From the IMG/VR virus record IMGVR_UViG_3300038321_000417: a stretch of DNA of 20,000 nucleotides; one strand, written 5' to 3'. Under the pieces are notes generated by a model. That model made no database searches and was not told the origin of the DNA. It saw only the letters and a program-made list of their open reading frames with translations. The position numbers and the translations under genes are program-made. Below, piece by piece: positions 1-20,000 of the stretch. Positions within the stretch are counted from its first letter, which is position 1. Every line of letters starts with the position of its first letter. Origin of the DNA: an uncultured virus (IMG/VR IMGVR_UViG_3300038321_000417). Its lineage: Duplodnaviria; Heunggongvirae; Uroviricota; Caudoviricetes.

Positions 1-567
1 TAACTTTTTTATGCCCAAATCTACCCCTACTGTCGCACCCCCTAAATTAGGTTTATGTTCCTCAACCTCAAAAGAGTAGCTTAGATACCAGTACTTCCCG
101 TCAAAACTTACTCTTGGGTTATTGGCTGGAAATACTATGTTATTAGGTCTGATTCTTACAAACTCTTTTATCCCTGTTAGTTTTATGTGTTCGCTGTCTA
201 CCTGACGAAAGTTATCAGTCCTCTGGTAAAAAGACTCTGTACACTTACCTTTTTTCTTAAACTTAGGAAAACCTATGTTCCCACGTTTAAAAAAGTTTTT
301 ATACGCAGTATCTAAGTCCTTTATTGCCTGTTTTGTGACAGCTTCAGGAACATCCAATAACCAAGCATACCGTTCAGTCTCGTATTTAAGACTTTTAACA
401 AAGTCAATTAAATTTTGAGTAGTTAAACTCTCGTTATATTCCCTGTAATACTCAATTTTTAATCCTAACGCATAATTGTATACGAATCTTGCTGCTCCTG
501 CAAATTGTTTAAACTTTGTCTCTTGATCAGGTGTAGGAAATAGTCTTATTTTTTCAGATACCATCAT
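1..567 (-). CDS. tnpB: RNA-guided endonuclease TnpB (IS200/IS605/IS607 OrfB), 3'-truncated by window edge
   Basis: Not in the ORF track; translated by hand: MMVSEKIRLFPTPDQETKFKQFAGAARFVYNYALG...QAIKDLDTAYKNFFKRGNIGFPKFKKKG...WYLSYSFEV...TVGVDLGIKKL. This has the OrfB N-terminal motif, FPKFK and the RuvC-I motif GVDLG. Confidence 0.95.
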   Translation of the reverse strand, partial: MMVSEKIRLFPTPDQETKFKQFAGAARFVYNYALGLKIEYYREYNESLTTQNLIDFVKSLKYETERYAWLLDVPEAVTKQAIKDLDTAYKNFFKRGNIGFPKFKKKGKCTESFYQRTDNFRQVDSEHIKLTGIKEFVRIRPNNIVFPANNPRVSFDGKYWYLSYSFEVEEHKPNLGGATVGVDLGIKKL

Positions 568-1181
568 AACTCCCCAACTCCCTCAGATAACGCTTTTATT
601 ATCTCTCTTGTTTTTCTTACTCTTTTCCCTTGTAGCCTACAACTAAATACAGTTATTATTTGTATTAAATCTTCAACTAACTCCTGCTGTTCAGTCTTTT
701 CTGTATTGTCTATTATTTCTATTTCTGTCCCGAACTTAGCACAAATAAATTCAATAATTTCAAAACCAAACCTCAATAATCTATCCTTGTATAGTATTAC
801 AACCTTATCCACTTCACCCGAAGTTATACTATCAAGGAGTTTTTTGAACCCTGGCTTAGTATAGTTTATACCAGAACCTATGTCTGTTATCAAACTAAAT
901 TGATACCCCTTTGCTAACATATATGTTTTAACATTTTCTATTTGCCGTTCCAAGTCATCCTTTTGTTTGTGAGAAGAAACCCTACAGTACCCTATGATTA
1001 CTCTCGGTACTTTAAAAACAGGCTCATTCAGATACTTCCTTAACTGACTGTCTGAATAATACCTTGTCCCACCGTCTGTCACTTTAGCCGGTTTTAATTT
1101 TCCACTAGAGTCCCAGTTTCTTAATGTTTGTACTGAAACCCCTATTTTTTTAGCAAACTTGCCAATACTATATAATTCCAC
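564..1181 (-). CDS. tnpA: IS607-family transposase (MerR-HTH + serine recombinase)
   Basis: N-terminal IGKFAKKIGVSVQTLRNWD (MerR HTH), catalytic YCRVSS, DIGSGIN, DRLLRFGFE, ELVEDLIQIITVFSCRLQG. Confidence 0.96.
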   Translation of the reverse strand: MELYSIGKFAKKIGVSVQTLRNWDSSGKLKPAKVTDGGTRYYSDSQLRKYLNEPVFKVPRVIIGYCRVSSHKQKDDLERQIENVKTYMLAKGYQFSLITDIGSGINYTKPGFKKLLDSITSGEVDKVVILYKDRLLRFGFEIIEFICAKFGTEIEIIDNTEKTEQQELVEDLIQIITVFSCRLQGKRVRKTREIIKALSEGVGEL

Positions 1182-1203
1182 AGTTATATAATCCCACCTC
1201 TAA

Positions 1204-1234
1204 CATAATTATAGCATAATTATAGCATAAATAG
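1204..1234. repeat. Tandem 11-bp direct repeats at the IS607 left end (candidate TnpA binding sites)
   Basis: CATAATTATAG at 1204-1214 and 1215-1225, plus degenerate CATAAATAG at 1226-1234. Confidence 0.7.
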
Positions 1235-1247
1235 CTATAAAAATCAA
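1219..1247 (-). promoter_or_regulatory. SigA-type promoter for tnpA-tnpB
   Basis: Minus strand TTGATT-N17-TATAAT with TG extended -10, followed by SD GAGGTG. Confidence 0.7.
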
Positions 1248-1294
1248 CATCTTTTTATAGATATTATAATATTATTTTACATTTGATCCTACTG

Positions 1295-1576
1295 TTAAAT
1301 AACCCCTGCGTAAAGCGTTCTCTTTGTCCGCTTCATAGCAAATTCTTCCATCACTCCTGTGATAAACTCTATCGCTTCTTTTTCTTCATTAGTGTATTCA
1401 ATAGGTAAAACTGTATCATGATCTATTACATGTTCTAATTGTGTTCTTATCGGTACAAATCTGCCAAGAATGTTAATAACATAATTATCATCTGCTTTAA
1501 ATTCTTTTTTTCGTGTGATTAACGCTTTTATTGTTTTATATGAATAAAACATTTGTTTATATGCGTATGTTTCCAT
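1295..1576 (-). CDS. Hypothetical protein (93 aa)
   Basis: ATG with GGAGG SD, in line with neighbouring genes. Confidence 0.75.
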   Translation of the reverse strand: METYAYKQMFYSYKTIKALITRKKEFKADDNYVINILGRFVPIRTQLEHVIDHDTVLPIEYTNEEKEAIEFITGVMEEFAMKRTKRTLYAGVI

Positions 1577-1593
1577 CAGTTAAAGTCCTCCAA

Positions 1594-2415
1594 TTAATCA
1601 ATGCATGTCTGCTCCATTTTAGCTATTCTTGCTTGCGTAAATTCATCTTTACTTAATTTGTAACGTTTTAAAACGCCCGGAGCTGTTAATGGATTACGTA
1701 TGTAGGTATCCGAATAGCTTAATAAGAAAGTCAATGAATGTGGTCTATCGTAAACAGAATACTCTTTACACTGTATGAATATAAACTCTGAATTCTCGTT
1801 CAATATTTCTTCCGATAGTAATAAACTAGCACAATTGTCTCTGTATTTACCTAAAACCTCACATATAGTCGATTCCATGTTTTCGTACGAATCATCATAC
1901 CTAAAATACCCCTGGAATCTGCATATAAAAGGTCTTATGTCATAGATAGAACATTGACCAACTTCATTTAAAAACAAACAAGGGCTGTCTTCATGGGTTG
2001 TTTTGCACTTACCTGTAGCTTTGAGATAGCGGTTAAACACGTCAATGCCGCCCTCTTCCATGTTTTCTTCGTACTCCGCCGTCTCTTTATTGTGTTCTCT
2101 GAATTTTTCCCACTTTACTTTTGCTTTACTTGTCAACTCTTGCCATTTATTTAGCCCGTAACGTTTTGTGTATTCATAAGCAATATAGTCAAACTCGGTA
2201 CTCGATATTGCAAAATAATGATTACAACAAGTGTTACAGGATTCCCTACACAAGTTGCACTTACCGTTTGCTTTTCCCTCTAAGATGATAGCGTCCAGCT
2301 TTTTATAATAGTTAATTAAACCCGCTATTAAACTGTCTGGATTTATGTCGGGATGGCACCTCTTATATTTCTTTCCAGAACCACAAAAACAAAGATCGTT
2401 CCTGCCTAATGTCAT
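1594..2415 (-). CDS. SEC-C metal-binding motif + YkgJ/FliB-like CxxxCxxCC cysteine-cluster protein
   Basis: GRNDLCFCGSGKKYKRCH (SEC-C), CRESCNTCC, CLFLNEVGQCSIYDIRPFICR. Confidence 0.88.
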   Translation of the reverse strand: MTLGRNDLCFCGSGKKYKRCHPDINPDSLIAGLINYYKKLDAIILEGKANGKCNLCRESCNTCCNHYFAISSTEFDYIAYEYTKRYGLNKWQELTSKAKVKWEKFREHNKETAEYEENMEEGGIDVFNRYLKATGKCKTTHEDSPCLFLNEVGQCSIYDIRPFICRFQGYFRYDDSYENMESTICEVLGKYRDNCASLLLSEEILNENSEFIFIQCKEYSVYDRPHSLTFLLSYSDTYIRNPLTAPGVLKRYKLSKDEFTQARIAKMEQTCID

Positions 2416-2440
2416 AAAGTGATACTCCTTTACTCATGTA

Positions 2441-2671
2441 CTATTTTGGAAGATAACCTGTTAGGGATTGCTTACATCTATAAATGTAAGCATTTTTGCT
2501 TTCTGCTCTAATGTATCTTTTGACCGATTCGTTTTGTTTTAGCTCTTCAAGTTCATTCAAGAATGGTTCTGCAAGCTCATCAAGTTCTTTTTTAATTTCG
2601 GAAATCCCTTTAATGTCATACATAATCGCCTTGTCTATTAATCGCTCGACTTGTTTGATTAATTTTTCCAT
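2441..2671 (-). CDS. Hypothetical helical protein (76 aa)
   Basis: ATG with GAGGGAG SD; coiled-coil-like composition. Confidence 0.65.
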   Translation of the reverse strand: MEKLIKQVERLIDKAIMYDIKGISEIKKELDELAEPFLNELEELKQNESVKRYIRAESKNAYIYRCKQSLTGYLPK

Positions 2672-2768
2672 AAAATCACTCCCTCACAGTAGACTTATTG
2701 CGTTCCGGAGTCCTTTCTGCTGTCATGACAAGGCGTCTAACAAGCCAGCAATAACCAGTTCTAGGCGC

Positions 2769-2930
2769 TTACTTCCTGTTATCAGTTACTATAGCCATGT
2801 ATTTACACTTAGGACAAAAAGCATTTCCTGTTTCTTCATCTATATTACAGGTCTTTATAATATCTTGATCTGTTGTGCAAAAACCACAGTTTATACATTC
2901 TAATTCAAATTGTTCACTTTCATTTTTCAT
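2769..2930 (-). CDS. Small zinc-ribbon protein
   Basis: CINC...CPKC. Start moved to the ATG at 2930 (MKNESEQF), which follows an AAGGGG SD. Confidence 0.7.
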   Translation of the reverse strand: MKNESEQFELECINCGFCTTDQDIIKTCNIDEETGNAFCPKCKYMAIVTDNRK

Positions 2931-3005
2931 TTTAGTGCATCCGCCCCTTTTCAAATTACTTTATTTTTATATAATAATGTAGTGTCGGAATCTACGATAT
3001 AATGT

Positions 3006-3266
3006 CTAAATTTTTGTCTCTAAATCTGTTAAAAACTTAGGCAAGCCTTTTCTCACAATCTCGACCGATGCCCTTTGTATAACTTTGTCTATAATTTCAT
3101 CTTTTTTAGCGTAAATGTACTCTTTGATAGCTTTCTCTACGCCAGTTTTAACACCATAGTTTGCGTCAGAATATTCACCTGAGTACTTTGTTACAATACG
3201 CTTTGCAATCTCCAATTCTACTAATTCAGTTATACGCTTTTCATTAATTTCAATTTCTAACTTCAT
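3006..3266 (-). CDS. Hypothetical phage-type protein (86 aa)
   Basis: ATG with GAGGTG SD. Confidence 0.75.
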   Translation of the reverse strand: MKLEIEINEKRITELVELEIAKRIVTKYSGEYSDANYGVKTGVEKAIKEYIYAKKDEIIDKVIQRASVEIVRKGLPKFLTDLETKI

Positions 3267-3315
3267 TGTCTGCCCACCTCACTTTTTAATATAAAAACTT
3301 GTTATTCACAGTTAC

Positions 3316-3477
3316 CTATCGCCTATCGCCCACTTCTTCAAGCACCCCTAATATTTCAGCCACCAACATTCCTGTCGCCAATACCGTCACAGATTGTAAC
3401 ACTAAACTTAACATACAAGCTATTATCCTTGTTGCCGACTTAACAAACGAGATATACAAGTGCCACTTACTGTTCAT
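3316..3477 (-). CDS. Small two-TM membrane protein (53 aa), missed by the ORF track
   Basis: MNSKWHLYISFVKSATRIIACMLSLVLQSVTVLATGMLVAEILGVLEEVGDRR*. AAAGGGTG SD; fills the gap on the coding strand. Confidence 0.75.
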   Translation of the reverse strand: MNSKWHLYISFVKSATRIIACMLSLVLQSVTVLATGMLVAEILGVLEEVGDRR

Positions 3478-3542
3478 TTTTTTCACCCTTTCTGCTTTAC
3501 AATAACCAACTTGTCACCTAAATCAGTTATTGTGCCTGTATT

Positions 3543-3929
3543 TTAGTCTCTCAGCTTTATGTCTTTATACTCAACAATATCCCCTTTAAACCTAATCCAG
3601 TAAAAATCATCCCATTGCTGTCCTCTTGTTTTTATACAAATTAAGTACGGATTGTACTCTTTAAGCCCTAATTCCTTAAGTAATTCATCACAGTTGGCTC
3701 TTGTACGGGGAAAACACCTGTCCTCGAAAAACTTCATTAGCGTAAACATATCTTTCCTGTCTTGAGGCATAGGTACATCCAAGAAGTGATCAGTATATAC
3801 ATCTTGAATAACAAGATTTTTACGACTATTCGCAATAACATGAGCAACTTTACGATCTTTACACATATAGTCGAATTCTATAATCGTTGTAACGTTCAGT
3901 AACTTATCTACTTTTTTATTTTGACCTAT
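3543..3929 (-). CDS. HipA N-terminal-domain-like (HipS-like) protein, stand-alone; start uncertain (ATG 3866 or ATA 3929)
   Basis: FFEDRCFPRTRANCDELLKELGLKEYNPYLICIKTRGQQWDDFYWIRF resembles the Firmicutes HipA-N-type motif as recalled. The frame is open from the upstream stop at 3945, and ATG 3866 lacks an SD. Confidence 0.6.
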   Translation of the reverse strand: MGQNKKVDKLLNVTTIIEFDYMCKDRKVAHVIANSRKNLVIQDVYTDHFLDVPMPQDRKDMFTLMKFFEDRCFPRTRANCDELLKELGLKEYNPYLICIKTRGQQWDDFYWIRFKGDIVEYKDIKLRD

Positions 3930-3944
3930 GAAATCCCAGCCCTC

Positions 3945-4340
3945 TTACACTCTGTCTAATGTGTTCGCTGTTGTAAATATATTTCTCATTCTAAACTCAA
4001 ATGGAGATTCAGCTAGTAATACTAGTCTTAACTCATTTTGAGCGTCTAACGCAAAATAAGGATATGTTAAGAAATATTTCTCTTTAAATACCCACTCAGG
4101 TATCCCCACTTCATAGTCAGAACATATTTTTTGTACTGCTCCGGATATAAAAGCGTAATCTCTTTCCGCTATGTTTTCAAATTGTTCCGGCTCTTCTCTA
4201 ACCAGTTCAAATCTCTCTTTTGTTGTTCTGCTCTCAGAATAGAAATGATCTAAAAAGTCCCCAAAGTATATCCACATATTTACTTTAGGGTTAGTATTTT
4301 TTGCTGTAAGTTCAATTACTTCCTTTATTGTGTACCGCAT
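3945..4340 (-). CDS. Putative partner/antitoxin of a DUF6036-type nucleotidyltransferase module
   Basis: Motifs FGDFLDHFY, AFISGAVQKIC, PEWVFKEKYFLTYPYF, ESPFEFRMRNIF..N.L.RV. Family link is recalled, not searched. Confidence 0.5.
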   Translation of the reverse strand: MRYTIKEVIELTAKNTNPKVNMWIYFGDFLDHFYSESRTTKERFELVREEPEQFENIAERDYAFISGAVQKICSDYEVGIPEWVFKEKYFLTYPYFALDAQNELRLVLLAESPFEFRMRNIFTTANTLDRV

Positions 4341-4341
4341 T

Positions 4342-4458
4342 TCATTCTCCCAGTAACTCCATTAACATGTAAAATGTCTTAGGTAAAATTCTGTTCCTAG
4401 CCAATACAACAAATGTTCTTGCAACTCTTAGGTTAGTAAGCGTGTCATAATCTTTCAT
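4342..4458 (-). pseudogene. 38-codon ORF, possible C-terminal remnant of a nucleotidyltransferase gene
   Basis: MKDYDTLTNLRVARTFVVLARNRILPKTFYMLMELLGE*. ATGA overlap with the upstream gene; its stop lies 1 nt before the next ATG. Confidence 0.35.
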
Positions 4459-4670
4459 TCAATCCACTCCCTTTTTCTTTCTGCGTCACGCACAGTATTG
4501 TAGAGTAAAATCGACCTTACCATTACAACTACTGTAACTAACAGTATCACAGATAAGAATACACTCCGTACCGTTACGGTATTTAAAAGCGTAATTATTC
4601 CTATGAATATTGCTAAATACCTACAAAGTAATGCTTTTTCAATTACGGTCTTATTTTTCATCATATTCAC
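4455..4670 (-). CDS. Small two-TM membrane protein (71 aa)
   Basis: Two hydrophobic segments with basic flanks; GAGGCGG SD. Confidence 0.7.
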   Translation of the reverse strand: MNMMKNKTVIEKALLCRYLAIFIGIITLLNTVTVRSVFLSVILLVTVVVMVRSILLYNTVRDAERKREWIE

Positions 4671-4722
4671 CGCCTCAATGTCTTCATTTTATTTTTTCCC
4701 TCTCTAAGTGACATGTAGGGTA

Positions 4723-4932
4723 TTATTTCTCCCTGTGTTTTATATGCCAAATTAAGTTCAACACAAGCATACATACTAAGGTTAGAGTGTACGCAATAAT
4801 CTCATAGTCAACACTTCTTATCAATGCTACTACTAATAAAGTAAGCACTAAAAATGATACCCTGTCTAACCCCTTGATATAATTCAACTTTATTTTTTTC
4901 GTGTAGTATAACTCTTTAAGCTTTTGCTTCAC
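4723..4932 (-). CDS. Small two-TM membrane protein (69 aa)
   Basis: Two hydrophobic segments. YEIIAYTLTLVCML resembles YEILAYSICLLAVI of the neighbouring gene. Confidence 0.7.
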   Translation of the reverse strand: MKQKLKELYYTKKIKLNYIKGLDRVSFLVLTLLVVALIRSVDYEIIAYTLTLVCMLVLNLIWHIKHREK

Positions 4933-5129
4933 TCCGCATCAACCTTTTCCCCAATTTTCTTTTTCTGTTCTTTACAGTACAATAAGTCCATTACAATTAC
5001 CGCCAATAAACATATGCTGTACGCTAATATTTCATAAAATGAACCGTTTAGCACCCCTATAGCTATTCTTGTGGCAATGAAAAAGTAAATTAAGCCAATC
5101 CAATAACCAAATCCTAATTTTTTCTTCAT
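4929..5129 (-). CDS. Small two-TM membrane protein (66 aa)
   Basis: Two hydrophobic segments; AAAGGGGA SD. Confidence 0.75.
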   Translation of the reverse strand: MKKKLGFGYWIGLIYFFIATRIAIGVLNGSFYEILAYSICLLAVIVMDLLYCKEQKKKIGEKVDAE

Positions 5130-5209
5130 TTAAAATATCCCCTTTTTCAATTTATACATCTATACTCAACCTGCGGCTAACAAGTTAGCAAGCAATACCG
5201 CCACTAACT

Positions 5210-5237
5210 AAAAAAGCCCCATAATACTATATGTGGC
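5210..5237 (-). terminator. Rho-independent terminator (imperfect stem)
   Basis: Minus strand GCCACATA-loop-TATGGGGC-TTTTTT directly after the stop at 5245. Confidence 0.55.
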
Positions 5238-5244
5238 GTAATAC

Positions 5245-5661
5245 TTAAATTAGTTCGCCTGTGATTTCTTTTCTATATACAACTTTCTGTCCCACATCCC
5301 CCTTAGTTACGTATAGTCGTATATTATTTAGATTGTTCGACTTTAACTTGTTTACATAATCAGTATAAAGCATAACCCTAGGAACACACATTAAGTCTAT
5401 AACAATTTTAACACCATTAAGTTTTGTTACGCACACCGTGTGATAGTAATATTTTTCAGATACAGCCACAGGTAAGTTAAAAGTAGCTATGTTTCCGACT
5501 AGTGTCTTTGCAAAAAACGTCACTAAATACCCCCTACTTATTGTCCTCACTACACGTTCAGCCATTTCAGAACAGTCTTCATTTGGATGCATAATGTTCA
5601 TACCCTGTACTTTTTTAATAACACTTAAATATTTATCATTTACACTTTCTTTTCTTTTCAT
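5245..5661 (-). CDS. Papain-fold (Tox-PL/transglutaminase-like) protein with intact Cys30-His74-Asp89 triad
   Basis: DCSEMAE ... YYYHTV ... VID motif order, typical of small papain-fold thiol enzymes. Confidence 0.65.
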   Translation of the reverse strand: MKRKESVNDKYLSVIKKVQGMNIMHPNEDCSEMAERVVRTISRGYLVTFFAKTLVGNIATFNLPVAVSEKYYYHTVCVTKLNGVKIVIDLMCVPRVMLYTDYVNKLKSNNLNNIRLYVTKGDVGQKVVYRKEITGELI

Positions 5662-5671
5662 TTTTGATCAC

Positions 5672-6280
5672 TTAGGTTAAACCATATAGAAACGGTCTTA
5701 CATCAATATACTTTGAAGCGTCATCTATATAGTAGTTATCCGCATCAAATGCAGTTACCTTTAATACCCCTTTCCCCTTTATTCCCTCTTTTGATTGTCC
5801 CGCTATTAATGCAAAACCTCTCTTGTCCCCTATTAGTGCAATCGAATACTTCTCTTTGCCATAAGCATTTAAACTACTCATGACATTAAATTGTGTAGTA
5901 GTGTTTATCGCCACTGAGCCTATTTCTGTTATTGCCGAACGTTGATTTTTTATTACAATGTTAAATACCCCTTTTATCCCTGGAAATATACTCAGCCCAT
6001 CTATTCTCTGTTTACATTTTATGTTTCTTACATTTGTAAATACAGGTAAGATTACATCAGGTTGTCTGGAACAATCAATTATCTGTCTACCAGATAGTAT
6101 AGACTTATAAACCTCATTGTAAACCCTTTTTGCACCATTTTTTTCGTTAACTTCAATGTCTTTTAACATATCCTGTGATGCATATCTCACAACAGTCTCA
6201 GCTTCATTGAAGTACTCCCCCATGTTTGGAAATGATAAATACGAGTATTTAACTGTGTTTATTATTTTACCTAAATTCAT
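5672..6280 (-). CDS. Hypothetical protein (202 aa)
   Basis: ATG with AGGAGAGG SD; no motif recognised. Confidence 0.8.
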   Translation of the reverse strand: MNLGKIINTVKYSYLSFPNMGEYFNEAETVVRYASQDMLKDIEVNEKNGAKRVYNEVYKSILSGRQIIDCSRQPDVILPVFTNVRNIKCKQRIDGLSIFPGIKGVFNIVIKNQRSAITEIGSVAINTTTQFNVMSSLNAYGKEKYSIALIGDKRGFALIAGQSKEGIKGKGVLKVTAFDADNYYIDDASKYIDVRPFLYGLT

Positions 6281-6299
6281 ATGTCTGCCTCTCCTTTAG

Positions 6300-6884
6300 T
6301 CATGTTATTTGCCAAAAAACTATATCTTTATTTCGTATACCTACCTCTGTCGGATACTTTGTAATTTCAAGCCACTTATCAAATATCTCATAAGTGTACA
6401 GTTCTTCCAGAACATGTTTTATATTCCTTTTGTCAATCGTATTCCGATTATTGTAAACTTCCCAATCCCTTACACCGCCCTTAATATTGCCTGAACAAGA
6501 CAGTAAAGAATGTCTGTACATGTGCCTAAGAGGTATTTTCAAGTCAGAAGCTTCAAATACAAAGTCACCGTTTCGAGATAATTTTACAACCATGTTATAA
6601 CTTTGAATGTTATCGTATTTTATACCATCACTAACAATTAGTCGATAACCAGAATTAACAGATTCTTGCCAGATTTCCTTAATTCTTAGTTTATCTATGC
6701 CAATGTTGAATATGTAGAAAGGCATATCTTTTGTTATTTCCCTATGAGCTGTTCTGATGGTGCAATATTTTAAATTAATAAGTAAGTCTTCAAACTCTAT
6801 ATATGTTGTTGGGATGTAAAATGAATGTACATTTAACCCTTTGTCTACAAGCTTGTTTAAAGAATTTATTTTTTCGTAAAGCAT
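6300..6884 (-). CDS. Hypothetical protein, possible minimal ATP-grasp (PPDK-N-like) fold
   Basis: KINSLNKLVDKGLNV, IRT, and C-terminal WLEITKYPTEVGIRNKDIVFWQI parallel the K..L..L...G..VP / VRS / IEW...ILQ motifs. Confidence 0.45.
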   Translation of the reverse strand: MLYEKINSLNKLVDKGLNVHSFYIPTTYIEFEDLLINLKYCTIRTAHREITKDMPFYIFNIGIDKLRIKEIWQESVNSGYRLIVSDGIKYDNIQSYNMVVKLSRNGDFVFEASDLKIPLRHMYRHSLLSCSGNIKGGVRDWEVYNNRNTIDKRNIKHVLEELYTYEIFDKWLEITKYPTEVGIRNKDIVFWQIT

Positions 6885-6916
6885 ACTTTCTCCACTCCAT
6901 TAACTAAACTATGTAC

Positions 6917-7264
6917 TTAGCCTAACCTCTGTCCACAGTGCCTACAAAATTTATCGTCTTTTGCCACTCTACTGTCGCACCTTGTACAATAATAGTATTT
7001 TCTTCCATCATAGATTCTGTAACCTACAAGCCTAACGTCTGACAAGTTATTTCCCATTGTTACTAAAGGTTTCGATGGCGATATCCTAAACTGTCCCTGT
7101 TCCCAATCAAACCCTAATCCTGCATGTTCTACTCTACTTGAAGCTCTTGCACCTACTGATGCATCTGAAAGTGTAATAAGCACTTCAATGTCTTCTGCTT
7201 TTTGATAGTCTCTAAGCCTCGATATTGTCAAGTCTACTATGATTTTTAGCATACTTAGTTTCAT
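6917..7264 (-). CDS. Phage-type protein with C-terminal zinc ribbon
   Basis: CTRC...CRHCGQRL. Confidence 0.75.
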   Translation of the reverse strand: MKLSMLKIIVDLTISRLRDYQKAEDIEVLITLSDASVGARASSRVEHAGLGFDWEQGQFRISPSKPLVTMGNNLSDVRLVGYRIYDGRKYYYCTRCDSRVAKDDKFCRHCGQRLG

Positions 7265-7282
7265 GTTAATACCTTCTGCTCT

Positions 7283-7555
7283 CTACTCTTGTACACATTC
7301 CATTACTGGAAAACTACCGCTGACGTGTTTCGTTAACAACACCATTCTCCTGTTAGGCAGTACCTTGTACCATCCCTTACGAAATGAAGTATATTTTGAC
7401 ACTTCGCTTTCGTATTCATTTTTTAAGTACTCTGTAGCAACGCCTTTCCACTGTTCCATATCAATGTGTCCTCTGTAAAAGAAACCTATAACACCACAGT
7501 CCCCAAAATTTAAAGGTTCTATTTTGAAATAAATATCATCTGACACTAACAACAA
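7283..7555 (-). CDS. Hypothetical protein (~87-90 aa; GTG at 7546 may be the true start)
   Basis: Co-directional ORF with AAGGGG SD. Confidence 0.7.
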   Translation of the reverse strand: MLLVSDDIYFKIEPLNFGDCGVIGFFYRGHIDMEQWKGVATEYLKNEYESEVSKYTSFRKGWYKVLPNRRMVLLTKHVSGSFPVMECVQE

Positions 7556-7841
7556 CCCCTTGTCAATAAAATTATAAGGGAAAGGCGGCTTTTCCCCTTT
7601 AACAAGATGTGATACTTAGAAAGTACTCTCACTTCCCCTGTTTATATTTTATGCCGCCATTGTAAACATTATTTAAGTGTATTGTTGCCACTATCAAAGC
7701 TGTACAACACCCAGTACCAGTCCTTACCTGTATTTAACCGCTTATTCCGCTACAGCCTTTCCAATTTCAATTTAATCCCTTATAACTTTTGTCATAATTA
7801 GTTGACCGGTACAACTCCTTACAAGATTAAATTTAAACTTG

Positions 7842-8537
7842 TCAAGGTGTACCTATTAATGTAATTCCGAATTTATCTAACACCCACACAGCCTCTCTTA
7901 ATGACTTTATACCTAAGCCTTTGACTTCTCTTAGTTCGACATAAGTCAGGTTTGCTAAATCTCTAATAGTTTTGATTCTTACTCTGTTTAAAGTGTTAAA
8001 TAGTCTACCACTTAAATCTAAGTCACGAAGTGTTATGTTCAACACTTCTTCACTTACCATGTCAAGTGTTCCCTTACACTGCTGTTCAGGTCTCTTTAAA
8101 TTGTCGTAACGTTCCCGTAACACTCTGTTTGTGATTTTTAACTCGTCATATTTATGCTTTATTATCTCTAACTCGTGTACTGTTCGTCTATACTTATCTT
8201 TAAACTCCCGATAATCCTCTTCATTATACACACTCATGTATAAACTTTTGTTTCTCTGTAATTTTGTGAAAACACTTCTCACAAGATTATCGAATTTACG
8301 TACAGAACCGTCAACCAAGTTTAAACTACTTTCAACACTTTCACAGTAAATGTATCTTTGTGCAATAAGCTTCTTTTCGGTTTCATTCAATTGATCAACT
8401 TCTTTTAAAAATTGATATATGTCCACCGACATTATTTTAGCCCTTGATTCAGAATTTATTACATGTCCTATCAAATTGAATGGATACGTTCTAAGCAAAT
8501 TCTCACAGCTTAATGCCCTGTCTAGGTTGTTTTCCAT
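7842..8537 (-). CDS. Degenerate sigma70-region-4 + coiled coil + RNA polymerase alpha-CTD domain protein (paralogue 2)
   Basis: YPFNLI; LNETEKKLIAQRY; C-terminal LRDLDLSGRLFNTLNRVRIKTIRDL...ELREVKGLGIKSLRE. Start reassigned to ATG 8537, which has an AAAGGGGG SD. Confidence 0.85.
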   Translation of the reverse strand: MENNLDRALSCENLLRTYPFNLIGHVINSESRAKIMSVDIYQFLKEVDQLNETEKKLIAQRYIYCESVESSLNLVDGSVRKFDNLVRSVFTKLQRNKSLYMSVYNEEDYREFKDKYRRTVHELEIIKHKYDELKITNRVLRERYDNLKRPEQQCKGTLDMVSEEVLNITLRDLDLSGRLFNTLNRVRIKTIRDLANLTYVELREVKGLGIKSLREAVWVLDKFGITLIGTP

Positions 8538-8554
8538 GTTTACTGTCCCCCTTT

Positions 8555-9577
8555 TTAATCTTTTATTGTGAAGCCGTAAGATGCCAAACATTCAATTATT
8601 TCATCTGCTGTCTTAACTCCCAAATTACGTAACCTCAACAACCCACTTCGTGTCATTCCTACCACGTCAGAAACATATCTTTTATTTGCGTTTCTTAATA
8701 CCTTACACGCTTTGTTACTCAATCCTATCTCTGTAAGCTTCGTTAAAGCTGTATCCACCGTACTTACATTTATACTGTCCCTTTTCTTTTCATTCTGTGA
8801 ACACATCTTGACGTATTCGTTTGTTAAGTATGAATTTTTATCTTTTAGTTGATTGATTTCTCTTTTTTGGTTTAAACTTAACGCTACTACTTTTTTATAT
8901 CTATCTTCAAGTATTTCTAGGCTATTCTCTTCATTAAAATATTCCCAATGTCTTGCCCTTATTGCACGTAGCATTTCTTTCTCTCTTTGTTGTACAGTCG
9001 TTTTTGTTACCTTTAAATGTTTCCCACAAGATTCAAGTGTCAACTTACGAATATACCTAAGTTCTATAATTTTTTTGTATGTCTCTTTAAGCCCCTCAAC
9101 TACAGCTAAAAATTTCTTTAAGTTAAATTGCAATACTTCTGAGGCAGTACCGGCAACACGTGATCTAAGAATTAAATTGTAGGGATACCTATATAAATAG
9201 TTATATTTATTTGCCTCTTTTGGTTCAGTTCGAATTAACTTATCTATCACATCATATACACTACCTAACTGCTTATGTGATGTTCTCGATTGACCCATTC
9301 CCTCTCCAGCATTAACAAATGTCCATAAAAATAAATCCAAAGTGAATACCAGTTCAAAAAGTTTTGAAATAAAGATTTCTTCTACTTTTTTAGTAGTCCG
9401 GTTGTTCCAGTCAAAATATATATGTATTCCTTTCGTATCAACATGCCCTCTTACAATACTATTGTACCATAAATAAGTACGGGTTTCCATCCATCCCCGT
9501 GCTTTAAACCAATCTAAGTGATTCCTAATCTCTTTATTTTCGCAAATATGAAGCACATTGTCTACTATTGCAAACAA
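8555..9577 (-). CDS. N-terminal unknown domain + sigma70-region-4 HTH + coiled coil + RNA polymerase alpha-CTD domain protein (paralogue 1)
   Basis: YPYNLI; LKETYKKIIELRYIRKLTLESCGKHLKVTKTTVQQREKEMLRAIR (sigma4); LTEIGLSNKACKVLRNA...LLRLRNLGVKTADEI (alpha-CTD). Confidence 0.85.
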   Translation of the reverse strand: MFAIVDNVLHICENKEIRNHLDWFKARGWMETRTYLWYNSIVRGHVDTKGIHIYFDWNNRTTKKVEEIFISKLFELVFTLDLFLWTFVNAGEGMGQSRTSHKQLGSVYDVIDKLIRTEPKEANKYNYLYRYPYNLILRSRVAGTASEVLQFNLKKFLAVVEGLKETYKKIIELRYIRKLTLESCGKHLKVTKTTVQQREKEMLRAIRARHWEYFNEENSLEILEDRYKKVVALSLNQKREINQLKDKNSYLTNEYVKMCSQNEKKRDSINVSTVDTALTKLTEIGLSNKACKVLRNANKRYVSDVVGMTRSGLLRLRNLGVKTADEIIECLASYGFTIKD

Positions 9578-9700
9578 TGTTATTTAATTCTCCTTTAAAC
9601 TGTCTGTCACTTTAATACCCGCTTTCTTCTGTGGTTTTCTTTAGGTTCTCACTTGCAGCCGCTTTTTATCAACTCTATAGCTTTATTAGTGTGTGAAAAG

Positions 9701-9733
9701 AAAAAACTGTGTTAGGTACTAAACCAACACAGT
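9701..9733 (-). terminator. Rho-independent terminator
   Basis: Minus strand ACTGTGTTGG-8-nt loop-CTAACACAGT followed by TTTTTCTTTT. Confidence 0.8.
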
Positions 9734-9818
9734 GTAGCCTATCCCTCTATTAATGTAAGTTACTTTATCTACTAGTTTAAGCCATTGTTTTTGACCTTGA
9801 CTTTTGGGTTTGCCCGAC

Positions 9819-10106
9819 CTATAAAAATCGGTTTTCAAGATAGCCAAATACACTTAATAAATTCGGCATTACTCTCCATTTTCCATCTTGATCTTGCTGT
9901 GCTATCTGTATTCTATCTATCTCAGATTCAATGATAAACTTTAAACTATTAAGCTTTAATGCAGTTTTGTTTGGTGGATATGGAATCCAACCGTTTCTTA
10001 CTCTACCTTTGAACTCAGGTGTATTTAACCATAGCCTTGTGTCGCTAACACTTAAACACGTTACCTGTCCAGGATTCAATATCTTCCTACTATCTACCCC
10101 TGCTAT
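9819..10106 (-). CDS. Hypothetical protein or pseudogene (start ATA 10106 or TTG 10079)
   Basis: Protein-like ORF on the coding strand; AAAGGGG SD 7 nt before an in-frame ATA. Confidence 0.5.
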   Translation of the reverse strand: MAGVDSRKILNPGQVTCLSVSDTRLWLNTPEFKGRVRNGWIPYPPNKTALKLNSLKFIIESEIDRIQIAQQDQDGKWRVMPNLLSVFGYLENRFL

Positions 10107-10399
10107 GTAACTGCCCCTTTGAATTGCTCATTTTTTCAATGTCAAGATCAACAACAGATTCAACTTTTCAAACTAAAAGTTTTCTAAATCTTGAACAGTC
10201 ATTCCACCCAATCCGGGCGATTCCGATAAGTCATTGAAATGCGCCGCTTTGGGGGAAGTGTTTCCGTACCTATTAAAGTGATTCCTAATTTCTTACTTCA
10301 AAAAACACTTAACATGTCGCTAGAACCGATTACACCCCGTATTAAATTAAAAGGAAAGTCATTTAAAAGATACTGATAACTAAACTTTATTATCCTTAC

Positions 10400-11875
10400 C
10401 TATTCCGCATTTGTTTGTTGAGCTTTTAAACTTTCACTCGAATTTTTTATGTCTTGCATTAAATCATTTAATTCCTTGATCTTACAATTCTGTTCCTCAA
10501 TTGTAGCTGCCATTTCCTGTGTTGAAGCAGAATGCTGTTCAGAAATCCCTGCAATGCTCTCCGTGTCTTCATTTATTCTTGTAAATAATTTATTTATGTT
10601 ATCGATGACTTCTAGCTCTTGAACCACACATTCACCTAACTTGTCAAAAGAAACTTTCATCACATTGAACCTTTCTTTAGTTAGGTTAGAAATATCTCTA
10701 CCAACCTGTACCGCATTGTCTCCACGCTGTACTTTTTCATATACCACACGTGTCTTTTCAACTATTTTTTCTGTAATGGTATTTATCCCAAATACTAATT
10801 CAGCAGATTCGTCTGCTAGTTTTCTAACCTGCTCCGCAACAACAGCAAAACCTCTACCTGCGTCACCTGCATGTGCTGCTTCTATAGCTGCGTTTAGAGC
10901 TAATAGATTGGTTTCTTCCGATATCCTTTTGATGCCTTTTAATAGTTTGTTTATGTCTTCCGTATTTCTGTTTAACTCTTCCACAGTCAACAAAGACTCT
11001 CTAACCGCTTCATCTATTATCTCTATTTGTTTATTCAAATATTCCATCTGTTTTGCCGTATCCTTAACAACTTCTGCTTCCGCTTTCGAGGTCTCTGCCA
11101 TTGTTACCGTGAATTTATATGCGTCTGCTACCTTTTGACCTGCTACGTTCATTTTTTCACTTATAGAGTATATGCTCTCAGCTTCAGTGGCAACGCCTTG
11201 TGCTGTTTCTTCTACCGCTATAGATATATCTTTTCCTGCCACATCTAACATGTTTATGTTTTCTTTACACAGTCTAATCCTGCTGTCTAAATCCTCTGTG
11301 TTTACTTTAATTATTTCCACAGTTTGCTTTAATTTGTTAAACAACTCCCGCACTTCGTTTTCTTTCTTACTGGCGGTTAAAATCATTTCACTTCCCCATT
11401 TTGTTACAAAGTATGAAAGCAATGCTGCCATATCGACAACTGTAATTACATTAATAAAAGTCTGGAAATCCATCATGCGAAAAACAATATTCATTATAAT
11501 TAATACAATGTTAACCGCTCCTGTAACGCCAAAAAACTTAACTTTGTCTAAGTATAACGTAATAAACGATATTGAAATTATAAACGAAAATGAAGCCAAA
11601 TCCATGTCAGACTTATCCATCTGTAATGTAACGTAAAAAGCTGTGAATATTGTGCAAAATGAAAAAATGTAAGCAATATACTTTTCAAGTAAATTATTAA
11701 TTATTAAGTACTTTGCTATTCCTGCCATAACTGCAATAACTGATGCAGGTATGAAAAACATATACTGTCCTGTAACTACTGCCAATAACATAAGTAATCC
11801 TGAAATTACTAAAAATACTTTTATGCAAATAGCATTAACTTTTTGCATGTGAATGTCTAATACCGAATTGTTCAA
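10400..11875 (-). CDS. Methyl-accepting chemotaxis protein (multi-TM N-terminus, MCP signalling domain)
   Basis: About 5-6 TM helices, then [40 protein letters not shown], with methylation-helix motifs EETAQG and [10 protein letters not shown]. Confidence 0.97.
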
Positions 11876-11906
11876 TTTTTTACCCCCTTGTTCACTAACT
11901 TTAAGG

Positions 11907-12119
11907 TTAATACCCTCTTTGCATTTTGATGCTCGCCGCTTGCAAGTCTATAATTTCTCTAAGCTCTTTAACTATTAGATGCAACTCCTGTATTTCTTCC
12001 CTATGTGCATGTGCTATCATATCTTGAGTGTTTTGCAACTCTTTAATTTTTCCATTATGTGCCTGTACTATTATATTTTGAATGTTGTGCAATTCTCCTA
12101 TTAGTTCTTTATCAAGCAT
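11907..12119 (-). CDS. Small coiled-coil protein with 18-aa internal repeat
   Basis: [18 protein letters not shown] / [18 protein letters not shown] / IQELHL...; AAAGGAG SD. Confidence 0.75.
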
Positions 12120-12171
12120 ATTGATTCTCCTTTCAATTTATGTTTATTAAACATTTTTATTGTAACTCACA

Positions 12172-12834
12172 TTAACTTAGAGTATACTTACTTACGTTGA
12201 CATCTAAATAAATTTCATATTTCGATCCGTGCTGGTTAATAGACACCACTAAACCTGTCTTTTCACTATACTCATCTTCAAGCTTGTGTCCAAGTTCTGT
12301 CCAAAGATCGAATTTAGAGCAGTTATCTATCACAGTATAAGAATCATAATGTAATTCACAATAACTATGATCCTCATTCCAATTAAATTTAATGTTTGAT
12401 TTTACTGTAGCGTTTATTGCTGTTCCCAGGTCATTGGATGATTCTCTTTTATGCTTTACAGTAAAACCTTTGCCGTTAATTTTAAACCCTACCATACGGT
12501 TAAATATTTCTATTGCAAGGTCATGAATAAACTGTTCATCTTTGTCACAAAATAAGAAAGTCTTCACCTGTTTTATTTTTTCAGCATTATTTGAAATATC
12601 AGGTACAATACAATTATACTTCACTTCATCCGATGTAACATACATGTCTTCCCCGTTTAACTTAACTTTCTGTAATTCTTGTTTTTTAGCATACCTTAAA
12701 TTTTGTAAATTAGTTTGACCTAAAGCATCAAGTGATATGTCATAATGATAATAAGTATCTTTAGTACATTCCACTAACCTTAAAGCTATAGGTTTATCTC
12801 CAATAACTAATATGTTAACAGGTTTTATAAACAT
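12172..12834 (-). CDS. Hypothetical protein (220 aa)
   Basis: TAATG overlap with the upstream SLH gene; AAAGGGG SD. Confidence 0.8.
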   Translation of the reverse strand: MFIKPVNILVIGDKPIALRLVECTKDTYYHYDISLDALGQTNLQNLRYAKKQELQKVKLNGEDMYVTSDEVKYNCIVPDISNNAEKIKQVKTFLFCDKDEQFIHDLAIEIFNRMVGFKINGKGFTVKHKRESSNDLGTAINATVKSNIKFNWNEDHSYCELHYDSYTVIDNCSKFDLWTELGHKLEDEYSEKTGLVVSINQHGSKYEIYLDVNVSKYTLS

Positions 12835-13757
12835 TATAATTCCCCTTTCCGTTTGTCAGCAGGTAATCTATTTTCAATTCTAAACGCTCTTGCAAGTATC
12901 GCAACTGCTTCTGCACGTGTTAAAGGTTTGTTCCAACCAAATGATCCGTCAGGTAAACCACAAATTATTCCAGAATAGTTGTTCCAATTAATCGCTACTA
13001 CTGTATCACGCAACATATCTTTTTCACCAGACACAACTTTATCAAAGTTAGGATAATAATAAGGTAACGATAATCCTAATTCCTGTTCCTGTTCCTTGTG
13101 AAGTTCTGTGTTATGTTGGCTTTTATGGATAGGGATTGTCTTACTAGGTAAATCAACAAAATACCTCTTGTCAGCCATAGACAATATAATACCCTCTGTC
13201 GATTCTATTTCCGCTAAATACTTATATATTAATGTGGCAACTTCACCCCTATAAATAGGTTTATTCATATCCCTATCACTATACAAACCAAAAGGAATGT
13301 CATTAATGTGATAATAATATGAAATGTACCAACTGTCTGTTATTTTATTTTCCATTGTAGACCCTTGTAATATTTCTGTCATTTTAGCCTTTGAACCACT
13401 GTCCAATTTATTATCTATTCCTTTTAATCTCCCTAACATTGTCCAAAACTCTGCTCTTGTTGTCTCTCTTGATCCCGCAAAGATGTCGCCTTTTGATCCC
13501 GATCCATTTATGATACCCTTTGAAACCATTAATGCTAAATCTTTTTTATACCACTCTGTGCCGCTTATGTCACTAAATCTTTTAGGAAGTAATTCCATTA
13601 TTTTTTCTAATTCGCTGTCTGAATATTCTGTAGCAGGTTTAACCCTTTCACCGTCAACAATCTTGTCCACTTCCTTATAAAATTGTTCCTGTGTAAACCC
13701 CGATAATATCAGCACTAATGCCAATAACACTATAGCGTATATTGTCCCTCTATTCAT
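12834..13757 (-). CDS. Secreted S-layer homology (SLH) domain protein
   Basis: Signal peptide MNRGTIYAIVLLALVLILSG; FSDISGTEWY...SKGIING...TTRAEF; NKPIYRGEVA; GIICGLPDGSFGWNKPLTRAEAVAILAR. Start reassigned to ATG 13757 (AGGAG SD). Confidence 0.9.
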   Translation of the reverse strand: MNRGTIYAIVLLALVLILSGFTQEQFYKEVDKIVDGERVKPATEYSDSELEKIMELLPKRFSDISGTEWYKKDLALMVSKGIINGSGSKGDIFAGSRETTRAEFWTMLGRLKGIDNKLDSGSKAKMTEILQGSTMENKITDSWYISYYYHINDIPFGLYSDRDMNKPIYRGEVATLIYKYLAEIESTEGIILSMADKRYFVDLPSKTIPIHKSQHNTELHKEQEQELGLSLPYYYPNFDKVVSGEKDMLRDTVVAINWNNYSGIICGLPDGSFGWNKPLTRAEAVAILARAFRIENRLPADKRKGEL

Positions 13758-13780
13758 TTTTAACAACACTCCTATTCTGT

Positions 13781-14023
13781 TTATTCTGCAACCTCTACAA
13801 CGCTGCAAACAAGCCACTTATTAGTATCTATACCCAATTCCTTTGCTCGTTGTCTTCCCCTATCAACCGCATCTTCTCTTGAAGTTGCTCTTACTGTAAC
13901 AGATTTAAATTCCAATATTCTTTCCGGATTAAAACACCAGTTGTTCTCATTGTCAGTTAAGTATACGTAATAATCTCGATTACGTACGGGATTACTTAAT
14001 TTGTATATAGCTTGTTCTTCCAT
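13781..14023 (-). CDS. Hypothetical protein (~80 aa)
   Basis: Start reassigned to ATG 14023 after AGGGGG SD; contains V.V.A.S.EDA motif. Confidence 0.7.
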   Translation of the reverse strand: MEEQAIYKLSNPVRNRDYYVYLTDNENNWCFNPERILEFKSVTVRATSREDAVDRGRQRAKELGIDTNKWLVCSVVEVAE

Positions 14024-14046
14024 CAGTATACCCCCTGATTGTTTAA

Positions 14047-14307
14047 TTAAATTTGAACATATTCTGTCTTTAGCCATTTGCTACCGTCAGCGCAAGTCCA
14101 CTTTTCTATTATCTCTTTTGCTTTTTTAACTTTTAAAATATCCCTTGTTGTTATCGTAATACAGTTACGGTTTCCTCTTCTGCTATTCTTTCTTGCAGTA
14201 CAACCTGCACAGGTACAATCACCGTGAAATTCATAAAGCTTTTGGTCTGTTTTAGCATTCCCATTTTCATAACATACCCTAGATAGTGCCTCAATATACT
14301 TTGCCAT
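14047..14307 (-). CDS. Hypothetical Cys-rich protein (HxxCxCxxC)
   Basis: FHGDCTCAGC; AAAGGGG SD. Confidence 0.7.
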   Translation of the reverse strand: MAKYIEALSRVCYENGNAKTDQKLYEFHGDCTCAGCTARKNSRRGNRNCITITTRDILKVKKAKEIIEKWTCADGSKWLKTEYVQI

Positions 14308-14321
14308 GTGAAAACCCCTTT

Positions 14322-15089
14322 CTACTCTGCATCTTCTTTATCGTCAAGTTCAAATATTTCACGCATATTGTCAATAGCTTCTTTAACCGATAGTCTAAAA
14401 CTATTGAATACGTTTACCTTGTCTGCAAATTCTGTTTCAAGCTTTTCTTCCTGTGTTTGATACGTAATTACTTTGTTAGAATGTGCTAACTCCAATTCTT
14501 TTATTTTTTGTTCGTATTCTACTTGACACTCAACCGCTCTATTAGAGTACTTTAACTCTAATTCCTGCATTGCCTGATCGTGCTTTTCTCGGTTATTCGC
14601 AATAATAGCATCTTGTTCCGCTTTAAATCGATCAGACAAAGCTTTTTCGTCATTGGTCAACTTTTCTATTTCTTCTCTGATACCCTTTTCCTCTTGCTTT
14701 GCCTGATTTAGTAACTCTTGTCCGTCTAATGCCGCCTGTTCTAATAGCTCTTTTGACTTCTTTTCTGCATCAGTAATAAGGTCTTGAGCCACAAGCTTTG
14801 CATTATTTTCAAGTGCGTTAGCTTGCTCCTTTGCCTGATTAATTATACCCTCTGCTGTTTCATTAGCCTTTAATAAAGTGTCAGTAATCAAAATTTTTCT
14901 GTTTAAGAATTCATCCAGCTTTGATTTCAAATCACACACGTTGTTATTTGCAAGTTCCAAACTCTCTTTCAAAGTTTTTATTTCCGAATCTTTTTCTTCG
15001 ACGGTATGTTCAAACTCTTGTATGAGTCTTAAAATGAAGTCATCAACGTCTTTTTTCTTGTAGCTCTGTAGCATATTCTCCGGTTTCAC
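14322..15089 (-). CDS. DivIVA-domain-like coiled-coil protein
   Basis: N-terminal LQSYKKKDVDDFILRL (cf. FRGY..EVD.FL), TLLKANETAEGIINQAKEQA, long coiled coil. Confidence 0.75.
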   Translation of the reverse strand: MKPENMLQSYKKKDVDDFILRLIQEFEHTVEEKDSEIKTLKESLELANNNVCDLKSKLDEFLNRKILITDTLLKANETAEGIINQAKEQANALENNAKLVAQDLITDAEKKSKELLEQAALDGQELLNQAKQEEKGIREEIEKLTNDEKALSDRFKAEQDAIIANNREKHDQAMQELELKYSNRAVECQVEYEQKIKELELAHSNKVITYQTQEEKLETEFADKVNVFNSFRLSVKEAIDNMREIFELDDKEDAE

Positions 15090-15112
15090 GCTAAAATCCC
15101 CCTTTTAACAAG

Positions 15113-15547
15113 CTATTGGTTATCCCTCGATTCTACTGTCTCGGCAACACTGGATTCAGTTGTATCGTCTGTCACCGCAGTCTCAATAGTTTCCTGTTCG
15201 CTTATTTCTTTCTGAATTTCTTTTTCTAATTGCTGTATCAGATACTTTAAAGCTTCATCTTTCGCCTTTCCTGCAAGGTCTTTAGATTTAACCTGTATCT
15301 CCTGATATATACCCTGTATTTCGGGGCTATTCTCTATATACTCTTTGTAAGTGCTGTACTGGTTACGAATTATATTTTCCCACTCAATATCTGATTGACC
15401 CCCTACTATGCTTATAAGTCCTATTACTATTGCCCCAAATAAAACAACTACAACCGCAAATTTAATTACTTTTTTCGCTACTGTCAATAAAATAACAATC
15501 GCTACTACTACCACAACCGCAAGTAATATGTAGTTAATATTGTCCAT
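15113..15547 (-). CDS. Membrane protein, two N-terminal TMs with acidic helical tail
   Basis: YILLAVVVVVAIVILLTVAKKVIKFAVVVVLFGAIVIGLISIV. Confidence 0.8.
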   Translation of the reverse strand: MDNINYILLAVVVVVAIVILLTVAKKVIKFAVVVVLFGAIVIGLISIVGGQSDIEWENIIRNQYSTYKEYIENSPEIQGIYQEIQVKSKDLAGKAKDEALKYLIQQLEKEIQKEISEQETIETAVTDDTTESSVAETVESRDNQ

Positions 15548-15602
15548 CTCCTGTTTGCCCTCTTTAACCTTTCTTTTTAATTATACTCGTCTATACTTAT
15601 CT

Positions 15603-16004
15603 TTACCTACTGTCTGCACAATTCATGTCTATTTTGGTAACTTCAACCGTCTCAATCTGCAAAGCACTGTTAATTTGCTTAATACCCTCTGTGTATGTCT
15701 TAAACGGTATTACTTTTCCAGTTATTAATGTACCATCAATAACATAGGTATGACTGTTAACTTTAGTGATCACAACAAACTTGCCTTTGACACGAATATT
15801 ACAGCACGGATCAGATCTAAATCGAATACTTTCACCTTGTTTGCTTCTACAGGTTACAAGTCCAACCCAACCTCTTCGTAAAGTGTCCTTAACTTTAAAG
15901 GCTACATTATAACTGTCAGTAACAGTACTGTTTTGATTCGACAGTGACTTTTCTACAGAATATATGATCTTATTCAACAAACTTATTTCCTCTGCCTGTG
16001 TCAT
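15603..16004 (-). CDS. Papain-fold paralogue with Ser31-Lys75-Asp90 at the triad positions
   Basis: Gapless alignment to the 5245..5661 product: DSYNVAFKVKDTLRRGW, KFVVITKVNSHTYVID. Confidence 0.7.
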   Translation of the reverse strand: MTQAEEISLLNKIIYSVEKSLSNQNSTVTDSYNVAFKVKDTLRRGWVGLVTCRSKQGESIRFRSDPCCNIRVKGKFVVITKVNSHTYVIDGTLITGKVIPFKTYTEGIKQINSALQIETVEVTKIDMNCADSR

Positions 16005-16008
16005 TTAT

Positions 16009-16368
16009 TCACCCCGCATACTTCAAAGAGTTAACTACAAATTCCCCATTGCCTCTGTTTATTGCTTGAATATGCTTTTTGTATGCATCATAAGCCCATA
16101 CTTTATAACGCTCCTTAGTTGCGTCAATGACATACAACTGATTATCTACTTTCGTGACTACTACTGTCTTTGAATCTTCGCTATTCTTTTGAGTTACGTC
16201 TGTTTTGAAATTAACCCGATCACCGCCAATATCAGTATAGACAAAGGTCTCTAACCAACCACGTTTAATCTCATCCTTAACTGTGTTGGCGATTTCTACA
16301 CTATCTGCATACTTATTTATCTTTACACTGTTTACTTTATTTATTAATTCACTAAGTTTGTTGCCCAT
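16009..16368 (-). CDS. Papain-fold paralogue with Ser23-Lys67-Asp82 at the triad positions
   Basis: Gapless alignment to the 5245..5661 product: DSVEIANTVKDEIKRGW, KTVVVTKVDNQLYVID. Confidence 0.7.
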   Translation of the reverse strand: MGNKLSELINKVNSVKINKYADSVEIANTVKDEIKRGWLETFVYTDIGGDRVNFKTDVTQKNSEDSKTVVVTKVDNQLYVIDATKERYKVWAYDAYKKHIQAINRGNGEFVVNSLKYAG

Positions 16369-16433
16369 GTGATATCCCTTTCCCTATTTGCTCTCACAAT
16401 TTTGAAAATTTATCTCTTTTACTCTTTATGTCC

Positions 16434-17435
16434 TTACTCGTCACCAGAGTTCAATTCTGATTGTGCTTCGTCAATAGTGTACTTTAGTATGTAAGCTTTA
16501 GCCCTCTCCGATGTGGATGCTGCTTTTATTAACATGTCTGGATTTTCTTCTAACGCTCTTTTCCACTCCTGAATGTAAGCAACGCTATTATCTACAACAC
16601 TAGGTTGGTACGCATATATCCCTGTTTCTGCACATAACATTGACGCTCCAAAGTTCGCCACAAGTTCTTCAAATGAAAAAGCACCATAACTCCTGTCATT
16701 AGGTGTGACATTCCTTGTAACCCTACCTTTTTTACATGTAGAATGGATTAACTCATGAAATAAGGTAGAATAATAAGATTCAACACTGTTAAACTTATTT
16801 TCATCAGGCATATTAATTATGTCTAACTTGTCATTGTAATACGGATCTGTACTTCCGTGCTGTACTGTAATATCTTCCATTTCACAATAATTCCCTGCAA
16901 CGTCTTGAGGTAATCCTAAAGGTGAAAACTCTATGTCCCCTGATTCGAGCCTTGTTTTCACAGGATTCCCATCCTTGTCAATCATATACTTTACATTAAA
17001 TACAGTGTAATACCTTACTGTTCCGTATGTTTTAAAAAGTTGACCGTCAGGTTTTCTTTTTAACACCCTGTGATCTATAGCATATTTAATTAAGTCATTC
17101 CTACTTTGATTGCCTATTAATGATTTTACATAGTCAAGAATAGTTTCCATACCCGCTTGACTTACAGGGTAATCCTTATCAATTTTACGTATTATAATTT
17201 CAGATGGGGTGTTTTTTGGGATATTAAACTTAAATCCCAACGCCTGTTTAAATGTTAAATACTCTCCCTCAGGTATTAAAAACCTATTAATCCCTGTGTA
17301 CTCTTTACATGACTTCCAGTTAATTGCCACTGTGCTACTCCAAGGTCTTAACCAAGGTAGTCTTTGTTCTTCAACTGCCCTTGTCATTATTCTGTCAACT
17401 ACTATTTCGCCAACCGTTTTCTTTTCATTTCCCAT
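16434..17435 (-). CDS. ardC: ArdC-like antirestriction protein (ssDNA-binding N-domain + zincin-like metallopeptidase)
   Basis: LPWLRPW, Y.GINRFL, YLTFKQA, YYTVFN, YYSTLFHELIHST, EELVANFGASMLC, NSVAYIQEW, AAS.SE.A..YIL. Confidence 0.9.
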   Translation of the reverse strand: MGNEKKTVGEIVVDRIMTRAVEEQRLPWLRPWSSTVAINWKSCKEYTGINRFLIPEGEYLTFKQALGFKFNIPKNTPSEIIIRKIDKDYPVSQAGMETILDYVKSLIGNQSRNDLIKYAIDHRVLKRKPDGQLFKTYGTVRYYTVFNVKYMIDKDGNPVKTRLESGDIEFSPLGLPQDVAGNYCEMEDITVQHGSTDPYYNDKLDIINMPDENKFNSVESYYSTLFHELIHSTCKKGRVTRNVTPNDRSYGAFSFEELVANFGASMLCAETGIYAYQPSVVDNSVAYIQEWKRALEENPDMLIKAASTSERAKAYILKYTIDEAQSELNSGDE

Positions 17436-17530
17436 GTTAAATGCCCCCTTGTTCTTCGCCTGTTTAAATTTTAAAACCTACTATATATAAAAAATTGTCT
17501 TTAGTTGTGTTGCAGTAGAAAAATAAACAT

Positions 17531-17566
17531 AAAAAAATAGATGTCGGAGGGCAAATCCAACATCTA
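17531..17566 (-). terminator. Rho-independent terminator
   Basis: Minus strand TAGATGTTGGA-TTTGCCC-TCCGACATCTA-TTTTTTT (11-bp stem, one G.U pair). Confidence 0.85.
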
Positions 17567-17626
17567 CTTTACGGTTGTGAGAGTAAACTTAACTCATAAA
17601 CAGACAATCACAAGCATTTAACTCGC
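17531..17626 (-). ncRNA. Candidate ~95-nt small RNA or attenuated leader upstream of ardC
   Basis: Bounded by a consensus promoter and a strong terminator; internal stems TTGTGA/TCACAA and GAGT/ACTC. Confidence 0.5.
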
Positions 17627-17632
17627 ACCTTT

Positions 17633-17661
17633 ATTATAGCATATTTCCTGCAATTTGACAA
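17633..17661 (-). promoter_or_regulatory. SigA-type promoter
   Basis: Minus strand TTGTCA-N17-TATAAT with TG extended -10. Confidence 0.8.
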
Positions 17662-17791
17662 GATGCAAGTCACTAAAATTTTTCTACTGTACAAAATATT
17701 ATTACTAGGTACTATAACTTGTCATACAACTGAAACATACGATATTGCCTGTGTGTCCACAACCCAAAGTATAAACTATCCCGAGTTTATT

Positions 17792-17902
17792 TTAAATCAC
17801 CCTTAAAAAACATATACGACCTTTTACTTGTTCTATGACCTTAAAGTCCTTTTTATTTGATTCGTTCACTAAATTTTCTCTTGTTAACTGTTTCTGTAGC
17901 AT
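17792..17902 (-). CDS. Possible 36-aa small protein
   Basis: MLQKQLTRENLVNESNKKDFKVIEQVKGRICFLRVI* with AAAGGGA SD 6 nt upstream. Confidence 0.3.
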   Translation of the reverse strand: MLQKQLTRENLVNESNKKDFKVIEQVKGRICFLRVI

Positions 17903-17967
17903 ACCTAATCCCTTTATAGTATACCTATAATACATCTTCTCAGCCACGTAAATTGTCGGGATTTTTA

Positions 17968-18711
17968 CTAAAAAATGTCCATAGCGATGGTTTTTTGACT
18001 ATTTATTAATATGCTCTTAAAGAATTTTATATGAATGTTGGATGCATCCCATATACCAAAATGCAATCCTTTATACAGAGTTATTCTTTTTAACGGGGTA
18101 CTCTTGTGTATTTTATAGATGTCATAATACCCCTCTTCTTTAGTGTTAGCCCAGTACATTAACCCATAAAACCCTTTTACCGACCTCAAATATTGACTAT
18201 CTACAGATAGTACATTCTTGTCAGAATCAGTACTATCACGTCTAAATAAAATAAAATCAGTAGTGTTAATATTTTTCAGAAACTCGTTATGCTCCAGAGT
18301 CTCATTGATTGTGTCAACAAATAAGTACCCTTGATTTCTTTCTATTTTTTCAATATCTAATTCTTCCTCACCATGTACTATCGTCAGTATGGTAGCGTTT
18401 TCAGATACAGTAACATTACCTTTTTCTGTAATTATTACAGAATCACCATGTCCGTAAGCTCTACCCCCTTTTTCAACAAAACAAATACTACTGTCTAATG
18501 CAACAATGGTACTACCCTGTTTTGCAATTCCAATAGACTTGTCCATTAATACCCCTTTACTTTTATCTTTGAAAGTACAAATAGAGTTGCCTTTTACCTT
18601 TATGTTAGCTCCTTTTATAGCTTCAATATCTGAAACACCGCTAACTGTTAAGGTAGAACCAGCAACTCTTGCACAAAGGTCAAAAACTTCAGTCTCTCTA
18701 AAGGATGTCAC
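17968..18711 (-). CDS. Octapeptide-repeat (beta-solenoid-like) protein
   Basis: About 11 consecutive 8-aa units (GSTLTVSG/VSDIEAIK/GANIKVKG/NSICTFKD/KSKGVLMD/KSIGIAKQ/GSTIVALD/SSICFVEK...). Confidence 0.7.
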   Translation of the reverse strand: MTSFRETEVFDLCARVAGSTLTVSGVSDIEAIKGANIKVKGNSICTFKDKSKGVLMDKSIGIAKQGSTIVALDSSICFVEKGGRAYGHGDSVIITEKGNVTVSENATILTIVHGEEELDIEKIERNQGYLFVDTINETLEHNEFLKNINTTDFILFRRDSTDSDKNVLSVDSQYLRSVKGFYGLMYWANTKEEGYYDIYKIHKSTPLKRITLYKGLHFGIWDASNIHIKFFKSILINSQKTIAMDIF

Positions 18712-18749
18712 AAGTATTTTCTTTTCCCTTTTAATGTTAAGCCCCTCTT

Positions 18750-20000
18750 TCAGTCGAATTTAGTTATTTTCATAGGTAATAATACTTCCCCATTAACGTA
18801 ATAAGTAATTTCTTGTCTTAATTCTTCAATAAGGCTTTCGATCATAGTCTCGCTAAACGCTTGCTTTTTATACAAGAATTTAATAGAGTCAAATGCAGTA
18901 TAGTAAATCATTATATCTTTGTCAAATAACCCCGTTAATGAATTCCAACCATACCCCTTTTTCTTTAACGCATTACTTAAATCTTCTATCGCCAATGTAA
19001 GTACATCAGACGTACTTCCTTGTATTTTCCATGAAACTTTTACTTTCTTGTTATTAACATTTCTTGAATTGTCTACATCCCTTATTTCTGTACCGAACAA
19101 AGTATAAACTGACTTCAAGGTTTCATCTGATAATTCGTCCCACAGTGCTTTAACTGTAGCGTTTTCTGCAAATAAGTCGTATATCTTTTCACCAGCCACC
19201 CCTTTGCTTATTTGCTTTATCTTTGCTTTTGAAGCCCCGTATAATGAAGCGTTCCAACAAGCTTTTATTATGTCTCTCTGTTCCGTTGTTACTGTCTGCA
19301 TACCTAATACAGTTTTTGCAACACTGCTATAAAAGTCCGAATCATTGCAAAAGATGCCAAACTCTTTGATGTCAAACACATAAGCCGATATTCGAGGCTC
19401 TATCTGATTGTAGTCTAGTTCATATATACCATATCCATCAGGTGTAAATAAATTCTTATAGGTGTTTATATCGAAACCACTTACACAAGGGCTATTTGTG
19501 TAGGCTCTGTTTGTTATAGCATAAGTGTGTTCTGGATGAACGATACTGTTATTGTCTGCAAGCTCTATTAGTTTACTTAAAGATGAAACTGTCCTATTTG
19601 TAGACGAATACCGTACAATAACCTCGGCAACAGGATCATCCGCAAACCTATTAAATTCCTCTATAAGTTCAGATTTAAATGAATAGTCCATCTGTCTCTT
19701 TCTCGTGTTATACACGTAAAAGTATTTTTTCAACAATTCTTCTGAATAGTTTGAAGTAAAATAACTTTTAACTTGTAACGGTGAATTTGGATTGAGTCCT
19801 GCGTACCCGTAATTAGAAAGTAATTGCCTCATTTCGTCCAACATTCTATTGTTTATCCTAATATGCTCTTTAGCCACTTCCTGATTTACATAAATCCCTC
19901 GATGTGTTACATAGTCATAATACCCCTTTGCTATTTCAAAATCAGGTACATGGAAATAATCATTTTTACTGTTAAATTCCTCTGTGTAAATTGTCTGCAT
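18750..20000 (-). CDS. polA: Divergent family-A DNA polymerase (polymerase domain; 5' end may lie outside window)
   Basis: NPNSPLQV; motif A ELDYNQIEPR; motif B RDIIKACWNASLYG; KIQGSTSD; motif C YTAFDSI. Confidence 0.88.
   Translation of the reverse strand: MQTIYTEEFNSKNDYFHVPDFEIAKGYYDYVTHRGIYVNQEVAKEHIRINNRMLDEMRQLLSNYGYAGLNPNSPLQVKSYFTSNYSEELLKKYFYVYNTRKRQMDYSFKSELIEEFNRFADDPVAEVIVRYSSTNRTVSSLSKLIELADNNSIVHPEHTYAITNRAYTNSPCVSGFDINTYKNLFTPDGYGIYELDYNQIEPRISAYVFDIKEFGIFCNDSDFYSSVAKTVLGMQTVTTEQRDIIKACWNASLYGASKAKIKQISKGVAGEKIYDLFAENATVKALWDELSDETLKSVYTLFGTEIRDVDNSRNVNNKKVKVSWKIQGSTSDVLTLAIEDLSNALKKKGYGWNSLTGLFDKDIMIYYTAFDSIKFLYKKQAFSETMIESLIEELRQEITYYVNGEVLLPMKITKFD

Follow-up and report, generated by a model that had tools for sequence, protein, structure and literature searches.

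Sigma region 4 (sigma4) and the C-terminal domain of the alpha subunit (alpha-CTD) are the two RNA polymerase parts responsible for reading the DNA immediately upstream of promoters. The question raised by the locus described here is why a mobile element would encode both modules in a single chain, and do so twice over in adjacent genes. In the current work, these two genes (named A and B) were analysed within a window consisting of 20,000 nucleotides of DNA assigned to an uncultured virus (IMG/VR record IMGVR_UViG_3300038321_000417).

Two adjacent genes with a common domain order

Genes A and B are adjacent open reading frames on the minus strand, and all gene features given below refer to that strand. 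Gene A, as open in the window, occupies positions 8555..9577 (340 aa from TTG 9577, with stop codon TAA at 8555-8557). Its ancestral 5' end covers a further 9578..9610, with a GTG start at 9608-9610 and a frame of 351 codons; it is at this GTG, 33 nt upstream of the window's TTG, that the A genes of relatives start. Codon 9 of the 351-codon frame is TAA (9584-9586) in the window versus CAA in locus L001 and in the contigs from two further runs, and restart of the shortened protein would be possible at the TTG located three codons past this TAA. Recoding of the stop codon was considered and rejected, given the CAA found elsewhere and the use of TAA, TAG and TGA to end 14, 8 and 5, respectively, of the 27 closed ORFs of the window. 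Gene B (7842..8537; 231 aa, with stop codon TGA at 7842-7844) appears in the ORF list as 7842..8591 (249 aa); its start is most likely ATG 8537 rather than 8591, because a presumptive ribosome-binding site read from the sequence (GGGGGA, 8546..8551) lies 8 nt upstream of that ATG and because the database orthologue P0007 is 231 aa in length.

Both proteins follow the same layout, i.e. a YPxNL motif, a sigma region 4, a long helix and an alpha-CTD. In A, these parts correspond to YPYNL (residues 131-135; 9173..9187), a fast-evolving sigma region 4-like domain (residues ~145-216; 8930..9145), a predicted leucine-zipper-like helix of 43 residues (residues 219-261; 8795..8923) and an alpha-CTD-like domain with the motifs LSNKACKVL and RNLGVKT (residues ~271-338; 8564..8767). 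In B (numbered for the 231-aa form), they correspond to YPFNL (residues 18-22; 8472..8486), a degenerate sigma region 4-like domain (residues ~30-102; 8232..8450), a predicted leucine-zipper-like helix, also of 43 residues and carrying an insertion of 13 residues compared with the family described below (residues 106-148; 8094..8222), and an alpha-CTD-like domain with LSGRLFNTL and KGLGIKS (residues ~162-228; 7854..8054). The YPxNL motif of each protein matches the corresponding family columns. A carries in addition an N-terminal extension (residues 1-125; 9203..9577) for which the structural model is of low confidence (AF2 pLDDT mostly <60) and which is without detectable relatives, as no match to it was found among shorter proteins and only four proteins were found near A's length.

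Domain assignments rest on profile and fold comparisons. In A, Pfam Sigma70_r4 matches residues 161-207 (E 5.8e-8, 32.6 bits versus a cut-off of 24.1), the predicted fold matches sigma region 4 of many sigma factors (Z 8-9.5), and RNA_pol_A_CTD matches residues 277-332 (E 1.8e-10, 40.9 bits versus a cut-off of 23.8), with the alpha-CTD model superposing on 1z3e_B at Z 13.7 and an rmsd of 0.7 over 67 residues. PHROG matches of A are sigma factor and transcriptional regulator families, none of which is named RinA. In B, RNA_pol_A_CTD matches residues 181-235 (E 1.5e-12, 47.5 bits), phmmer retrieves B. subtilis alpha-CTD chains (E 1e-9), and the model superposes on 1z3e_B with a TM of 0.94, an rmsd of 0.6, 43% identity and Z 14.3. 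No Pfam sigma family matches B; its sigma4 assignment derives from hhalign against a 30-member family profile (probability 99.2, E 6.9e-20, 198 columns, all parts covered) and from the AF2 model (pLDDT 88.5), in which residues ~30-102 match region 4 of many sigma factors (Z 6-7.2). The cores of both proteins are predicted to fold with high confidence, and the family hmmsearch profile recovers A and B with E-values of 3e-33 and 8e-28, respectively.

The remainder of a polymerase subunit or sigma factor was not found in either protein. Pfam and NCBIfam matches of A and B include region 4 families only and none for sigma region 2; alignments to NCBIfam sigma models are confined to the final 50-60 positions of the models and score far below cut-offs. 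Likewise, no Pfam alpha-NTD family is listed for A or B, and rpoA models are matched over the C-terminal 60-100 positions only (35-46 bits versus cut-offs of 228-523). With neither an alpha-NTD nor a sigma region 2, A and B are thus without an evident way to act as a polymerase subunit or as a sigma factor. BLASTP aligns A and B with 23% identity over 220 residues (E 7e-14), marking them as paralogues. A first-pass annotation of the locus, made from the sequence and a list of its ORFs, had described adjacent paralogues in which YPYNLI/YPFNLI, a sigma4 segment, a coiled coil and an alpha-CTD (LSNKACK in one copy, LSGRLFNTL and KGLGIKS in the other) follow one another, without sigma2 or alpha-NTD; this description holds, and its motifs are all present.

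A widespread family of sigma4/alpha-CTD fusion proteins

A profile search against 1.84 billion representatives returned 22,433 matches at E<=1e-3, of which 4,181 reach E<=1e-10; among the 150 matches listed approximately 68 (counted by hand) span sigma4 through alpha-CTD in one stretch. The layout is not unique: many proteins of 195-310 aa were recovered, Sigma70_r4 and RNA_pol_A_CTD were both detected by Pfam in 30/30 relatives tested, and 11 of these 30 carry an N-terminal XRE-type helix-turn-helix. The family layout can be written as an optional XRE-type helix-turn-helix, YPxNL, an RpoD-like sigma region 4, a leucine-zipper-like helix and an alpha-CTD. In an alignment of 65 family sequences, the YPxNL columns hold P in 65, N in 64 and L in 58, while the linker shows a/d heptads with Leu at two d positions (51/65 and 54/65) and Asn at an a position (29/65). 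NCBIfam contains no model for the PF04545 plus PF03118 architecture, and a literature search, with subscription journals outside its coverage, found no paper describing the family, only host modules and other phage factors.

The family is mostly encountered in phages. ESM Atlas clusters holding both domains (53-203 members each) are labelled viruses, and tblastn against IMG/VR yielded 345 relatives, with a full-length member in 16 of the 80 loci kept and both domains in 10/10 tested. Within the flanks fetched, all 16 of these loci contain one copy; a candidate second copy in L062 was rejected, the upstream gene being unrelated (hhalign probability 0.1). Annotation of the neighbourhood of relatives at 12 loci placed the family gene near SSB and RusA (L009), near a helicase, a methylase, an HNH gene and a replisome organiser (L014), near a primase-helicase, a nuclease and a methylase (L016) or near a DNA polymerase (L012), and at one of the 12 loci (L020) terminase and portal genes lie ~3-4 kb downstream. 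A typical family member is a single gene in a phage contig, next to replication genes.

The pair is not an isolated invention: A and B represent a duplicated and highly divergent branch of a large family whose members are otherwise single genes, located for the most part in phage contigs. The survey of tandem conservation which that annotation had suggested found the pair in 4/4 loci of this lineage and a single copy in 16/16 phage loci. Judging from sequence comparison, the pair is a lineage-specific tandem duplication within a widespread, uncharacterised and mainly phage-borne family. A and B retain the order of YPxNL motif, sigma4, heptad helix and alpha-CTD, but differ from typical members in being a tandem pair, in their very long branches, in the loss of the -35-reading residues from both copies and of three of five alpha-CTD contacts from A, and in the 125-residue orphan N-terminal extension of A.

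Loss and retention of DNA-contact residues

The 65 aligned family sequences were used as reference for a residue table of A and B. The family consensus comprises an RpoD-type recognition helix (a stretch of 20 residues) and the alpha-CTD motifs LSVRSYNCL and RNLGRKS. Within the recognition helix (TRERIRQ), conservation among the 65 sequences is R 45, E 60, R 64, R 63 and Q 58, a feature that is typical for the family rather than defining, and which A and B both lack: A reads TKTTVQQ, with K, T, T and Q where the family has R, E, R and R, and B reads SVRKFDN, in which none of these four residues is kept. Having lost the -35-reading residues, neither A nor B allows its DNA target to be guessed. 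The net charge of the sigma4-containing segments is +10 for A (residues 126-216) versus +1 for B (residues 1-103), and DNA binding by B's sigma4 is considered doubtful.

At the alpha-CTD positions that contact DNA, the family holds R 65, N 61, G 65, K 55 and S 55. B keeps all five of these, whereas A keeps two, with R to K, N to K and S to T replacements. The reciprocal degeneration proposed by the first-pass annotation therefore stands for the alpha-CTDs, which are complementary (five of five in B, two of five in A), but not for sigma4, since A too has lost the residues that read -35; in the same way, A's sigma4 is recognisable, as had been stated, to the extent that it passes Pfam, yet its canonical -35-reading residues are gone.

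In the linkers of the two proteins, the Leu residues conserved at d positions and the Asn at the a position are retained, in line with the coiled coil previously proposed between the two domains. This heptad pattern would fit homodimers and heterodimers equally well. A complex prediction for the A core (126-340) with B, performed without folded controls, scored 0.12 versus a mark of 0.32, which speaks neither for nor against binding.

Variation of the pair and its surroundings

Four variants of the locus are available. B is intact in the three full variants, with identities of 98.6-99.4% (98.9-99.4% for DNA). A shares 94.2% DNA identity with L001, and their codon differences number 38 non-synonymous versus 10 synonymous; of the 38 amino-acid differences, 29 map to residues 150-243 (numbered in the 351-residue form), which make up sigma4 and the beginning of the helix. 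In two of the four variants A is broken near its start, by the nonsense codon in the window and by a 2-nt insertion causing a frameshift in L002 and run X3, and each of the four has an open core running from YPYNL to the C-terminal end. In a quick tree, A and B group together (SH-aLRT 84) with branch lengths of 2.33 and 3.44 versus a median of 0.91; because both are long branches, long-branch attraction may lie behind this grouping. The stretch was found in 12 DNA-type runs, and no RNA run was listed with it.

The pair sits on a large mobile element represented by contigs of roughly 156 kb, of which ~21 kb around the pair were read, and this element may be a phage or a plasmid. No packaging genes were found within these ~21 kb. 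In the phage collection, A had no DNA or protein match, B matched alpha-CTD-sized pieces only (5 phage records), and the PolA fragment had matches (23-24% identity) in 3 records, all unannotated and labelled as phage; no match for the A1 profile or PolA was found in IMG/VR. Plasmids gave DNA matches of 99-119 bp only, and the SLH protein had no match.

Regulatory sites around the pair were sought by sequence scans. A terminator-like hairpin with a T-run, identified by a consensus scan only, lies at 9706..9733 (minus strand) between a truncated upstream gene and gene A. A 22-bp near-palindrome (7821..7842) abuts the stop codon of B, and with 1 match versus 0.88 expected by chance it is not significant. 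A repeat search of 7200-10400, a palindrome pattern and shared 9-mers in 11 intergenic regions revealed no convincing operator, a promoter scan returned 11 sites versus 12.3 expected from shuffles, and Rfam and tRNA scans of the window gave no match.

Proposed function and alternative explanations

The reading tentatively favoured here, at somewhat below even chances, is that A and B are transcription regulators of the element which bind DNA as coiled-coil dimers. They would dimerise through the parallel coiled coil and settle on promoter-upstream DNA, where the helix-hairpin-helix domain of the alpha-CTD type would enter the minor groove of A/T-rich DNA and the sigma4-type helix-turn-helix the major groove, and the two domains together would modulate the host RNA polymerase at promoters belonging to the element. 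What we infer here is that the proteins dimerise and bind DNA, together with the promoters they target and any pairing of A with B. Two results weigh against this reading: both copies lack the -35-reading residues, and no recurring operator-like motif was found near the genes or in intergenic DNA of the window. Within the pair there seems to be a division of labour, B being conserved, with intact alpha-CTD contacts and a dead, uncharged sigma4, and A seemingly evolving fast, with a strongly basic sigma4 whose specificity is altered and with changes in its alpha-CTD too. A more specific version is quite unlikely: an obligate parallel coiled-coil A-B heterodimer that would amount to an independent copy, encoded by the element, of that half of the polymerase which reads upstream promoter DNA, in which B would serve as the conserved alpha-CTD-type DNA anchor and A as the rapidly diversifying sigma4-type specificity head, so that the element's promoters would be marked for, or masked from, host polymerase.

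Alpha-CTD and sigma4 are also the surfaces of RNA polymerase that regulators most often contact, and transcription might be redirected or blocked without sequence-specific DNA binding, the sigma4-like domain replacing host sigma region 4 on the beta-flap, or the alpha-CTD and sigma4 copies titrating host or rival factors. Such a hijack or decoy, which the first-pass annotation had proposed, is judged unlikely, even if several observations speak for it. The fold is kept in A and B while the -35-reading residues are lost, as expected if protein contacts rather than DNA reading were selected, and the B alpha-CTD closely resembles its B. subtilis counterpart from the crystal structure with Spx (43% identity, rmsd 0.6). 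Phages are moreover known to target this nexus: PMC3694059 describes gp67 of phage G1 (S. aureus) as binding sigma and stopping alpha-CTD from binding upstream A/T-rich DNA. Against this, both sets of DNA-contact residues are retained in typical members of the family (45-65 of 65), an argument for an ancestral role involving DNA; in addition, A's sigma4 carries a strong positive charge, and 11 of 30 relatives carry a further DNA-binding helix-turn-helix. The protein could instead, as a free copy of the upstream-reading half of the holoenzyme, cover the UP-element and -35 region of strong host promoters in competition with RNA polymerase, thereby occluding them and shutting off the host. The family consensus, with its RpoD-type recognition helix and its LSVRSYNCL and RNLGRKS motifs, is in agreement with such occlusion, as is the known side-by-side placement of alpha-CTD and sigma region 4 on UP/-35 DNA (PDB 3N97); yet this would suit typical members and not the present pair, given the residues that A and B hold at the R, E, R, R positions, and the reading is assigned a low probability.

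An equally slim chance is given to one or both copies being decaying duplicates with little or no function. A's nonsense codon and frameshift could represent decay, and they count against the regulator reading; the excess of non-synonymous differences in A, the very long branches of both proteins and the degenerate sigma4 of B likewise point to decay. On the other hand, B is intact and nearly invariant, with a strong ribosome-binding site, the core of A is open throughout with a TTG restart possible in the window, both cores are predicted to fold confidently, and A's differences are concentrated in one domain instead of being evenly spread.

Relation to known systems

Small phage proteins are known to reprogram host RNA polymerase by binding sigma region 4 or by interfering with the alpha-CTD; the element studied here instead carries both host modules, fused through a zipper. 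The late activators of the RinA/ArpU/LtrC type, which are needed for late transcription and encoded directly before the terS/terL packaging module, are, like A and B, small sigma-like phage regulators, and to our knowledge they are without an alpha-CTD, unlike A and B. In the RNA polymerase holoenzyme (3N97; alpha-CTD/Spx complex 1Z3E), the same two folds are present (alpha-CTD Z 13.7-14.3, rmsd 0.7-0.8 to 1z3e_B; sigma4 Z 6-9.5 to many sigma factors), but A and B hold both in one chain via a coiled coil, without alpha-NTD and sigma region 2. Relatives of A and B resemble the late activators also in position, at the end of a replication module and, at one locus, upstream of terminase and portal, the position at which RinA-type activators are encoded in phages of Gram-positive bacteria according to PMC3152322. 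T4 AsiA/MotA act at the nexus of sigma4, alpha-CTD and upstream DNA; AsiA/MotA and gp67 address the same part of the transcription machinery as the A and B modules, but they have unrelated folds and bind host sigma, whereas A and B reproduce the host modules themselves.

A family of this size (thousands of matches), mostly phage-borne and for which no describing paper was found, points towards a way of controlling transcription that has so far gone unstudied. The pair constitutes a natural experiment, in which a duplication was followed by the freezing of one copy and diversification of the other in its sigma4, and the contrast between A and B could reveal which module carries specificity. If these proteins are compact readers of UP/-35-type DNA, they could also be used as small modular building blocks when synthetic promoters are designed for Gram-positive hosts. 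Should the heterodimer reading prove true, members of the single-gene family would act likewise as homodimers, and would then represent phage transcription factors of a new class, assembled from polymerase modules that had been captured.

Domain composition and predicted folds of A and B

The products of the adjacent minus-strand genes A and B share 23% identity across a 220-residue alignment (E 7e-14), in agreement with the first-pass annotation, which had described them as neighbouring paralogues composed of a sigma region 4 (sigma4), a coiled coil and an RNA polymerase alpha-CTD, a layout recovered in A by Pfam and the predicted fold and in B by alignment to the family profile and the predicted fold. 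The Pfam comparison which that annotation had proposed detected RNA_pol_A_CTD in A and B, each above the curated cut-off, and Sigma70_r4, also above cut-off, in A; B is without any sigma family match in Pfam. B aligns to a 30-sequence family profile over 198 columns (probability 99.2), and residues ~30-102 of its AF2 model (pLDDT 88.5) give fold matches to region 4 in many sigma factors (Z 6-7.2), consistent with the degenerate HTH read earlier from the sequence; the central part of B is thus predicted to be a degenerate sigma4. The sigma4 of A matches sigma region 4 structures with Z 8-9.5. By homology and predicted fold the alpha-CTD assignment is unambiguous in both proteins, that of B matching its B. 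subtilis counterpart (phmmer E 1e-9; TM 0.94, rmsd 0.6; Z 14.3) and that of A giving a structural match of Z 13.7 and rmsd 0.7. A predicted helix of 43 residues joins the two domains in each protein. As had been noted earlier, neither sigma region 2 nor alpha-NTD was found in A or B in the Pfam and NCBIfam lists. The first 125 residues of A have a low-confidence predicted fold, and relatives of this segment were found in just three near-identical proteins.

A family of sigma4/alpha-CTD fusion proteins

Searching 1.84 billion representatives with a family profile built from A, B and three relatives yielded 22,433 matches at E<=1e-3, of which 4,181 reach E<=1e-10; sigma factors, RpoA and proteins carrying 3-12 repeats of the alpha-CTD account for many of them. 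By hand count, ~68 of the 150 matches listed are proteins 195-390 aa long in which one continuous match begins ahead of sigma4 and extends to the alpha-CTD end; all 30 such proteins scanned contain both Pfam domains, with an N-terminal XRE-type HTH added in 11. No NCBIfam model spans the fusion, and no paper describing such a family was found in the literature outside subscription journals. Judged by its domain content, the sigma4/alpha-CTD design is a family and not a one-off.

The alignment comprised 64 of the 150 listed matches (single-stretch, <=310 aa) together with database protein P0006, A, B and two close A homologues, the other 86 being omitted because they were longer, contained repeats, were matched in several stretches or came from the window itself. 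The family consensus reads YPxNLa ... LTeREq.VL.lRY..gmTLE..Gk.[22 protein letters not shown], followed by a heptad helix and then LeLSVRsYNCL.RAGi ... RNLGrKS. Across the family rows, YPxNL is conserved at P (65/65), N (64/65) and L (58/65), the sigma4 recognition helix at R (45/65), E (60/65), R (64/65), R (63/65) and Q (58/65), and the alpha-CTD at R (65/65), N (61/65), G (65/65), K (55/65) and S (55/65). An a/d heptad periodicity runs through the linker: two d positions are occupied by Leu (51/65 and 54/65) and an a position by Asn (29/65), an arrangement typical of parallel leucine-zipper dimers.

Alpha-CTD-like domains also occur as arrays in other database proteins (P0008, P0010, P0011 and P0034), one of 1031 aa carrying 11 repeats, one of 323 aa carrying four, and one of 1003 aa combining a single sigma4 with three Spo0A_C domains and three alpha-CTDs; it seems that this module has become dispersed far outside RpoA.

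Occurrence and genomic context

Virus labels are attached to the ESM Atlas clusters, of 53-203 members each, in which both domains are found. In IMG/VR, relatives are encoded in 345 stretches, from which 80 loci were kept; hmmsearch with the family profile retrieved a full-length member in 16 of these, the sigma4 part alone being matched in the remainder, and both Pfam domains were present in 10/10 full-length members tested. In the isolated phage genomes searched a full-length member was absent, 0/50 records covering 80% of a typical member. In 12 annotated loci the family gene lies among, or at the end of, replication/recombination genes, for example with SSB upstream and RusA downstream (L009), DNA polymerase upstream (L012), helicase and methylase upstream and HNH and replisome organiser downstream (L014), or primase-helicase, nuclease and methylase upstream (L016); terminase and portal lie 3-4 kb downstream in L020. 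RinA-type late activators are encoded at such a position in phages of Gram-positive bacteria (PMC3152322).

The sizeable ORFs of the window are all on the minus strand, at a GC content of 31-37%. The genes identified encode a fragment of PolA, a family A DNA polymerase (18750-20000), which shares 23-24% identity with three phage-labelled records that are unannotated; an ArdC-like anti-restriction protein (16434-17435) carrying a zincin (MPTase-PolyVal) domain; a coiled-coil protein resembling DivIVA (14322-15089); an SLH-domain protein (12834-13817); a membrane protein (10400-11875) that contains an MCP signalling domain; a SEC-C/CxxCxxCC protein (1594-2415); and an IS607-type pair (1-1181). 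In this pair a transposase of the serine-recombinase type with a MerR-type HTH (564-1181) is accompanied by the first part of a TnpB/OrfB-like gene, which runs off the window (1-567). Cell-type genes (MCP-domain, SLH and DivIVA-like; 10400-15089) are seen within a mobile-element-like, single-strand gene array. Relatives sit on two ~156 kb contigs, short stretches of DNA match Clostridium and Acetoanaerobium records, and the nearest alpha-CTDs are those of Bacillota. In relatives, the gene lying upstream of A (L001 8753-9760; L002 8821-9759) specifies 312-335 aa and matches no Pfam family; its last 86 codons alone remain in the window (9819-10079), pointing to a deletion of ~1 kb between the MCP-domain gene and A in this variant.

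Gene extents and variation

Gene A is open in the window from TTG 9577 to a stop at 8555 (minus strand, 340 aa). Its ancestral 5' end, a GTG 33 nt upstream of this TTG, specifies 351 codons in the close relatives P0004 and L001 (a variant of the lineage), codon 9 being CAA in L001 and an in-frame TAA in the window (9584-9586, minus strand). This codon is TAA in the window's probable source run, and the 351-aa database protein P0003 equals the window's A with the stop read as Gln. Recoding was ruled out, since TAA, TAG and TGA are all normal stops in the window; by this comparison the TAA is a nonsense change, private to the probable source sample since contigs of two other runs carry CAA. Three codons past it, the TTG could serve for a restart of translation. 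Gene B, listed from 8591, most likely starts at ATG 8537 (minus strand), because GGGGGA lies 8 nt upstream and the database orthologue (P0007) has 231 aa. A 22-bp near-palindrome, ACAAG-N12-CTTGT (7821-7842), adjoins the B stop codon, one match being about the chance expectation in 20 kb.

The front of A is broken in two ways, by the nonsense codon in the window and by a 2-nt insertion in variant L002 (9968-11016) and sequencing run X3 (window position 9415), which splits A into ORFs of 76 and 268 aa; the core is open in 4/4 variants. Because the L002/X3 variant also carries diverged replacement blocks at window 8887-8958 and 9227-9323, gene A looks mosaic between variants. Compared with L001, its DNA is 94.2% identical and differs non-synonymously at 38 codons and synonymously at 10, 29 of the 38 falling in residues 150-243 of the 351-residue form (sigma4 and the helix start), where one block is just 70% identical. 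The DNA of B is 98.6-99.4% identical among the three full variants; the pair thus shows a marked contrast in how its two genes evolve.

Origin and possible roles of the pair

The survey of tandem conservation proposed in the first-pass annotation found the pair in the window's lineage alone (window, L001, L002 and L003), 16/16 phage loci being single-copy within the flanks examined; among the loci compared, the tandem arrangement thus appears restricted to this lineage. In a quick ML tree the A clade and B are sisters (SH-aLRT 84), a placement compatible with local duplication, although long-branch attraction is possible given their very long branches (2.33 and 3.44 versus a median of 0.91). 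The proposed reciprocal degeneration stood in part: alpha-CTD contact positions are kept 5/5 in B and 2/5 in A (R->K, N->K, S->T), but the sigma4 reading residues of A are also lost, the RpoD-type positions holding K, T, T and Q (family Q position retained) in A and none being retained in B. The sigma4 segment has a net charge of +10 in A (strongly basic) and +1 in B (neutral).

Copies that keep the fold while losing the DNA-reading residues would be compatible with selection acting on protein contacts, as in the polymerase hijack or decoy envisaged originally, and the sigma4/alpha-CTD/upstream-DNA nexus is attacked by phages, e.g. through gp67 (PMC3694059); we nonetheless regard this explanation as unlikely. 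Promoter occlusion, better suited to canonical family members than to the A/B pair, has a slim chance of applying here, and decay of one copy, possible for A and unlikely for B, is improbable as a general account. Our tentative preference is for regulators whose labour was divided after duplication, in which B would be a conserved alpha-CTD-type DNA anchor and A a diversifying, basic sigma4-type specificity subunit, the two perhaps forming a heterodimer.

The pair may be viewed as a duplicated, subfunctionalised version of an architecture recognisable by its domains. For the family as a whole, conservation of the residues that contact DNA, the additional HTH of one member in three, the zipper and the location of the gene jointly suggest that captured polymerase modules have been assembled into transcription regulators that bind DNA as dimers.
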